Position numbers and translations under genes: made by a program
In this document: positions 1-64,000 of the stretch, piece after piece
Numbering within the stretch: the first letter of the stretch is position 1
How the letters are laid out: each line of letters opens with the position of its first letter
IMG/VR virus record: IMGVR_UViG_3300042893_000684
Span: 1-64,000 of that record
Origin: a virus
DNA length: 64,000 bases
Strand: one strand, 5' to 3'
Notes under the pieces: model-generated
What the model was told of the DNA's origin: nothing
Database searches by the model: none
Seen by the model: the letters and a program-made list of their open reading frames with translations, nothing else

Positions 1-70
1 GGTGGTTAGACTTCACGCCCCCGTGTTGGTATTCATAGACGATTGCGTCTAGTGTTTTTTGAGTGAGCAT
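1..70 (-). CDS. Leftward hypothetical protein, runs off the window (MLTQKTLDAIVYEYQHGGVKSNH...)
   Basis: ATG at 70-68 with strong SD AGAAAGGAG; frame open to position 1. Confidence 0.7.
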   Translation of the reverse strand, partial: MLTQKTLDAIVYEYQHGGVKSNH

Positions 71-126
71 TTGATTGCTCCTTTCTTTAGCGGATTTCTT
101 TACCGCTTGTTTTTCTTTATATATTT

Positions 127-135
127 AGTCTAGCA
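127..135 (-). promoter_or_regulatory. Leftward extended -10 promoter (TGC-TAGACT)
   Basis: TGnTAnnnT about 55 nt upstream of the leftward ATG. Confidence 0.55.
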
Positions 136-186
136 GGGGGGACTGACATTTATGCCCGTTTCTCGGGCGTGTCGGTAAAAAACTTT

Positions 187-202
187 TGTGAGTCGCATCA
201 CA
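187..202. promoter_or_regulatory. CRP/GlxR-family binding site
   Basis: Perfect TGTGA-N6-TCACA (TGTGAgtcgcaTCACA) in intergenic DNA. Confidence 0.6.
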
Positions 203-318
203 CTCACGCTCAAGGTCGGAAGCCTATGTGCTCACTATCGGGCAAATCGGACATTTTCTATAGTGTGTATCATACAAGTTAAAAATATATTAACATTTTC
301 TCAAATTTCAAAAAGCTA

Positions 319-348
319 TTGACTTTCGAAAATACGTAATGTTATACT
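319..348 (+). promoter_or_regulatory. Sigma70-type promoter TTGACT-N18-TATACT with extended TG
   Basis: Near-consensus -35 and -10 in the non-coding divergent region. Confidence 0.6.
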
Positions 349-520
349 TGGGAAGGTTTCGGGGGTTACACTAGAGAACTCAATACACCAAGTAATTCTT
401 GGGATTGGATCTTGCAACTCTCCTCTATCTTTCCAAAAAGTTAAAATTTGGGGGGTAGGGGGGGTTTGCTAAAAAATCTAATTCCCAAGTAATCAATAAA
501 AAGAATATATAATATATATA
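345..520 (+). other. Candidate replication origin or structured RNA
   Basis: Four TACTTGG(GA)-like copies in alternating orientation; long G-U-rich hairpin 398-489; G6-TA-G7 tract 450-464; AT-rich tract ~503-521. Confidence 0.4.
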
Positions 521-595
521 AGCAATATGCAATAGGCAAAAAAATATTTTATTAACATTTAGTAGGATATTAAAAGCAGTCGACTAGGATATAAC

Positions 596-751
596 ATGTC
601 ATTAAAGGTATACATTTACGATTTAGCTATTCAGGTAGCAGTCATGGCGGAAACAGAAGAAGAAGCACAAGCAAAAATGGATCAGGGACAAGCATCACAG
701 CTATCTATGGTTAAGACTCTATCTAGCACTACAGATATTATTGTTAATTAA
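596..751 (+). CDS. Small hypothetical protein (51 aa, MSLKVYIYDLAIQVAVMAETEEEAQAK...)
   Basis: Manual translation; AGGA SD; AETEEEA motif common in small phage proteins. Confidence 0.7.
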   Translation: MSLKVYIYDLAIQVAVMAETEEEAQAKMDQGQASQLSMVKTLSSTTDIIVN

Positions 752-775
752 TTTCAAGGGTGGTATAATAAAGAT

Positions 776-943
776 ATGACAAACAACGTTATTGGAACTA
801 ATTTAGGCGACTGTCCTATTTGCGAAGAAAGCAGATGGGGAGTTAAATTAAACTCAGATGGAGTTGCTGCACCTTTTTGCATCGAATGTTCTGGAGACTA
901 TGCTGCAAAGCTAGCCTGGGAACAATCTGTAAACAATATTTAA
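776..943 (+). CDS. Zn-ribbon microprotein (55 aa, CPIC...CIEC), leaderless
   Basis: Manual translation; TGGTATAAT at 761-769 directly upstream. Confidence 0.65.
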   Translation: MTNNVIGTNLGDCPICEESRWGVKLNSDGVAAPFCIECSGDYAAKLAWEQSVNNI

Positions 944-963
944 TTTAGTCAACTAGGATATAT

Positions 964-1668
964 ATGTATTCAGTTGAGACTTATAAACTTCATCCAACCA
1001 ACACTGCAATACTTTCTCCTTTGGGTTTAAAAAGAGATTGGCAGGACGAGACTAATTACGAGCATGTTTACAAATGCTTTCCATTGACTCTTGCAAATAC
1101 AATGGGTTGGGGAATAAGTTATCCAGAAGATTTATCATTTATTTGGGACGGCAGATACACAGGATCTTCAGACTCAGTAAAAATTTTAAAAGGTCAAAAC
1201 TGGTTAACAACAACTAGAGGATATGCAACAGTAAACTTTAGAACTGGGATTAAATTTAAAACTGATCCTGATGTAAGCATGTTAGGTTATCCAGTTCCAA
1301 ATCAGTTCATTGATGGATTTCAATCTTTCACTTCACTTATATCAACTTCTTTCTTTATGGGAGAATGGCAGGTTGCTGGGAGAATAACTACTCCAAACAA
1401 GATCATTACAATTAAGGCTGGAACTCCAATCTCAGCAGTAATGCCAATATCGCTAACACATCTAAATAACTCTGAGATAATTGAAAAGCCAATTGAAAAC
1501 TTAAAAACAAAAGAAATTATGAGCAATGAGTATGCTGCACTGGTTGGAATGACAAATGTAAAAGGTGGAGTTTTGAATTTTTATAGAAATGCTACAGATA
1601 TGCATGGCAATAAAATCGGAGAGCATGAGCTTAAAGCTTTAAAGCTACATTATAGAAAAGGTAAGTAA
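964..1668 (+). CDS. DUF6065-like protein
   Basis: RDW..E..H.YKCFPL..AN..GW motif and C-terminal I.AGTPI...PI motif. Confidence 0.7.
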   Translation: MYSVETYKLHPTNTAILSPLGLKRDWQDETNYEHVYKCFPLTLANTMGWGISYPEDLSFIWDGRYTGSSDSVKILKGQNWLTTTRGYATVNFRTGIKFKTDPDVSMLGYPVPNQFIDGFQSFTSLISTSFFMGEWQVAGRITTPNKIITIKAGTPISAVMPISLTHLNNSEIIEKPIENLKTKEIMSNEYAALVGMTNVKGGVLNFYRNATDMHGNKIGEHELKALKLHYRKGK

Positions 1669-1880
1669 TGTCTGTAAAACCGTGGGACTTATTCAATCCT
1701 CAAGAATCAAGAGTGTCTTTAGATGTGCTAGAAGAAAGATTACAGATATGCTCAACATGTCCACAATTTATTAAAGCTACAAAGCAATGTAAAAAGTGTG
1801 GGTGTTTTATGAACTTAAAAGCAAAATTAGAAAATGCTACTTGTCCAATAAACAAATGGCCAGAACTTGAGATCATTTAA
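1668..1880 (+). CDS. Cys-rich metal-binding protein (DUF6171-like)
   Basis: RL.ICxxC...QCKKCGCFM..K.KL..A.CP..KW; TAATG coupling on both sides. Confidence 0.7.
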   Translation: MSVKPWDLFNPQESRVSLDVLEERLQICSTCPQFIKATKQCKKCGCFMNLKAKLENATCPINKWPELEII

Positions 1881-2407
1881 TGAAAATAAATAAAATCCAC
1901 GATGGTATCTACGAGATAGAAGAATTTCTTACTCAACTAGAAGTAGATTCAATCCTTAAAACTTTAGATTCTGGAGAATGGCAAGGCTTAGATAGCGGAA
2001 GTCATTGGGAAAAAAGAATTAAAAAAATAAATCCACGACCAGAAGAACTTAATGACATATGCAAAAGAATTTCTAATCTTTTTTTATCCTATGGAGTAAT
2101 AAACAACATTCAAAGTATTCAAAGATTTGAAGTTGGTGGAAGTATGGGTGTTCATATAGATAAAATGCCATATAACAATGTGAGATATGGGATAGTCTGT
2201 TATTTAAACGATAACTACACAGGTGGAGAAGTGTATTATCCAGATTTAGGCATTGAGATAAAACCTAAACTAAGATCTCTTGTTATTCACAAAGGTGATA
2301 TCAGACATGGCGTAAAAGAAGTTTTGTCTGGATCAGATAGATATTTTTTAACTACTTTTGCCCAAGCGGATGATTCTAATGAGGTTGTTCTTAAAAGCTT
2401 TGAATAG
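1880..2407 (+). CDS. 2OG-Fe(II) oxygenase, prolyl-4-hydroxylase-like
   Basis: HID ... YLNDNYTGGE..YP ... HGV..V.SG..R facial triad and 2OG-binding Arg. Confidence 0.85.
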   Translation: MKINKIHDGIYEIEEFLTQLEVDSILKTLDSGEWQGLDSGSHWEKRIKKINPRPEELNDICKRISNLFLSYGVINNIQSIQRFEVGGSMGVHIDKMPYNNVRYGIVCYLNDNYTGGEVYYPDLGIEIKPKLRSLVIHKGDIRHGVKEVLSGSDRYFLTTFAQADDSNEVVLKSFE

Positions 2408-2524
2408 TTTTTCTGCTTTGCGTTCAAACTTGCCACCAGGACCTTCAACGTATTCGTTGCCTACAAATGTAGGGCTAAACTGTTGATGGGTAAAATGTCT
2501 TCTAGGTCCTTTTTCTGGGGTCAT
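2348..2524 (-). CDS. Small hypothetical protein (58 aa, MTPEKGPRRHF...), leaderless
   Basis: TATAAT on - strand (2536-2531) 6 nt before ATG at 2524; 3' end overlaps the oxygenase. Confidence 0.55.
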   Translation of the reverse strand: MTPEKGPRRHFTHQQFSPTFVGNEYVEGPGGKFERKAEKLFKAFKNNLIRIIRLGKSS

Positions 2525-2574
2525 AATATAATTATACACCTTATGTTATGAAAATAATGTTATATAATTGAGGT

Positions 2575-2856
2575 ATGTCTCCAGAGAAGATATCGATCAA
2601 GAAACAAAAAGAAGCTCTGGCACGTTATTTAAAAGAAGTAAAAGAAAAGAACCCATGTATGGATTGCAAGGTCTGGTACCCATACTATATGATGGATTTT
2701 GATCACGTCCGTGGACAAAAACATGCAAATGTGGCGGAGCTCATTAATACGTTATCTAAGAAACGAATCGATGAAGAAATAGCCAAATGTGAAGTAGTAT
2801 GTTCTAATTGCCACAGAGCAAGAACATATATGAGAAAAATGCGGAAGGCAGGATAA
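2575..2856 (+). CDS. HNH endonuclease
   Basis: CMDC...DFDH...EEIAKCEVVCSNCHRART. Confidence 0.8.
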   Translation: MSPEKISIKKQKEALARYLKEVKEKNPCMDCKVWYPYYMMDFDHVRGQKHANVAELINTLSKKRIDEEIAKCEVVCSNCHRARTYMRKMRKAG

Positions 2857-2967
2857 ATGAGATTTTGTAGTTATTGCGATAAGGCATCATATACATCTAA
2901 ACTATTATTAGATGGATCTATGAAGTACTATTGTTTAGAACATGCTATTAATATTACAGTTGACTAG
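2857..2967 (+). CDS. Zn-finger microprotein (36 aa, CSYC...CLEH)
   Basis: Manual translation; starts immediately after the HNH stop. Confidence 0.5.
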   Translation: MRFCSYCDKASYTSKLLLDGSMKYYCLEHAINITVD

Positions 2968-2987
2968 AATTATGGTATAATAATATT

Positions 2988-3131
2988 ATGCATGATCATG
3001 AAAATATAGTATTAACCACAGGTTCAGGAATAACTGAAATGCAACTGATGTGGATTATCATGGGAGCCATGGCCATTCACCATATTTGGATGTGGTGGAA
3101 GATGAAAAAGAAAAATTGTAATTGCAAGTGA
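2988..3131 (+). CDS. Membrane microprotein (47 aa), leaderless
   Basis: Hydrophobic segment plus basic tail KMKKKNCNCK; TGGTATAAT at 2973-2981. Confidence 0.6.
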   Translation: MHDHENIVLTTGSGITEMQLMWIIMGAMAIHHIWMWWKMKKKNCNCK

Positions 3132-3205
3132 GCTTGATACAAGCAACAGTAATATTTGGACCTATATTGGTTCTATTAATAGCATTTTGGGATGATATAA
3201 AATGA
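3128..3205 (+). CDS. Membrane microprotein (25 aa, GTG start)
   Basis: GTGA and ATGA overlaps with both neighbours; single hydrophobic helix. Confidence 0.45.
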   Translation: MSLIQATVIFGPILVLLIAFWDDIK

Positions 3206-3345
3206 AAAAGATCTATGCTTTAATTGCGTTAACTGCGACAGCAGTCTTCTCAGGTCTTGCTATGTCTAAATTTTTAAATTGGGCGGGACAGCAAGAAATC
3301 TTTGATTTTGACCTAAATGAAGATATAGATCATGAAGAGATATAA
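3202..3345 (+). CDS. Membrane microprotein (47 aa, MKKIYALIAL...)
   Basis: N-terminal hydrophobic helix, acidic tail, ATGA coupling. Confidence 0.55.
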   Translation: MKKIYALIALTATAVFSGLAMSKFLNWAGQQEIFDFDLNEDIDHEEI

Positions 3346-3415
3346 ATTACTTATATTACTTCCATTGGTCCTAATAACTACCTATGTACTGGGTATTGTA
3401 ATACAGATTAAATAG
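3332..3415 (+). CDS. Membrane microprotein (27 aa, MKRYKLLILLPL...)
   Basis: Basic N-terminus plus transmembrane helix; overlaps previous ORF. Confidence 0.4.
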   Translation: MKRYKLLILLPLVLITTYVLGIVIQIK

Positions 3416-3620
3416 CTCATCTTTTTTCTCCCGCCCTTTCTGGGGTCTTTGTATCGGAGATACCAAATATGACCCGTTAAGGGCTTAGAGGCCCCGTAGA
3501 GGCCTTATATGACATATTCTACAAATTACTGCACATGAGATATGGCTCTTCTTTCGACGGCGCACTTTTTTCGCACTTTTTGCACTATACAGGTCTAAAT
3601 AAATTTGCTATACTGTTGTA

Positions 3621-4382
3621 ATGAGTAATATTGAATTTATATCTATGATGCCAGGGCTGCAAGAGATACAGCAATGTAAGCCAAAGCCTTCAAAGCAGTT
3701 TGTGCCGCAATGGTTTAAAGATACTCCAAGTATGTTGGGCTTAAATGACATGCCGTATGGCCCAGGATCTGCTCAAGTTGGTACTATTAGCTTTCCTTCC
3801 GCATCTACTGTAAAAATTTGTCCTGCCTTCCCAGACTTCTTTTCTCAAGGCTATGTTCTTCCAATGTGGTGCGATACAGAACTTGCCTTTAATGACGAAA
3901 CACAGGAATTTTTTTGGAAGACCTCTAACGATGCATTTTCTTGGAGTATTCACACTAACAATCAGTTTTTAAAATGGGCAGATGCATCCCTGCATGGAGA
4001 CAAGGCAAAGTTTGTTTTTAAAGCCGAATGCCCTTGGAGAATAATTACTCCTAAAGGCTGGTCTGTTTTACAGCTTCCAATGTTTTATCATTATAATAAA
4101 AACTTTTCAGTTCTTCCTGGCATTATTGATACTGATATCCATCATGAAATTAATCAACAAGTTTTGTATCATGGTGGCACAGATAAAATTACAATTAGTC
4201 GAGGAGACCCTTTTGTCCATTATATTCCTTTTGAAAGAAAGTCAAAGCTAGGACTTGAGATTAGAGAATTGACTGACATAGACAGAAAACGTTTTCAGAA
4301 AAACGAAATGAATATAGCGTCAAAGTTTGTTCCAAATGGCTTGTATAGGCTATTACAAAGAGAACGAGATAAAAAGAAATAA
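3621..4382 (+). CDS. DUF6065-like/dUTPase-fold hypothetical protein, leaderless
   Basis: P.WFK...TVK.CP...D....GY..P.W.D ... PW...TP.G.S ... PG.IDTD ... I.RG.P...IPF; TGCTATACT at 3606-3614. Confidence 0.65.
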   Translation: MSNIEFISMMPGLQEIQQCKPKPSKQFVPQWFKDTPSMLGLNDMPYGPGSAQVGTISFPSASTVKICPAFPDFFSQGYVLPMWCDTELAFNDETQEFFWKTSNDAFSWSIHTNNQFLKWADASLHGDKAKFVFKAECPWRIITPKGWSVLQLPMFYHYNKNFSVLPGIIDTDIHHEINQQVLYHGGTDKITISRGDPFVHYIPFERKSKLGLEIRELTDIDRKRFQKNEMNIASKFVPNGLYRLLQRERDKKK

Positions 4383-4384
4383 AA

Positions 4385-4426
4385 AGAAAAAATCCCATTC
4401 AGAGGCGGATCCGAATGGGCTTTTCT
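4385..4426. terminator. Likely bidirectional intrinsic terminator
   Basis: CCCATTC/GAATGGG stem flanked by A and T tracts between convergent genes. Confidence 0.65.
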
Positions 4427-4488
4427 AGTATATTGCTATACATTATATAGGGAAGCATTACTGCCGTCACCTACACATCTTAATTGTA

Positions 4489-4788
4489 TTACACGTTATT
4501 TTCTAAGTCAACTGTTTTTTCAACAATTTTTTCAGCAACAGGATATTCAGTAATCCAGCCATAGGGATCCTTATTAGTTTCAGGATTATTGCCTAGATAG
4601 GTTAGGTACTCAGGCAGGTTGGTTATTTCTGCCAAAAGAACCATCAGGTCTACGCATCTAGTATGAGCTTTTTGATGAGCTGTGTGGCATTTATATTTGT
4701 CGTCTACATTAGGACAAACTTTTAATATTTCCATAAGTCGAAAAACAACCTTATGGGCAAAATCCATTTGTTCTTGACTGTAAGACAT
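4489..4788 (-). CDS. Hypothetical protein
   Basis: ORF translationally coupled within a leftward operon. Confidence 0.65.
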   Translation of the reverse strand: MSYSQEQMDFAHKVVFRLMEILKVCPNVDDKYKCHTAHQKAHTRCVDLMVLLAEITNLPEYLTYLGNNPETNKDPYGWITEYPVAEKIVEKTVDLENNV

Positions 4789-5012
4789 TATGCCTTTTCC
4801 CCTGGAGTAAATGCTGGTTCAGGTCCAAGCAGGTATCCCTCTTGGTGGTACTCGATCATTCTTGTTGCCTTTTCAGTATCAAAATGATTTGCAATAAGCG
4901 TCATCATGTCGTATATACGGTGGAGCATAATATAATTAACCATAGGCAAATTATCTTCAATAGTTCCAGCGTCTCTAATTATTGCTCCATCAGGTAGCTT
5001 TGATTCATCCAT
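4788..5012 (-). CDS. Hypothetical protein
   Basis: TAATG overlaps with neighbours; GGAGG SD. Confidence 0.7.
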   Translation of the reverse strand: MDESKLPDGAIIRDAGTIEDNLPMVNYIMLHRIYDMMTLIANHFDTEKATRMIEYHQEGYLLGPEPAFTPGEKA

Positions 5013-5134
5013 TATTTGTCTATTCCTCCATCTGTATTAGGGAAAATTACAGGCATCTTCCATTCGTATGTGTTAAATCCAGAAGACTCGTATTGAAGCT
5101 CTTCTTCCGCCGACTCACTTTTTTTGTTGTCCAT
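5012..5134 (-). CDS. Small acidic protein (40 aa, MDNKKSESAEEELQY...)
   Basis: Manual translation; fills the operon gap with TAATG coupling. Confidence 0.55.
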   Translation of the reverse strand: MDNKKSESAEEELQYESSGFNTYEWKMPVIFPNTDGGIDK

Positions 5135-5342
5135 TAATAATTCTTTCTACTAAATCTACAAGATTTTTATAGTCGACAATTCCGACTGTTTTCTTGTATG
5201 AGCAAGTTAAGCAATATAAAAATATGTTTTCTTCAACATCTTGATTGGGATAGAGAGAGCCTTGATCCATTGGGCATAAAAGCTCTGGAACAAGGCCCTC
5301 TCTTGAAAGAGAAAGGTACTTAGACACATATTGTATCTTCAT
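5115..5342 (-). CDS. Zn-ribbon-like hypothetical protein
   Basis: CPMD...CLTC; strong SD AGAAAGGAAGG. Confidence 0.7.
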   Translation of the reverse strand: MKIQYVSKYLSLSREGLVPELLCPMDQGSLYPNQDVEENIFLYCLTCSYKKTVGIVDYKNLVDLVERIINGQQKK

Positions 5343-5354
5343 GTACCTTCCTTT

Positions 5355-5915
5355 CTAATGTTTGAATTCCGCTAGGAACTCCTTGTGTCTTGTCCCATTT
5401 AGGGAAGACCATGATGACCAATCTGTGCCGCCTTTAGTCATGTAATACGTTATCTCTGCGTTTATTACTGGGTCAAACAATAAAATGTTTGACTTTAGAT
5501 CAAATTTTTCTTTACGATCAATGCCGAGTTCACCCAACATATTAATCTGAAAAATTCCGTAGGAACTGTCTCCAGTTTTCCTGTTACCATTGTAAGCCAT
5601 AGGTCTTGCGTTAGACTCTGCCTTAACAATAGCCCAAGCCGTTTTAAGGGCTTTTCCTTCAAAACCAACAGCTGATAGAAGTTCTTTTAGTTCTTCGTCT
5701 GTTAGCGTCTCAGAAGGCTTGTATACAGTAGTGCTGTACTTCTCTAAGGTTTCTTTCTTTAGTTGTACTGTTGATTTCACAGGTGTTTCTACCTGCAATG
5801 CTTGAGTTGCTGTTGGTCCTGGCTGAACCGTAAATAGAAATAATACTATTACTACTATGTACGACCAACTATTGGCAACTTCGCTCAAGCGTTGTTTTAC
5901 TTTCTCCATTGGCAT
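5355..5915 (-). CDS. Membrane-anchored or secreted lysozyme-like (SLT transglycosylase) protein
   Basis: N-terminal hydrophobic segment; AESN catalytic Glu, SYGIFQIN, LFDP..NA, W..W motifs. Confidence 0.8.
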   Translation of the reverse strand: MPMEKVKQRLSEVANSWSYIVVIVLFLFTVQPGPTATQALQVETPVKSTVQLKKETLEKYSTTVYKPSETLTDEELKELLSAVGFEGKALKTAWAIVKAESNARPMAYNGNRKTGDSSYGIFQINMLGELGIDRKEKFDLKSNILLFDPVINAEITYYMTKGGTDWSSWSSLNGTRHKEFLAEFKH

Positions 5916-5942
5916 TTCCTCCTTTAGAGATAACGAACTCTA

Positions 5943-5972
5943 AGCATAACATTAATTGCATAACCCTGTCAA
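5943..5972 (-). promoter_or_regulatory. Promoter TTGACA-N18-TATGCT for the leftward operon
   Basis: Consensus -35 and extended -10 upstream of the SLT gene. Confidence 0.65.
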
Positions 5973-6142
5973 GCCAGTCAACTAGAATAAATGTAAAGTA
6001 TAAATGTCTAGTTTAGTAATAATATTTTAAATTTAAGCATAAAAAAATATATTTTTGCTTCCCATATGAATAGTTGTTTGGTAGAATAGGATCTTCACAC
6101 TAAATTTAAATTAACCGCTAGGCGGAGAAACAGGTACTATAA

Positions 6143-8077
6143 ATGTCTAAAACTATTGCAAACCCATACGAAAATTTTATTGCGTTATCAAGATATGCAA
6201 GATGGATATCAGAAGATAATCGCCGTGAGACTTGGGGTGAAACAGTAGATAGATATTTTAACTTTATGCTCGGCCATCTAGAAAAAAATCATAATTATAT
6301 TCCAAATGAGAAGCTTGTTGCGGAATTAAAAGAGTTTGTTTTTGAAAGAAATGTAATGCCATCAATGCGTTCTGTTATGACTTCAGGAGCCGCATTGGAA
6401 AGAGATAATGTAGCTGGATATAACTGTGCTTTCTTACCAGTTGATTCCCCACGTTCATTTGATGAGACTATGTATATCCTTATGTGCGGTACAGGTGTAG
6501 GATTCTCTGTTGAGTATAAGTACATCAATAAACTTCCTGCCGTCCCAGAAACTTTAGAGAAATCAACTACAGTTATTACAGTAGAAGACTCAAAGCAGGG
6601 CTGGGCTAAAGCATACCGTGAGCTGCTAGCACTACTTTGGTCTGGACAGATTCCAGCAATTGATGTTTCTAAGGTAAGACCAGCAGGAGCAAGACTTAAG
6701 ACAATGGGTGGAAGATCTTCAGGCCCACAGCCACTTATTAACTTGTTTGATTTTACAATTGCAAAGTTTAAGAATGCTACAGGAAGAAACCTAAAGCCAA
6801 TCGAATGCCACGACATTATGTGCAAGATTGGTGAAGTAGTTGTTGTAGGAGGAGTCCGTCGCTCAGCAATGATTTCTCTTTCTAATATTAATGATATTGA
6901 AATGGCGCAGGCAAAGTCAGGTAACTGGTGGGAAGCAAGCCCACAACGTGCCTTGTCTAATAACTCTGTTGCGTATTCACGCAAGCCAGAGATGGAGCAG
7001 TTTATTGCAGAATGGAAATCGCTATATGATTCAAAATCAGGAGAACGAGGCATATACAATGTGGCCGCAGCTCAAGCCCAAGCAGCCAAGTATGGAAGAA
7101 GAGATCCAGATATACACTATGGAACTAACCCGTGTTCAGAGATTATTCTACGTCCTTACCAGTTTTGTAATCTTTCAGAAGTCGTACTACGTGAAAATGA
7201 TACAAAGAAAGATATTGAACGTAAAGTAGAACTAGCAACTATTCTTGGAACCTGGCAGTCTACTCTTACAGACTTTAAGTATCTACGTAAGATTTGGAAA
7301 GATAACACAGAAGAGGAACGCTTACTAGGAGTTTCTTTGACTGGACAGTTTGGGCATAAGTTTATGTCAGGCAAACAAGATTTGGTTGCACTAGAGTCAT
7401 TCTTGATGACCCTTAGAGAAGCGGCAAGAGCAAAGAATAAAGAAGAGGCTGGGAAAATTGGGATTCCTGAGTCTGCCGCTATTACTTGTGTAAAGCCTTC
7501 TGGAACAGTATCTCAATTGGTCGGGGTATCTTCAGGAATGCATGCTTGGCATTCTCCATACTATATTAGAACTGTTCGTGGTTCAAAGGGAGATCCAATT
7601 TCTACCTTCCTTAAAGAGGTGGGGATTCCAGTAGAAGATGATGTAATGAAGCCAAACGATACATACGTATTTTCATTTCCAGTAAAGGCACCAGAGGGTG
7701 CAATTGTCAGAAATGATCTAACAGCTATTGAGCACCTTAACATTTGGTTGGTTTACCAACGTGCATGGTGTGAGCATAAGCCATCAATTACAGTATCTGT
7801 AAAAGAAGATGAGTGGATGGAAGTTGGGGCATGGGTTTATAAGAATTTTGATGAAGTATCTGGAATTTCATTTCTACCGCATTCAGATCATTCATACAAG
7901 CAGGCGCCATACCAAGAAGTAGATAAAACAGAATATGATGCGCTTGTTGAAAGAATGCCTAAAGATATTCGTTGGGAAGATTTATCTTTTTATGAAACAG
8001 AAGACGGAACTTCTACAAATGCCACACTAGCATGTAGCTCAGATGGAAATTGCGAGCTAGTAGACATTTCTAGTTAA
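6143..8077 (+). CDS. nrdJ: Class II (adenosylcobalamin-dependent) ribonucleotide reductase
   Basis: YNC, GTGVGFS, VVGGVRRSA, GTNPCSEI, TCVKPSGTVS motifs and C-terminal Cys pair; no beta subunit nearby. Confidence 0.93.
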   Translation: MSKTIANPYENFIALSRYARWISEDNRRETWGETVDRYFNFMLGHLEKNHNYIPNEKLVAELKEFVFERNVMPSMRSVMTSGAALERDNVAGYNCAFLPVDSPRSFDETMYILMCGTGVGFSVEYKYINKLPAVPETLEKSTTVITVEDSKQGWAKAYRELLALLWSGQIPAIDVSKVRPAGARLKTMGGRSSGPQPLINLFDFTIAKFKNATGRNLKPIECHDIMCKIGEVVVVGGVRRSAMISLSNINDIEMAQAKSGNWWEASPQRALSNNSVAYSRKPEMEQFIAEWKSLYDSKSGERGIYNVAAAQAQAAKYGRRDPDIHYGTNPCSEIILRPYQFCNLSEVVLRENDTKKDIERKVELATILGTWQSTLTDFKYLRKIWKDNTEEERLLGVSLTGQFGHKFMSGKQDLVALESFLMTLREAARAKNKEEAGKIGIPESAAITCVKPSGTVSQLVGVSSGMHAWHSPYYIRTVRGSKGDPISTFLKEVGIPVEDDVMKPNDTYVFSFPVKAPEGAIVRNDLTAIEHLNIWLVYQRAWCEHKPSITVSVKEDEWMEVGAWVYKNFDEVSGISFLPHSDHSYKQAPYQEVDKTEYDALVERMPKDIRWEDLSFYETEDGTSTNATLACSSDGNCELVDISS

Positions 8078-8145
8078 AAGTAGTACAATGTAATTGGGGT
8101 AAAACCCAAATTCCTGGGCACAACGCCCAGAAATAGGAGGATCTA

Positions 8146-8370
8146 ATGAAACAAGATCTAAACAATGATGGAAAGGTAACTATGCAAGAGAAAATTCTAG
8201 CAGCGTTGGCAAGCTATGGTCGTCACTTTTTGGGTGCAGCCATTGCTCTTTACATGACTGGTAACACTGACCCAGGAGACTTACTCAAGGGCGGAATCGC
8301 AGCATGTCTGCCAGTTATTTTGAAGGCACTTAATCCAAACGAAAGCTCATTTGGGTTTACAAAGAAGTAA
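8146..8370 (+). CDS. Putative holin
   Basis: 74 aa with two hydrophobic helices, ASY.R.F..A and LNP...FG motifs, basic C-terminus. Confidence 0.6.
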   Translation: MKQDLNNDGKVTMQEKILAALASYGRHFLGAAIALYMTGNTDPGDLLKGGIAACLPVILKALNPNESSFGFTKK

Positions 8371-8392
8371 AAATTTAATATAGATTAGGAGT

Positions 8393-8426
8393 GCCCTTAT
8401 GGTAAAATATCCATAAGGGCTTTTCT
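8393..8426 (+). terminator. Intrinsic terminator with a -10 element in its loop
   Basis: GCCCTTATGG-TAAAATAT-CCATAAGGGC followed by TTTTCT. Confidence 0.7.
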
Positions 8427-8440
8427 AATTAGGGGTAACC

Positions 8441-8788
8441 GTGGCAGCGCAAAAAAACTTTGAAGTTGATCAAAATACTACTTTTTCATTTGTTATTGAC
8501 TATACCGATAACAATGACTTGCCCATAAACCTTTCTGGAGCTACCGCAAAAATGCAGGTTAGAGATACAAAGGGCGGATCTAAATTATCATTTACTTTGA
8601 CTTCACCAGCTGGCGGAATTACAATTAACGGACCACTTGGCAGAGTTACATGCACAATGACACCTGCTCAAACAAGCAAACTATTTCACCCAAAATCTTC
8701 CTACGACATAATGATTACAGATAGCAATAATACAAAAACAAAACTTGTTGAGGGCTTTTTAACTCTAAGTAGATCGGTAACCATCTAA
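8441..8788 (+). CDS. Virion structural protein (BppU-N-like Ig fold)
   Basis: DQ.TTF....P.NL.G.TA.MQVR...YD.......LVEG pattern; GTG start. Confidence 0.6.
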   Translation: MAAQKNFEVDQNTTFSFVIDYTDNNDLPINLSGATAKMQVRDTKGGSKLSFTLTSPAGGITINGPLGRVTCTMTPAQTSKLFHPKSSYDIMITDSNNTKTKLVEGFLTLSRSVTI

Positions 8789-9240
8789 TGGCAGAAAATA
8801 TTGTAAAGATTACGGAACAGATAAACAAGGTTGTTCTTTCATCTCCAGGCCCTCAAGGACCTAGAGGAAAATCTATACTTAGTGGACCATCTGCCCCACT
8901 AGACAGCGTTGGAATTGAAGGAGACTTTTACTTCAATACAACAACAAATGAATTTTACGGACCAAAGCTATCAATCACCACTTGGAGCGGGGCCAACAAG
9001 ATTGATCTTGCTACCAAAGACGATATCGCTTTTGTTTACTCCTGGGAAATGTCTCAGGTTCAAGGCCCAGTAGATGGGGTATATTCTGTGGTAATAAATC
9101 ATAATTTAGGATTTGGTCCCAATGTAACCGTAATATCTAGCGCAGGCGACGTATTGGAAACAGGAATAGATTATAATAGTCTTAATAGATTAACACTGAC
9201 GATGGCCCAACCATTTTCAGGGACAGCGCATCTGTCGTAA
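8788..9240 (+). CDS. Fibre-associated structural protein
   Basis: GPQGPRG, G...P....G..GDFY, and HNLG..P.V motifs. Confidence 0.6.
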   Translation: MAENIVKITEQINKVVLSSPGPQGPRGKSILSGPSAPLDSVGIEGDFYFNTTTNEFYGPKLSITTWSGANKIDLATKDDIAFVYSWEMSQVQGPVDGVYSVVINHNLGFGPNVTVISSAGDVLETGIDYNSLNRLTLTMAQPFSGTAHLS

Positions 9241-9252
9241 AGGAGAAAGAAA

Positions 9253-10659
9253 ATGGCAAAAAAATTCTTAGTTAGTTTAGATCTCAATAAAAATGAGTTA
9301 CTAAATGCTAGAATCCAAAACTTAGGTGCTGCTCCATCCAACCCAGTATCTGGACAGATTTACTATGACACATCTAATAATACAATGTATTATTACAATG
9401 GACTCACATCACCAAATGGCCCATGGATGCCGATGTCTGGATCCACAGAGGTTATTCAAGATGTAATTGGCTCTTCGGTAGTAGCTGGAACAGCGTTAAC
9501 AGCAACATATGACGACACAGCGGGCACAACAACATTAAAGCTTAATGATACAGCTGTAACACCTGGATCATACGGATCAGCAACAGCAATTCCTACATTT
9601 ACAGTAGATGCACAAGGACGCTTAACTGCAGCAGGAACAGCAAACGTAGCAACAAACCTTTCGATAGCTGGAGACACTGGAACAGATACAGTTAATCTTT
9701 TAACTGATACATTAACAGTTGCAGGCGGAGAAGGAATTGACGTAGCTGTAACAAATAACACAATTACGGTATCAGCAGAAGACGCAACCTCAACAAATAA
9801 GGGTGTTGCAAGTTTTGATTCAACAGACTTTACGGTAGCGTCAGGCGCAGTAACATTAAACGCTGAGCGTGTACAAGACATTGTCGGAGGAATGGTTGAC
9901 TCTAATACAGAGTCTGGAATTTCAGTAACATATGACGATGTAAATGGAAAATTAGACTTTAACGTAGCAGATCCTACAATTACTCTTTCAGGAGATGTAA
10001 CTGGTACAGGAACAATAACAAATCTTGGTGATGTAACAATCACAACTACAGTTGCACCAAACTCTGTAGCTTTAGGTTCAGATACAACAGGCGACTATGT
10101 AGCAAACATTCAGGGAACAGCTAATGAAGTAACAGTAAGCCCTACATCAGGTGAAGGCACAACAGTAACAATCGGTCTTCCAGATAATGTAACAATTACT
10201 AATGATTTAAATGTTGGCGGAGACCTAAACGTAACAGGAACAATTAACTCAGTAAATACTACTCAAGTAAATATTGTTGATAATAAGATTAATTTAAATA
10301 CCGACTTTATTGGAATTCCTTTAGCAGATGCTGGAATTCGTGTAGAGCGTGGAGATGGTGCAGATGTTGAAATTCTGTGGAATGAAACAAGCGACAACTG
10401 GACACTCACAAATAATGGTACAAACTACCATGCAATTGCTCGCAAGTATGCAGTAGATCTTGCAAATCCAGATACATTAACAGCTTTAGTTGTTACACAT
10501 AATTTGGGATCAGATGACGTTACTGTTCAAGTTTTTGAAACATCAGGATCTAAGGCTCTTGTTGAAACAGATGTTGAGCGTACATCATCAAATACAGTTA
10601 CATTAAAATTTGCATCAGCCCCTGCAAGTGGAGCATACAGAGTCGTAATTACTGGTTAA
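9253..10659 (+). CDS. Tail fibre or structural protein
   Basis: TVDAQGRLTAA, QD.V...TYDD repeats, AGIRVERG, THNLG. Confidence 0.65.
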   Translation: MAKKFLVSLDLNKNELLNARIQNLGAAPSNPVSGQIYYDTSNNTMYYYNGLTSPNGPWMPMSGSTEVIQDVIGSSVVAGTALTATYDDTAGTTTLKLNDTAVTPGSYGSATAIPTFTVDAQGRLTAAGTANVATNLSIAGDTGTDTVNLLTDTLTVAGGEGIDVAVTNNTITVSAEDATSTNKGVASFDSTDFTVASGAVTLNAERVQDIVGGMVDSNTESGISVTYDDVNGKLDFNVADPTITLSGDVTGTGTITNLGDVTITTTVAPNSVALGSDTTGDYVANIQGTANEVTVSPTSGEGTTVTIGLPDNVTITNDLNVGGDLNVTGTINSVNTTQVNIVDNKINLNTDFIGIPLADAGIRVERGDGADVEILWNETSDNWTLTNNGTNYHAIARKYAVDLANPDTLTALVVTHNLGSDDVTVQVFETSGSKALVETDVERTSSNTVTLKFASAPASGAYRVVITG

Positions 10660-10670
10660 GGAGACACTGA

Positions 10671-10970
10671 ATGTCAGTTAAAAGATTAGTTCCATTAAAT
10701 ACAACAGAATTATCTTCTGACCCGTCAGTAGCAAGAGCTGGAGATATTTATTTTAACAGTTCTGCTCAGGAACTTCGTGTATACACAGGAACAGAGTGGA
10801 AGCCAATCGGTGGAAGCACAGAAACTGGCTTGCTTATTCATGAGCACACATATGATGGAGAAATTTATTCGGTTCAAGCAGTTACAACTGCCGCAACTTT
10901 TGTAGATGGCGGAACACCACAGCTAAGTGGTCAAACAGAGCTTAACATAGTCGACGGAGGAGCACCATAA
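10671..10970 (+). CDS. Small fibre-associated protein
   Basis: GDIYFN...L.VY.G..W; C-terminal DGG motifs. Confidence 0.55.
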   Translation: MSVKRLVPLNTTELSSDPSVARAGDIYFNSSAQELRVYTGTEWKPIGGSTETGLLIHEHTYDGEIYSVQAVTTAATFVDGGTPQLSGQTELNIVDGGAP

Positions 10971-12070
10971 TGGCAGTTAGTATAAGAATTAGAAGAGGTA
11001 CTACAGCTCAATGGAATGCATCTACAAATGTTCTTGCAGCTGGAGAAATTGCATTAGATACAACTCTAGGTAAAATAAAAGTTGGAAATGGATCTTCTTT
11101 GTGGGGAGCTCTTCCATTTTTTAGTATAGCCCCTTCAGAACTCTTAAGTTTAACTCAAGCAAATATTGCCGATACAGTATTGGACGGAACTGGCTTAGAT
11201 AAATCTTTTGACTCAGTTGCTGGAAAGCTAACATTATCTGTAGATAGCACTATTGCAAATAAAACATATGTAGATACAGCTGTTTCTTCTTTAAGCGGAA
11301 CTGCTGCACAGACATACATTCCACTAAGTCAATATGGAAACGCAGACGGAGTTGCCACTCTTGATGAAAATGGCAAAATCCCAGATTCTGAAATTCCAGC
11401 CACAATTACAAGAGACACAGAGCTGTCTTCAGCAATTTCTACAGAAGTAACAAATAGAAATACAGCAATTTCAACTGCAATATCTAATCTTGTAGATTCA
11501 GCCCCTGGAACCCTAGATACATTAAATGAGATTGCAGCAGCATTTGCAGACGATCCTAATTTTGCTACAAGCATAACAACAACAATAGGAAACAAGCTAG
11601 ACTCTTCCCTAGCAGCAACAACATATGCCCCTATAGCATCACCAACTTTTACAGGAACTGTAGGTGGTGTTACAAAAGCCCACGTTGGTCTTGGAAATGT
11701 CGATAATACTTCAGATGCAAATAAGCCAATCTCAACTTTAACTCAAACAGCTTTAGATACTAAAATAAATGAAATTATTGAATTTAATTCACAAAGTGGA
11801 AATTATACCTTGCAATCTACAGACACAGGTAAGCTTGTAGAAATGTCAGGCGGCGGAACCTTGACAATACCTTCTGACGCAGTGTATAATTTTCCAATAG
11901 GCACATCAATAGAAATTTTACAAACAGGAACCTCACAGGTTACTATAGCTGGAACAGGATTTACACCAAATTCTACACCAGGTCTCAAGCTTAGAACACA
12001 GTGGTCAAGCGCATCGGTATTAAAGAGAGGTAGTAACAGCTGGGTCGTATTGGGTGACCTAGCAGTATAA
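10970..12070 (+). CDS. Tail fibre with Mtd/hyaluronidase-type N-terminal domain
   Basis: IRRGT..QW...VLA.GE...D....K.G.G...W..LP; APGTLDTLNEIAAA..DDPNF; VGLGNVDNTSD.NKP.S. Confidence 0.75.
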   Translation: MAVSIRIRRGTTAQWNASTNVLAAGEIALDTTLGKIKVGNGSSLWGALPFFSIAPSELLSLTQANIADTVLDGTGLDKSFDSVAGKLTLSVDSTIANKTYVDTAVSSLSGTAAQTYIPLSQYGNADGVATLDENGKIPDSEIPATITRDTELSSAISTEVTNRNTAISTAISNLVDSAPGTLDTLNEIAAAFADDPNFATSITTTIGNKLDSSLAATTYAPIASPTFTGTVGGVTKAHVGLGNVDNTSDANKPISTLTQTALDTKINEIIEFNSQSGNYTLQSTDTGKLVEMSGGGTLTIPSDAVYNFPIGTSIEILQTGTSQVTIAGTGFTPNSTPGLKLRTQWSSASVLKRGSNSWVVLGDLAV

Positions 12071-12076
12071 TAAAAA

Positions 12077-13201
12077 ATGCTTAGAAGATTTTTTGGCCGA
12101 TTTGGCAGAAGAAAAGTTAGCGTTCCGTCACTAGTTAATTTAAGTAAGGCTCAAGCTGAATCTGCACTTGCTGCAAAAGGTTTAAATTATAATCAAACAT
12201 CAACTGCTACATCAACATCTGCATTAAATTTAACTGTATTGTCTCAAGGAACTCCAGCAGATACTATTGTGCCAATTGGTACATCAATTGATTTTAATTA
12301 TTATAATTATGTTGCCCCACCTTCATTTGGTCCTTCTTTTGTTCCTAGCCCACCACAGAATTCATCTGTATCTAGCTCAAGTTGGAATGGATCTACAGTA
12401 ACAATCAATGGAACATTTAATACTTTTCCTACAAACATTGCTGTAAACGGAAGCAACATTGGAAGCTGGACCCCAAGTTCAAACCAAATAACATTTTCTT
12501 TAAGCGGATCAGGAAGCAGAACTATTCAGATCTATAACGGAAGAGTTCCACTTATTCCAGAGTTTAGTATTTCATATAATCCAAATCCAGGATTTAATCC
12601 AGGTCCAGTGTTTAATCCAGGTCCAATATTTAATCCAAATCCAATATTTAATCCAGGTCCACAATTTACTCCAGCACCACCTATCTTTTGGTCTACTCCA
12701 TTATTTTTTGGACCTCCTTCTTTTAAAAGTGTTGGTGTTTCAACATTAGTAAGAACTCCAAATGGCCTTGTTAAAGCAGACGATTTACAAGTAGGAGACA
12801 TTCTATTATCAGCAGATATAGAAGGTTTTATAAATTCTCCACAGGAAAACTCAACTCAGATTGCACTCGCATGGTCAGATACAAATCCAAATATAAATAT
12901 TACAGAGACTACAATCGTTTCTATAAATAAAAAAATGTCAGATGGCGCAGTAGTTATTAACAGTGATATTTTTTCAAACTACCACTATATTCTAATTAAA
13001 AGAGACGGTGTTGCAAAGTTTGTATCTTCAGTAGATGTTTTAAATACAGACCTTGTATACTCTTATGCTGATCAGACGTGGGAAGAAATAACAACCCTAG
13101 AATCTGTTCCAATTGTTCATGAGGTTGTTTCCATTAACTGTGAGCCATACGATATGTTCTTTACAGAAAAGATATTAACCCATGACTCAACAGCAATTTA
13201 A
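12077..13201 (+). CDS. PASTA + Ig-like + Pro/Phe hexapeptide repeats + C-terminal Hint (intein-like) domain protein
   Basis: VPSLVNLS...A...L...GL (PASTA); Hint block A SVGVSTLVRTPNG..KADDLQVGD, block B SNYH, terminal V.SI..EP...FF...ILTHD. Confidence 0.75.
   Translation: MLRRFFGRFGRRKVSVPSLVNLSKAQAESALAAKGLNYNQTSTATSTSALNLTVLSQGTPADTIVPIGTSIDFNYYNYVAPPSFGPSFVPSPPQNSSVSSSSWNGSTVTINGTFNTFPTNIAVNGSNIGSWTPSSNQITFSLSGSGSRTIQIYNGRVPLIPEFSISYNPNPGFNPGPVFNPGPIFNPNPIFNPGPQFTPAPPIFWSTPLFFGPPSFKSVGVSTLVRTPNGLVKADDLQVGDILLSADIEGFINSPQENSTQIALAWSDTNPNINITETTIVSINKKMSDGAVVINSDIFSNYHYILIKRDGVAKFVSSVDVLNTDLVYSYADQTWEEITTLESVPIVHEVVSINCEPYDMFFTEKILTHDSTAI
12575..12682 (+). repeat. Six 18-nt tandem repeats encoding (F/Y)NP(G/N)Px
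   Basis: TTTAATCCAGGTCCA-type units directly visible. Confidence 0.85.
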
Positions 13202-13724
13202 TGTTATTGGCTTTGACTCTGTAGATAATAAATCTATCCCAATTTTTTCAAAATTCCCCGACGAGTTTAACGGAGCCTGGGCTCATATAACACCAATTAA
13301 TAATGGGAAAATAAGTTATCTTTCTACATTTTATTTTAACGACCAACACCCTTCTGGGACGGTAATAGTTTCTGATTTTATTTTAAACTCTTATCCAGAT
13401 ATGTATAATACTTTTTATTTAGACGGCTTGGCAGAAAAAGTCTACGTTTCACCAAAATTAAGACGGAACGGCTTTGTTGGTATATCAGCACTGCTACTAA
13501 GAAGAATTTTTTACTCTTATTTAAAAGGATTTATAGTTGACGGAAGTAAAGATAGAGCCCCATTTATAGAAAAAGCTTATATAAAAACAAAAAATATTTT
13601 AAATGAAAGAATAGAAGCAAACGTACCAGAATCTGCTGTTTCAGTATATAATACTGAGCCAGAAAGAGATGCAGTTTATCCGCATATTTGGTATAATCAA
13701 AGAATAGGAGGAGTAAATGAGTAA
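13182..13724 (+). CDS. GNAT-like acyltransferase (tentative)
   Basis: VYVSPKLRRNG resembles the acetyl-CoA-binding motif A. Confidence 0.45.
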   Translation: MTQQQFNVIGFDSVDNKSIPIFSKFPDEFNGAWAHITPINNGKISYLSTFYFNDQHPSGTVIVSDFILNSYPDMYNTFYLDGLAEKVYVSPKLRRNGFVGISALLLRRIFYSYLKGFIVDGSKDRAPFIEKAYIKTKNILNERIEANVPESAVSVYNTEPERDAVYPHIWYNQRIGGVNE

Positions 13725-14241
13725 TTTATTAAATAGAATTTTTGACGCTTGTATTTATTCAAGCCAATTTAATGAAAGAGAAGATCTGCTTGCAATTTTA
13801 AATAATCCAAATGAGGTTGTATGGGAAGAAAGAATTGGCTCGTATATGGAAGGCATAAAAACGTCACTGGACATTAATAACTTTGCTGTGCTAAATAGAC
13901 ATTTACAGTCTTCAAACGTAACAAATTTAATGGAGTTTGCAAAAGAAAAAAATATTAATTATAAATGGCTACACGAAAATGATTTTATAAAAATAGGCAA
14001 GGATGCTGAATATTTACAAAGCTTTACTAATGAGTTTACAAAAGACACTGTAAGTGTAATATATGTATTAAAAAACACTAACATGTCTGGATCTATTAGC
14101 TTTAAAGATAAAGAAACTACAATTCATCCAGAAGAGGGGTCTTGTATAATTCTTTCATCATCGCCCGAATATAAATACGTTGTAACAAATTCCGAAGACA
14201 ACGATTTTATCCTAGCAATAGCCTATAATGAAAAAGTTTGA
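13717..14241 (+). CDS. Degenerate 2OG-Fe(II) oxygenase-fold protein
   Basis: VSVIYVL....SG.ISF....I.P..G....SS...Y.Y.V aligns with the P4H core but lacks HxD and the distal His. Confidence 0.5.
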   Translation: MSNLLNRIFDACIYSSQFNEREDLLAILNNPNEVVWEERIGSYMEGIKTSLDINNFAVLNRHLQSSNVTNLMEFAKEKNINYKWLHENDFIKIGKDAEYLQSFTNEFTKDTVSVIYVLKNTNMSGSISFKDKETTIHPEEGSCIILSSSPEYKYVVTNSEDNDFILAIAYNEKV

Positions 14242-14779
14242 TCCTAAAGTAGTATCTAATGTATTTGAAGAACCATTTTTTGAATACATTAAGAATTATT
14301 TTGAAAATCATCCACAATTAAGAAGCATACCTTACGACTATTATGGAAGCAAAAGAATGGACTCTTTTGACGACTCCGTAATTCTTGAATGTTTAAATAA
14401 GCTTACAGACTTTGCAAGACATCATTTTGGTAAGCCAGACATTCTTCCAACGTATGCAGTTTTTTCAGAATATTCTAGCGGAGCGGCGCAGCTAGATGAA
14501 CACCTAGATATTGGCCCATGTACATACACAGTAGATCTAGGTCTATATCAAAAAACTCCATGGGGGCTATTTATAGAAGGAAATGAATACAGCTTTGATG
14601 AAAATGAAGCAGTATTATTTTTAGCAAATGATCAAAAGCATTGGAAGGGCCCTTTCCCAGATCCAGAGTTTAACAAGGTTGGAATCATGCTACTTCACTG
14701 GGTAGATCCAGACCACCCATGGCTAAAGATTCCAAGAGAGGCTCAGAGGGTTCTAAGAAAAAGAGTTTCTGTAGTATGA
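14228..14779 (+). CDS. 2OG-Fe(II) oxygenase
   Basis: Y..GA.L.EHLD..C.Y..L.L....W......HW..P. Confidence 0.75.
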   Translation: MKKFDPKVVSNVFEEPFFEYIKNYFENHPQLRSIPYDYYGSKRMDSFDDSVILECLNKLTDFARHHFGKPDILPTYAVFSEYSSGAAQLDEHLDIGPCTYTVDLGLYQKTPWGLFIEGNEYSFDENEAVLFLANDQKHWKGPFPDPEFNKVGIMLLHWVDPDHPWLKIPREAQRVLRKRVSVV

Positions 14780-15357
14780 TTAAGCAAAATAAAAATCAAA
14801 ATGTTTTGTATAGGCTTAATAGAGAGATTAAAATTACTTTAGGAAATTTTGATCACAAAGGGATTTATGAAAAAATAAATAAAGAATTTAATAAAAAAAA
14901 TATTGTCTACAGGTTCCCAGAAGAAACAAAAATAGAAGTTCCCATATACTCTGATAATAATAAAAATGTTTTTTTTATTTATGATGAAAAAATACATGGC
15001 CTTCTTATATATCTAGTGTCTTTAATTAAAATAGCATGCAAAGAGCATGATCTTGATTTTGATAAAAATAAGTATTTTTTATCTTCAAGCCTGATAGAGG
15101 GGATAGATACTTCTTGTTGGTATGATACAGGCGGGATGTCTAAACCAGCACTTTTTGGAATAATGTCACTTGATACAGAATTAAAAGAAATAGAGATATC
15201 GGGGGTATTGAAAAAGATTTCCCCAGGTGATATAATAATATCAGAAGCAGGCAATAAGATAAAGTACTCTAGTCAAATAAAAGGAATACTTTTTAACATA
15301 GCCCCACTATCGATGATAGAAAAACAGTACCCGCATACGTGGATACCAATACTATAA
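14776..15357 (+). CDS. Hypothetical protein, possibly degenerate DSBH/oxygenase fold
   Basis: Start reassigned to the ATGA overlap at 14776; WYD...FG..SL...PGDII pattern. Confidence 0.45.
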   Translation: MIKQNKNQNVLYRLNREIKITLGNFDHKGIYEKINKEFNKKNIVYRFPEETKIEVPIYSDNNKNVFFIYDEKIHGLLIYLVSLIKIACKEHDLDFDKNKYFLSSSLIEGIDTSCWYDTGGMSKPALFGIMSLDTELKEIEISGVLKKISPGDIIISEAGNKIKYSSQIKGILFNIAPLSMIEKQYPHTWIPIL

Positions 15358-15367
15358 AAGGATAAAG

Positions 15368-16027
15368 ATGATAATCGAAAACCCAGCAAAAGGTATTTAT
15401 ATATATAGAAATGCTTTACCAGAATCTATGGGAATCCCACAAAAAATAGAAAACGCTCTGGGCGATGGTAAAAGCGTATTCTTTAAATGGTCAGAAGCGC
15501 TTGTAGGAGACTTCCAAAAAATAAAAGACTATAGGGATTGTGTTGACTTTAAAGTAAGAAGAGATGCGCTAAAAGCTGGTGATCCAAAAGCAGATGAAGT
15601 AGCTGCTATTCATGATCAAATAACAGAAAAATTAAACGAATGTCTAGATCATTACGTTGAGACTTTTAGAATGAATCCCCTAGGCTACATGGAAGCTATT
15701 AACTTTGTAAAATACGGGCCAGGCCAGCATTTTCAAGTTCATCCAGATAGTGGCCCAACCTATCATTGTGACGTTTCTACAGTAATGTACTTGAATGATG
15801 ACTATGAGGGTGGAGAACTAATGTTCCCTCATTTTGAATACACATACAAGCCAGAGTACGGAGACATTGTTCTATTCCCGTCTAACTTTCTTTATTCCCA
15901 TGCAGCTTTGCCAGTAAAATCGGGGACAAAGTATTCTGCGGTAACGATGTTTTCATACAATGACAGAACCCATAAAGACCATATCAATCCTTCAGGCAAA
16001 CTTCAGGGAAGATCAAGGTTTTTATAG
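15368..16027 (+). CDS. Prolyl-4-hydroxylase-like 2OG-Fe(II) oxygenase
   Basis: KY.PGQHF..HPD...S..MYLNDDYEGGEL.FP...FPSN..YSH...PV.SG.KY. Confidence 0.88.
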   Translation: MIIENPAKGIYIYRNALPESMGIPQKIENALGDGKSVFFKWSEALVGDFQKIKDYRDCVDFKVRRDALKAGDPKADEVAAIHDQITEKLNECLDHYVETFRMNPLGYMEAINFVKYGPGQHFQVHPDSGPTYHCDVSTVMYLNDDYEGGELMFPHFEYTYKPEYGDIVLFPSNFLYSHAALPVKSGTKYSAVTMFSYNDRTHKDHINPSGKLQGRSRFL

Positions 16028-16078
16028 CCCATACCTTTAGATGCTTATGATGTATAATTGTGTAAGAGGTGAACACTA

Positions 16079-18004
16079 ATGGCAACTACATTTCCAGCAT
16101 CAAAAGACCAACTAATTAATCCACAACCTACAGACTCAACGTCTCTAGTATCTCACGCCTCCCAACATGCAAATGCAAACGATGCCATAGAAGCTCTTGA
16201 GAATAAAGTTGGTGTTGATAACTCAACCGACCCATCTTCTCTTGACTATAAGGTTAGACAGCTAGAAATAAATTTTCAAGACCCAAACGAAATTAAAGAC
16301 CTAGCAGCTGCCTCAATATTGGGCGGTACTCACACTGGAATTACTGTGTCTTATAATGACACTACAAATATTTTAAGCTTGACGGCAACCTACGATGACG
16401 ATGAAGTAGTAACTGCAGTAGCTCAAGCACTCACAGCTGGAAATGGTATTTCAAAAACATTTAACGATACAACAAATGTAATTACTATTCAGGTTGATAC
16501 ATCTGTTATAGCTGACAGATCCTATGTAGATACAGCAATATCTAACCTTATAGATGCAGCACCAGGAGTGCTAAATACATTAAATGAAATTGCTGCAGCG
16601 ATAGGCGACGATGCAAATTTTGCAACAACGATAACAACAGCCCTTGCAACTAAACTTAATATAACTACTGCAGCAAGCACCTACCTAGCACTAGCAAACA
16701 CAACAGAAGTTGTTCAAGATGTTGTTGCAGGAATGGTCTCAGGAAACGTTTACTCTACAGGACTAGGTATTACATATGATGATCCAACAGGAAAATTAAA
16801 TTTTGAAATAACCACTAAAGATCTTCCAGGGTTTACTGAAGCCGCACAAGACTCAGTTTCTAGCCTATTCGCACACGCTGGCCATACAAATGTAACCGCT
16901 ACATATGACGATGTTGCAAATCGGATTAATTTGGCAGTAACCGCTCAGTTAACTCAAGAGCAGGCTCAAGACTATATTGCTCCTTTATTTACGCATGGAT
17001 TAAATCCTAATATTACAGCAACATATGACGATGATACAAATAAGCTTATTTTAGAAACTATTATTCCGCCATCAAAAGCCATTATGTCTGCTTCTGCTCC
17101 AGCATCACCAGCAGACGGAGCTTTCTGGTTTGATACTGATGAATACAGAAGCGGCAGCACTAGATCATTAAAAGTTTGGAATGCCCTATCTTCAACTTGG
17201 GAGTACGTATCAACAGATCTTTCTTTATCAACAACAAACACCTGGACATCTAAAAATACATTTACCAATGGTGTAATTGTTGGACTAGAGTTCCCTCCAC
17301 AAAATCCAGTACACGGACAAATTTATTACAACCTTCCTTTAGACAAACTAAAGGTGTGGACTGGTTTACTTTGGGATGATATTCAGGTTGGAGGAGGTGG
17401 AGGAGGACTTTCTCTTACACCTACAGACAACACCGCAGCTCCATCTGTTTTCTTTGTTGGACTAGTTGCACCCCCAGCAGGAGCAACACAAACTGGAGAT
17501 TTGTGGATTGATGTTGATGATATTGATACTCCTTTTAATCAATTTTATACAGGCGGTGTTGCTCCAGATCCAGAACAATATGAATTCTGGGTAGACAATG
17601 TTGAACCAATTCAAGAATTAATTTATAGCGCAGACGAACCAGGGACACCTTCATACCCAGGAGAGCTTTGGATAGATACAGATGAATTTGATGGTGCAAT
17701 TGTAGAGTTTGGAGCAACGGCTCCTAATCCAAATAACGTACAGCTATGGGTAGATATAAATGAAAACGAAAGCCCAAGCTATTATGATCAATTAACTTTT
17801 ACAAATTATGCAACAGTTGCAAACTTTCCACAAAATGCACCAAATGGTTTTGTTGCCTCAGACGCTTCAACTGGACTGGCGTACGTAAGAAGCCAAGGAC
17901 AGTGGCTAGCAATAGTAACCGCATCTAATATAAATAATATTATTTCTTCAAATTCAACAGTGTTTGAAGATTTAAAAGCTTTAGCTTGGATGGGCTTTGA
18001 ATAG
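16079..18004 (+). CDS. Tail fibre or structural protein
   Basis: H.NANDAIEALE.KVG; TYDD repeats; LNEIAAAIGDDANF; repeated P....G.LWID.D modules. Confidence 0.65.
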   Translation: MATTFPASKDQLINPQPTDSTSLVSHASQHANANDAIEALENKVGVDNSTDPSSLDYKVRQLEINFQDPNEIKDLAAASILGGTHTGITVSYNDTTNILSLTATYDDDEVVTAVAQALTAGNGISKTFNDTTNVITIQVDTSVIADRSYVDTAISNLIDAAPGVLNTLNEIAAAIGDDANFATTITTALATKLNITTAASTYLALANTTEVVQDVVAGMVSGNVYSTGLGITYDDPTGKLNFEITTKDLPGFTEAAQDSVSSLFAHAGHTNVTATYDDVANRINLAVTAQLTQEQAQDYIAPLFTHGLNPNITATYDDDTNKLILETIIPPSKAIMSASAPASPADGAFWFDTDEYRSGSTRSLKVWNALSSTWEYVSTDLSLSTTNTWTSKNTFTNGVIVGLEFPPQNPVHGQIYYNLPLDKLKVWTGLLWDDIQVGGGGGGLSLTPTDNTAAPSVFFVGLVAPPAGATQTGDLWIDVDDIDTPFNQFYTGGVAPDPEQYEFWVDNVEPIQELIYSADEPGTPSYPGELWIDTDEFDGAIVEFGATAPNPNNVQLWVDINENESPSYYDQLTFTNYATVANFPQNAPNGFVASDASTGLAYVRSQGQWLAIVTASNINNIISSNSTVFEDLKALAWMGFE

Positions 18005-18040
18005 CCATTCTGGTATAATTTAGGATAGGAGGGTCATAAA

Positions 18041-18661
18041 ATGTCACTAAAAAGATGGAACGGTACCTCATGGGTCACCGTCGCTGGTTCAAGACCAGGA
18101 CCCCAAGGTGCAACAGGACCTACAGGTTCTGCGGCAACTATTTCTGTAGGAACAGTTACAACTGTTGCAGCAGGAACAGCAGCATCAATTGTAAATGGTG
18201 GAACATCATCAGCTGCAATATTTAATTTTCAAATTCCAGCAGGACCAACTGGCGCAGCAGGTGCTGCAGGATCACAAGGTGTGGCGGGACAAAGAGGTTC
18301 TTATACATTTACAGGAATCGCTAATCCAACAGGATCAAACCCAGCAAGCAAGCTAGGATTAGACACATATTTAAATACAACAACTGGAGATTATTTTCAA
18401 TATAACTCTTCAAACACTACATGGGTTCTTCAAGGAAACTTAAAGGGACCAGTAGGAGCAGCAGGCGCACAAGGTATTACAGGACCCCAAGGTGCAACAG
18501 GACCAGCGGGAGAAACAGCAGTACAAAATGTAATAACAGAGCTAGACAGTTGGAAAGCAGACCAGATACTCAATCTTGGTGTATACTATCCAAAGTACGA
18601 GTTCTTAACAAATATGACCCAGCAAAATGCAACACTTTTAGCAACAAGCATGATATTCTAG
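18041..18661 (+). CDS. Collagen-like fibre protein
   Basis: G-X-Y triplets; VGTVTT....A...N.GT...A.F.F.IP motif. Confidence 0.7.
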   Translation: MSLKRWNGTSWVTVAGSRPGPQGATGPTGSAATISVGTVTTVAAGTAASIVNGGTSSAAIFNFQIPAGPTGAAGAAGSQGVAGQRGSYTFTGIANPTGSNPASKLGLDTYLNTTTGDYFQYNSSNTTWVLQGNLKGPVGAAGAQGITGPQGATGPAGETAVQNVITELDSWKADQILNLGVYYPKYEFLTNMTQQNATLLATSMIF

Positions 18662-18673
18662 GAGAAAACAACT

Positions 18674-21600
18674 ATGGCAAGAAAAATTTTAAGTTTAACA
18701 GATATTGATTTTGTACCAGGCACAGGAACATTAACTATTCCTAAGCTAATTCGCAGAGAAAAATTACTGTTAATTACAAATACAACAGCTAACAAGATTG
18801 TTTACAATTTTGCTGATCCTGCCCTAGGATTATATAGTCACTCATTTTCTACTCCTGCTTCAGACCCATATCATGATGCTGCTCACGGAAAAACAATATT
18901 AGTATTAAAGTACAACACATCTACAATGTTGCCTACAGATGATTGGCAAATTGTTTATGATACAGAAAATGAAGCATTTGAGCCAGCAGACTATTTGGTA
19001 GATGCGGTAGGAAAGCTTCGTACAGCAAACCCAGTATCCCTTATTGATACTGACTTTGAGTATGGTATTCAGAACTCTAAGTGGGAAACACTTACAATGA
19101 TTCAAAACTATCCAGGATTCTTTGGAAGATCCACTGGTGGAAACGCAATTGATATACAGCTAATTCAAGGAAATGGAGTTGCTCCATTATCTACAATAAC
19201 TGTTACATGTAATTCACCACACGGATTAAGCTCAGGAGATGTTATATCAGTTCAAGAAACAACTTCAGATAATGCGGATGGAACATTCCTATGCTTCCCA
19301 ACTGGAGCAACAACATTTACATATACAGCAAAAGGTGTTGTAAATGGTCCTATTCAAGATGGAACACTGACATCAATTTACGGCGGAGGAATTTTTGATA
19401 ACGCACATATTATGGGCGGAGTTGTAGGACAGCTTGGAACATTTTCTGCAGTATCAGATCAGGCTACACCTTCAAGAATTACAGTAGTTTCACCAAAGCC
19501 ACACGGACTTCTTCCAGGAACACCAATTCTTGTTACACAAAAAGAAGGAAGCAACTTCTTTGGAAGCTTCTTTATTGACACTGTAGACACACCAAACTCA
19601 ATGTCATTTATGGCAAATGGACAAATTAATAATCCAATTAACACACTTGATCAAGGATTTTATGCAAAGCCTGAAGGATATGTAAACCATAGACCACATG
19701 ACGGTGGAGTTATTATGTCTACAGGAAACAATGTGTGCGGTACACAAACAATGCGTCAAACACGTAGATACTTTAGATACCAGTCTGGTAAGTCAATTCA
19801 GTTCTCAACAGGAACAAAGTTTACACCTACATTCCAGGTAGAATATTTAGCATCTGCAGGACTAGTTCCAGGATCACAAGACATCACTGTAACTACACTT
19901 AATTCTCATAACTTACAGCCAGGAGCATACGTTAAAATTGAAGGAACAGAAACTTCTGGTTCCTATAATCCATTTAACGGAATTCATCTTGTAACATCAA
20001 TTATTGATGCTACAACATTTAAATACAATGTTGTATTTACACAAACATTATCAGCAATTGATCAAATCCCAGGCGGAGTAAATGTATTTTGTACAGCTTA
20101 TATTTGGAAGGGTGCATCAACAAGAGCTGGCCTTTATTCAGAACAAGATGGATTCTTTTTTGAATATGATGGACAAGGTATATTTGCTTGTCGTCAATGG
20201 TCAACACAGGTACTTAGAGGAAATGTTTCTGTAACTAAGTTTAACTCAACAGTAACAGGAAGCGGAACAATCTTTAGAAAGCAATTAGTTTCAGGAGATA
20301 AAATTGTAATCCGTGGACAGTCTTACAGAGTTCTTCAAATTGCTTCAGATTCTTCTTTGACAATTGCTCCCGCCTATCGTGGAGCAAGCCAAACAAGCGT
20401 TAAGGTTCGCAAGACTCAAATTATTAAAATTAAGCAGTCGGAGTGGAACCTAGACAAGTTTGATGGAAGCGGTCCATCAGGACACGTATTTGATCCATCA
20501 AAAATGCAAATGACATATATTGACTACTCCTGGTACGGAGCAGGAACAATTAGATATGGATTTAGAGGCCAAGGCGGAAAAATTACCTGGTGTCATGAAA
20601 TTTCTAATAACAATAATAACCTTGCCGCATATCAAAGATCTGGTAACCTACCAGCTAGATATGAAGCAATTAACGAACCAACAAAGTTTTCAAAGCTAGT
20701 TGCAGGAGGAACGGCAGTAAGAGGATCCAATCTTCTTCCACAAGACACAGTAATGTATATTGATAATGTAGACTACTGGCCAGCAAGTGGATTTATTAGA
20801 ATTCAAGATGAAAATTATTGTGAAATTGCACGATATACATCAATTGGTGCATACAATAATACTGCAAAGGGATACGCTATGAATCTTATTCGTAGACAGC
20901 CTTATGTTACATATTATGCAGGATCAGCTTATAGCCTTAATGGAACTTATATCGCAGCAACTTTTAGACCAGACTCAACTATTCCTGGAGGATCAGGATC
21001 TGCACAAGTTTCAGTTCAAGTTATTTCTCAAGAATGTGCTCCAGTTATGAGCCACTGGGGATCTTCAGTAATTATGGATGGAGGCTTTGATGATGATGCT
21101 TCCTTTATCTTTACAGCTGGTATGCAGCGCTACTTACAGGTCGGTGGTTCTGGATCCGTTTCAGCAACTATTGTTTCTAGAGTAAGAACATCAGGAGTTG
21201 CAACAATTACAACTTCAGCTCCCCACTCATTACTTGCTGGTTACAACGCAGTAGTTTCAGGTGTAAATGATGTATCTGTAATTACATACAAGCAGCTAAC
21301 CAATAACCAAGCAAGCCTTACAACATCTGTTGCCCACAGACACAGAGTTGGACAGACAGTAGTGGTCACTGGAGTTGATAACGTATTTAATGGTACATGG
21401 ACAATTACTGGAGTTACATCTACAACATTCTTGTTTGCTAGATCTTCCAGCAATATTCCATTCCAGGCAGTGTCATCATTTACTAGCCCAACCGCTGTAA
21501 CTTCAAGCTATTACAATGGAACGTTTTTAGTAAATAACGTTACTTCAAATACAATTTCATATGCTGTTGCACAGCCAGATGAAACTTCATCTGCGGTTAA

Positions 21601-22180
21601 CCCAAATGGAGCTGTAACACAGACGTTTGGAGCAACACAGCAGGCACGTCCTCTAATTTCACTTAGAGTTGCGCCATCTGCCGATAACGGTACTGGACGT
21701 AACTTTGGACTTCGTGAATTGTCAAACAACATGCAGTTAAAGTTATACAGCGTTAACATTCTTGCACAAGGACAGTTCCTTGTTGAAGGAATTCTAAATG
21801 CACAATCTCTAAACGGTGTAAATATTCCAAATGCATGGGCAACCGATAGGGTGGGATCAGGATCCCTTGCACAAATTATTTATCACGACGGAACTGGAGT
21901 CCCTGGATCACCAGTTCTTTCTCCTACCAATACAGTTTCTGGAGGAGACCGTGTATTTGCTTTCTACACAGATAACGGCGGAGGTACAAACTACTCTGTA
22001 ACACGTATCGATCTTACAAAGGCAAGAGACCTAGGAAACTCTATTCTAAATGGAGACGGTAGCGTTGCTACACCAGGTTTCCCAAATGCCCCAGACATCC
22101 TTACAATTGTTGCTACAAATCTTGGTTCTTCAGCGGCCAACATTTCAGCAGTTCTTGCATGGACGGAAGCGCAGGCCTAA
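18674..22180 (+). CDS. Large virion structural protein (1168 aa)
   Basis: LIDTDFEYG.Q..KWE, RYFRYQSGK, repeated T..PHGL..G..I beta modules, HWGSSVIMDG. Confidence 0.7.
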   Translation: MARKILSLTDIDFVPGTGTLTIPKLIRREKLLLITNTTANKIVYNFADPALGLYSHSFSTPASDPYHDAAHGKTILVLKYNTSTMLPTDDWQIVYDTENEAFEPADYLVDAVGKLRTANPVSLIDTDFEYGIQNSKWETLTMIQNYPGFFGRSTGGNAIDIQLIQGNGVAPLSTITVTCNSPHGLSSGDVISVQETTSDNADGTFLCFPTGATTFTYTAKGVVNGPIQDGTLTSIYGGGIFDNAHIMGGVVGQLGTFSAVSDQATPSRITVVSPKPHGLLPGTPILVTQKEGSNFFGSFFIDTVDTPNSMSFMANGQINNPINTLDQGFYAKPEGYVNHRPHDGGVIMSTGNNVCGTQTMRQTRRYFRYQSGKSIQFSTGTKFTPTFQVEYLASAGLVPGSQDITVTTLNSHNLQPGAYVKIEGTETSGSYNPFNGIHLVTSIIDATTFKYNVVFTQTLSAIDQIPGGVNVFCTAYIWKGASTRAGLYSEQDGFFFEYDGQGIFACRQWSTQVLRGNVSVTKFNSTVTGSGTIFRKQLVSGDKIVIRGQSYRVLQIASDSSLTIAPAYRGASQTSVKVRKTQIIKIKQSEWNLDKFDGSGPSGHVFDPSKMQMTYIDYSWYGAGTIRYGFRGQGGKITWCHEISNNNNNLAAYQRSGNLPARYEAINEPTKFSKLVAGGTAVRGSNLLPQDTVMYIDNVDYWPASGFIRIQDENYCEIARYTSIGAYNNTAKGYAMNLIRRQPYVTYYAGSAYSLNGTYIAATFRPDSTIPGGSGSAQVSVQVISQECAPVMSHWGSSVIMDGGFDDDASFIFTAGMQRYLQVGGSGSVSATIVSRVRTSGVATITTSAPHSLLAGYNAVVSGVNDVSVITYKQLTNNQASLTTSVAHRHRVGQTVVVTGVDNVFNGTWTITGVTSTTFLFARSSSNIPFQAVSSFTSPTAVTSSYYNGTFLVNNVTSNTISYAVAQPDETSSAVNPNGAVTQTFGATQQARPLISLRVAPSADNGTGRNFGLRELSNNMQLKLYSVNILAQGQFLVEGILNAQSLNGVNIPNAWATDRVGSGSLAQIIYHDGTGVPGSPVLSPTNTVSGGDRVFAFYTDNGGGTNYSVTRIDLTKARDLGNSILNGDGSVATPGFPNAPDILTIVATNLGSSAANISAVLAWTEAQA

Positions 22181-22183
22181 AAA

Positions 22184-22852
22184 ATGCCAGATTACTCAAC
22201 ATTAACATCACAGATTAATCAGTTTAAAACAGCAGCAACTGCTTTAATGACTAATGCTAATGATCCGTTAAATGCAAATGAGCTGCAGCTTGTCGGAGCG
22301 GCATTAAATCAGATGGGCAACACCCTAGGTGTTGCAGATATTAACAATGCTACTACAGACGCAATAGCAGTAATTAATACCGCAAAAGATTCAGCCATAA
22401 CAGCCTTTAATACTGGCACAAATGGAACAAGATTAACAGATGCAGAAGCAGACATCGTAGATCTACAAGGAAGAACAACAAATATTGAAGGATTTGTTAA
22501 TACAAATTCAGTTCAATATACAACACTTCAATCTACAGTATCTGCTCTTCAGACATCTTTATCTACAGTACCTCTTTCATGGCGGATCGCTACAACAAAT
22601 ACCACAGCGTTAAATAATGAAAGAATATTTGTAAATCAAGGTGGAATAACAGTAACTCTTCCTTTCGGCCCAACATTGGGATATACAGTTCAAATTAAAG
22701 ATGCAACAGGCACAGCAGCAACAACAAACTTTACGGTTTCAAGAAACACAGAAAAGATTGAAGGTCTTGCAGAAGATCTTATAGTAAACGTTAACTCAGC
22801 ATCTATGACTTTAGTTTACGTTAATGCAACGAGAGGATGGGTATTAACATAA
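22184..22852 (+). CDS. Fibre protein: coiled coil plus T4 gp34-like repeat
   Basis: C-terminal TVTLP..P..G..V.I.D..G......V.RN...I.G...DL......LVY.....GW. Confidence 0.65.
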   Translation: MPDYSTLTSQINQFKTAATALMTNANDPLNANELQLVGAALNQMGNTLGVADINNATTDAIAVINTAKDSAITAFNTGTNGTRLTDAEADIVDLQGRTTNIEGFVNTNSVQYTTLQSTVSALQTSLSTVPLSWRIATTNTTALNNERIFVNQGGITVTLPFGPTLGYTVQIKDATGTAATTNFTVSRNTEKIEGLAEDLIVNVNSASMTLVYVNATRGWVLT

Positions 22853-23787
22853 TGGCACTTTTTTCAGCTTTAAACGGTCCAATAACAGGAGTATCTGTAG
22901 CACAATTAGGAATTACTGCAGCATCCCTAGGAATTCAAAGTGGTCTTAGCTCAGTTCTCCCAGAAGTAACAGACGGATCAAGAAGACCATATTCTATTCC
23001 ATCTATCTATTCGGTTAATATGCGTGGAAATGCAATGTTTAACAACTACTCATGGGATAACTCAGACGACTGGACTAACTTTTATACATATCTAACTGGC
23101 ACACAGCCATGGGATGCCGAAAGAGCATTCTGGCATGCATTAGGCGGATATAGAAATATGAACGAAAACAGAAAATCTTATTGGTCAGCTGCTTATAAGC
23201 GCCTAGACTATGCAACAAATAATATGTGCGGAACATCAAACTCACGTATGCACACATGGCCTAGAACTACATGCTACGGTCCATTTGGCTCTCGTGTAAT
23301 GTTTATTCGTAACTTCGGCCCAACAAACCAGACTGTTTCAGTTTGGGGCCTAGTTGGAACCTACTGGTGCAGTGGATACGACGGAGCGGGACTTCAAGTC
23401 GGAAGACCAACCTATTCTTCAGGTAAGAATTACGCAAATGCAAACGGTATGTCATGGACAAACCTTGCAACCCTAACAGGAACTAATACGTCTAACTCAG
23501 GAATGTCTGGCTCATTTACTTTAAATGCTGGAGAATCTTGTGTAGTTCTATTGTGTAACACATTTACATATTGGACAGATACTGGTAATCAGTACCACTG
23601 GAATGAGAACAATGCGTTCTATAACCTGCAAAGCACATTTACAGGATCAAACAACTTTATTCAGCCTGACATTAGATTGACACAGGCAGCATTAATGTAT
23701 AACGAAGTAAATAATGGTAACTACACATCAACAATTGATTCCCATAAAATTTGGAATTATGCTGCAACAGTATATGGAGATAGATAA
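22852..23787 (+). CDS. Putative receptor-binding or fibre-tip protein (Asn/Trp/Tyr-rich)
   Basis: Start reassigned to the TAATG overlap; lies between a fibre gene and a fibre chaperone. Confidence 0.5.
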   Translation: MALFSALNGPITGVSVAQLGITAASLGIQSGLSSVLPEVTDGSRRPYSIPSIYSVNMRGNAMFNNYSWDNSDDWTNFYTYLTGTQPWDAERAFWHALGGYRNMNENRKSYWSAAYKRLDYATNNMCGTSNSRMHTWPRTTCYGPFGSRVMFIRNFGPTNQTVSVWGLVGTYWCSGYDGAGLQVGRPTYSSGKNYANANGMSWTNLATLTGTNTSNSGMSGSFTLNAGESCVVLLCNTFTYWTDTGNQYHWNENNAFYNLQSTFTGSNNFIQPDIRLTQAALMYNEVNNGNYTSTIDSHKIWNYAATVYGDR

Positions 23788-24194
23788 TGGACGAATTTAA
23801 AAAATATGCAAGATTTAGCCCTCAATATGATATTCAAGTTGAGACTAGAACATGGCATGAGTTTCCAACTGATAACACAGAAGATGGTTCAGAGTGGTTT
23901 GAGGTAGATGAGACATTTACTGGAGAAAGACATTTAGTTTATAATAACGGATCGCCTAGATTAATGACAGACGAAGAGCATGCCGATTGGCAGGCGGGAA
24001 TTAATTTAAGCGGAGCACTGCAAGTTGCTAGAACCAAAAGAGGCAACCTATTAAAATTATCAGACTGGGTGGAAACATCTAATTTGTCTGATGAGAAGAA
24101 AGAAGAGTGGAGAGTCTATAGACAAGCCCTCAGAGATCTTCCAGAAACCGTAACAGACTATAATATTGTGTATCCTACGGAGCCCACTTTATAA
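23787..24194 (+). CDS. Tail fibre assembly chaperone
   Basis: R.KR..LL..SDW.......KEEW..YRQALRDLP....P..P. Confidence 0.8.
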   Translation: MDEFKKYARFSPQYDIQVETRTWHEFPTDNTEDGSEWFEVDETFTGERHLVYNNGSPRLMTDEEHADWQAGINLSGALQVARTKRGNLLKLSDWVETSNLSDEKKEEWRVYRQALRDLPETVTDYNIVYPTEPTL

Positions 24195-24231
24195 TGTCAT
24201 TATGCTATACTATACAAAGAGGTGATCAATA

Positions 24232-24564
24232 ATGCCAGATTATGCAAGTTTAACGGCTCAAGTAGATCTATTTAAGACTAAGGTAGCAGCCCTTAGTGGA
24301 TCAAACCTGGGCGCACAAGAATTGGTTTATTTAGCAAAAGCTATTGAATCAATGGGAAATCTTTTGGGAGTCAACGACGTATTGGCAGCTACAAATACAA
24401 AACTTAATGACATCTCTAATGCTGTAACTGGTGCTGTAACAACAGTGTCAGCTGCAGGAAGTACACAGGTAGCCGCAGTGGCTGCAGCAGGAGCAACACA
24501 GGTAGCGGCTGTTGCAAATGAATTAAATAACTTTACAATATATCAGAATATGGGAGTAATATAA
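24232..24564 (+). CDS. Structural protein, paralog of the N-terminus of 22184..22852
   Basis: MPDYASLTAQVDLFKT vs MPDYSTLTSQINQFKT; shared A.EL.....A...MGN.LGV. Confidence 0.65.
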   Translation: MPDYASLTAQVDLFKTKVAALSGSNLGAQELVYLAKAIESMGNLLGVNDVLAATNTKLNDISNAVTGAVTTVSAAGSTQVAAVAAAGATQVAAVANELNNFTIYQNMGVI

Positions 24565-24565
24565 A

Positions 24566-24886
24566 ATGCCAACAACAGTTAGCTTACCAGCACGTTTTTA
24601 TGCAGGAACACTTACAAATGCCGAAGTAGGAGTTTGGACAGTTCCAGCAGCAGAAACAGATGTAATTACATCAATTACAGTACAAAACATCACACTTGCT
24701 GCTCAAACATTTGATGTTAAGATGGCAGGAACATTCTTGGCTTACCAGCTAAGTCTTCCACCACAGACATTTATGACTTTGGACATTAAGCAAGTTCTTA
24801 ATACAGCTGAAAGTATTCTAGTTAAAGCTTCAAATAACAACGCAGTGACGATGTTTATTTCAGGCGTAAAAATAACATCATCATAA
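24566..24886 (+). CDS. Small beta-rich virion protein
   Basis: WTVP......I.V.N ... VL...ESI...AS......ISG; similar to the N-terminus of 29016..31409. Confidence 0.6.
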   Translation: MPTTVSLPARFYAGTLTNAEVGVWTVPAAETDVITSITVQNITLAAQTFDVKMAGTFLAYQLSLPPQTFMTLDIKQVLNTAESILVKASNNNAVTMFISGVKITSS

Positions 24887-24903
24887 TTTAAAGGAGTAAT
24901 AAA

Positions 24904-25899
24904 ATGTCACAAGTTTCCAACACCACGTCATCAATTTATTTACCAGGCCTAACCACAACAATTAATGCTGCTGTAACACAGGGTCTACAGACTGGTATTA
25001 CCGCTCAAGCAATTGCTGCAGGTGGAGTAAGCTCAATGTACATGCCTCTTGAAACAAGAATTTATTCTTCTTCAAACTGGACACGTCCAGCAAACACAGG
25101 ACCAGTTATTAAACTTGTTCTTGTCGGTGGTGGAGGTTCAGGTGGATCTGGGCACTCTTGGTCACACAATGGATCTGGTGGAGGCGGAGCAGGACAACTT
25201 ATTGAAAGATGGTTAGACATTTCTTCAGTTCCAGTCGGAGGAACTATTCCAATTACTATTGGAAACGGTGGTCCAGCAGTTTCTGGAAACTCAAACGGAA
25301 ACAATGGAGCAAACTCTTCATTTGGTGTAAATGGAAATGCGTACTACTGTATTGCATACGGCGGAGGCGGCGGAGGCTATCCTTACGGTTCTGGTAACAA
25401 TGGAAACTCTGGAAGCATGGGCCAAGGAATGGGCAATCAAAATGGCGGAGGCTCAGGCGGAGGCGGCGGAGCAGGCGGAAACTGGCAATATGGCGCAGCA
25501 GGCGGAGGCGGCGGATCATCATCTGCAGGACAAAATGGCAAGAATACAACACAGACAAACGGAACTGGTAGTTCTGGATATGCTGGAGGATTTGGTTTTG
25601 GACCAGGAGCATCTGGAGGTGGAGTAGGATCAAACCACAGCTGGACATCATGGATTGGCGTTGGCGGAAAAGGTGGCGATGGACAATATGGAATTGCAGG
25701 CGGAGGCGGCGGAGGCGGCGGAGCAGGCGGAGGCGGATCCTGTGGAGGCGGAGCTGGAGGCTCACAAACAGTAGACAACTCTGGTGGTCAAGGTAGAGAC
25801 GGAACTGGCTCAGGAGGCGGCGGAAATAACCATCAATCAGGAGTTGGCGCTAAAGGAGGTGCTGGCGTAGCTATTATTACATACTACGTTAAGGCATAA
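24904..25899 (+). CDS. Glycine-rich fibre/adhesin protein
   Basis: W.RP......LVGGGG.GG...GGGG.G and many poly-Gly tracts; GG.G...I.Y at the C-terminus. Confidence 0.75.
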   Translation: MSQVSNTTSSIYLPGLTTTINAAVTQGLQTGITAQAIAAGGVSSMYMPLETRIYSSSNWTRPANTGPVIKLVLVGGGGSGGSGHSWSHNGSGGGGAGQLIERWLDISSVPVGGTIPITIGNGGPAVSGNSNGNNGANSSFGVNGNAYYCIAYGGGGGGYPYGSGNNGNSGSMGQGMGNQNGGGSGGGGGAGGNWQYGAAGGGGGSSSAGQNGKNTTQTNGTGSSGYAGGFGFGPGASGGGVGSNHSWTSWIGVGGKGGDGQYGIAGGGGGGGGAGGGGSCGGGAGGSQTVDNSGGQGRDGTGSGGGGNNHQSGVGAKGGAGVAIITYYVKA

Positions 25900-25901
25900 C
25901 T

Positions 25902-26180
25902 ATGAGAGACTATATATTTATTAATGAAGATGGAACAGTACATAACATATTGAACCTAGAAGGACCTGAAGCAATTGAAGCAAATGAAGACCTAAAAGAT
26001 CTTTTACACTTTGATTACACAGACTGGGCTTACGACGATAAGCCAGCACCAGGCTGGACATACAATAAAGATACAGAGGTCTGGACTAAGCCAGTACCAC
26101 CTATTTCAAATGTTGTTGTAGAGCACCTTGTTCCTCTTACAGAACCAGTAGCAGATACACTAGCGGGAGGTCAAGAATAA
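25902..26180 (+). CDS. Small acidic partner of the Gly-rich protein (chaperone-like)
   Basis: V.NI...; GWTY.....W..P motif. Confidence 0.55.
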   Translation: MRDYIFINEDGTVHNILNLEGPEAIEANEDLKDLLHFDYTDWAYDDKPAPGWTYNKDTEVWTKPVPPISNVVVEHLVPLTEPVADTLAGGQE

Positions 26181-26425
26181 TGTCAAGAGTATGGGCACTA
26201 TTAGTAGATAACGTTATAGGAAATGTAATTCTTGCAGAAGAAGATTTTATTGAATCTCATCCAGATTTTTCAGGATTAGATCGGATTGACATTACAGACT
26301 ATAACCCACAACCAGGAATTATGTGGGTATTAGAAGACAATAAGTTTAAGGCACCAGAATCAGTAAGACCAAAACCAGAGCATGAAGTAGAACATAGCGC
26401 TCACGAAATTGAGGTAATATCATAA
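26180..26425 (+). CDS. Small acidic partner protein, paralog of the previous gene
   Basis: WAL.....NVI....; P.PG..W......F..P. Confidence 0.55.
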   Translation: MSRVWALLVDNVIGNVILAEEDFIESHPDFSGLDRIDITDYNPQPGIMWVLEDNKFKAPESVRPKPEHEVEHSAHEIEVIS

Positions 26426-27360
26426 TGGCAACATATGGAACAATTAATCAGATATACGTACCAGGACTTGATGCTCAAATTTTAGCTTCAACAACAGCTC
26501 TTTCAACATCTATTGCAATTCCGTTAATTGCAGCAAATCTTTCAGGTTTTTATAACGCATATGAAGTTACAATTTTAAGTGGTGGAACATGGGTACGGCC
26601 CGCAAATAGCGCACCAAATATTGAAGTAACATTAGTAGGAGGCGGCGGAGGCGGCGGATGTTCAAATGGTTCAACAAACCACGGTGGAGGGGGAGCAGGG
26701 CAACTTCTAAAAAGAATGCTTGATGTTTCTTCAATTCCTACAGGAACTGGAATCTCAGTTGGTATTGCAAATGGTGGAACATGTAATGCACAAGGTGGAA
26801 ACTCAACATTTGGAACTTCGGGACAACCATTCTATATGGTTGCATACGGCGGAGGCTCAACTCAAGGTGATGGACAATCTGGCAACTGCGGTCCAGGAGC
26901 AAATAACATTACAGGAATTGGCTCAGGCGGAGGCGGACAAGGCAACTGGCAGAACTCATGGGGAGGCGGCGGAGGCGGCGGAGGCGCAGGCGGAGCAGGA
27001 GAATACCCACATGTTGAAAAGCCTAACTCAGGAGGATATTCTGGATATTTTGGCGGATCAAGAAACTCTTCAGAAGGATCTTCAGGTGGAGGACCAGGAT
27101 GGGCAAACTCAAACGATTCTGATAGACGTTCAGCAGGTGGACGTGGAGGCCCAGGCCTTTACGGACTTGCAGGCGGCGGAGGCGGTTCTGCTAGAGGTAC
27201 TGGAGGCGGAGGATCTGCTGGCGGAGGAAATGGTTACGGAGATTATATAGGAACACAAAGAGCTGACGCAATGCCAAACTCTGGTTCAGGCGGCGGAGGC
27301 GGCGGAGGAAACACAGGCGGTTCAGGAATCTGTAAAATTACCTATTGGGTAAAAGCTTAA
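26425..27360 (+). CDS. Second glycine-rich fibre/adhesin protein
   Basis: Paralog of 24904..25899 (IY.PGL, W.RPAN, GQL..R.LD.SS.P, ITY.VKA). Confidence 0.75.
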   Translation: MATYGTINQIYVPGLDAQILASTTALSTSIAIPLIAANLSGFYNAYEVTILSGGTWVRPANSAPNIEVTLVGGGGGGGCSNGSTNHGGGGAGQLLKRMLDVSSIPTGTGISVGIANGGTCNAQGGNSTFGTSGQPFYMVAYGGGSTQGDGQSGNCGPGANNITGIGSGGGGQGNWQNSWGGGGGGGGAGGAGEYPHVEKPNSGGYSGYFGGSRNSSEGSSGGGPGWANSNDSDRRSAGGRGGPGLYGLAGGGGGSARGTGGGGSAGGGNGYGDYIGTQRADAMPNSGSGGGGGGGNTGGSGICKITYWVKA

Positions 27361-27384
27361 TTAAAGAAATAAAAGGAGAATAAA

Positions 27385-27822
27385 ATGCCAGTATCAATGA
27401 GCCCACAAGCTGTTACACCATCTTTGTGGACATACACATACCTTCAGGCCCCAATCAATGGCCAAGGTTTTACATACTTTAATATTCCAGTCGAGTTTCA
27501 AGACAAAGGAACAGTGAACGCTGGAGGAACAGTAGCATGTAACCTATCAGAAGCTGGCGTATTCAAAGTAATAGCAAACGGAAACTTAACAGTTTCATTT
27601 AATAACTATCCAACAACAGCAAAAGGTGCCTTCTGGCAACTAGAGATTAAAGCTGGCGGATCATACACAATTACATGGCCAGGAAATATTAAGTGGGACG
27701 GTGGCGGAGCAGCAAACATTGCACCACTACTATCAACAAATACAACACTATTGAATTTCTACACTAGAGACGGTGGAACAACTGTTTTTGGTGGTTATGC
27801 ATTTGCTGACCTATTCGTTTAA
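27385..27822 (+). CDS. Fibre-associated structural protein
   Basis: ITWP..IKW.GG..P......F.T.DGGT...G. Confidence 0.6.
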   Translation: MPVSMSPQAVTPSLWTYTYLQAPINGQGFTYFNIPVEFQDKGTVNAGGTVACNLSEAGVFKVIANGNLTVSFNNYPTTAKGAFWQLEIKAGGSYTITWPGNIKWDGGGAANIAPLLSTNTTLLNFYTRDGGTTVFGGYAFADLFV

Positions 27823-27840
27823 AAAATAAAAGGGGATTAC

Positions 27841-28284
27841 ATGTACGCAGTAGTTGAGAACAATCAAATTAAGAGTATTGGTGATATAACCATACTTTTC
27901 CCAAACACATCGTTTCCTTCAACTGAAGAGTACGGTGATTTCCTAACAGATAATAACTTGTACCCAGTAACTACTAGCCTAGAATACAATTCAAATACAG
28001 AGAAACTAGTTCCATGCGAACCATATCTACAGTCTGGCAAAGTTTACAATGTAAGAGTAGAGTCAATTTCTGCAGAAGATCAAAAAGATATATTGTTAGC
28101 TCATATTGATTTTGAACTAATTTCTACAGAAGGACTTGAAACAAAGTCAGACTTATCTGCAAAAGACAAGCAAGCATGGGTAAAGTATAGAGAAAAACTT
28201 AACTTGCTAAAAGAAAATTCAAATATATCAGAAATTACATGGCCTGAAAAGCCTGTAGTATATGGTGGGACAGAGGAAAACTAA
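27841..28284 (+). CDS. Tail fibre chaperone-like protein
   Basis: FPNTSFP N-terminal motif; W..YR..L.......ITWPEKP. Confidence 0.65.
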   Translation: MYAVVENNQIKSIGDITILFPNTSFPSTEEYGDFLTDNNLYPVTTSLEYNSNTEKLVPCEPYLQSGKVYNVRVESISAEDQKDILLAHIDFELISTEGLETKSDLSAKDKQAWVKYREKLNLLKENSNISEITWPEKPVVYGGTEEN

Positions 28285-29001
28285 TTGCTACCTAATCAGC
28301 GTTCAAACTTTCGTAGAGCTAGATTTACAACATTAGGCTTAAGACTTCATTTAGATGCCTCACTTCCAGCTACAGTAATTAGAGATGGCTCTAACTTTGT
28401 TTCAGCATGGAACGACAAGTCAGGCGCAAGTCGACATATGGTTCAGGCAACCCAAGCAAATAAGCCACTATTTCAAGCAACAGGTTTAGGTGGACTAGGT
28501 GCACTTCAGTTTGATGGTACAGATGATTTCATGACATTCTCAGATCAAACCTTAGCGTATATTGCAGGAAGATCTTTTACAATTTTTTATGTTGCTTCAA
28601 AGCCAGCAAACAATAATACATACATCATTGGCGGAACAGCTACAGGAACAAGAACAAATCTCTTTGCTGGAAACCTAACTGCAAATACTCACAGAGTTGG
28701 TTTTTACAATGATGAGCAAGGCTCTATTGTAACAGCAGCAGCAGCGGGAACAACAGAAATTTACACAATTGTTTATGATTCATCAAATAACCAAAGAACC
28801 GTTAGAAGAAATAGAGTTGAGGTTTCTCGTGCAGTATCTGGAGGATCCCTATCTTCAATGACAGGGCAGTCATTGGGAAGATATATTTCATCTTATGGAA
28901 ACTTTAAAATTGGAGAATTTTTAATTTACGATAGAGCTTTGCAGTTTGCAGAACAAGAAACTGTTGAAAAAGATCTAATATCTAAGTGGTCTATAGTCTA
29001 A
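28285..29001 (+). CDS. ConA/LamG-like lectin-domain virion protein (TTG start)
   Basis: L.LHLDAS.....VS.W.DKSG...QAT....P......FDG.DD ... IGE.LIY.RAL...E. Confidence 0.7.
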   Translation: MLPNQRSNFRRARFTTLGLRLHLDASLPATVIRDGSNFVSAWNDKSGASRHMVQATQANKPLFQATGLGGLGALQFDGTDDFMTFSDQTLAYIAGRSFTIFYVASKPANNNTYIIGGTATGTRTNLFAGNLTANTHRVGFYNDEQGSIVTAAAAGTTEIYTIVYDSSNNQRTVRRNRVEVSRAVSGGSLSSMTGQSLGRYISSYGNFKIGEFLIYDRALQFAEQETVEKDLISKWSIV

Positions 29002-29015
29002 GGGGGATTTAAAGT

Positions 29016-31409
29016 ATGTCATACGCTCCTATTAGATTTGCAGGACCTTCATTAATTCCAGCATCTCCAGCTAAAATATATACAGCTGTATCAACTATAA
29101 TTATCAAAGAGTTTACTGTAACAAACTTCAGCGGATCAACCTTGCCATTTAGCATTTTCTTGTTAGGAGAAAATGGTGATCAGGTTATCAACCTTTACAA
29201 CATTAACAGGTCAAGCTTAGACCCATACACTCTTTACGGAAATGTAAACGTCCCAAACAATACAACATTAAAGCTTGAGCACTCATTAATTTTAAATGCT
29301 GGAGAATCAATTGCAGCAGTTACTACAACACCAAACTGCTACTCATTAACTATATCTGGCGTAGATCTTTCTGGCACACTTTCAGGAGGAGGCTCAGGCG
29401 GCGGTACAACTGGTGCTTCTGGTGCAGGATATTCTGACGTAGTTTCTATAACAACAAACGCAGTTACTACTGGAGCAAAAGTATTTTTTGTAAATAATAG
29501 TGGCGCATATACAGCAGGTCAACGTGTTCGTGTAATTAATCCACTTGCTCTAACTACATATGTAGAAGGAACTATTACTCAGGTTGTAAAAAATGTAAGC
29601 ATAACAGTATCAGTAGACAGAACAAATGGAACAGGTACATACTCTGATTGGGTTTTTGCAGTAGCTGGACTACCAGGATTAAGTGGTACTTCTGGTTCAA
29701 ATGGTTTACCAGGTCCAACAGGCCCAACAGGAATAACAGGTCCAACAGGTCCAACAGGATCAAGAGGGGCGGATGGAACAAGCATACAGATTCAAGGAGT
29801 TGTTCAGACAGTAGGAGATTTACCACCTATACAATCATCAATTCTAGGGGCTGCCTATATAGTATTTGCAACACAAGAAATTTATATATATAACGGTGTT
29901 GCATGGCAAAATGGAGGATCTTATAGAGGCTTTACAGGAAACACAGGAGCAACAGGTGCAAGAGGCGCAACAGGCGCTACTGGGGCAACAGGAACAGCTG
30001 GAAGATCAATTAATATTAAAGGAACAAAAGCAGATGTTGCTTCACTGCCAACTCTTGCAAGCGGAAGCAACACATCTGGCGATGCTTGGATTGTACTAAC
30101 AGATTTACATTTATATGTTTGGGATGGCTCAGTTTGGATTGATGCAGGACAGTTCCAGGGACCTACAGGTGCAACTGGACCAGCTACTATTTCAGTAGGA
30201 ACAACATCATCAACAGGCCCAACTGGAACCCCATCAGTAACAAATTCAGGAACCAATACAGTTGGAGTTTTTGACTTTGTTTTACAACAAGGCCCAACAG
30301 GAGTAACAGGACCTACAGGCGCAACACCTACAGTTGCAGTTGGAACAGTTACAACCACAGGTCCAACAGGAAATTCTTTAGTTACAAATTCGGGATCATT
30401 AGGTTCTGCAGTACTTGATTTTACTTTAAAGCAGGGTCCAACAGGCGCCACGGGACCAGCAGGACCAACTACAATATCTTTAGGAACGGTAACTTCAACA
30501 GGGCCTACTGGTGTTGTTTCTGTAACAAATTCAGGAACTACAACAGATCTTATTTTAAACTTTACTTTAGCTCAAGGAAATACAGGAGCCACAGGCCCAA
30601 CAGGTGCAACAGGCGCTAACAGCACAGTAGCAGGCCCAACAGGCCCAACAGGGTCCACAGGACCAACAGGTGCAACAGGAATAGCTGGAGCAGACGGAAC
30701 AGGAGTTTCAATTCTTGGGTCTTACTCCACATTTGCACAGTTGCAAGCAGCACAACCATCTGGACAAACAGGAGATGCGTATTTAGTTGCTGGAGAGCTT
30801 TATGTTTGGACAGGCTCAGCTTGGACAAATGTTGGAAGCATTCAAGGCCCAACAGGCCCAACTGGCACAGCAGGCGCAACAGGAGCAACAGGAGTTGGAG
30901 TAACTGGCCCAACAGGTGCAACTGGGGCAAATGGATCAAGCATTCAAGGCCCAACAGGCCCAACAGGCACAACAGGCCCAACAGGTGCCACAGGAGCCAC
31001 AGGCGCAACTGGCGCTGGCATTACTGGAGCCACAGGCCCAACAGGCGCAGACGGACCAGCGGGAGGTCCAACTGGCCCAACAGGTCCAGCTGGGTTAAGT
31101 ATTGTAGATAATTTCCAAGTTACAAATAGCGGATCTGGAGCTTATTCAATTGATGGGCTTGATAATAGAGCACTGACATTAGTAAGAGGTCAAACATATT
31201 TCTTTACAGTCAATGCCTCTGGACATCCTTTTTGGATTAAAACAGCACAGACAACTGGAACTACAAACCAATACAACACTGGAGTTACAAATAACGGAGA
31301 TGATGTAGGTGGAATTACATTTACTGTTGACGCAACAGCACCTAATACGCTATACTATATTTGTCAATTCCATTCTCCTATGACAGGTGTAATCAACGTA
31401 ATTGGCTAA
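29016..31409 (+). CDS. Collagen-like fibre with C-terminal cupredoxin-like domain
   Basis: Long GPT/GAT tracts; C-terminal LTL.RG.TY.F...GHPF...[11 protein letters not shown]. Confidence 0.75.
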
Positions 31410-31426
31410 ATAAAAGTCGGAGACTA

Positions 31427-32497
31427 ATGAAAATAGCAGTATATACAATTGCTTTAAATGAAGAGCAGTTCGTTAACCGTTGGTATGAATCTGCAAAAGA
31501 TGCTGACTATTTATTAATTGCAGATACAGGATCTACAGACAAAACGGTAGAGATAGCTAAATCACTTGGTATTAACGTGCATACTATTTCTATAAATCCA
31601 TGGCGATTTGATGATGCTCGTAATGCAGCTCTTGCCCTACTTCCCTCCGATATTGATTATTGTATATCTTTAGATATGGACGAAATACTCTCAGAAGGCT
31701 GGAGAAAAGAATTAGAGTCATTAGAAGGCTCTAATGTAACTAGACCGATACATACACTTGCTACTCATATAGATGAAGCGGGACAATCAGGAACAGAGTT
31801 TGACGCATTAAGAATGCATTCAAGACACGGACATAGATGGAAGTTTCCAATTCATGAATCTGTTTCGTTTTACGGAATAGAAGAAGTAAGAAAAAAGATT
31901 GATGTAAAAATATCTCATTTTCCAGACAATAATAAATCTAGAGGACAGTACCTTGCTCTTTTAGAAATGGCTGCAAAAGAAGATCCCTTAAGTGATAGAT
32001 GTGCACATTATTATGCTCGTGAGTTGTTTTTCTATGCTAGATATAAAGAGTCGGCAGCTGAATTTAAAAGACACCTATCTTTAGAGTCCGCCCATTGGAA
32101 GCCAGAAAGATGTGAATCTCTTAGGTACATTGCTAAATGTGAACCAGATAATAAAGAGTATTGGCTTAGAAAAGCTATTGAGGAATGCCCAGAAAGAAGA
32201 GAGCCTTTTGTAGACCTAGCTCAACATTTTTATGAATTAGGAGATTGGTACAGAGTAAAAGAATATTCACAACTTGCTTTAAATATAAAAGAAAAGTATT
32301 TAGGATATTTTTGTGAGTCAGAAGCATGGGGATGGAAGCCCCATGACCTACTAGCCCTTGCAAACTATAATCTAGGAGACTTTGAAGAGGCTTCAAAGCA
32401 TGGAGAAATAGCTGTTTCTTTGTGTGAAGATCAAAGACTGCATGACAATCTTGCGTTTTATCATGATGCTCAGAATCTTAAAAGTGGTATAATTTAA
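31427..32497 (+). CDS. Family 2 glycosyltransferase with TPR repeats
   Basis: NEE..., DTGSTD.T, FDDARN, SLDMDE (DxD), IHE; TPR-like C-terminus; start reassigned to the ATG with GGAG SD. Confidence 0.88.
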
Positions 32498-32499
32498 AA

Positions 32500-34359
32500 A
32501 TGCCTAGTAATTTAACTCCTAAGAATTTCAGATATCCAACACTGGATATGTCTCCTGACATTCCTAGAGACTTAGGTTATCTTGCACAAGACATTGATGA
32601 TTACTTAACAGCAAACCCAGGAGCTACAGGACCTACTGGTCCTACAGGAGCAACAGGTGCTACAGGGTCGACTGGTGCTAACAGCACAGTTGCAGGACCA
32701 ACAGGTGCCACAGGTGCAACAGGTCCTACTGGATCTACAGGTGCCAACAGCACAGTTGCAGGCCCTACAGGCCCAACAGGTGCCACAGGGCCAACTGGTG
32801 CTAACAGTACAGTCGCTGGTCCAACAGGATCAACAGGCGCAACTGGCTCTACGGGCCCAACAGGTGCCACAGGTGCCACAGGTGCAACTGGTCAAGCTGG
32901 AACTGGAATTGACATTCTAGGAACTTTTTCTTCTTTAGCTTTATTACAATCAACTCATCCAACAGGAAATCCTGGAGATGGCTACATGGTGCAAGGCAAT
33001 TTGCATGTATGGGATAGTGTAAATAGCGAATGGGATAATGCAGGACCAATTTCTGGACCAACAGGTGCCACAGGTGCAACAGGACCAACAGGTTCTACAG
33101 GTGCAACAGGCGCAGATAGCACAGTAGCAGGACCAACAGGTGCAACAGGCGCAACAGGTTCTACAGGTGCAACAGGCGCATCTGGCGCTAACAGCACAGT
33201 AGCAGGACCTACAGGCGCAACAGGAGCAACAGGCGCAACAGGCGCAACGGGCTCCACTGGTTCCCAAGCAACATTTTCTTTAACTTCTTCTACTCCCCCA
33301 CTTGATCCAATCCAAGGACAAGCGTGGTTTAATACTGAAAATGGTAAAAGTTATACTTACTACGATTCGTTCTGGATAGAAACTGGTTCTTCTTTATCTG
33401 GACCAACAGGAGCAACAGGCTCTACAGGTGTAACAGGACCAACAGGTGCCACAGGAACTCAAGGAGTTGCCGTAAACTTAAAGCCTTCAGTAGCAACAGT
33501 ACCTTCTTTACCGTCTACTGGCAATACTTTAAATGATGGAAGAATTGTTGAATCAGATGGAGATCTTTACATTTGGGACGGATCCTCATGGAGTTCAGTC
33601 GGACAAATAGTAGGACCTACAGGAGCAACAGGCGCAACAGGCGCAACAGGTTCTACAGGCGCAACAGGCGCAACTGGTGCAACAGGTTCTACAGGCGCAA
33701 CAGGCGCAGATAGTACAGTAGCGGGCCCAACAGGCCCAACTGGCGCTAACAGCACAGTTCCAGGACCTACAGGCGCAACAGGCGCAACTGGTGCTAACAG
33801 CACAGTAGCAGGTCCAACAGGCGCTACAGGACCAACAGGTGCAACAGGCGCAACAGGCGCAGATAGCACAGTAGCAGGACCAACAGGAGCAACAGGCGCA
33901 ACAGGCGCCACTGGTTTACCAGGAGCAAGCGGTGGAAAAATAGTTCAAGTTGTTAGTGCTACAACATCAAATACTACATCTTCAACAGGTGGAGCAGGAT
34001 ATGTAGATGTTAGCGGATTATCTGTAACAATTACCCCAACACTTTCAACAAGTAAAATTCTTGTAATGACATCATTTTTAATTTTAGGTACTGGTCCATC
34101 ATATCAATCTGGTTTGGTTCAACTTGTAAAAAATTCTACATCATTAACTTCAGCAGTACTAGGTACTTATTATCCAAATGGTGGGGGAGTTAATACTGGA
34201 AACTATGCTCAATATTCAATTCAGTATATAGATTCTCCAGCAACTACAAGTGCAACAACTTATAAAATTCAGATTAACAACGTCCTTAGCGCAAATAACT
34301 GGGGTGCTAATCCAAGTGGAAATCCAATTCAAATTATAGCAATGGAGATACTAGCATGA
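32500..34359 (+). CDS. Collagen-like fibre protein, leaderless
   Basis: Extensive G-X-T triplets; C-terminal GK.VQVV...[15 protein letters not shown]...[12 protein letters not shown] domain. Confidence 0.8.
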
Positions 34360-34616
34360 AAAACTTTAACGCAATACTTTATTTGTATCCAGATGCTGTA
34401 TTTAGTATGGTAAATGATGACATATCTATGATAACTTGGGTAGGTCAAGAATATCCAGTTCCAACTGCAAAGCAGTTAAGCGATGCAATTAAAGCAATAG
34501 AAGATAAAGAAGCACAAGATATTTTAGATAAAGAAGAAGCAAAAAATTCAGCTCTTAGTAAGTTGCAGGCGTTAGGCTTAACAGAAGCCGAAGCTAAAGC
34601 GATTGCGGGAGTATAG
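34356..34616 (+). CDS. Small fibre-associated protein
   Basis: L.P.A......I.W.....PT ... AL.KL.ALGLTE.E. Confidence 0.6.
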
Positions 34617-34624
34617 GAGATATT

Positions 34625-35353
34625 ATGCCAATAGACTTTCCAAATAGCCCCTCATTAAATCAATTATTTACAAGTAGCCAGAACACTTGGATATGGGATG
34701 GCACAGCATGGACTCTACAAAGACTTACTACAGGTGCTACTGGTGCCACAGGTGCAACAGGAGCCACTGGCGCAACAGGCGCCGACAGCACAATTGTTGG
34801 CCCAACAGGTGCAACAGGATCAACAGGCGCTACAGGTGCCACTGGCGCAACTGGCGCTAACAGCACAGTCGCAGGACCAACAGGCGCTACGGGCGCTACA
34901 GGTGCCACTGGCGCAACAGGCGCCGACAGCACAGTCCCAGGACCTACAGGCGCAACAGGCGCAACTGGCGCTAACAGCACAGTAGTAGGTCCAACAGGCG
35001 CTACGGGCGCTACAGGTGCCACTGGCGCAACAGGCGCCGACAGCACAGTCCCAGGACCTACAGGTCCCACAGGGGAAACTTTTCCTTCACAAACTGGTAA
35101 CTCTGGAAAATTCTTAAGTACAAATGGTACTTCGACTTTATGGAATACGGTTGCACAATATTCTTTACCAGCGCAGTCTGGAAACTCTGGAAAATTTCTA
35201 ACTACAAATGGAACGGCAGAGTCATGGGCAACTGTAGCAACTACAGCATATTCAAACGGAACAAATACTGCAAACTCAAATAAAATATTCTATAACACAA
35301 CTGGAACGCCACCAACTGGCACTGCAGCTGGCGATTTATATATTTTCTACTAG
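34625..35353 (+). CDS. Collagen-like fibre protein
   Basis: IDFP.SP...W.WDG.AW N-terminus; GAT/GPT tracts; two [13 protein letters not shown] repeats. Confidence 0.8.
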
Positions 35354-35361
35354 GATAACAT

Positions 35362-37191
35362 ATGACTATAAAAGCATATGATGGAACAACATGGCAAACA
35401 CAAAAATCATTAAAGATTTATAATGGTTCGTCTTGGTCAACCGCAAAGCAAGCTTGGATTTATAATGGGACAAGTTGGCTAATAAACTACCCAGAATTTC
35501 CATCTTCTTCTTCAAATCCATCTATAACAGTATCATCAGGACTCGACGGTAGACTTGGTTGTACATATAGTGCATCTGTAGGCTCATGGAATTCCAATGA
35601 TGCGTATGTTCCAACATCATATACATATCAGTGGACTAGGTCAGGTTCAGACATTTCTGGAGCGACATCTTCTACATATACAACTGTTTCGGCAGATGCA
35701 GAATCAGTGATTGGAGTTAAAGTACGAGCTACTAATCAAAGAGGTAACACAACAACTTCTTCTACTACTGGAACCCAAATGCTCCCACACGTCACATCAT
35801 TAACAGGTTCAAATACAACACAGTCAGTTTCTACACCAACAGTCTCATTTAACCCAAATGGTTTAAGCTACAGCGGATCCTGGAACTCTATATTAAATGC
35901 AACCACATATGAAACTACATCGGGAGGATCTGCAGGGTCACCAAGTGTTAATATTGGAGCACGAACATTTAACGGTACAGGAACTGCAGGTAACGCATCA
36001 TTTTCAGTAAGAGCAGTAAATACAACTAGACGGATTTCTTTGAGTTGGCCTGCAGCTATTGGCGCAGTATCTTATGATCTTTACGTTAACGGTACTTTTT
36101 TTGGAAATGTGGGTAACGTAACAAGTTATGTTTATAATCCTCCTGATGATAGTGCTAGAAACTTTACTATATACCCTAGAACTTCAGGAAATGTTCAAGG
36201 ATACGGATCATCAGTGGCATCTGCTATAGCGGCTGCAGCAACACGAAGCGATTATGGAACTGGCAGCGGAAACCTTGTTCAACCTAACGCAACATCCCCT
36301 ACATTCGCTAGCAGTTCTGCAAGTACTTCAAATTTATCCGTATCTTGGGGCGGAGCAACAAATGCAACAAAGTATAGAGTGTATTGGACTACCGCATCTT
36401 CAATTTCTTTAGACCCCGCTGTGTCCTATGATTCACCAGAATGGACAGGAACTGCTGCAAGCTATAGTATTTCAGGTAGCGAAGGAAGCACATACTATTT
36501 TTATATATCTGCTTCAGGTGACAACAATGTTTGGACACCATATGGATCATACAAAACATCAGCTACAATTGCATATACTGCTCCAGGCGCACCTAGCCCA
36601 TCTACAAGCGGAATAACTTCAAGTTCATTTACAATTTCATGGTCGGCAGTATCTGGAGCAGCTTTTTATTCTGTAAAAGTTGGAACATCTTCTGGCGGAA
36701 CAAATATAGTTAATACAACAACAACTAATACCTCATATTCTGTATCAAGTTTATCTTCAAGCACAACATACTATGTAACAATTGCTGCAAATAAAACAGG
36801 ATATGGCTATGGAGGTGACGGAACTGCATCGGCAACTACAACAGCAGCCCCCCCTTCAGTTGGTGTGCCAACTGTTCAGTTTGAAAGAACTGGAAGTCAA
36901 ATAAAATGGGGTATTGATAACCCATCATTTAGCGGTGCGTTCACACCATTTGGAATTGAGTGGGAAGTTAGAACAGCCCAAGGAGGCGGAACTGCAATTG
37001 CTAACAGTACAATAAACTATACAACATCTATGACAAGGGGTCCAGTAAATGGATATAACTGGAATTATTGGGTTAGATCAACAACAGATTTACCATACAG
37101 CGCCAACGCAAGATATCTGAGATGTAGACTTTATGGGCAAAATGACAATACTTTTGCAATATTTGACGGCCCTTGGTCCAGTTGGATATAA
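35362..37191 (+). CDS. Ser/Thr-rich Ig/fibronectin type III virion protein
   Basis: YTYQW.R....ISGAT..TY; SFTISW.AVSGA..Y; L...TTYYV. Confidence 0.7.
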   Translation: MTIKAYDGTTWQTQKSLKIYNGSSWSTAKQAWIYNGTSWLINYPEFPSSSSNPSITVSSGLDGRLGCTYSASVGSWNSNDAYVPTSYTYQWTRSGSDISGATSSTYTTVSADAESVIGVKVRATNQRGNTTTSSTTGTQMLPHVTSLTGSNTTQSVSTPTVSFNPNGLSYSGSWNSILNATTYETTSGGSAGSPSVNIGARTFNGTGTAGNASFSVRAVNTTRRISLSWPAAIGAVSYDLYVNGTFFGNVGNVTSYVYNPPDDSARNFTIYPRTSGNVQGYGSSVASAIAAAATRSDYGTGSGNLVQPNATSPTFASSSASTSNLSVSWGGATNATKYRVYWTTASSISLDPAVSYDSPEWTGTAASYSISGSEGSTYYFYISASGDNNVWTPYGSYKTSATIAYTAPGAPSPSTSGITSSSFTISWSAVSGAAFYSVKVGTSSGGTNIVNTTTTNTSYSVSSLSSSTTYYVTIAANKTGYGYGGDGTASATTTAAPPSVGVPTVQFERTGSQIKWGIDNPSFSGAFTPFGIEWEVRTAQGGGTAIANSTINYTTSMTRGPVNGYNWNYWVRSTTDLPYSANARYLRCRLYGQNDNTFAIFDGPWSSWI

Positions 37192-37406
37192 TGAAGGTTT
37201 ATGATATGATAACAAAAGAAGAAAAAGTTTTTATTTTAAATCAGTATATAAAAGAACTTAATTGTAACAAATATACTAGCACAAATAAAATTACTCCTGA
37301 CTTAACTCAGGAGGAGCTTGCTGAAATAAACCTCAGCATAGAGTCAATAGATCAAAAGATTCAAGCCATTGAATCCGAAAAAACAAAAATAGAAGAAGGA
37401 GAATAA
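37191..37406 (+). CDS. Small coiled-coil protein (start at 37191 or 37206)
   Basis: ORF within the operon; resembles the next gene. Confidence 0.55.
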   Translation: MKVYDMITKEEKVFILNQYIKELNCNKYTSTNKITPDLTQEELAEINLSIESIDQKIQAIESEKTKIEEGE

Positions 37407-37407
37407 A

Positions 37408-37605
37408 ATGCCAACATACACAGTTCTAACAAATGACGAGAAAGCAGCAATTGCTAAAGCAGAAATTAGAAGCCTAGAGTATCAGATGTATACACTTGAA
37501 GTAAGACTTATCGCTGAAAATGCAAAGTCTGATCCAGACGATACAACTGTTGCAACTTTAAATACACTTATTGCTGAAAAGCAAACACAAATAGCAGCAC
37601 TTTAA
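37408..37605 (+). CDS. Small coiled-coil protein
   Basis: LT.DEK..I...I..LE; AGGAG SD. Confidence 0.65.
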   Translation: MPTYTVLTNDEKAAIAKAEIRSLEYQMYTLEVRLIAENAKSDPDDTTVATLNTLIAEKQTQIAAL

Positions 37606-37623
37606 TTTAAAAAGGAGGATGGA

Positions 37624-39423
37624 ATGTCATACAAAAATACAGTCTTAAACGACTTTCCAAACTCATTTTATTTATTAGATGAAGTAGAGTCTGGGCAAAT
37701 AGCAGACTACACCGAGCTATTATCACAGTTTGCTACATATCAAGATTTAAAAGATAGCGGATTAGTTTATGCACAATTAGGTGGAATCTCTGTTTACGAC
37801 TACTCTGGAAGCTTAAATAATGGATCTGCTTCTTCGACATCTTTAAGGCAAATAATGCCCTTGGTGGCGGGAGGAATAAGAGGAACAGAAATGTTGCCAC
37901 TTACTGAAATTACCTATAGCCCAAAAGGAATAGCAAACAAAAATTATAAAGATAATACTTTTTCAATAGAGGCCTGGGTTTTGCTTCCAGCATATAATGC
38001 TACTGCAACAGTTGTGGGAGACACGGCTACAGACACTGGAATATTCTATGAAAATGGTAATATTATATTTCAAGTAGGTGCCAATAAGGCAGAACATACA
38101 GTATCTAATTCTGAAGCAATTCATGTAGTAGGTATATTCCAAAGCAATCTTTTGTCTTTGTATGTCAACGGTATTTTGGTTGACACCACATCTGTAGATA
38201 ATTATAAATTTTTAAATGACATTGCAACATTTAAAAGTGGTCCTTCTACAGGAAAATTTGTAATAGACTCAGTAGGATTTTATAGGTATGCCTTATCACC
38301 TTCTCAGATTTTAAGTCATTACAATGAGGGTACAAAGGAAGTTAATGTATCTCAAATAGCGTCTATAGATGGCGGTTACCTTTTTAGCATGAACACAGAA
38401 TCTATGCAGCGCAAATTTTCATATACATATCCTGTATCAAAATTATGGAGCGAGCTAAATATTAATGGCCAGTATTTATCAAGTGATCAGTCTTCTGTAT
38501 ATATTCCAGAGGCAGTTGGGGCCAAGTCTTTTTCTTTCACAGATCATTTTATTGTACCAAATTACCTAGGGATTACTAGCTCACAGATACACTGGGAAAA
38601 TGACGTAAAAGGAATTTTAGTAGAGGCAAGCATAGACAACATAACATGGAGAACTTGCACAAATGGATCGCCATTGCCATACTTTAATAAAAACGATAAT
38701 CAAATTTCAGATATTATTTATCTAAGGGTAACTTTATCATCTGACGATGCCACCAGATATCTACCGATTTTAAAATCCCTAGACATTGCTTTTTACGGTT
38801 CAAAGAATTTCTACAGCGACAATTCTGGATATTATATATCTTCGAATTATGACTATTCTTTGCCAAAGACAAATAGCAAGACGTTGTCATATAATAAAAA
38901 CAATGGTCTTACTATGTATGACGGACACGGATTTTCTTTAAATAACGTCCCAGCAATTTCAACAGTAGAAGTTATATTTACCCCTCAGTACGACGACAAT
39001 GTTTTAGTGAGCGGATTAGCCAGTCGGTACGAGTGGAATAATGCGGGGGTCATAACAAAAGCAGGAATATCCTCAATCTATGTAAATGGTATAAATAGGA
39101 CATCCGCAGTAAACGTATGGGACTTCATGGCTGTAAATACGCCTCACCATATAATCATTGAATTTACATCGGCAGACAGCAACCTTAAGTTTAATCAAAA
39201 TCAAAATGACTCCAAGTCTGGATCTGGGCATATGTATAACAATCTTGCCGTATATGAAAATGCATTACCGCTATCTTCTAAGCTTAATCACTACTTGCTA
39301 TATACGGGAAATATCGTAAATCAAATAAATGACACCGCTTTTGGAATTGAAGAGTCCGCCCTAGGTGAAGATTTGACCCCGTTCTTTATAACTGTGGTAG
39401 AGCCAGAGTCAGTTAGCCTATAA
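37624..39423 (+). CDS. LamG/ConA-domain virion protein
   Basis: Y...VL.D.P...Y.LDE; FSIEAW; HVVG......LYVNG; YALS..QI..HY. Confidence 0.7.
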   Translation: MSYKNTVLNDFPNSFYLLDEVESGQIADYTELLSQFATYQDLKDSGLVYAQLGGISVYDYSGSLNNGSASSTSLRQIMPLVAGGIRGTEMLPLTEITYSPKGIANKNYKDNTFSIEAWVLLPAYNATATVVGDTATDTGIFYENGNIIFQVGANKAEHTVSNSEAIHVVGIFQSNLLSLYVNGILVDTTSVDNYKFLNDIATFKSGPSTGKFVIDSVGFYRYALSPSQILSHYNEGTKEVNVSQIASIDGGYLFSMNTESMQRKFSYTYPVSKLWSELNINGQYLSSDQSSVYIPEAVGAKSFSFTDHFIVPNYLGITSSQIHWENDVKGILVEASIDNITWRTCTNGSPLPYFNKNDNQISDIIYLRVTLSSDDATRYLPILKSLDIAFYGSKNFYSDNSGYYISSNYDYSLPKTNSKTLSYNKNNGLTMYDGHGFSLNNVPAISTVEVIFTPQYDDNVLVSGLASRYEWNNAGVITKAGISSIYVNGINRTSAVNVWDFMAVNTPHHIIIEFTSADSNLKFNQNQNDSKSGSGHMYNNLAVYENALPLSSKLNHYLLYTGNIVNQINDTAFGIEESALGEDLTPFFITVVEPESVSL

Positions 39424-39485
39424 TTTTGTCCACCTCTTGTGCAAACTCTAGACTTTAGCACAGAATAATGGTATGATTTATGTCT

Positions 39486-39827
39486 ATGGATATTAATAAA
39501 GCTAAATATAACATTAATGAAGAAGAATCGATTCTAGGCATATACGTATGGGAGATGCCTGACGGTAGATGGATTGGAGACGACGATGGGAACTTTCTTT
39601 CAGTCACGTCCAAAAAAGGAAATAGATCCAACATCGATGCTTTGGCTAGAGAAGTTCGCTCATTTGGCATATATGAGGGCGGGCCTAAATTTCTTTCAGC
39701 AAGAAGAAAGATTGACGACGAAGAATTCCAGCATCAAAAGCAAAGACTTGACTGGGGACTAGTTCCTGATCCATATGATATCGGAAACTATAAAGACGAA
39801 ATGAAAAAAATAGGTGGTTTAAGATGA
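39486..39827 (+). CDS. Conserved hypothetical protein upstream of portal (start at 39480 or 39486)
   Basis: Promoter TAGACT-N17-TATGAT at 39449-39477; ATGA overlap with portal. Confidence 0.7.
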   Translation: MDINKAKYNINEEESILGIYVWEMPDGRWIGDDDGNFLSVTSKKGNRSNIDALAREVRSFGIYEGGPKFLSARRKIDDEEFQHQKQRLDWGLVPDPYDIGNYKDEMKKIGGLR

Positions 39828-41407
39828 CAGTAGAATTTCTCGGTGAAGATAATTCAGAAAACATTATCGACATATCAAATACAGCGGATTGGTTTTCTTT
39901 TAAAAAGGATGAAAAAAACAACGACCCGTTTGCAATAGGCCTAGAAGACATCAAAAAGCTTAGAGGTCTCGGGTCATCATTTAAGCGTAGAATTAATAGA
40001 GAGTTTTCTAAATCATTCTCAGGCATTGAAGATACTGGAACACAACAAAACCTATTGGCACAAGCAATTAGCGGATACGCTATGTTTGATCTTATTGAGC
40101 CTCCATACAACCAAGAGTATCTTTCAAAGATTTATGAAATTTCAACATATAACTATGCAGCAATTAATGCAAAGGTTGCCAATATTGTTGGCCTAGGTTA
40201 TGACTTTATTGAAACAAAGAAAACAAATGATGCCTTTGATTCAATAACAGATGACAAACAGCTTGAGAGGGCACGTAGAAAGCTAAATAAGCTTCGTCAA
40301 GATCTACACGCTTGGCTAGATACAACGAATACTGAAGATACATTTACACAAACATTAATTAAGGTTTACACAGATCTTGAAGCAACAGGAAACGGTTACC
40401 TTGAAATAGGAAGAACAACAGGCGGAGACATTGGGTACATTGGGCATATCCCAGCAAAGACAATGCGTGTTCGCAGACTTAGAGATGGCTTCATTCAGCT
40501 GCTGTATGGCAAGGCTGTATTCTTTAATAACTTCGGCGAGAATGAAACAGAGAACCCAATCGCTGGTCAAGAAGATCGCCCAAATGAAATTATTCATTTT
40601 AAGAAGTACACACCAATGAATAACTATTATGGAATTCCAGACATCATTGCAGCACAGGTAGCCCTTGCTGGAAATGAATTATCTGGCCGTTACAATCTAG
40701 ACTACTTTGAAAACAAAGCGGTCCCAAGATATATTATTACAGTTAAGGGAGCAAAGCTTTCTCCAGAGTCAGAAAGAAAATTGCTTGAATTTTTCCAAGT
40801 TGGATTAAAGGGAAAGAATCACAGATCCCTATATGTTCCACTTCCAGCAGATAGCCCAGACTCAAAAGTTGAATTTAAAATGGAGCCTATTGAAGCGGGT
40901 AATCAAGAAGGATCATTTGAGAAATATCGTAAATCAAATAGAGACGAAATTCTACTTGCCCACCGTGTTCCAATTAATAAAATAGGAACTCCAGAGGGGG
41001 TTAATTTAGCGGTAGCCAGAGATGCTGATAAGACATTTAAAGAGCAGGTTTGCCGACCAGCTCAAATGACCCTGGAGAAAAAAATTAATGCAATATTTGA
41101 TGAAAAAACAGATGCCTTGACTTTAAAGTTTAATGAATTAACTTTAACTGATGAAGACACTCAATCTCAAATAGATGAAAGATATTTAAGAATGCAGGTA
41201 ATTACTCCAAATGAAGTTAGAATTAGAAAAGGAATGATACCTGTTGAAGGCGGAGATAAAATGGTTGAATTAAAGCCCCAAGAGGCTGCTGATCAAAAAG
41301 CAACCGCTGGGAAAACCAGGGCCCGAGATTCCGAAAGATCCGCATCCTCCTCAGATAAAGTGGGAGAAGGCCGAAATGCCAAAGGCGAAGGAAGACGGGT
41401 CGACTAA
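39824..41407 (+). CDS. Portal protein
   Basis: D.E.TGNGY.E, EIIHF.......YYG.P, YF.N...P, EI..AHRVP, ITPNEVR...G..P..GGD. Confidence 0.9.
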   Translation: MTVEFLGEDNSENIIDISNTADWFSFKKDEKNNDPFAIGLEDIKKLRGLGSSFKRRINREFSKSFSGIEDTGTQQNLLAQAISGYAMFDLIEPPYNQEYLSKIYEISTYNYAAINAKVANIVGLGYDFIETKKTNDAFDSITDDKQLERARRKLNKLRQDLHAWLDTTNTEDTFTQTLIKVYTDLEATGNGYLEIGRTTGGDIGYIGHIPAKTMRVRRLRDGFIQLLYGKAVFFNNFGENETENPIAGQEDRPNEIIHFKKYTPMNNYYGIPDIIAAQVALAGNELSGRYNLDYFENKAVPRYIITVKGAKLSPESERKLLEFFQVGLKGKNHRSLYVPLPADSPDSKVEFKMEPIEAGNQEGSFEKYRKSNRDEILLAHRVPINKIGTPEGVNLAVARDADKTFKEQVCRPAQMTLEKKINAIFDEKTDALTLKFNELTLTDEDTQSQIDERYLRMQVITPNEVRIRKGMIPVEGGDKMVELKPQEAADQKATAGKTRARDSERSASSSDKVGEGRNAKGEGRRVD

Positions 41408-41424
41408 GTCCACTCAACTGTTAT

Positions 41425-41453
41425 TTGCTTTATAGTCTATAACACTATAAAAT
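41425..41453 (+). promoter_or_regulatory. Promoter TTGCTT-N17-TAAAAT
   Basis: Same architecture recurs at 47100-47128. Confidence 0.6.
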
Positions 41454-41460
41454 TAAGCAT

Positions 41461-42813
41461 ATGAACATTGAAAAGTCTTTATGGACCAGTAACGGCAACG
41501 TTATTAATTTGTCGGTTCCTTTTACTAAAGTTAACCGTGAAAAGAGAACCGTATCTGGATTCGCAACCCTAGACAATGTTGATCAGACTGGTGATGTTGT
41601 AACAGCAGAATCAAGTCTCAAGGCATTCGAAAATTTCCGTGGGAATATTCGTGAAATGCACGGATCAAATGCGGTAGGAAAGATGGTTTCATTTAAGCCA
41701 GAAACTTTTTATGATCCAAAGTCAAAAGAGTTCTTCAACGGAGTGTATGTAGATGCATACATCTCAAAGGGCGCACAAGACACCTGGGAGAAAGTTCTAG
41801 ACGGAACTCTATCTGGATTCTCAATCGGCGGAAAGATTCTTGAGTCAGACAATGAAGTTAACAAGGCAAACGGTAAGACCGTAAGATTTATTAAGAACTA
41901 TGAACTAATTGAACTTTCTATTGTTGATTCACCAGCAAATGAACTTTGTAACATTCTTTCTATTCAGAAAGTAAATGGACAATACATTGCTAAGGGAATT
42001 GCAGTAGGTGTAGTAACTGAAAACATATTTTACTGTGCAGACAGTGATTCTGTTTTTATCTCAACAGATAAAACATACGACTCTCCAGTATCTGGAAAGC
42101 CAGCAGAATTAATAGGATGGGTTGAAAGCTCAGACGTTAATAAAGCAAAAGAGATAGATAAGATTCTTGATGCATATAAGCATTCAAGATTTACGTTGCC
42201 TGAAACACAAACAATTGCAAAACAGGCAAACGCAGAAGGAGGTAATGAAATGTCAGATAATACAGAAAACGTAGTTGTCGAAGATGTTGCAGTAGAGGCA
42301 CCAGCCGAAGCAGTAGCAGAAGAAGCAGCCGTTGAAGATACAGCAGTAGTTGCAGATGATGCAGCTCCAGCTGAAGCTCCTGCAGAAGCAGTAGCAGAAG
42401 ACGTTCCTGCCGAGACTCTGGAAAAAGCAGCCGAAGTATCAGAAGATAAGGTTGATGAACCTGATTTTGCGAAGATGTTAGGCGATCTAAAAGGCTTTTT
42501 CTCAGAAACTCTAAACAAGGCATCTGAAGCAAATGCAGCACAAGTAACAACAATCCAAACGACTGTTGAAGCTTTCAGCAAGAGCGTAGATGCTAGAATT
42601 TCAGAGTTGGCAGAACAACACACAGCACTTTCAAGCGCTGTAAATAACATCAAGAGCACGATTGATGGTGTACAAAAGCGTGTCGACGCAGTAGAATCAG
42701 AGACTGCATTTAAGAAGTCTTCAGATCTTGGCCGATCAGAAGAAGCAACAACAATCAAAAAATCTAAATGGAACGGTTCTTTCCTCGGTTCCGTAAACGA
42801 AATATTCAACTAA
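41461..42813 (+). CDS. Prohead protease fused to scaffolding domain
   Basis: V.G.A....D..GD, REMH, W..V..G...GFSIGG, ELS.VD.PAN; acidic Ala/Glu linker and coiled-coil C-terminus. Confidence 0.85.
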   Translation: MNIEKSLWTSNGNVINLSVPFTKVNREKRTVSGFATLDNVDQTGDVVTAESSLKAFENFRGNIREMHGSNAVGKMVSFKPETFYDPKSKEFFNGVYVDAYISKGAQDTWEKVLDGTLSGFSIGGKILESDNEVNKANGKTVRFIKNYELIELSIVDSPANELCNILSIQKVNGQYIAKGIAVGVVTENIFYCADSDSVFISTDKTYDSPVSGKPAELIGWVESSDVNKAKEIDKILDAYKHSRFTLPETQTIAKQANAEGGNEMSDNTENVVVEDVAVEAPAEAVAEEAAVEDTAVVADDAAPAEAPAEAVAEDVPAETLEKAAEVSEDKVDEPDFAKMLGDLKGFFSETLNKASEANAAQVTTIQTTVEAFSKSVDARISELAEQHTALSSAVNNIKSTIDGVQKRVDAVESETAFKKSSDLGRSEEATTIKKSKWNGSFLGSVNEIFN

Positions 42814-42826
42814 GGTAGGTATAAAA

Positions 42827-43876
42827 ATGAGCAATGAAACATTAGAAAAGGCCGTAGCAGCTGGTACTCAGGTATCAACAGGATTCGGTTCAGCAACTGG
42901 TGGAACAGGAGTACACGTAGCGTCTGAAAATGGCAACGGTGGACTACTCAACCCAGAGCAGTCTGCTCGCTTCCTTGATTATATGTTCGACGCAACCGTT
43001 ATCGGTAAGGTCGCACGTACAGTTCGTATGAAGTCAGACACAGCCGAGATTGACCGTATGTCCGTTGGTGAGAAGCTTATGAAGCTTGCAACCGAGGCAG
43101 ACAACACTGGTGTAAATGCACCAGTAACTTTCTCAAAAATCTCTTTAACAACAAAGAAACTCCGCATGGACTGGGAGCTTTCAACAGAGTCTCTAGAAGA
43201 TAACATCGAAGGTGCAGATCTAGAAGATCACATTGCACGTTTGATGGCAACACAAGCAGGAAATGACATCGAAGATGTTATTCTTAACGGTGACACACTT
43301 CTAACAGCAGACGGTCTTTACAAGTCATTCGATGGCGTTGTAAAGAAGGCAAAGGCATCAGGCCGTGTCGTAGACGCAGCAGGAGCCGCAGTATCACGTG
43401 AAGTATTCAACAAGGCACTTAAGGCTATGCCACGTAAGTACAAGCAACGTCGTGGAGACCTTCGCTTCCTTGCTGGATCAAACTTGATTCAGGATTTCCT
43501 ATATGCTAACAGCATTGGAACAAACCAAACAATTCCACAAGATATCGCTTCAAGCGTTATCCGTGGTGGAGTTGCACCACTAGGTGGACCAGCAGGATAC
43601 GTGGCACCATTCGCATTCGGTATTCCGATTGTTGAAGTTCCACTTCTTAATGAAACACAGACTGGTACATACGCAACACCAACAGGTTCACACGGAGATA
43701 TCCACTTGACATTCCCAAATAACGTAGTTATTGGTATCAAGCGTGACGTAACCGTTTACCGCTTCTTCCAGCCACGTAAGGACACAATCGAGTACACAAT
43801 GTATACTCGTGTTGGAGTTCAAATCGAGCAGGCAGACGCTTGGGTAGTTGTAAAGAACGTTAAGGTTGCTTCTTAA
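42827..43876 (+). CDS. Major capsid protein (HK97-like)
   Basis: GGLL.PEQ..F, LEDNIEG, D.E....NGD; follows the protease; strongly biased codon usage. Confidence 0.9.
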   Translation: MSNETLEKAVAAGTQVSTGFGSATGGTGVHVASENGNGGLLNPEQSARFLDYMFDATVIGKVARTVRMKSDTAEIDRMSVGEKLMKLATEADNTGVNAPVTFSKISLTTKKLRMDWELSTESLEDNIEGADLEDHIARLMATQAGNDIEDVILNGDTLLTADGLYKSFDGVVKKAKASGRVVDAAGAAVSREVFNKALKAMPRKYKQRRGDLRFLAGSNLIQDFLYANSIGTNQTIPQDIASSVIRGGVAPLGGPAGYVAPFAFGIPIVEVPLLNETQTGTYATPTGSHGDIHLTFPNNVVIGIKRDVTVYRFFQPRKDTIEYTMYTRVGVQIEQADAWVVVKNVKVAS

Positions 43877-43897
43877 TTAATTTAAGATAAAACCCTC

Positions 43898-43935
43898 GAA
43901 AGGCCCCTAATTAATTTTAGGGGCTTTTCATTTTA
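43898..43935 (+). terminator. Intrinsic terminator after the capsid gene
   Basis: GAAAGGCCCCTAA-loop-TTAGGGGCTTTTC plus T-rich tail. Confidence 0.85.
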
Positions 43936-43978
43936 ATTTATCAATGCTATAATTGAAGAACCTAACAAAGGAGATAAT

Positions 43979-44386
43979 ATGTCATTTGAGACATTGAAGG
44001 TCGCAGAACTCAGAAAAATTGCAGAGGACTTTGCAGTTGATACTGATGGAATTAAGAGTAAGGCAGATATCGTTGCCGCCCTTGCAGAAGAGGGAGTTAC
44101 ATGGTCTGTCTATCAAAAAACTATTAAAGATATCGAAGACGCAACAGATGAATTTAACGAAGACGCAGAAGAGATTCTTCCTAGATTTAGCCTAGATGCT
44201 CAGCCAGAAGATACGGTTCTAGTTCGAATGACTAGAGAAAACTTCAGATACGATATCATTGGATTTACATTTACAAAAGAGCACCCTTTTATTGCAATGA
44301 CAGAAGAAAATGCTCAAGAAATTTTTGATAAGGAGGAGGGCTTTAGATTAGCAACTCCAAAGGAAGTTCAGGAGTATTACAACTAA
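43979..44386 (+). CDS. Protein with N-terminal Rho-N/HeH-like motif
   Basis: LKVAELRKIA........KADIVAAL; own TGCTATAAT promoter at 43945-43953. Confidence 0.6.
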   Translation: MSFETLKVAELRKIAEDFAVDTDGIKSKADIVAALAEEGVTWSVYQKTIKDIEDATDEFNEDAEEILPRFSLDAQPEDTVLVRMTRENFRYDIIGFTFTKEHPFIAMTEENAQEIFDKEEGFRLATPKEVQEYYN

Positions 44387-44400
44387 TCTAAGCTTATAAA

Positions 44401-45387
44401 ATGGCAGAGATATATGTAAACAGCAATTCACCGATCAGAACAAAGATCTACTGGGAGGGTGAATTAGCATCCCCTACGGGTAACGTAACGGCAAAGGTTT
44501 ATGACATTACTCAAAACCCTGCTAACGTTATATCTTCTACCAATTTATTACTTACTCTAACAGGAACAGCCGTTGAAACAGATGTCGGCACATATCAAGT
44601 TGTGCTACCGTTTTCCTATTCTGCATATCCCAGAAAGCTAAAGCTCGTCTGGGAATACGCAGTAGCTGGATCAACAGTGGGAACTCATACAACTTATGTG
44701 AATGTTGTAACCCCATACGTTTCTATCAATGAGCAAATAGATGAATTAAACTTTGGGTCGGATCCAAGTGATCCTAACTACAAGACATACTCAGACCTCC
44801 AGATGGCTGAGAGATATGCAAGAAAATTAATTGAAGAATACACTCAGCAAGAATTCTACCTGTATCCAGACACAAAGATTATATACGGAGACGAATCAGA
44901 TACTCTACCCCTATCATCTAAAATAAATCGGATATACCAGATTTATTCTAACGATATACTTCTTGTAGATAACCTTGCTACACCAAAGGTAAACAACTGG
45001 CTATATGACCCAATTGTTTCAGAAACAGGTTTTGGAATAAGAGTTAATAGAGTAAACCTATTAGACAATTCAGTATATGTTGCAAATGGTTTAGTTCCTC
45101 CAACAATTAATGATACATATAATGGAGTCTTTTCTAAGAACGTTAAGTATAAGATCGTTGGCGAATTTGGATGGGATTTAGTTCCCGCTCAAGTGCAGAT
45201 GGCAACAGTTGAACTAATGAAAGACTATTTCTCAAAGGACAAAGTCTGGAGAAATAAGTACATTAAATCCATTAAGACATTTGACTGGAGTTTTGAATAT
45301 AACAGCTCAGCATCAAAAGGAACTGGCAATCTATATGCAGATCAATTGCTTGCTCCACATGTTATATCTCAAATGGTCCTTATCTAA
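44401..45387 (+). CDS. Head-tail adaptor/neck protein
   Basis: A...IE.YT.Q.F, G.FGW..VP..V..A, TGN...D.LL; position after the capsid gene. Confidence 0.7.
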   Translation: MAEIYVNSNSPIRTKIYWEGELASPTGNVTAKVYDITQNPANVISSTNLLLTLTGTAVETDVGTYQVVLPFSYSAYPRKLKLVWEYAVAGSTVGTHTTYVNVVTPYVSINEQIDELNFGSDPSDPNYKTYSDLQMAERYARKLIEEYTQQEFYLYPDTKIIYGDESDTLPLSSKINRIYQIYSNDILLVDNLATPKVNNWLYDPIVSETGFGIRVNRVNLLDNSVYVANGLVPPTINDTYNGVFSKNVKYKIVGEFGWDLVPAQVQMATVELMKDYFSKDKVWRNKYIKSIKTFDWSFEYNSSASKGTGNLYADQLLAPHVISQMVLI

Positions 45388-45815
45388 TGTATGATCTTGT
45401 CGACTCCGTTCTTCCAATGCTTATTGATGTATATAGGCAATTTGAAACACAGGACCCAGCGACGGGATCTTTAAAGAAAGACTGGCAATTTAATAGAACA
45501 GTTGCATGCAGCGCAAAAGGAACTATTAGTAATTCTACAGCCAGCAGATCTGGAGACAAGCAGACCTTTTCAAACAAATATGTTAATGAGCAGATGATTC
45601 AAATAAGAACTACATCCAAATTAGTATTTAACGAAAAGGTTACAAACATTAGAAATTTAGACGGAACTGTTATTTGGGAAGAGATTAACTTTCCAAGCAA
45701 CACGCCAACAGTATTTGAAGTAATGGGAGTTACTCCAATTACAGAGCCGATGGGCGGAATTATTGGTTACAATACAACCGTTAAAAGATCGGAGAATCAG
45801 GTAATTGGACAGTAG
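45387..45815 (+). CDS. Head closure/stopper protein
   Basis: Size, synteny, QD..TG...K.W. Confidence 0.6.
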   Translation: MYDLVDSVLPMLIDVYRQFETQDPATGSLKKDWQFNRTVACSAKGTISNSTASRSGDKQTFSNKYVNEQMIQIRTTSKLVFNEKVTNIRNLDGTVIWEEINFPSNTPTVFEVMGVTPITEPMGGIIGYNTTVKRSENQVIGQ

Positions 45816-46593
45816 CGTAGCATTATTACAAACAGCCAGCGGTCTTGAAAGATTGATGGCAGGATCAGTTCCAGGAGTAATAAAAGATAGCACCGTGGCT
45901 CAAGTATCTGCATTTTTGTATTATGAAGCAGCTGTTATTGCCAAGCTAACAACAAATGCTGAATTTAAAAATTTATTTAAAACAACCATATTTAATCAAA
46001 TAGAAAAAGATTTTGGTCAGTACGTTGATGCCCAAGCAAGAGTAAAGCCTAAAAGCCTTCACCATGTATACGAGTGGAATAAAACTGGCAACCCAACAGC
46101 AAGGCTTTTCAACCTATATCTAATAGATTCTGAAGGCCTTTCATTTAGAGTAGGCCGTGATTTTAAACTATCTAAATCAACAGTACCGTCTAAAAATAAA
46201 AAACAAAAGAATAGATATGTATTTGCTAATAAAGCTTCCGTAATGGAAGAAGGAATGCCCATAGTAATTCGACCAAGATCCGCAGAACGCCTAGTATTTG
46301 AATTAGATGGTGCAACAGTCTTTATGCCCAAAGGCACCTCAGTTACAGTCAAGAGGCCAGGAGGCAAGGCTGCAACAAATCAATTTGCACTCACATACGG
46401 AAGATTCTTTGGAGGTCAACCAGTAAACTCCTCAATAAAGTCTTCAGGGTTTCAAAGAATATTTAATGCTAAGATTGCAAGAGCATTGAGTGTACCAACT
46501 AATATTAAAAAGGTGCAGTATAGCTTCAGTGCTGGTAAAATAAGAGTGCAGGCAGATGCAGCATTAAGCTCATCATTTGGAGGGTCACTATGA
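45805..46593 (+). CDS. Neck/tail-completion protein (TTG start)
   Basis: Basic protein, HHVYEW and ME.G..I.I.P motifs; synteny. Confidence 0.55.
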   Translation: MDSSVALLQTASGLERLMAGSVPGVIKDSTVAQVSAFLYYEAAVIAKLTTNAEFKNLFKTTIFNQIEKDFGQYVDAQARVKPKSLHHVYEWNKTGNPTARLFNLYLIDSEGLSFRVGRDFKLSKSTVPSKNKKQKNRYVFANKASVMEEGMPIVIRPRSAERLVFELDGATVFMPKGTSVTVKRPGGKAATNQFALTYGRFFGGQPVNSSIKSSGFQRIFNAKIARALSVPTNIKKVQYSFSAGKIRVQADAALSSSFGGSL

Positions 46594-47099
46594 CAGTAGA
46601 TTATAAAATAGACGCAATGTTTGAGCTTCGCAAGTTCTTGTGGACCCAATTAAAACTTACTGGACTATTTGATCCAGACGACTACTACTCAGATAATCTA
46701 GGATCTGAGATAGTACCTATTATTCCAGTTCAGCAATTACCAGAAATGGATCAATTCCTAAACGGTAAAAAGCATATCGTATATGACAAGATCGGAATGT
46801 CCTATGAAGAGAACTGGCTGATATGCTGCGAAAAGGTTTTGTTTACCATATACTCAACAGATATAACAGAGATATATGAGATAAGAAACCTAATGACTGA
46901 CCTGTTTAGAAGAATGGACGAATCTGCAAAAGATGTCAATTCTTTAAAGACCACCAACAAATTAATTTTCCACAGCATTCATATTACAGAAACTTCTCCA
47001 ATTGACCCATCCCTTGAACTTCAGGGCTTTTTGTCATCAGACGTAATACTAGAGGTCAAGTACTCCAGAGTCACCGACGGACTAGGTAGATTTGCCTAG
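46590..47099 (+). CDS. Tail terminator protein
   Basis: Acidic ~170 aa protein directly upstream of the tail tube gene. Confidence 0.55.
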   Translation: MTVDYKIDAMFELRKFLWTQLKLTGLFDPDDYYSDNLGSEIVPIIPVQQLPEMDQFLNGKKHIVYDKIGMSYEENWLICCEKVLFTIYSTDITEIYEIRNLMTDLFRRMDESAKDVNSLKTTNKLIFHSIHITETSPIDPSLELQGFLSSDVILEVKYSRVTDGLGRFA

Positions 47100-47128
47100 T
47101 TGCTTTTAAAGGGTTAATCCAGTAAAAT
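47100..47128 (+). promoter_or_regulatory. Promoter TTGCTT-N17-TAAAAT for the major tail gene
   Basis: Identical hexamers to 41425-41453. Confidence 0.65.
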
Positions 47129-47212
47129 TGGACATAAGAGGAAATGAGCCTAGCCAGCTTGATTTAAAGTAAGTCAATATATATATATTTATTTAACAGG
47201 AGGTTTTACAAC

Positions 47213-47950
47213 ATGGCACAAAATATTGGTAATGCTAGAAATATTCTTGTCGGTGCGTCTCCACTGTTTCTTTCAGTAACAGACATCACCAGCCCAGATT
47301 ATGTAGTTTCTGCACCAGCAGGAACACTAAACGCATTTGCAGCAAACAAGAATAAGACAGTCCCAGCATTTAAAACAGGAGAGTCTTACACAGATTCTTT
47401 GAACAAGGTTGATGTTACAACAGCAGCAACTGGTGCGGTATCACCAGCCCTTGACACAAAGGGTGCATTTTACCGTAACGTAGGTTACACAAATAACGGT
47501 CTTCAGGTTACATACAACCCATCATACGGTTCAGTAACAGTAGATCAGCTTCTTGATACAGCAAAGCTTTTCAAGGAGTCAATGGAAGTTATGATCGCAA
47601 CAGAAATGGCAGAAGGTACTCTTGAGAACGTTCTTGCCGTATTTGGTCAGAAGTCAGATACACTTACAGATTCTGGTAAGAAGCTAGGTATCGCAGGTGG
47701 AGCTCTTGGTGAAGCACCAACAGAGCGTCAGCTAATTGCAGTTGGTCAAGCACCAACTTCAACAACAGATACTGCAACTGAGCGTGTATATTATGCACGT
47801 CGTGTTCTTTCTGTACAACAGTCACAGTTCTCTTTGGCTCGTAACGCAGCATCAACATTCCCAGTAACATTCCGTTTGCTACCATCAGGTGATTCATCAC
47901 ACGTAGGTCAGGAATATGGTTTCATCGTAGACCGTGTTCTATCAGTGTAA
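47213..47950 (+). CDS. Major tail tube protein
   Basis: NI.VGA, VGYT..G....Y.P....VDQ, E.TLEN, FPVTFRLLP; high-expression codons; followed by a terminator. Confidence 0.85.
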   Translation: MAQNIGNARNILVGASPLFLSVTDITSPDYVVSAPAGTLNAFAANKNKTVPAFKTGESYTDSLNKVDVTTAATGAVSPALDTKGAFYRNVGYTNNGLQVTYNPSYGSVTVDQLLDTAKLFKESMEVMIATEMAEGTLENVLAVFGQKSDTLTDSGKKLGIAGGALGEAPTERQLIAVGQAPTSTTDTATERVYYARRVLSVQQSQFSLARNAASTFPVTFRLLPSGDSSHVGQEYGFIVDRVLSV

Positions 47951-47968
47951 TTAATTTAATTAATTAAT

Positions 47969-47998
47969 AGAGCCCCCCAAGAAATTGGGGGGTTTTCT
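47969..47998 (+). terminator. Intrinsic terminator
   Basis: GCCCCCCAA-GAAA-TTGGGGGGT followed by TTTCT. Confidence 0.85.
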
Positions 47999-47999
47999 A

Positions 48000-48028
48000 T
48001 TGCTCTTGTATTTTGAATATGATACAAT
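48000..48028 (+). promoter_or_regulatory. Promoter TTGCTC-N17-TACAAT with extended TG
   Basis: Sits immediately after the terminator, ahead of the tail chaperone. Confidence 0.6.
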
Positions 48029-48054
48029 AATTAAGACGATCCTAGGAGGATTAA

Positions 48055-48387
48055 ATGGCAACAACAGTATACGATGTTGAAGAAATTCAACTACAAAATG
48101 GCGCAACAGTTAAGCTCAAGCCTTTAACAATTAAAGAGCTACGTGAGTTTATGAAGGTCATTCAAAGAACACAAGAAGTAACATCAGAAGATGAAACACT
48201 AACAATCCTTATTGAGGCCTGTGGAGTAGCACTAAAAAAGCAGCTTCCAGATCTTGTAGCAGACAAAGACGCATTTGAAGACACACTTGACGTTCCAACC
48301 ATCAATCGCATTCTAGAAGTATGCGGAGGGATTAAGATGGACGACCCAAACCTACTAGCGGCAGCGGTTCTGGCTGGTCAGAACTAG
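48055..48387 (+). CDS. Tail assembly chaperone (gpG-like)
   Basis: Between tail tube and tape measure; LKPLTIK motif. Confidence 0.8.
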   Translation: MATTVYDVEEIQLQNGATVKLKPLTIKELREFMKVIQRTQEVTSEDETLTILIEACGVALKKQLPDLVADKDAFEDTLDVPTINRILEVCGGIKMDDPNLLAAAVLAGQN

Positions 48388-48716
48388 ATCTAGCCGCTTT
48401 AGAGGGGGAAGTATTTCTTCTAGGTAATTGGAAAAATTACGAAGAACTAGAAGATAATCTTTCAATGCCAGAGATGGTCCAGACTTTTAAGTCAATGCAA
48501 AAAACGGAATCAGAAAAAAGGAAATTCCTAGCTTCGATTCAAGGTGTTGATTTAGATGAAAGCAGTAATAATGAGGAGGGATCATCCTTCGAAGATGTCA
48601 GAAGAAGAGCACTTGGTATAACCACATCAGCAGATGATGTTGTTTCATTACAAGGTGGTCTTGCAGCAGAAGCTGGCTTTGGCATTAACGCAGGATTAGG
48701 ATACCGAATAGAGTAA
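48055..48716 (+). CDS. Tail assembly chaperone -1 frameshift product (gpGT-like)
   Basis: In-frame slippery C CCA AAC at 48345-48351; -1 frame open from 48336 to 48716. Confidence 0.75.
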
Positions 48717-48725
48717 CATATACAT

Positions 48726-51700
48726 ATGGCAGATAATTTAATCACCACCAATATTACCGCCAACGCAGACTTCACGAGTTTAAGAACTCAGCTTGCTGCG
48801 GTTACTGCCCAACTCGTAAAATTACAAGAAACAACGGCGGGAACTAACGCCAAACTAGCAAATCAAATTGCTGTAATGAATAAGTCCTTCGCAGAAACTA
48901 TGCGATCAACGGGACAGTTTTCATCACACTTTGTATCGCTTACATCAGACGTAGAAAAATTTGGTAGGAACCTAGATAGAGGAAGACTTAAACTAGGGGA
49001 ATACTACAACGCCTGGAGTGGGCATACAAAGAAAACAAGCAGCCTGATTAGAGACCTGGCCAAGCAGCAGGTAATGCTAGAGAATGCAATCATTCAGCCT
49101 ATCGGCAAAAACGCACAAGGCCTAATGCAATACAATGTTATGGTTGCAAAGGGCCTTGATGAAATAAAGAACAAGACGGCAATTGCAAGACAAGAGCTAT
49201 CTATCATGAATAAGGTAATGCTCGATGGATCTAATCAGCTTATCAATTGGGGTAAGAACACCCAGTGGGCTGGCCGTCAGTTAACAGTAGGACTAACAGT
49301 TCCTCTTGCAGCATTTGGAATGGCTGCACAAAAAGCATTTAGAGAAGCAGATCAAGAGCTTGTAAGACTTACAAAGGTTTACGGCGGACTAAGTGCAACA
49401 TCATCTTCAGAGCTAGCAAAAGTAAGAAAAGATGTTTCCGAAACAGCAAGAGAAATTGCTGGAGCATACGGAATTGCATACAAAGAAACTATTGCATTAG
49501 CAGCTGACCTTGCTGCAACAGGACAAGAAGGCGGAAACCTTCTAGAAGCTACAAGACAGACAAGCAGACTTTCAATCCTTGGTGAAGTAGACAGACAAGA
49601 AGCAATGAAGGCAACTCTTGCTATTCAAAATGCATTTAAATCAAGTACAGATGAATTAACTCAATCTATTGACTTTCTTAACGCTGTTGAAAACCAGACA
49701 TCCACTTCTCTACAAGATTTAGTTGAAGCAATCCCTAAAGCAGGCCCTGTTGTAAAGTCTTTAGGTGGAGATGTAAAAGATTTAGCATTGTATTTAACTG
49801 CAATGAAAGAAGGCGGAGTAAACGCATCAGAAGGTGCTAACGCAATTAAGTCAGCAATGGCATCTCTTATCAACCCAACAAAGGTTGCAAAGGAAATGTT
49901 TTTTGGCTTTGGTATAGATATAGATAAGATTGTAACATCTAATGCGGGAAATTTAACTGAAACAATTACAGACCTTCAAGCAGCTTTAGACAGACTAGAT
50001 CCACTAAGCAAGTCAAGAGCAATTGAACAGTTGTTTGGTAAGTTCCAGTATGCAAGAATGTCAGCCCTATTTGAAAACCTAGGTAAAGAAGGATCTCAAA
50101 CTCTTCAGGTAATGGATTTAATGAAAGCAAGCGCTACAGATCTTGCAAATATCTCTGCTCGAGAATTAACTATGATGACAGAGTCCGCTTCAGGACAATT
50201 TAAAAGAGCATGGGCTTCAGTCCAAGCAGACCTTGCTTCAGTAGGAGAACAATTTTTAAGAATTAGCACAAAGGTTTTAAATGTAGTAGATGGGATCATT
50301 AAGTTTTTCCAAGGACTTCCAGGTCCAGTTAAAACATTCCTTAACGCTCTTGGTGGACTAACAGCATTTGCTGGACCACTAATTATGTTAACTGGTGTTA
50401 TGGCCAACTTTATTGGTTATGTTACAAAGGGAATATTCTCTTTAAGACAAATGGCTACAGGAGGACATGGGTTTAAGCTCCTTACTCCAGAAATATTAGC
50501 GGCAGATGCAGCAGCAAAAGGTCTTGCTACATCATTCTATTCAGATACAGAAGCAACAGTTGTATTAACAAATGCAGTAAATACTCTTGCAGCATCATTT
50601 GATAATCTTCAGGTAGCAGCATCTACAGCGCAAGTTGCAGTGCAACCAAGCATCTCAACAGTTGCAGGCGGAGTAATTGCAGCGGGAACTCCAGGCGGAA
50701 CGCCAAGATATGTTGATAAAAATAATCCATTAATTGGAGATTCATACTCAAGAGATATGTCTCACATGATTCCTGCTCAAACACAACAGGCGGGGACAAT
50801 ATTTGGAACAGTTCCAGGAGCAGGACCAGTAAACGTTAGAATTGGTAAAAACCCTCAAGCATATATGAACGCAGATCTTCCAAAGATTCCAGGTGTTACA
50901 TCTGTAAACGGAACATCGACTGGTATAGTTGCTCAAGAGGCAGCAAAGTGGCATGCAATGACAGCGGCAATTGCAATGCAATCAGAAGCAGAACTTAAAG
51001 TATTAAAGGCAGAGGTAAATGCTACAGGAACAATTACATCAAGTCTATCTAATTCTTATCAAGCCTTGCTTCCAGAATTTTCAGAAATTACAAGCATGGC
51101 TGCACAAGAAACTGCTTTAATCGTTAAGCAGCTACAGCAAAGCAAAATAACAGCAGACGAAGCAAGAATAAAAGTAATTCAATTAAATGCAACAGTTGAA
51201 GCAATGCTTGCTGAGACAGCTCAAAAGATTGCAGCTGGACAAGGAAGATCTGTAAACTTAACAACAGTTCCATTAACATCTCAACCTGTAGTAGACCCAG
51301 TAACTGGTAAATCAAATATGAAAGAAATGTTTCATAAGGGTTCTACAAAAACATTAGTAGATAAAATTGCTAGAGCGCTAGGCGGAGTTAGAACTTCAGG
51401 TGCAGGATATAACATTGAAACAACAAAGCCTAAGTTTAATAAAGGCGGAATAGTTCCAGGAACTGGTAACACAGACACCTATCATACAATGGCCGAGCCC
51501 GAATCATTTGTAATTAATAAAGCTGCAACACAAAGAAACATGCCTACAATTAGCAAACTTATTGGTGGCACTCCAACATTTAGAAACACTGGAGGAATGG
51601 TTCCAGTAGTTTTAACTCCTGGAGAAGCAGTAATTCCAGCAAAAATTGCTAAGCGTAATCCAGAACTAATGTTGCAATTAAATGGTGGCCCAGGTAATAC

Positions 51701-54700
51701 AACTGGTATGGGAAGACATCAAGGCGGAGGAGTTCACCCACACCCTCATGCAGGAAAGCCTATGACAGATGCTCAATACAGAAGAGCTCTTAAAATGTAT
51801 TATGAATTTATTAACGATCCAAACTATGAAGCCAATGTTCGTGCAAGATTTATTGCACTAGATGCTTCAGAGTATTTGGGAGTTGCCCCACAGATAGGAA
51901 CTAAAAAAGCTATTGAAATAGCTACTGCTAATTTTGATGCTGCTAAGGACCTTAATGGATCTCCCGAAGACTGGATTAAAACTAGAACAGCACAGCTTGC
52001 TGCTTTTGACGAAAAATATTCTATGGGAGACAAAAGATTAGTAAAAGAAGGAAGAAGCGCAACGGCTTCTGGTTTAACTAGCGATAACTTTTTAAATAGA
52101 AATATGAACAGGGTTTTAAGATCAATGAGCAGAAACCCATTATTTGCAGAAGCTCATGAAGATTTAAAGTCAATACCTAGAGCAACTGGTAAAATACAAG
52201 GCGGCGGAGGAAGATTAGTTGAAACTGCTAGAGGCCACGCATTTAGAAGATCTTTAATAGCACAACTAGGTGGAGTTGGCTCAAGAGGATTTGCAGGATT
52301 TGCTGCTATTATGCCTGCAGCATTTAATACAATTGCTGCACAACTTCAGGGCAAAAATTTTCAACCAGATGTAATTCATTTAAAGAGGGCAAGTGCAATT
52401 GCTGACTTTGAAGAAATGGTAAGAAAATCTGGAGTCCCTGGAAGCGTAGACGATGTAATACAAGCATTACAGTATGATACAAGATTTGTAGCTGCATCAG
52501 ACAAGAAACCACGAGTTGCTCCTCCATCACCAAAACAAAAAACTGCACTCAACATGTTTTTGCAAGCAATCTCTGCAGGAAAAGCTTGGATTCCAATTCG
52601 TGGAAAACTTGCTCTTGCAGGAGCGGTTAAATTAAATAAGGGTGGACAAGTACCAGGAAAGTTTGCACAAAGATTGTTTGGCGGCGGTAAAGCGTTGTTC
52701 TTAGGAATGCCAAGATCTATTAAGCAGGTTGAAGCCCAGAGAGCCGCAAAGGTTGCTATGGAAAAAGCAAGTCAAGCAGTTAAAGACTCTAGATTTAGCA
52801 AGACCCCAGTAACTGATTATGACGCTATGCTAGAGCCAACATCAGGAAGAAGTTTCCCAGTATCTGGAATTGGTGGAGTTTATAGCAAGAACGGGGAAAA
52901 GGTTTTTGTTAAGCCAGTACTAGATGAAAAAGCAGCGCTTGCTGAGATAAGAGCAACTGAAATTGCTCGTGATGTTCACGGACTACAAACACCTAATCAA
53001 AGAGTTGTTGTAATGAGAGACCCAACTGACAGAAGAGGATCTAGAACACTACTAGCTTTAGAGTCTAAGTACAATCCTGCTATAGCAAATCAAGATGGTA
53101 AATTTACAGAAGATCAATACTTTAGACAGTTAGTTGCATCATCATTACGTGGCGACAAAGATTTAGGCAGGGGTAACCTTTCTGGGAACATACTTGCCGA
53201 TGTAGGTCCAGCTGGGGTATTTTCAACAGCCTCTGGACCAAGAGATTATTCTGCAACAATGCCTTCATTTAAACAACAAGCAATGATCAACTTGCTTGGA
53301 GTAAAAGGAAGCAGTACAAAGAAATTCTTTGCTGAAGCAACTTCAGATATTCCAAGAGGTATGACACCTGATCAATACAATGATCGCATGCTGCAAGAAA
53401 TTGAATCTGCTCTCCCAAAGCTAAAACAAACAATAGGTAGATTTGATTTAAACACAGAAGAAAAAGTTATTTACAATGCAATGATCACAAGACTATCTGA
53501 TGCAAGAAGACAAACTTACAGAGATTTGCATGGAGTTCATTCATCAGTAACAATGTCTCCAGAAAAAACAATGACTCCAGCAGCAATTGCCAAAATGCTT
53601 GCAGCAGATGAATTGAAGCGCAGACAAAAGGGTCACTCTGTAAGCCTATCTGATAATGCATTTAAGACACCAGAAAATGGATTCAATATTGGCGGATTAA
53701 TTGGAAACGTTCTTAAGGGTAAAGCAATGCATAGAATTGGTGCAGGATTTGGCCCAACTGGAGCACCTAAGCCAAGTATGTATGAGTCAGCTCCATGGGG
53801 CGTGAACTCTCTATCTATTGAAATGGCCGACAAGCTATTTGCAAACACAGGTTTAAGAAAGCATACTCAAAAATTATTCTATGACAAGTTTGCGGCAGCA
53901 CTAGCAAAAGAAAAACCTTACGGATATGTAAAGATGCCAGATGGTAAATTAAAGAACGGACTCGAGCCAGACGTGCTAGACTCTGTAATAAGATCAGCCG
54001 CTTCAGATCTTGTTGGAGACAGAAACATAATTAAACAACTTTCTCCAATTGATAAAGATATTTTGCGAAACAAATATTTAAATTGGGATTCTAAAAAAGA
54101 TACTCCGCTTACAGAATCTTTAAAGAAAATTATATTTGGTTTAGAAAAAAGAGAAATGGGCGGACCAGTTAACGCAGGTCAACCATACGTTGTGGGAGAA
54201 AAAGGACCAGAGCTATTTGTACCTAGAAATTCAGGAGGCATTGTTCCAAACGGATACATGAAGGGCGGAAACATTGCAATGCTTGGAGCCTCACTAGCAC
54301 CAATGCTAATTGCGAGCAAGATTACTAATCCTTTACTTCAAACAATAATGCAGACGCTTTCATTTATCATACCTCAAATGATGATGACGGCAATGATGCA
54401 GACAAAAGCTGAAGGCGCACAAGGAAGAGTCGGTGGACTTATGTCTAAGATTCCAGCTTCTGCAAAAACTCCTATATTCTCTACAGCAAGAGGGACAAAA
54501 GTTGCTGGTGAAATGTTGGAAGATGGAACATACGCCAAGGGCGGAAGAATGCTCAATAGATACGGCGCAGCTCTTCAGAATTCTGCCAAGAGCGGGAGCG
54601 CAGTAACAAGAACCCTGGGAAGAATTGGAATGGGTCTTACAAGATTAAATGTAGGACTTGCTGTAGCAACAGGAGCTTTTATTCTTATCAATAAAAGAAT

Positions 54701-57032
54701 AAGGGATCACAACGAACATTTAAGAGTTGGGGTAACACAATACGGACTAACAGAAGAAGCTGCCAAAAAGGCGGGACTTAAGTTTACTGATTACAACTCA
54801 AAGCTTGCAGATACTGTTAAAAACATAGAAGCAATACGAGAAAGAAATCAGTTCCTTTATGAAAGCATGCAAGATGCTGGACTTCCTATATCCATGACAA
54901 TTGAAGAGTATAAGAAGCTTAAGAAGGAAGTTAAGGAAGTATATACTGATCAAATTAAATTAATTAATCAGTCTAAAGAAAGTGAACTTCCACAAGTAGC
55001 AATAGACATTAAGACTGCTCTAATGGCTGCTGGGTTATCAGCAGATGAAGCAAGCAAGAAGATATTTACAATGTTTAAGCTTTCTGAAAAGGGAGAAAAG
55101 GCTGGTGCATTTACTGTAGGTAATCGTGCATTTAGAAATATTAAAACAGGACAAGATGCAGCCGAGGCTGCAATAAACACTTATACTACTGCCTCAGATG
55201 GTAAAGAGAAAGCACAGGCAGTAAATACAGGTCTAACTGCTATCGATGCAGGAATCATTGATATGATTGAGCAAAGTAAAAAAGCTGCTAGAGAAGACAA
55301 GAGTGGAAATACAAAAGTATTAACTCAGTATCAAGCCCAAGAAGCAATGCTTCAAAAACTAAATAAGCTAGAATCTTCTAAAGCTGTTCTTACTGCAAAA
55401 ACTAGAGCGGAAATGATTAAGCAGAATCCAGAACTTAAAAAGATTATTAATCCTATGGATACAATAGTTAGCTTATTTGAAAAGATGAATCTTGCAGCAA
55501 AGGGATTTACTGGAGATCTTTCAAAGTTAGGCGCTGAGGCTGTATCTACACTATCAAAAGTTGCAGATTCCATATCAGAAGCAACCGTTGCTGCGAACAA
55601 AGAGGGTCTATTAAAACAACAGTACATAGATTTAAAGAAGCTAACAGATCAACAAAAGGCATTAATGCAAGCGGCCAAAGGACAAACTGCTCAGCAACAA
55701 ATAAACACTAGAGAGCAGCTAAAGGGTTTGCAAAAGCAAATAGATGCTAATAATAAACTTGCAGAGTCAAGACTAAAAGCATTAGATGCAGCAAAGCAAG
55801 AGGGCGATATTGCAAGACAAATTGCAAAAGCACAAGCAGCATACGAAGCAGCTTTAGCAACAGGCAATACTGCTGCAGCACAACAAGCAAGCTTAGATAT
55901 TCAAGGTCTGCAATCAGATCAGCAATACAACTCTCAAAAGAAAGCAATTGAAGATGCTCTTAAGCTAGCCAATGCTCCTCTTGAGGCTAAGATAAAATTA
56001 ATTAATGACGGACAACAAAAGATGTCAGACAATGCATCAATTGCTGCAGAAAAATTGGGCTCATTAAATGCAAGGATTGATAAGCAAAAACAAAAGATTG
56101 ATGATGTTAATCAAGCAATGGTCACCTTAGCACTAAATGCAGCTGCTGCAGGAAAAAGTATAGAGGATTATATTAAGTTTGGAACTGATGAAGACCCAAA
56201 TGCTGGTAGAGAGGCTGCTGCAGGCCTTGTTGGAGCAGTAAGAACAGCAAAGCCTGGAACAGTTCCTGAATTTAAACAACCAACTCATCCAAAGGGTGTT
56301 AAAACTCCAATTGATGTAGGTACCCAAGCCCTGGGAATAATGGGCGGGGTAGAAGGAGCTATTACAAAAGGATTAGCCTCAAAGGGTATTCAAATGGGCA
56401 GCGGAGATATTATTATTAATGGAAAGAAGATGGATGTTGGCCAATCAAATGCTACTGCTAAGATTAGTTCTGTTCCTACAACTTTAGGCGTAACCGCTGG
56501 AGCCTATGCAGGATCTACAATTATTCATCCATCTACACTTATGGCAGCAGGAGCATCTCAAATATCTGATGGCAAACGAGGCTCTACTTGGGTTGGTGTT
56601 GAGTTTGTAGATAAAAATGGTAAAAAGTGGAAGGTAACTTCTGATGCAGGGAGAGCTGGTCTTAACGTTCAAGCAGTAAAAGCTGGTTACGGAACAATGA
56701 AGCTTAATCCAAATGTTCCTACTATTGTCGGAGACCGTGGACCAGAAATGGCATTTGGCGGAATGGTTATTCCTAATATGGCTAAGGTACCATATGCTTC
56801 ACCTAGATACGATATTAAGCAAGCAGCAAAAATGTTTGAACCAATGCGTGATTCAGGGGTAGGACAAGGTGTAATTAATTATACACAACATATTCATGCC
56901 TCTCCAGGAATGAATGAGGATCAATTAATAAGTAAAGCAAAGGTTGCAGCATATGAATTCTTGCAGGCCAATATAAAAACTAATGCTAAAATGAAGGGCA
57001 ACCCAATGAATGTAGGTATTAAAAACACATGA
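48726..57032 (+). CDS. Tape measure protein with internal globular cargo domains (2768 aa)
   Basis: N-terminal TP901-type core (LTVGLTVPL, EN.TS.SL.DL.EAIPKAG); central non-helical region with xxxGG motifs and a kinase-like domain; VGE.GPE motifs. Confidence 0.9.
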   Translation: MADNLITTNITANADFTSLRTQLAAVTAQLVKLQETTAGTNAKLANQIAVMNKSFAETMRSTGQFSSHFVSLTSDVEKFGRNLDRGRLKLGEYYNAWSGHTKKTSSLIRDLAKQQVMLENAIIQPIGKNAQGLMQYNVMVAKGLDEIKNKTAIARQELSIMNKVMLDGSNQLINWGKNTQWAGRQLTVGLTVPLAAFGMAAQKAFREADQELVRLTKVYGGLSATSSSELAKVRKDVSETAREIAGAYGIAYKETIALAADLAATGQEGGNLLEATRQTSRLSILGEVDRQEAMKATLAIQNAFKSSTDELTQSIDFLNAVENQTSTSLQDLVEAIPKAGPVVKSLGGDVKDLALYLTAMKEGGVNASEGANAIKSAMASLINPTKVAKEMFFGFGIDIDKIVTSNAGNLTETITDLQAALDRLDPLSKSRAIEQLFGKFQYARMSALFENLGKEGSQTLQVMDLMKASATDLANISARELTMMTESASGQFKRAWASVQADLASVGEQFLRISTKVLNVVDGIIKFFQGLPGPVKTFLNALGGLTAFAGPLIMLTGVMANFIGYVTKGIFSLRQMATGGHGFKLLTPEILAADAAAKGLATSFYSDTEATVVLTNAVNTLAASFDNLQVAASTAQVAVQPSISTVAGGVIAAGTPGGTPRYVDKNNPLIGDSYSRDMSHMIPAQTQQAGTIFGTVPGAGPVNVRIGKNPQAYMNADLPKIPGVTSVNGTSTGIVAQEAAKWHAMTAAIAMQSEAELKVLKAEVNATGTITSSLSNSYQALLPEFSEITSMAAQETALIVKQLQQSKITADEARIKVIQLNATVEAMLAETAQKIAAGQGRSVNLTTVPLTSQPVVDPVTGKSNMKEMFHKGSTKTLVDKIARALGGVRTSGAGYNIETTKPKFNKGGIVPGTGNTDTYHTMAEPESFVINKAATQRNMPTISKLIGGTPTFRNTGGMVPVVLTPGEAVIPAKIAKRNPELMLQLNGGPGNTTGMGRHQGGGVHPHPHAGKPMTDAQYRRALKMYYEFINDPNYEANVRARFIALDASEYLGVAPQIGTKKAIEIATANFDAAKDLNGSPEDWIKTRTAQLAAFDEKYSMGDKRLVKEGRSATASGLTSDNFLNRNMNRVLRSMSRNPLFAEAHEDLKSIPRATGKIQGGGGRLVETARGHAFRRSLIAQLGGVGSRGFAGFAAIMPAAFNTIAAQLQGKNFQPDVIHLKRASAIADFEEMVRKSGVPGSVDDVIQALQYDTRFVAASDKKPRVAPPSPKQKTALNMFLQAISAGKAWIPIRGKLALAGAVKLNKGGQVPGKFAQRLFGGGKALFLGMPRSIKQVEAQRAAKVAMEKASQAVKDSRFSKTPVTDYDAMLEPTSGRSFPVSGIGGVYSKNGEKVFVKPVLDEKAALAEIRATEIARDVHGLQTPNQRVVVMRDPTDRRGSRTLLALESKYNPAIANQDGKFTEDQYFRQLVASSLRGDKDLGRGNLSGNILADVGPAGVFSTASGPRDYSATMPSFKQQAMINLLGVKGSSTKKFFAEATSDIPRGMTPDQYNDRMLQEIESALPKLKQTIGRFDLNTEEKVIYNAMITRLSDARRQTYRDLHGVHSSVTMSPEKTMTPAAIAKMLAADELKRRQKGHSVSLSDNAFKTPENGFNIGGLIGNVLKGKAMHRIGAGFGPTGAPKPSMYESAPWGVNSLSIEMADKLFANTGLRKHTQKLFYDKFAAALAKEKPYGYVKMPDGKLKNGLEPDVLDSVIRSAASDLVGDRNIIKQLSPIDKDILRNKYLNWDSKKDTPLTESLKKIIFGLEKREMGGPVNAGQPYVVGEKGPELFVPRNSGGIVPNGYMKGGNIAMLGASLAPMLIASKITNPLLQTIMQTLSFIIPQMMMTAMMQTKAEGAQGRVGGLMSKIPASAKTPIFSTARGTKVAGEMLEDGTYAKGGRMLNRYGAALQNSAKSGSAVTRTLGRIGMGLTRLNVGLAVATGAFILINKRIRDHNEHLRVGVTQYGLTEEAAKKAGLKFTDYNSKLADTVKNIEAIRERNQFLYESMQDAGLPISMTIEEYKKLKKEVKEVYTDQIKLINQSKESELPQVAIDIKTALMAAGLSADEASKKIFTMFKLSEKGEKAGAFTVGNRAFRNIKTGQDAAEAAINTYTTASDGKEKAQAVNTGLTAIDAGIIDMIEQSKKAAREDKSGNTKVLTQYQAQEAMLQKLNKLESSKAVLTAKTRAEMIKQNPELKKIINPMDTIVSLFEKMNLAAKGFTGDLSKLGAEAVSTLSKVADSISEATVAANKEGLLKQQYIDLKKLTDQQKALMQAAKGQTAQQQINTREQLKGLQKQIDANNKLAESRLKALDAAKQEGDIARQIAKAQAAYEAALATGNTAAAQQASLDIQGLQSDQQYNSQKKAIEDALKLANAPLEAKIKLINDGQQKMSDNASIAAEKLGSLNARIDKQKQKIDDVNQAMVTLALNAAAAGKSIEDYIKFGTDEDPNAGREAAAGLVGAVRTAKPGTVPEFKQPTHPKGVKTPIDVGTQALGIMGGVEGAITKGLASKGIQMGSGDIIINGKKMDVGQSNATAKISSVPTTLGVTAGAYAGSTIIHPSTLMAAGASQISDGKRGSTWVGVEFVDKNGKKWKVTSDAGRAGLNVQAVKAGYGTMKLNPNVPTIVGDRGPEMAFGGMVIPNMAKVPYASPRYDIKQAAKMFEPMRDSGVGQGVINYTQHIHASPGMNEDQLISKAKVAAYEFLQANIKTNAKMKGNPMNVGIKNT

Positions 57033-57496
57033 GCTATCCAATGACACTCCCAGTAGGTTCCCTATTATATTTTGATACAGGAACTGACCTTGTAAACCCA
57101 ACATGGACAAAGGTCTCTGAGCACAACAGATCTAGCGCCTCTCTAGAAATAGATAGAATAGAAAAGACTCAAAGAATGTCTAACGGATCCCTTAGAAAAA
57201 TTTGGATTGCAGATAAGAAACAATTTAGCGCAAGCTGGGGAATGCTGCCAACTGATAATACAATGACAGTAGACGGAGGCATGGGCGCCTCAGAAATTAA
57301 ATCTTTTTATTTAAATAAAGGCAAGGGTGCCTTCAAGGTAAAGATATCATACAACGGAGTAGCGGCTAGAGATGAAATTATTTTAATGTCATTTACCTCA
57401 TGTAATTTTACAGTTATGAAAAGAAACGTTAAGTCTTCTTCAGCTTCCGTCCCACAAGAATTTTGGGACGTCTCTCTCTCCTTAGAAGAGGTATAA
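57029..57496 (+). CDS. Distal tail (Dit-like) protein
   Basis: Follows the tape measure; RM.NG.LR....K..F..SW..LP; W.VSLSLEEV. Confidence 0.65.
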   Translation: MSYPMTLPVGSLLYFDTGTDLVNPTWTKVSEHNRSSASLEIDRIEKTQRMSNGSLRKIWIADKKQFSASWGMLPTDNTMTVDGGMGASEIKSFYLNKGKGAFKVKISYNGVAARDEIILMSFTSCNFTVMKRNVKSSSASVPQEFWDVSLSLEEV

Positions 57497-60400
57497 TGAT
57501 ACAGGTATCAGCAAATACAACGAATGCCTTAAGCAAGGCCGTAAACGTATCTGTAACTAACGGATGTCGTGTTGAGTATAATATGAACGACCTAATATCA
57601 GGAGTGGCTGTAACAGCCCCTGAAGGCGTTATAACAGCAACCCTGACTGCTCCACAGAATCAAGGCGGATATCAATATAAGCCTTTTGAAAAGCTATTTC
57701 CAATAAAAAGCATTATTGATCCAAGACGCCCAAAGGTAGCTGGGATTCAATATATGATTGCAGCAGACCCAAGCCTTAGCACAACACTTGCTGCTAGTGG
57801 GTCAGCAGATGGTAAAACATATGCGGCGGCAAAGGAATTAAATAAAAGACTATATTTTTCTGGAATAAAAACTGCTTATAAATATTGGGTAACCCCAAAG
57901 GCAGCAAGCGGAAGTACCTCTTTAACAAATTGTATATTAACTGTTTCATACCCAGCAGTAAAAACTGCTGCAGCAAATAAAATTGTTCTTAAGTTTGAAA
58001 CATCTCACTCCAAACCTACATCCTGGAACGTAAAACTTTTAAGTCTATCTGGAGTAGAGTCTACAATATATACAGGAACAACTTGCCCAGATAACGGAAT
58101 AGTAAACTTATACTACAACGGATCGGCTTGGGTAGACGTAGAACCTGCAACCGTTTCTACAGGGGTAGACCTAAGCGGGTTGAAGTTACAAGTTAATAGT
58201 ATAAGTACTGCAGGCGGGTACCTAGGAATAATTGAAATATCAGCAAGACTAGTAAAGGATGTAACAGACATTCTTCAATCATTTGATATATCTCAGAACT
58301 CATCAGACTCAATCAATGGCTTAGTCCCAGTTGGAGATGTAACAGCAAACTATTTAAGACTTAGTTTAAATGCATACGATAAGTCCTATGACAATTATGA
58401 TAAGACTAAAGCTTTTAATAAAAACAAATTAAGCCTTTATGAAAACATTACAATTAGACCACACGTTATAGTTGAATCAGAAAAAATTAATCTAGGTGTT
58501 TTTTACCTTGACTCATATGAGGTAGATGAATTTGGAGAAGTTTCTATTAATGCATTAGATGGGGCAAGAGAACTTCAGTATATTAAGCCACCAGATATTG
58601 TAACAAAGGACATGTCCACAGTTGCTATAATCAGAAGACTGTTAGATTCAGTTGGATTTTCCAATTATAAATTTAATCTAGTAGATACCGATACCTCTAT
58701 TGTTGCTCCCTACTACTGGTACACCGATCCTCAAAAGACAGTTTGGCAGCACATACAAGATTTATGTAAGGACACTCAGATGATTGCTGTTTTTGACAAC
58801 AACGATGTTCTGCAATTTTATCCAAGAGGATATATATTTAATACAGCAAAAAACCCAGACGCTTCTTTTAGATATAGCAATACAGCAGATGGAAAGCTAG
58901 CAAACATATCAGGAATATCAATTGAAAATGTTCCATCAGTAAAAGCTATTAAAGTTATGTATAGCCCACAGCTTACATCTAATTATGATGGAGATGCCGA
59001 CAACCTTTATACTTCCCCAGTAGTCACACTTGGATCAGCAGCACTAATGGCTGATTTGCCAAAGGTTGCTACAGCAGAAACAGATGCACCAAAGGGAGTA
59101 ATTAAATTAAGGCCAGTAGAAATTTCAGGAGCCGCACAGCAATTTTATTCCTACACAGGGTATTTAGTTTTAGGAAAAGAAATTATTGAGTATGACGCTA
59201 TTAAGTTTGTTTATGAGCCAGTTTCAGGAAGCCCAGCCGTTGCGTATAAGTGGATAAAGAATGAATCAGACATACAGTCTAACTTAGGTCTTGCTAAGCC
59301 TAACACCTTTAGGCCAACAGGCGAGTATAGAATTAAAGAAAGAAATGTTTTTAATGCAGTAACTGCCGATGCTGATTTAACACATAGCGCAGATATTGAT
59401 TCCCTAAGAATGGAATGGACGGGACAAAAATGGAACTCAGAGACTGGAAACTTTACTCCTGACAATACTGAATCAGCATTTACTTTAAAAGAAGTTGCTA
59501 TTAAAGATGAGAACGGTAAAGACTTAGCAAATCCAAATAATTTATTTAGTGCCATACCTAGGTCAATGATGACAATTTTTGCCCCGCTGGGAACATTAAA
59601 AGATAGTACACAAGATCCAACCATAAAAGAGCCTGTTCCAAACAAGATATATACTCTTGTAACAACAGATACGGCTAAATATCTTAAGGGGGAAAACTTT
59701 TCGATTGGAACAAATATGTATTTCCCATTGTTAAAGAATTCAAAAGGCGAAGCCACGGGAGAGCAAAGAACAATTTCGGGTATAGCATTTTCATTAAACT
59801 CAACTAACAAAAGTGGTTATTTTTTATCAGTAGCAACAACCCAAAACACAAGTGCAGATAAAGGATTTAGAGAACTTTCATTTTACAAAATTGTAGACGG
59901 AAAACTTATTAAGATGACTGACTCACAAAAAGAAGAAGACGGTAGTATCTTGACAGGAATAAGTGGAGGAAGACTATATAGAATAGATATCCGTGCAAAT
60001 TATTCTGTACCTACAGGAGGATCCGCTAAAGTTTTAACTTTAAGAATATCTATTAATAACAAAGAGTTTATTGTGGTAGACCAGTCTCCAATAACAATTA
60101 CAGAAAAAATTGGAATTGCTTCCCTTCAAGGGGTATCAGCATTTGACTATGTTTATGCTTCTGCTATAGATGAATCAGACTTTACTGCTGATAAAAAATA
60201 TAATCCTTACAAAGGATTTATGGGCGGAGAGTCTACAATTATTAAAACATTCGGAGAGTTTATTTTTAATCAAAAGGGACAAACCGAAAGCACCTCGTGG
60301 GTCAGAGAGTTTGGTCCAGTTGCAAGAGAACTTAAAAAGATTACAGCTAGGTATACTACTCCAGGCTTTCCGCTTTACCCAAGCCTAGTAAATAATCCAG

Positions 60401-60894
60401 ATGTAACAATTGCTGGAACCTCAATAGATTCTTTTGGAATGGACATCTATGTAATAAACAACACTGGAACATTTACGGATCTTGCTAATAGCGAAGAGAA
60501 ACAGTTTGTCGTGGTTGGCAACTATATCGTGCCTTCAGATCCATTTGAATATATTGACCCAGCACTTACAGATGAAGAAAAAAAGGAAATTGTAGGCTTT
60601 GACTCCACATGGATTCAGAGGGAGTCAGAAGCAATTGAGCTATCTAAGTTTATGACAAAGCAGTGGTCTAAGCAGCAAAAGGTTGTCACACTAGAAACAT
60701 TTTTTAATCCCCTAATACAAATAGGAGATATTGTGGAAATTTCTTACCCAGATAATGGACTATATTCTTCTGAAAACTCAACAATACCCGCTGGGTTTCA
60801 GGCTAATAAATTTGTTGTTCTGTCTATTGATAGTACCTACGATAAAGATTCTCCGCCTACAACAAACATAGCTTGTAGGTCAATTTATACATGA
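57496..60894 (+). CDS. Tail tip/baseplate hub protein
   Basis: Start reassigned to the TAATG overlap; NPLIQIGDIV.I.Y C-terminal motif; synteny. Confidence 0.65.
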   Translation: MIQVSANTTNALSKAVNVSVTNGCRVEYNMNDLISGVAVTAPEGVITATLTAPQNQGGYQYKPFEKLFPIKSIIDPRRPKVAGIQYMIAADPSLSTTLAASGSADGKTYAAAKELNKRLYFSGIKTAYKYWVTPKAASGSTSLTNCILTVSYPAVKTAAANKIVLKFETSHSKPTSWNVKLLSLSGVESTIYTGTTCPDNGIVNLYYNGSAWVDVEPATVSTGVDLSGLKLQVNSISTAGGYLGIIEISARLVKDVTDILQSFDISQNSSDSINGLVPVGDVTANYLRLSLNAYDKSYDNYDKTKAFNKNKLSLYENITIRPHVIVESEKINLGVFYLDSYEVDEFGEVSINALDGARELQYIKPPDIVTKDMSTVAIIRRLLDSVGFSNYKFNLVDTDTSIVAPYYWYTDPQKTVWQHIQDLCKDTQMIAVFDNNDVLQFYPRGYIFNTAKNPDASFRYSNTADGKLANISGISIENVPSVKAIKVMYSPQLTSNYDGDADNLYTSPVVTLGSAALMADLPKVATAETDAPKGVIKLRPVEISGAAQQFYSYTGYLVLGKEIIEYDAIKFVYEPVSGSPAVAYKWIKNESDIQSNLGLAKPNTFRPTGEYRIKERNVFNAVTADADLTHSADIDSLRMEWTGQKWNSETGNFTPDNTESAFTLKEVAIKDENGKDLANPNNLFSAIPRSMMTIFAPLGTLKDSTQDPTIKEPVPNKIYTLVTTDTAKYLKGENFSIGTNMYFPLLKNSKGEATGEQRTISGIAFSLNSTNKSGYFLSVATTQNTSADKGFRELSFYKIVDGKLIKMTDSQKEEDGSILTGISGGRLYRIDIRANYSVPTGGSAKVLTLRISINNKEFIVVDQSPITITEKIGIASLQGVSAFDYVYASAIDESDFTADKKYNPYKGFMGGESTIIKTFGEFIFNQKGQTESTSWVREFGPVARELKKITARYTTPGFPLYPSLVNNPDVTIAGTSIDSFGMDIYVINNTGTFTDLANSEEKQFVVVGNYIVPSDPFEYIDPALTDEEKKEIVGFDSTWIQRESEAIELSKFMTKQWSKQQKVVTLETFFNPLIQIGDIVEISYPDNGLYSSENSTIPAGFQANKFVVLSIDSTYDKDSPPTTNIACRSIYT

Positions 60895-60913
60895 GAAATG
60901 GTAGAATGTAAAT

Positions 60914-61273
60914 ATGAGTAATATTAAAAACCCAGCGTCCTCAACGGCAAAAGTAAAAAAGCTTTTGCTTTTTGAAGGAGACCCTTTAATTAAAACTCTT
61001 AAGCCAGACTATTATGCTATTGTTGGTAAAGACACGCTGACTGGTATTGCAGACCCTACTGGAGAAGACCCAGGAACAGACCCAGAAGATCCTGGCGAAG
61101 AGGATCCAGGTGAACCAGGTGATGGACTAAAGGCACCATCTTTGTCTGATATAACTCTTATAAGCAAGACTATGGTTACAGACAAAAACAAAAATCAATA
61201 TGTTGAGTTTGTATTTAATGTTAAAAATAGCGGCGGAGAAACAGTAGTGGGGGCAGAGGTTTATGGACAATAG
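60914..61273 (+). CDS. Hypothetical tail protein with acidic Pro-rich linker, leaderless
   Basis: TGGTAGAAT 6 nt before ATG; EDPG repeats. Confidence 0.6.
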   Translation: MSNIKNPASSTAKVKKLLLFEGDPLIKTLKPDYYAIVGKDTLTGIADPTGEDPGTDPEDPGEEDPGEPGDGLKAPSLSDITLISKTMVTDKNKNQYVEFVFNVKNSGGETVVGAEVYGQ

Positions 61274-62219
61274 AATAAGCTTAGTTGGAGAATATATCTT
61301 TTACGAAGACGGCAAAGAGATATGCCGTAATAAAAACCTAATAACTAAATTTGGTAAAAGATATTTAACACAGTATCTGGCTGGCCAATCAAATACAAAT
61401 TTAAAAGATATTGCAATTGGTATAGGTTCCACTGCGGCATCAGTAAATGACACACAACTGGGATTTGAATTTTATAGATCTCCAGTAACAATGAGTAGCA
61501 TTGACATACAAACTAGCTCAGTAACGGGAGTTAGCACATATGGTGTAGTTCACAAGACAACAATACCAGTAGATGTTGTAGGAGTTATTAATGAATTAGG
61601 TCTTTTCCCAACTGTATCTTTGTCAAGCACAGACTACGCAAGTAATTCTATTTCTACTTTTGAAGATAATCAAAGCTGGGTAGATTCAGGTGGGCTGTAC
61701 CCTACTGTATTAACAACACCAACTCCTAAAATTGGAACTTATTATTTGTCTATGAGTGCATCGGCCTCTGGAGTAAAACAATATTTTAACAATTTTAATA
61801 TAGACGTATCTGGATACAGCGCACTAGATAGCCTAACAATTGCATATCGTCAATCTGATTTAAACTTAGATTACGTATTTGTAAGAATGTATGACTCAAA
61901 CAATAACTACTATGAGATTAGATATGCAGGAGACGTATCAACAGGAGACAAGATTAAATCATTAACTTTAAACAATCTTTACAGCAGCGGCTACGGATCT
62001 GGCCTTCCAGATCAGACTTCTATTGTTAAAATTGGAGTAGGCGTAAAAGCAAAATCATCGGGAGCAACAACAGTTTTGTTTGATGGATTAAGAATTAATG
62101 ACGAAGATGCATTTAGAACAGACTACGGTCTTATTAGTAGATCGGTTTTAACTACTCCTATTGTAAAGACCTTTGGAAAACAAATGGTTATTGAATATAG
62201 AATTGGGTTAGATTTTTAA
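61263..62219 (+). CDS. Minor tail protein
   Basis: N.IT..G...L..YLAG, IAIG.G......DT.L.FE..R, I.ELGLF. Confidence 0.65.
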   Translation: MDNRISLVGEYIFYEDGKEICRNKNLITKFGKRYLTQYLAGQSNTNLKDIAIGIGSTAASVNDTQLGFEFYRSPVTMSSIDIQTSSVTGVSTYGVVHKTTIPVDVVGVINELGLFPTVSLSSTDYASNSISTFEDNQSWVDSGGLYPTVLTTPTPKIGTYYLSMSASASGVKQYFNNFNIDVSGYSALDSLTIAYRQSDLNLDYVFVRMYDSNNNYYEIRYAGDVSTGDKIKSLTLNNLYSSGYGSGLPDQTSIVKIGVGVKAKSSGATTVLFDGLRINDEDAFRTDYGLISRSVLTTPIVKTFGKQMVIEYRIGLDF

Positions 62220-64000
62220 TGGGTGCTTACGATAGAGATGAAGTTGGTTATAGATTACCACCTGATTTAGAAATAACACCTACAGCAGCTGCTGCCTCTG
62301 CTGCCGTAGGTTCAAAAGATTCCTATACAAAAAAAATAAAGATTCCTCTTATAAAAAATAAAGAATATAGATTTTTCTTTACTTACTTGCATGAAGACCC
62401 AGAAACAAAAGAAATAAAAGAAAGCGACAGGTCTCCCGTATGGAAAGAAACTTTTACTATTCCAAATTTAACTAAGGCTGTAAAAAATTTAACATTAACT
62501 CCAGGATCACAATCTTACGGAGTTAAGTTTGATCTTGACCCTTTAAGTGAACAAGAAGATGTCGTTATATTTGAAAGCCTTACCAGTAATTTTGCTACAC
62601 AAACTATTGTTTATACAGGAACATCTACTAACGTTTCAATTCTTACAACAGGGCCAAACGCATTTGCGCCAAGATGGGTGAAGGTTAGATCCAGAGATAA
62701 ATGGGACGACTTAAATATATCAGAAGCCACTGCTGGACCAGTAACACCTTTTAGTGCAGATGTTGATACAACATATACTGTTGAAAACCCAGCTAGTTCT
62801 TCTGCATCCGCTTCTATTGATCCTAAAGATTTAAGCGGATTTAGTCTTGTTTCAACAATTAGCTGGGCGCAATCTACAAATGTTAAAACGGCGGGATATG
62901 CAATAAGATGGTCAACAGATAATCCAGCAACAGTAACAAATCCTTTATGGGAATACGCATCAGTAAGCGGAATAACAACAACCTCTTTTACCGCAACAGG
63001 ATTAATTCCAAACACAACATATTATTATCAAGTTGCATCAACAACACCATACGATGTCGTAAGTTGGACAGGTGCTGCAAGTGGAACATTTATTGCTTCA
63101 GATGCAGATGGAACAGCGGCAGGTGCATTAGCAAGACTTAAATCTTTTATAGCAATAGGCGGGGCATCGCAAGATCTATTTAAAATAGGAACAGGCATAT
63201 CTCAAAGTATTAATTTAAATACAGATCCGCTTGTAAGCCCAACATTAACTGCGGGAACCTATCATGGAATTATATTAAATAAATCAACTACCAACGTAGG
63301 TAATAACTTTTGGCTTACCACTGGTCAGTTTAGAGTTGGAAACCCAACAGAGTTTATGTACTGGAATGGAACAAACCTATATCTAACTGGAAATGTAAAT
63401 GCTACAGGCGGCAAGTTTACAGGTAATGTCCAGCTAGCGATCCCAGCTGGGGCAACTACAAGTGGTACTCTTTTTGCAGGCGCTAATCCAACATCGGGGG
63501 CAAGAGTAAGATTTAGTAGCGAGGGTATATTTGCATATGATGCTACAAGCACGGACAATGCAACGGGTCAAACATTTTCTTTAGTTCAATCAACAGGTAG
63601 ATTAAATGCCAATTTAGGTACAGTTGGCGGATGGACACTTGCAACAACAGGATTCTCATCAAGCAATACTAAAATTGAAAATGATGGAAACATCACGCTA
63701 GGAAATCAAGTAGGATCAATCTATCCAATAGTCAGACTTAGCGCAACCGATGATTTTAGATTGTGGGTTGGAAGCAACAGCTCTTCAACTGCTAAGTTTA
63801 GAGTTTCAAAAGAAGGTATTCTGTATGCTGAAGGAGCAGTAATAGGTCTAGGAGCAGGATCTACAATTGATGGATACGCAACAACAAGCTCTTTAAATAA
63901 TTACACTCTTACAACTACTACGACAGCAATTAATAGCAGGCTGCAAACCGTTGAAGGTGCTTATGTTACCAATACAACACTTAATACTAATATTGCTACA
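62219..64000 (+). CDS. Large tail fibre/FN3 protein, truncated by the window end
   Basis: ATG at the TAATG overlap; frame appears open to 64000; TGLIPNTTYYYQV FN3 motif; G.VGGW repeats. Confidence 0.7.
   Translation, partial: MGAYDRDEVGYRLPPDLEITPTAAAASAAVGSKDSYTKKIKIPLIKNKEYRFFFTYLHEDPETKEIKESDRSPVWKETFTIPNLTKAVKNLTLTPGSQSYGVKFDLDPLSEQEDVVIFESLTSNFATQTIVYTGTSTNVSILTTGPNAFAPRWVKVRSRDKWDDLNISEATAGPVTPFSADVDTTYTVENPASSSASASIDPKDLSGFSLVSTISWAQSTNVKTAGYAIRWSTDNPATVTNPLWEYASVSGITTTSFTATGLIPNTTYYYQVASTTPYDVVSWTGAASGTFIASDADGTAAGALARLKSFIAIGGASQDLFKIGTGISQSINLNTDPLVSPTLTAGTYHGIILNKSTTNVGNNFWLTTGQFRVGNPTEFMYWNGTNLYLTGNVNATGGKFTGNVQLAIPAGATTSGTLFAGANPTSGARVRFSSEGIFAYDATSTDNATGQTFSLVQSTGRLNANLGTVGGWTLATTGFSSSNTKIENDGNITLGNQVGSIYPIVRLSATDDFRLWVGSNSSSTAKFRVSKEGILYAEGAVIGLGAGSTIDGYATTSSLNNYTLTTTTTAINSRLQTVEGAYVTNTTLNTNIAT

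Follow-up and report, generated by a model that had tools for sequence, protein, structure and literature searches.

The stretch of DNA analysed here (the window) comprises 64,000 nucleotides, positions 1 to 64,000 of the IMG/VR record IMGVR_UViG_3300042893_000684, which represents a 104-kb genome. Gene P0001 within this window encodes a giant tape measure protein (TMP) of the lambda/TP901 type, as identified by matches to PF10145 (E 1e-26) and to PHROG TMP families (down to E 3e-116) as well as by synteny. According to its position, the Ig-domain protein upstream of P0001 was assigned as the major tail protein, and the two small upstream ORFs were likewise placed as tail chaperones. The TMP gene thus lies between a tail chaperone-like pair and minor tail genes, as in a normal siphovirus tail module. 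Table 1 gives the coordinates of all features. Besides the first hydrophobic segment another one was found at aa 1970-1988, within a Gly/Met-rich region. The composition of the following Ala/Gln/Lys-rich region (aa 2000-2480) suggests helix or coiled coil, and together with the C-terminal end of the protein this region forms a single linkage block (rho 0.6-0.8). Domain searches detected no muralytic domain in the TMP. Most relatives have TMPs within a narrow length range of about 2650-2800 aa; in one longer relative the TMP contains a peptidoglycan-binding domain of the OmpA type.

Table 1 Features of the tape measure gene and its neighbourhood (positions within the window)
Feature	Position	Strand	Basis
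Ig-domain protein and two small ORFs, upstream	47213..48716	+	synteny
TMP gene P0001, 2768 aa	48726..57032	+	ORF; PF10145 and PHROG matches; tail-gene position
PhageMin_Tail (PF10145) domain, aa 239-438	49440..50039	+	score 94.5 bits (cut-off 33.2)
First hydrophobic segment, aa 537-566	50334..50423	+	Kyte-Doolittle scan
Lambda-type motif pair, aa 904-980: FNKGG-IVPGTGNTD...PESFVINKAA, then RNTGG-MVPVVLTPGEAVIP	51435..51665	+	sequence, conservation, order as in lambda gpH
Left junction, aa 985-1001 (LNGGPGNT..GRxxGG), ending in RHQGG	51678..51728	+	conserved up to GG, then collapse of identity; pLDDT < 50
Block A, cassette slot, aa 1002-1302	51729..52631	+	identity profile, model
Right junction, aa 1303-1320 (xNxGG-x-[VI]PG-xFAQRLFGG)	52632..52685	+	conservation; linkage minimum 0.10-0.17; pLDDT < 50
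Block B, resembling an atypical protein kinase; core modelled with confidence, aa 1338-1623	52686..53681	+	model pLDDT 80-95, fold matches
FNIGG junction, aa 1653-1657	53682..53696	+	GG 100%; linkage
Block C, conserved, aa 1658-1808	53697..54149	+	identity 0.76-0.97
Junction cluster, aa 1809-1848: REMGG, VVGEKGPELFVP, NSGGIVP, YMKGG	54150..54269	+	profile match, conservation, linkage
Variable Gly/Met-rich hydrophobic region, aa 1849-1995, with the non-conserved YAKGG	54270..54710	+	hydrophobicity, identity, conservation
Ala/Gln/Lys-rich region in the C-terminal part, aa 2000-2480	54723..56165	+	sequence
Terminal motif copy GE/D-x-GPE...GG-x-V-IP, aa 2667-2685	56724..56780	+	sequence, enrichment, conservation
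155-aa protein and 1143-aa minor tail protein, downstream	57029..60894	+	phrog_10359, E 2.7e-74

A preliminary description of this DNA had reported eight xxxGG motifs with companion motifs between nucleotides 51435 and 54545 (aa 904-1940 of the TMP) and had regarded them as multiplied copies of a lambda-type motif. All of them are present exactly at the residues given there: FNKGG (904), RNTGG (953), RHQGG (997), LNKGG (1303), FNIGG (1653), REMGG (1809), YMKGG (1844) and YAKGG (1936), together with PESFVINKAA (926), LTPGEAVIP (963) and VVGEKGPE (1822). Compared to shuffles the motifs are strongly enriched, with four occurrences of N.GG.[VI]P (0.004 expected), four of GG.[VI]P (0.11 expected) and 12 of [FLRY]..GG (3.8 expected). 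Among 115 full-length relatives the GG is kept in 100% at seven of the eight sites, the sole exception being YAKGG with G at 21-31%. Lambda gpH (aa 733-790) shows the same motif pair in the same order, FATGG...GEFVFTKEAT...YATGG, following a Gly-rich hydrophobic stretch. The TMP motifs are homologous to this pair and are extra copies of the C-terminal glycine motif of gpH, as had been proposed. A TMP normally has this motif a single time, close to its C-terminus; the multiplied form reads F/L-N-x-G-G-x-V-P-G, accompanied by GE-x-GPE or PGE-x-V. Furthermore, the junction cluster at aa 1809-1848 matches the TMP profile phrog_1538 near its C-terminal end (positions 708-755 of 811). This cluster coincides with a linkage minimum (0.09-0.10) and occurs as tandem copies in relatives.

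The motifs delimit three blocks. Their sizes (301, about 345 and 151 aa) agree with the approximately 300, 345 and 150 aa stated before, and their globular appearance was borne out by structure models showing folded, non-coiled-coil regions, for block C at moderate confidence. None of the blocks matched any Pfam, NCBIfam or PHROG functional family. All four motifs covered by the two structure models lie in stretches predicted to be disordered (pLDDT < 50). The models thus show these motif copies as predicted-disordered linkers between independently folding modules.

Block A proved to be a hypervariable cassette slot. Its identity to relatives is 0.13-0.32 compared to 0.7-0.95 in the flanks, and the drop from about 0.8 to about 0.2 occurs exactly at the GG codons bounding the block; in the DNA alignment the break follows directly after the GG codons of the left junction. 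The right junction is present as tandem duplicates in some relatives. At least ten cassette types of 222-312 aa, belonging to three unrelated families, occupy this slot, and within the main family the cassette of the window represents type 2. Cassettes vary independently of the flanking TMP sequence: in 440 of 664 pairs with flanks at least 90% identical the cassettes are less than 35% identical, and cassette type is not linked to the C-terminal, tip-proximal part of the TMP (rho at most 0.28). The main family, which comprises most types, is diverged and private to this lineage, as it was found only inside giant TMPs and always at the same position. Most block A types do not form a collection of unrelated effectors. 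Types 7 and 8 stand apart, being unrelated to the others. Type 7 has free-standing homologues of 267-275 aa in other contigs (57-60% identity over the full length), one of them in a phage-like contig; as a free-standing gene this type lies outside a tail module. The block A model is a helical bundle (pTM 0.67) for which the structure search returned no PDB match. R1041 and H1171 are invariant in this block and D1046 is nearly so. Within a cassette type dN/dS amounts to 0.03-0.46. As dN/dS stays below 0.5 within types, residues are invariant, the families are unrelated and free-standing homologues exist, the cassettes appear to be functional proteins.

For block B the preliminary description had suggested structure prediction and search, which revealed a kinase-like enzyme fold. 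The model shows an alpha/beta fold, and its Foldseek matches were kinases without exception. VIA Z scores ranged from 11.7 to 8, led by CotH (5jda, 11.7), CtkA (10.6), PI4KII (9.5) and HipA (9.1) and also including MavQ and LepB. Atlas leads were clusters of LepB_N, PI3_PI4 and actin-fragmin kinase, and the BFVD matches were large phage proteins with several domains, whose annotations read ADP-ribosyltransferase, portal or PI3K/PI4K-domain protein. G1381, G1383, G1384, K1396, E1407, D1477, D1479, N1484 and D1492 are invariant even when distant TMPs are included; the Gly-loop, the Lys, the D-x-D-x4-N catalytic loop and the metal-binding Asp are all intact. By its fold, block B is thus probably an atypical kinase of the PI3/4K-HipA-CotH clade, and fold and residues together suggest kinase activity. 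Across distant TMPs this domain is more conserved than the TMP N-terminus.

Block C is under strong constraint (dN/dS 0.01-0.16), and nowhere in the whole TMP is conservation higher than in its first 40 aa. Its model reached moderate pLDDT at aa 1700-1790 and low pLDDT at aa 1629-1700.

Linkage along the TMP has minima at aa 1301-1311, 1661-1681 (0.16-0.24) and 1831-1841, corresponding to LNKGG, FNIGG and NSGG/YMKGG. In distant TMPs (L062-L082) block B is located at other positions, and in one relative (L096) it is deleted precisely from GG to GG, so that the FNIGG junction is fused to a LNKGG-type junction and block C is kept without block B. The DNA of the GG motif copies thus serves as joints for module exchange, insertion and deletion among related phages, in line with the earlier idea of recombination junctions. 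The accompanying claim of swappable blocks held for block A, which is replaced exactly at GG, but not for blocks B and C, which are 75-97% conserved and not exchanged among close relatives.

These data suggest, without proving it, a tail core which doubles as a carrier of injected proteins. We give a probability of roughly 0.6 to a giant TMP with a multiplied glycine motif whose exchangeable modules are carried into the cell. Its modules are a slot (aa 1002-1302) for cassettes drawn from no fewer than three protein families without mutual relationship, a domain with an atypical kinase fold, and the small, conserved block C. As TMPs exit the tail before the DNA and enter the host envelope, these modules would pass into the cell at the very start of infection and regain their folds inside it. 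The kinase may act on host or envelope targets, and the cassette may encounter a host partner that varies, for instance a factor of defence or exclusion or some other polymorphic target; release of the modules by linker cleavage would be possible and is not required. Delivery and effector function are proposed roles. Lambda gpH* forms a trans-envelope conduit and is ejected ahead of the DNA (PMC12617516), T5 pb2 is cut, which frees an enzymatic domain (PMC10038345), and polyvalent injected proteins carry kinases (PMC5512222). Several points speak against the carrier model. A folded kinase is too large for the lumen of the tail tube as trimer or hexamer, and consequently unfolding and refolding have to be assumed. 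The restriction of the main block A family to giant TMPs fits a scaffold-specific role equally well, and close relatives do not exchange blocks B and C. As the blocks match no functional family of Pfam, NCBIfam or PHROG, activity is deduced from fold and residues only.

The TMP may instead be a true polyprotein whose GG linkers are cut by a protease of host or phage origin or by autocatalysis, so that kinase, cassette and block C are freed as effectors during tail maturation or after ejection. The modelled linkers are predicted to be disordered and hence accessible, with invariant GG and conserved flanking positions, and one cassette family also exists as a stand-alone protein. Precedents are the cleavage of lambda gpH into gpH* and gpHC in a glycine-rich region beside the same motif (PMC12617516) and the cut in T5 pb2 (PMC10038345). 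Nevertheless, no C39 or C48 peptidase was found anywhere in the 104-kb genome and domain searches found no peptidase domain in the TMP. Moreover, the lambda precedent lacks a known site, protease or mechanism (PMC12617516), T5 pb2 is cut after Arg and not at GG (PMC10038345), and a part in structure or assembly, or as a joint for recombination, would account for motif conservation just as well. We consider a polyprotein of this kind rather unlikely.

More doubtful still is that the modules belong to the injection device that spans the envelope and are not effectors. In that case slot A would touch a polymorphic host partner in the inner membrane or periplasm, or would be recognised by sensors of superinfection exclusion or defence, and would diversify to keep or escape this contact, while the kinase-like domain would take part in assembly by acting on virion proteins, in the manner of CotH, or would act on lipids of the membrane that is crossed. 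Dependence of the TMP on a host membrane protein and exclusion proteins aimed at the TMP are known from HK97 and TP-J34, which offers precedents for such links. The private main block A family with its fixed position agrees with this explanation, as do the nearest folds, among them a protein kinase of the spore coat and kinases of lipids (CotH, PI4K, MavQ, LepB); the OmpA domain of the longer relative likewise suggests that parts of the protein work in the periplasm. However, a cassette type that is also encoded by an ordinary gene of its own, away from any tail module, is hard to square with a purely structural part, and the unrelated families in one slot and the missing linkage of cassette type to the tip-proximal part also argue against it. 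That the blocks merely set a long tail and vary by neutral drift of an unconstrained spacer would fit the narrow range of TMP lengths and the similar cassette sizes, but is highly improbable given purifying selection within cassette types (very strong on blocks B and C), invariant catalytic-type residues, confidently predicted globular folds, a kinase better conserved than the TMP N-terminus and a free-standing cassette homologue.

As a modular TMP with a proposed carrier role, the protein is a new form related to several known ones, namely TMPs that bear domains, polyvalent proteins and cassettes like those of polymorphic toxins. With lambda gpH and T5 pb2, which are both processed near the motif region, the T5 cut freeing a peptidase domain (PMC12617516, PMC10038345), it shares gene position, the N-terminal TMP region, hydrophobic segments and the glycine motif pair FxxGG...GE-F-V...xxxGG. 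In lambda a single motif region lies close to the C-terminus, whereas the present TMP, 3.2 times the length of gpH, has at least eight copies distributed from aa 904 to 2685 and separated by folded modules, and a kinase-like domain and a hypervariable slot in place of a muralytic domain. TMPs with peptidoglycan-hydrolase motifs (T5 pb2, mycobacteriophage TM4 with its embedded motif, and others) likewise hold a catalytic domain presumed to act after ejection; they differ from our case, in which the fold is kinase-like and the modules are bounded by repeated linkers and exchanged. Several TMPs with embedded hydrolase motifs are cited in PMC12617516.

Polyvalent proteins (Iyer et al. 2017, PMC5512222) are likewise very large and virion-associated, consist of conflict-type domains in series, kinases among them, and are presumed to accompany the DNA into the host; recombinational variability was suggested for them as well. 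The ADP-ribosyltransferase- and portal-annotated BFVD neighbours of block B may belong to this group. Polyvalent proteins use MuF, portal, N4-RNAP or primase scaffolds, and tape measures are not mentioned in that study (PMC5512222). The present TMP differs from them by its TMP scaffold, by having no MPTase or other peptidase and by a single domain with assignable activity.

In polymorphic toxins (CdiA with VENN, Rhs with PxxxxDPxGL) a short peptide motif also separates a conserved delivery scaffold from a hypervariable, recombining cassette, with unrelated families in the same slot as in slot A. Their cassettes are C-terminal, whereas slot A is internal with the motif on both sides and its carrier is a phage tail core. 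Finally, Sle1/Sle2 of Streptomyces (PMC13277306) also combine a TMP-derived scaffold with exchangeable functional domains that are diverse in structure and function, and a tube resembling a tail is loaded with them and ejects them. They are cargo of contractile injection systems with a C-terminal functional domain, in contrast to the internal GG-delimited slots of a bona fide siphovirus TMP described here.

The source record is 104 kb long (completeness estimate 96%), and the gene for the tape measure protein (TMP) lies in the usual place of a siphovirus TMP gene. Upstream lie the gene of an Ig-domain protein, assigned as major tail protein, and two small ORFs assigned as the tail chaperone pair; a 155-aa protein and a 1143-aa minor tail protein are encoded downstream. 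The first ~850 aa of the TMP match PHROG tape-measure families with E values down to 3e-116. Similarity to the TMPs of Streptomyces and Gordonia phages covers only the N-terminal 670 aa (~32% identity). With the middle region of the TMP as query, blastn and tblastn against 50,697 phage records gave no match, and neither did a PDB sequence search with aa 890-1990. Pfam and NCBIfam searches with each of the three middle blocks (A, B and C), 21 cassette variants of block A and six whole relatives returned only PF10145, the exceptions being one OmpA domain and one ABC1 match below threshold, both in one relative (L091).

Positions of the TMP features and linkage correlations; aa numbers refer to the TMP, and nucleotide positions without a prefix to the window
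Feature	Position	Strand	Remark
TMP gene	48726..57032	+	2768-aa ORF
PF10145 (PhageMin_Tail)	aa 239-438		94.5 bits vs Pfam cut-off 33.2
xxxGG motifs	51435-54545 (aa 904-1940)		FNKGG 904, RNTGG 953, RHQGG 997, LNKGG 1303, FNIGG 1653, REMGG 1809, YMKGG 1844, YAKGG 1936
Block A	aa 1002-1302		cassette slot
Block B	aa 1338-1623		core of kinase-like module
Block C	aa 1658-1808
Linkage inside kinase			correlation 0.55-0.87
Linkage at LNKGG	aa 1301-1311		correlation 0.10-0.17
Linkage at FNIGG	aa 1661-1681		correlation 0.16-0.24
Linkage at NSGG/YMKGG	aa 1831-1841		correlation 0.09-0.10
Most conserved stretch	53697-53825 (aa 1658-1700)
Gly/Met-rich hydrophobic region	54270-54710 (aa 1849-1995)
Third variable zone	56166-56585 and 56586-57029 (aa 2481-2620 and C-terminal end)
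TMP gene of relative L091	L091:6983-18664		3894 aa
Free-standing type 7 homologue	L107:507-1310
Frame change in relative L055	L055:7440-7520

The middle of the TMP is punctuated by eight xxxGG motifs, all of which are present, with their companion motifs, at the residues named in the preliminary description. Among 115 aligned full-length relatives, seven of the eight sites carry the GG without exception; YAKGG is not conserved and is to be dropped from the list. The pattern N.GG.[VI]P occurs four times in the TMP (0.004 expected) and [FLRY]..GG 12 times (3.8 expected). Since these counts are far above expectation, the motifs are not an effect of composition. Two copies are to be added to it: NSGG-IVP (aa 1835) and the terminal GDRGPE...GG-MVIP (aa 2667-2685).

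In gpH, the TMP of phage lambda (NC_001416), a Gly-rich hydrophobic stretch (aa 691-722) is followed by FATGG-FTGTGG...PAGIVHRGEFVFTKEAT and then by YATGG-YVGTPG. This motif pair corresponds to the pair at aa 904-980 of our TMP, in identical order, and the VVGEKGPE copy aligns with the PHROG TMP profile phrog_1538 close to the C-terminus of the latter. The TMP carries the lambda-type C-terminal glycine motif (FxxGG...GEFV...xxxGG and GE-x-GPE). In lambda, gpH is cut within the glycine-rich region near its C-terminus, yielding gpH* and gpHC of ~14 kDa, the latter remaining attached to the hub protein; site and mechanism of this cleavage are unknown (PMC12617516). Processing of pb2 of T5 takes place after R1127 and splits off its peptidase domain (PMC10038345). 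The gpH comparison and the reported processing of gpH and pb2 thus bear out the earlier premise that the motif belongs near the processed C-terminus of lambda-type TMPs, and the pair at aa 904-980 together with the copies reaching to aa 2667-2685 confirms that it has been multiplied here. More distant giant TMPs have the complete motif at their C-termini, frequently in tandem, and in one of the contigs with a relative (L063) it also flanks the kinase module on both sides. PDB matches of two GE-x-GPE regions to designed PPR repeats were discarded as an artefact of summed weak matches.

A homologue search limited to the middle region of the TMP yielded 630 homologues; of the 120 that were listed, nearly all have lengths of 2650-3190 aa. 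Identity to the TMP is 0.7-0.95 over aa 1-1000 and 1301-1840 and 0.13-0.32 over aa 1001-1300, which corresponds to block A. The left border of this block lies at the GG of GRxxGG and the right border at xNxGG, and at the DNA level similarity stops directly after the GG codons. Thus, block A is exchanged precisely at the GG motifs, as had been proposed. At least ten cassette types occupy the slot. By profile-profile comparison eight of them form one diverged family, while types 7 and 8 are unrelated to that family and to each other (probability < 2%). Cassettes are less than 35% identical in 440 of the 664 pairs with flanks at least 90% identical; conversely, 27 pairs have cassettes more than 80% identical between flanks less than 80% identical. 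According to these counts cassette identity is uncoupled from flank identity. A diversity-generating retroelement was rejected as the source of this variation, as no reverse transcriptase was found and the variation includes indels and replacement of whole families.

A conserved border motif, a recombining hypervariable domain and unrelated families within one slot resemble the borders of polymorphic toxins. A C-terminal toxin with an adjacent immunity gene was not found, the slot being internal (aa 1002-1302 of 2768) and the next downstream genes being tail genes. Within types dN/dS is 0.03-0.46, so block A is under purifying selection. The selection data speak against the view that the modules are mere length filler. 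The main family has an invariant R1041 and H1171 and an almost invariant D1046. AlphaFold2 with family alignments predicts block A as a helical bundle (pTM 0.67; Atlas score 0.88, recognition low); the model gave no Foldseek match with E < 0.5 and a best VIA-wide Z of 3.9. Block A may be a His-Me nuclease (RGH...N), H1171 and N1201 being invariant, but these residues lie in a low-confidence loop lacking a predicted beta-beta-alpha element.

In a linkage scan, pairwise identities were correlated between adjacent 40-codon windows of a codon alignment of 31 TMP genes. Correlations are high inside the kinase and reach minima at LNKGG, FNIGG and NSGG/YMKGG. Tandemly duplicated junctions occur in some relatives, e.g. 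NKGGEIEGKFAQGGEIPGKFAQRLFGG and NGYMNGGSVKNGYMKGG. TMPs that are only 35-39% identical over the N-terminal 650 aa keep the kinase at 45-54% identity, where it sits elsewhere (aa 705-1080) and is accompanied by neither block A nor block C. The 2263-aa TMP of L096 combines the N-terminus, a type 7 cassette and block C and lacks the kinase; its junction RNSGG-MIPG-YNLGG-VVGNVLKG is an LNKGG-type motif fused to an FNIGG-type motif. The TMP of L091 has gained an OmpA-family peptidoglycan-binding domain (aa 2681-2774, E 1.7e-18) and shows a sub-threshold ABC1 kinase-like match at aa 3121-3159. This is a pointer to a host of the diderm kind and to additional slots for modules within the C-terminal third. 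Because of the exchange, the footprints, the relocated or missing kinase and the added OmpA domain, the motif copies are module joints across the whole superfamily. The suggestion that they serve as recombination junctions is therefore upheld by GG-exact swaps of block A, linkage minima, junction duplicates and the kinase loss in L096.

Predicted folding agrees with this division. Every modelled motif-bearing stretch (aa 985-1009, 1289-1334, 1629-1700 and 1801-1849) has a pLDDT below 50; the motifs at aa 904 and 953 lie outside the models. With repeated, conserved GG sites within accessible linkers, the TMP shows a feature of viral polyproteins cleaved at Gly-Gly-X. The claim that three globular blocks lie between the motifs holds for the core of block B, a confident alpha/beta domain (pLDDT 80-95), and for the helical bundle of block A; block C is modelled at moderate confidence.

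The leading Foldseek matches of block B are all kinases, with E values of only ~1e-3. VIA-align returned 34 chains at Z ≥ 8, every listed one a kinase, including CotH (5jda, Z 11.7, rmsd 3.9 over 214 aa), CtkA (3akk, 10.6), PI4KII (8a5x, 9.5), HipA (9.1) and MavQ and LepB-N (8.7-9.1). The predicted model shows a bilobal kinase fold. Mapped by motif order rather than residue-level superposition, a Gly-rich loop (G1381/G1383/G1384), the ATP-anchoring Lys (K1396), the helix-C Glu (E1407), the catalytic D...N loop (D1477-K-D1479-x4-N1484) and the metal-binding Asp (D1492) follow in the expected order and are invariant in 54 sequences, including TMPs ~50% identical. No curated kinase family was matched (Pfam E up to 10, NCBIfam E up to 1), and for this reason block B is filed as kinase-like by fold and motifs and is not assigned to HipA, CotH or PI3_PI4. 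It is a predicted kinase-like enzyme of the atypical PI3/4K-HipA-CotH branch. The search for free-standing homologues of block B gave nothing but fragments, located on short contigs. In BFVD its neighbours are large phage proteins with several domains, whose annotations read ADP-ribosyltransferase, portal or PI3K/PI4K-domain protein and which may belong to the polyvalent-protein class. This class includes kinases, and the paper describing it does not mention tape measures (PMC5512222). Compared with polyvalent proteins, the TMP has one kinase-like domain and further modules without assigned activity.

Free-standing homologues exist for the type 7 cassette. They are 267-275 aa long and 57-60% identical over the full length, with their own start and stop and without GG flanks. 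Their genomic setting rests on one metagenome contig, the phage-like L107, where the homologue adjoins a 690-aa protein with a DNA polymerase gene nearby. Searches of Pfam, PHROG and NCBIfam assigned this homologue to no family; its conserved motifs ERSH, GIPIWMT, GHHPFEPW and QPMGPR are suggestive of an enzyme. A search of viral contigs with the free-standing homologue P0201 alone found nothing.

Altogether, a multiplied glycine linker delimits exchangeable modules in this lambda-type TMP. One module is kinase-like, and one polymorphic slot is able to hold a protein that is also encoded stand-alone in other contigs. TMPs leave the tail before the DNA and enter the envelope (PMC12617516), from which we infer that the TMP brings its modules into the host as infection begins. 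They would probably be unfolded inside the tube and refold afterwards. The kinase would then modify host or envelope targets and the cassette would meet a variable host partner, while linker cleavage would turn the modules into free proteins. Such cleavage is plausible by analogy to lambda and T5. A search of the 104-kb genome for peptidases of the C39 (PF03412) and C48 (PF02902) families found neither, and a Pfam profile search detected no peptidase domain (MPTase or similar) in the TMP; a protease of another family or a host enzyme may do the cutting. We give roughly one chance in five to the full polyprotein reading, in which the GG linkers of the injected TMP are cut during or after ejection, kinase and cassette are freed before phage gene expression, and the slot is a polymorphic-effector locus (e.g. 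for anti-defence or host takeover) reloaded at the linker DNA from stand-alone phage genes. A rival explanation gives the modules a role in crossing the envelope or in evading exclusion. It is supported by the OmpA module in the L091 relative and by the main family of block A being private to the TMP lineage: a profile search of 1.84 billion representatives found only 20 clusters, nearly all of giant proteins matched at ~aa 1020-1300, with a few short or offset matches resembling fragments.

TMPs with muralytic domains, processing of gpH and pb2, injected polyvalent proteins, the cassette logic of polymorphic toxins and TMP-derived CIS effectors are already known, the latter with exchangeable domains (PMC13277306). 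In the literature searched we found no report of a kinase-bearing TMP, of a TMP with an internal hypervariable slot or of the gpH glycine motif recurring as a joint between modules. Should the modules act in the host, TMPs would, like head-packaged polyvalent proteins, deliver enzymes before gene expression, and the kinase and polymorphic cassette would be additions to a repertoire that has so far comprised only cell-wall hydrolases. In that case the sharp borders of the hypervariable slot would point to a conflict interface, and this interface might lead to a target of host defence or exclusion not described before. Furthermore, the multiplied motif offers a natural system for studying the role of the gpH glycine region and the TMP cut site, and the linkers mark TMP positions that tolerate foreign domains.

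Block C is the most constrained part of the TMP (dN/dS 0.01-0.16). The most conserved stretch (0.97 identity among 115 relatives; GNVLKGKAMHRIGAGFGPTGAPKPSMYESAPWG...) is predicted by AlphaFold to be disordered despite its conservation (pLDDT ~30) and may be a binding or membrane-active peptide. In L055 the reading frame stops behind block C and is taken up again, in a different frame, immediately ahead of GG-T-PYIVGEKGPELFVP. A natural split of this TMP was rejected, since a one-base frame change just before GG-x-PYIVGEKGPE is no natural gene border; it reflects either an assembly error or slippage.

Relatives differ in both the length and the sequence of the Gly/Met-rich hydrophobic region, which starts with a tandem NGYMxGG unit of differing copy number. 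In the third variable zone identity is 0.23-0.45, and several relatives have an additional 300-1200 aa there. This zone shows tight linkage (rho 0.7-0.8) to the Ala/Gln-rich region that precedes it. The tip-proximal third of the TMP evolves as one block, apart from the middle modules.

Follow-up and report, generated by a model that had tools for sequence, protein, structure and literature searches.

We found that the giant tape measure protein (TMP) of an uncultured phage carries, in its middle, a predicted kinase-like domain of ~290 residues (~32 kDa) whose catalytic residues are almost invariant among homologues. From the predicted structure and the conservation pattern, we hold it reasonably likely that this domain is an optional cassette of the TMP, that it represents a new atypical kinase-like family, and that it would be active and delivered to an actinobacterial host at infection.

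A predicted kinase-like domain within a tape measure protein

The window, by which we mean the whole stretch of DNA analysed here, comprises the first 64,000 nucleotides of an IMG/VR record (IMGVR_UViG_3300042893_000684) of 104,426 bp with an estimated completeness of 96%. The virus is uncultured; the GC content of the window is 38.9%, and no tRNA genes were found in it. The product of the single ORF at 48726-57032 is a phage tape measure protein, as given by both its profile matches and its position in the tail module. PF10145 (PhageMin_Tail, Pfam) matches TMP aa 239-438 with an E-value of 1e-26, TIGR01760 (NCBIfam) matches aa 192-548 with an E-value of 2e-30, and PHROG TMP families span aa ~20-850, the best being phrog_10030 (E 3e-116). 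Upstream of the TMP lie genes for a portal, a head maturation protease, an adaptor and an Ig-domain tail protein, together with two small chaperone-like ORFs, and downstream lie minor tail proteins, the whole forming a head-to-tail module. The TMP core is closest, at ~32% identity, to TMPs of Streptomyces, Gordonia, Rhodococcus and Tsukamurella phages, and the record encodes a WhiB-family protein outside the window; because of these two features the host is likely an actinobacterium. When genome contigs were scanned for the domain, only two MAG contigs were recovered, labelled ‘uncultured Bifidobacterium sp.’ and Acidimicrobiaceae, which are probably binned phage contigs and are weak evidence for the host. 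The phage is probably of a large siphovirus type, its host probably belonging to the low-GC freshwater actinobacteria.

Positions 52647-53681 (+) encode 345 amino acids without a stop, an internal piece of the TMP covering aa 1308-1652 (piece numbering plus 1307 gives TMP numbering). A first-pass annotation of this DNA had described kinase motifs within the tape measure, six of them in a given order. The piece does lie inside the 2768-aa TMP ORF, and all six motifs are present in its translation in that same order (Table 1). The annotation had also taken the catalytic-loop His to be replaced by Gly, and the translation bears this out at G1481.

Table 1. Features of the TMP and its kinase-like domain; positions are those of the window unless marked as piece residues
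Feature	Position	Strand	Basis
TMP ORF, host of the kinase-like domain	48726..57032	+	single ORF, 2768 aa
Upstream flanking G-G-Q-V-P-G, aa 1306-1311	52641..52658	+	recurring GG motif
Predicted folded kinase-like domain, TMP aa 1332-1637	52719..53636	+	AlphaFold2 with alignment A5
Conserved domain core, aa 1342-1617	52749-53576	+	homologue matches cover piece residues ~35-310
Gly-rich loop leading into strand 2 (G1374, S1376, G1384, Y1386)	52845..52883	+	just before/within model strand 77-81
SGIGGVY	piece residues 73-79	+	translation
VFVK	piece residues 86-89	+	translation
Strand-3 lysine K1396 (VFVK), codon AAG	52911..52913	+	model strand 84-91
LAE	piece residues 98-100	+	translation
Helix-C glutamate E1407 (LAE), codon GAG	52944..52946	+	model helix 94-111
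GLQTP	piece residues 112-116	+	translation
GDKDLGRGN	piece residues 169-177	+	translation
Catalytic-loop-like GDKDLGRGN, D1479 and N1484 as D-x4-N	53151..53177	+	directly after model helix 155-168
LADVG	piece residues 183-187	+	translation
Metal-binding-like D-V-G (D1492, G1494)	53199..53207	+	conservation
Conserved post-D-V-G segment (A-S-G-x-R, S1514, Q1518, N1522, K-G-G-A-K-K-F-F)	53208..53342	+	conservation
Downstream flanking G-G-L-I-G, aa 1656-1660	53691..53705	+	recurring GG motif

The domain is predicted to adopt a kinase-like fold

AlphaFold2 run on the single sequence returned a pLDDT of 44.9. Supplied with an alignment of 63 sequences (A5), it returned a pLDDT of 85.8 and a pTM of 0.80, with all five models at 82-86. 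This alignment was made from the domain at 162 loci (IMG/VR and the two MAG contigs), thinned to less than 80% identity, plus short protein fragments, and it leaves out the most distant homologues (29-33% identity). Means over 10-residue blocks were at least 77 across piece residues 31-320, with values of 69 for residues 21-30 and 59 for 321-330. The model is bilobal, consisting of an N-lobe with a beta-sheet and helix C and a helical C-lobe. Active-site geometry was judged from the placement of the motifs in the secondary structure of the model. Three N-lobe strands, the third of which holds K1396, lead into a long helix with E1407 and then into two strands and a hinge; helix 155-168 follows, then the GDKDLGRGN loop, a short hairpin, D-V-G and the helical C-lobe. 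In the model, this order of elements is canonical for a kinase-like domain, with each motif in its expected element.

Structural searches pointed in the same direction. The first match of Foldseek against the PDB was Helicobacter CtkA (E 3e-4, probability 1.0), followed by classical kinases, AmiN and PI3K-gamma; the pseudokinases PAN3 and KSR were also among the matches. In each of two VIA-align searches, all 50 matches listed were kinase-fold proteins, including CtkA, HipA, PI4KII, Vps34/PI3K, LepB, CotH, MavQ and Fam20. A second look at the Foldseek matches gave 10.5 for CtkA, 9.8 for MavQ, 9.5 for PI4KII-alpha, 9.0 for HipA and 8.7 for LepB. The best structural neighbour is CotH, and the two best are protein kinases (CotH and CtkA), the next being phosphoinositide kinases (MavQ and PI4KII). 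An ESM-Atlas language-model feature search, which we treat as a lead and not as a test, placed LepB_N, HipA_2, PI3_PI4_kinase and actin-fragmin kinase as the nearest named families. Within a library of viral structures (BFVD), the best matches were kinase-fold domains carried by other large proteins that are part of the virion or ejected, among them an ‘ADP-ribosyltransferase’ of Mycobacterium phage Onyinye and MuF, ART and portal fusions of actinophages and haloviruses, along with PI3K/PI4K-annotated proteins of uncultured Caudovirales and haloviruses. The first-pass annotation had proposed a kinase-like fold, and the AlphaFold2 model, Foldseek and VIA-align all agree on that fold.

The domain forms a sequence family of its own

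The domain gave no kinase-family match in Pfam, PHROGs, NCBIfam or PADLOC. Sequence searches of the PDB, run with the single protein and with the A5 profile, gave no match except one chance leucine-rich-repeat, and tblastn against 50,697 cultured-phage records gave none. No related loci were found when a distant fragment (P0259) was used as the query. Across the 63 members, no match at E<=10 was obtained to HipA_C or HipA_2 (PF07804 / PF20613), to PI3K/PI4K (PF00454), to LepB_N (PF18640) or to CotH (PF08757). Comparison of A5 with Escherichia coli HipA by hhalign gave a probability of 0.1%, and that of the family with 18 actinobacterial CotH domains gave 0.2%, the reading frame being ambiguous at three loci. 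We rejected membership in the HipA family, given the lack of a profile match and of the His of D-x-H-x-x-N, and membership in PI3K/PI4K, given the lack of a PF00454 match and the presence of D-L-G-R-G-N and D-V-G instead of D-R-H-x-x-N and D-F-G. Membership in CotH and in LepB_N was rejected on the lack of a profile match. The earlier assignment to a HipA/PI4K type of kinase is thereby split: the structural neighbours do fall in the branch it named (CtkA, HipA, PI4KII, PI3K and LepB), but sequence does not place the domain in those families.

Because no family matched and the profile comparisons failed, we file the domain as a new sequence family and not under HipA, PI3K/PI4K or CotH. Guided by the model, we read TMP aa ~1332-1637 as a sequence family that had not been described before in the protein-kinase-like superfamily, within the atypical branch that holds CotH, CtkA, HipA, PI3K/PI4K, LepB and MavQ. 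It has the bilobal fold, strand-3 Lys, helix-C Glu, D-x4-N and DxG Asp of that superfamily, and the D-to-N spacing of five is kept despite the loss of the His. Some sister TMPs (P0257, P0142 and P0154) contain a distinct second insert, whose pattern D-T-H-P-G-N ... D-L-G is canonical and which has a sub-threshold match to PF00454 (E 0.008). A local hhalign comparison of the domain with the second-insert family was weak (probability 8%, pairwise E 0.004); in it the Lys, Glu, Asp, Asn and Asp are in register, and G1481 stands opposite the His of the second insert.

The domain behaves as a cassette of the TMP

We identified 163 homologous clusters in a search of 1.84 billion cluster representatives, and 910 proteins with the domain in a word-indexed search, all in uncultured phages. 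At 93% of the 162 loci the reading frame runs on through both flanks of 1.5-3 kb. A search for stand-alone forms yielded only fragments, the short domain proteins all coming from short contigs. The domain occurs only inside giant TMPs of uncultured phages. Most homologues have it immediately behind the TMP core, with a start at aa ~700-715; here the start is at ~1308, later because further inserts precede it. Only 15-45% of homologues have the upstream insert (aa 1001-1300), and at two loci (L002 and L003) the kinase-like domain is 97% identical while the upstream insert has been replaced by unalignable sequence. Since this insert is variable and swapped, cassettes are exchanged in the middle of the TMP. 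The N-terminal core is shared, at ~32% identity, by TMPs from cultured Streptomyces and Gordonia phages that lack the domain; the domain is therefore unnecessary for TMP function as such. On these sequence comparisons, the domain behaves as an optional cargo cassette of the TMP.

A GG motif recurs at TMP aa 907, 956, 1306, 1656 and 1837, bracketing inserts. The idea of a GG-delimited polyprotein was rejected as a general rule, as a strict GG motif stands beside the domain in only 25-30% of homologues.

A complete catalytic residue set is invariant and under purifying selection

Conservation was counted across 150 aligned sequences, each representing a 50%-identity cluster, with identities down to ~29%. 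The strand-3 Lys K89 (K1396) is present in 137/137 sequences and the helix-C Glu E100 (E1407) in 141/141. In the catalytic loop, Asp D172 (D1479) is found in 148/149 and Asn N177 (N1484) in 147/148, while in D-V-G the Asp D185 (D1492) is found in 148/148 and the Gly G187 (G1494) in 143/148. The Gly-rich loop is conserved to a similar extent, with G67 (G1374) and G77 (G1384) each in 137/137, S69 (S1376) in 136/137 and Y79 (Y1386) in 133/137; P116 (P1423) and Q161 (Q1468) are also invariant in this alignment. The first-pass annotation had rested its kinase claim on the K/E/D/N/D residues, and each of these is retained in at least 147/148 of the homologues. The motif set is beyond chance, as its invariance across homologue clusters demonstrates. 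G1481, which lies two residues past the catalytic Asp at the position of the HipA/PI3K His, varies across homologues. Only 8 residues separate N1484 from D1492; the corresponding distance in classical protein kinases is roughly 13 residues.

Conservation continues beyond D-V-G, where A195, S196, S207, N215, G221 and F228 are each at least 93% conserved, Q211 is found in 135/150 (90%), and G197 and R199 are found in 126/147 (86%). This segment sits where an activation or substrate-binding segment would be, and may play such a role. In pairwise comparisons of 17 related loci, the median dN/dS of the domain was 0.10 at a dS of ~0.8, compared with 0.16-0.21 for the flanking TMP segments. The domain is under strong purifying selection.

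Proposed role and alternative explanations

We read the domain as an active ATP-dependent phosphotransferase, favouring real catalysis over a pseudokinase because the catalytic set is complete and invariant and purifying selection is strong. In this reading, the ATP phosphates would be held by K1396 and E1407, Mg would be bound by N1484 and D1492, and the role of catalytic base would fall to D1479. The tail tube is occupied by the TMP, which is ejected before the DNA at infection; ATP is absent outside the membrane. Because the TMP leaves the tail first, the kinase would arrive early: ejection of the TMP would bring it to, or across, the cytoplasmic membrane while no phage gene is yet expressed, and once in contact with ATP of the cytoplasm it would phosphorylate a host target near the entry site. 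The virion thus probably carries a ready-made predicted kinase into the host. If active, the domain would modify a host target ahead of all phage transcription. That would be a new route of early takeover or counter-defence, in a group of uncultured lake phages that is very abundant (910 proteins, 163 clusters). Storing several ~32-kDa bilobal domains in a narrow tail tube, and moving them through it, poses a structural puzzle. The lumen of the tube is ~4 nm, several TMP copies are present, and a folded domain of this size is hard to fit. The domain may be stored unfolded in the tail, or may never be a soluble enzyme.

Our tentative first choice of substrate, which falls slightly short of an even call, is a host protein modified on Ser/Thr; a phosphatidylinositol-type membrane lipid is a more doubtful one. 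We make this call weakly because the structural neighbours are evenly mixed between protein and lipid kinases. Taken as a full explanation, a membrane-lipid kinase that acts locally at the entry site on phosphatidylinositol or its mannosides, both of which actinobacteria possess, is on the unlikely side. Such an enzyme would be threaded through the tail tube partly unfolded and refold at the cytoplasmic face, where local lipid phosphorylation could aid formation of the DNA channel or disarm envelope-linked defences. The tail would then in effect secrete a lipid-modifying effector comparable to LepB and MavQ of Legionella.

Alternatively, the kinase fold may not catalyse phosphotransfer at all. 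The domain would then be a nucleotide-binding module or a pseudokinase in the service of the TMP, either sensing cytoplasmic ATP so as to trigger opening of the channel or release of the DNA, or filling the tail as a plug or spacer. The absence of any free form outside the TMP, the loss of the canonical His, the short N-to-D spacing and the appearance of PAN3 and KSR among the Foldseek matches would all fit this explanation. Known pseudokinases, however, have usually lost one or more of K, D, N and D, whereas here all five catalytic residues are kept in at least 147/148 clusters with a dN/dS of ~0.1, and in cultured phages related TMP cores function in its absence. We consider a pseudokinase unlikely.

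Some kinase-fold enzymes carry out other ATP-dependent chemistry, as SelO does in AMPylation and SidJ in glutamylation, and similar chemistry on a host target could be envisaged for a domain that has this fold and lacks a sequence link to any true kinase family. Proteins of the SelO or SidJ type are absent from the 50 best matches listed in either VIA-align search, and K/E/D-x4-N/D is the phosphotransfer set, which leaves this explanation quite improbable. Little probability likewise attaches to the idea that the kinase is active in the cell producing the phage, where it could phosphorylate phage or host proteins as tails are assembled or modify the TMP or its chaperones, and that the virion carries it only passively. 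ATP is certainly present during assembly, and the packing problem would disappear if the domain acted before being threaded into the tube; yet there is no evident reason for a late enzyme to be fused to the first-ejected protein, and the other phage matches with this fold, such as the MuF, ART and portal fusions, likewise belong to the virion or are ejected from it. That the model is a prediction artefact hiding another true fold is very unlikely, considering that with 63 sequences all five models have a pLDDT of 82-86, that the language-model neighbours are likewise kinases, and that the invariant residues fall exactly on canonical elements.

Relation to known kinases and to virion-delivered enzymes

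Among the structural neighbours, CotH (the Bacillus cereus spore-coat kinase, PDB 5jda, PF08757) has no sequence relationship to the TMP domain and is a free cellular protein, whereas the domain described here is part of a virion protein. CtkA, a secreted Ser/Thr kinase of Helicobacter pylori (PDB 3akj/3akk/3akl), and HipA/HipT have a loop His where the TMP domain has Gly or a variable residue, and the TMP domain has no HipB/HipS-type partner. The D-R-H of PI3K/PI4K-type proteins (MavQ, 7m7a, and LepB, 4jw1, both Legionella effectors; human PI4KII-alpha, 4hnd) is absent from the TMP domain; type II PI4Ks also have Gly at the His position. The domain adds a sequence-orphan family to the kinase-like superfamily, with clear residues for mutation.

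Phage kinases directed early against host proteins include T7 gp0.7 and those of polyvalent proteins, and the TMP domain would resemble them in this respect, the carrier here being the TMP. The T7 gp0.7 kinase is made after entry and is not known to be carried in the virion. Kinases occur in injected ‘polyvalent proteins’ of phages and conjugative elements, which are delivered with the DNA; they are truncated and of the classical Ser/Thr/Tyr type, in phages of Verrucomicrobia and Bacteroidetes, and tape measure proteins are never mentioned in that study (Iyer et al. 2017, PMC5512222). Our literature searches for a TMP-embedded kinase returned nothing relevant, and in them no ATP-dependent kinase was described in a first-ejected tail protein.

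What is new here is a kinase-like sequence family inside a TMP; virion-delivered enzymes and TMP-embedded catalytic modules are already known in kind. Injection of a few ready-made enzymes is known from phages, and small wall-degrading motifs from TMPs. Enzymatic motifs embedded in TMPs include the Rpf-like and peptidase motifs of mycobacteriophage TMPs and the muralytic C-terminus of T5 Pb2. In these proteins, as in the TMP described here, a catalytic module lies inside the TMP and is exposed at ejection. The known modules, however, are wall hydrolases, mostly smaller, that act outside the membrane without ATP, whereas the module in this phage is a ~290-residue predicted kinase fold of an ATP-dependent type.

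Sequences flanking the predicted kinase-like domain

We found that the region directly upstream of the predicted kinase-like domain of the tape measure protein (TMP), residues 1001-1300, could be aligned in just 15-45% of homologous TMPs and had no Pfam match. This insert is shared between the window TMP and the related locus L001 (dN 0.055), and in loci L002 and L003, where the kinase domain is 97% identical, its place is taken by unalignable sequence (dN ~1.1). The insert is a swapped cassette. Recurring GG motifs bracket the inserts of the window TMP, and a P-G-E/G-E-x-G-P-E-type motif often comes next; among homologues, only 25-30% have similar motifs on either flank of the kinase. Downstream of the kinase, residues 1655-1800 form a module under constraint equal in strength to that on the kinase itself (dN/dS 0.085), and it is present alongside the kinase in ~55% of full-length homologues. 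This module could be a partner or regulator. Among the 162 related loci, the reading frame is broken near the kinase domain in only two: at L028:2863-4029 a stop codon lies 21 aa upstream of the domain, and at L065:1-4467 the ORF ends 141 aa downstream of it. These interruptions could reflect split forms or assembly errors.

Features of the TMP, its homologues and the phage genome (G000, full record)
Feature	Nucleotide position	Protein residues	Basis
G-G-(I/M/Q/L)-(V/I)-P/G motifs	window 51444, 51591, 52641, 53691, 54234	907, 956, 1306, 1656, 1837	
Further GG / P-G-E-type motif set positions		~925, 965, 1824, 2669	
Insert directly upstream of kinase	window 51726-52625	1001-1300	alignment across homologous TMPs
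~150-aa module after kinase	window 53688-54125	1655-1800	dN/dS, co-occurrence
Second kinase-like insert, sister TMP P0257		~150-367	motifs, PF00454
Second kinase-like insert, sister TMP P0142		3650-3820	motifs, PF00454
Second kinase-like insert, sister TMP P0154		745-913	motifs, PF00454
WhiB-family gene (L164)	G000:C1:87811-87984 (outside window)		PF02467, E 4e-12

Kinase-like domains in other virion proteins

In some sister TMPs there is an additional kinase-like insert that differs from the first: its D-x-H-x-x-N loop is canonical, it has D-L-G, and it gives a sub-threshold match to the PI3K/PI4K catalytic domain (PF00454, E 0.008). One TMP can thus hold two kinase-type cassettes. Searching the viral structure library BFVD with the kinase-domain model returned similar kinase-fold domains in other large phage virion proteins, among them a 1340-aa 'ADP-ribosyltransferase' of Mycobacterium phage Onyinye, proteins of Gordonia phages Sixama and GodonK, MuF and portal fusions, and proteins of haloviruses HHTV-1 and HSTV-2. 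These matches point to virion-borne kinases as a broader, little-studied theme.

Probable host

The WhiB-family gene's PF02467 match clears the curated cut-off, and in a control scan of 14 genomes only Corynebacterium gave a WhiB-family match. The presence of this gene therefore supports a probable actinobacterial host for the phage, despite the window's GC content of 38.9%.
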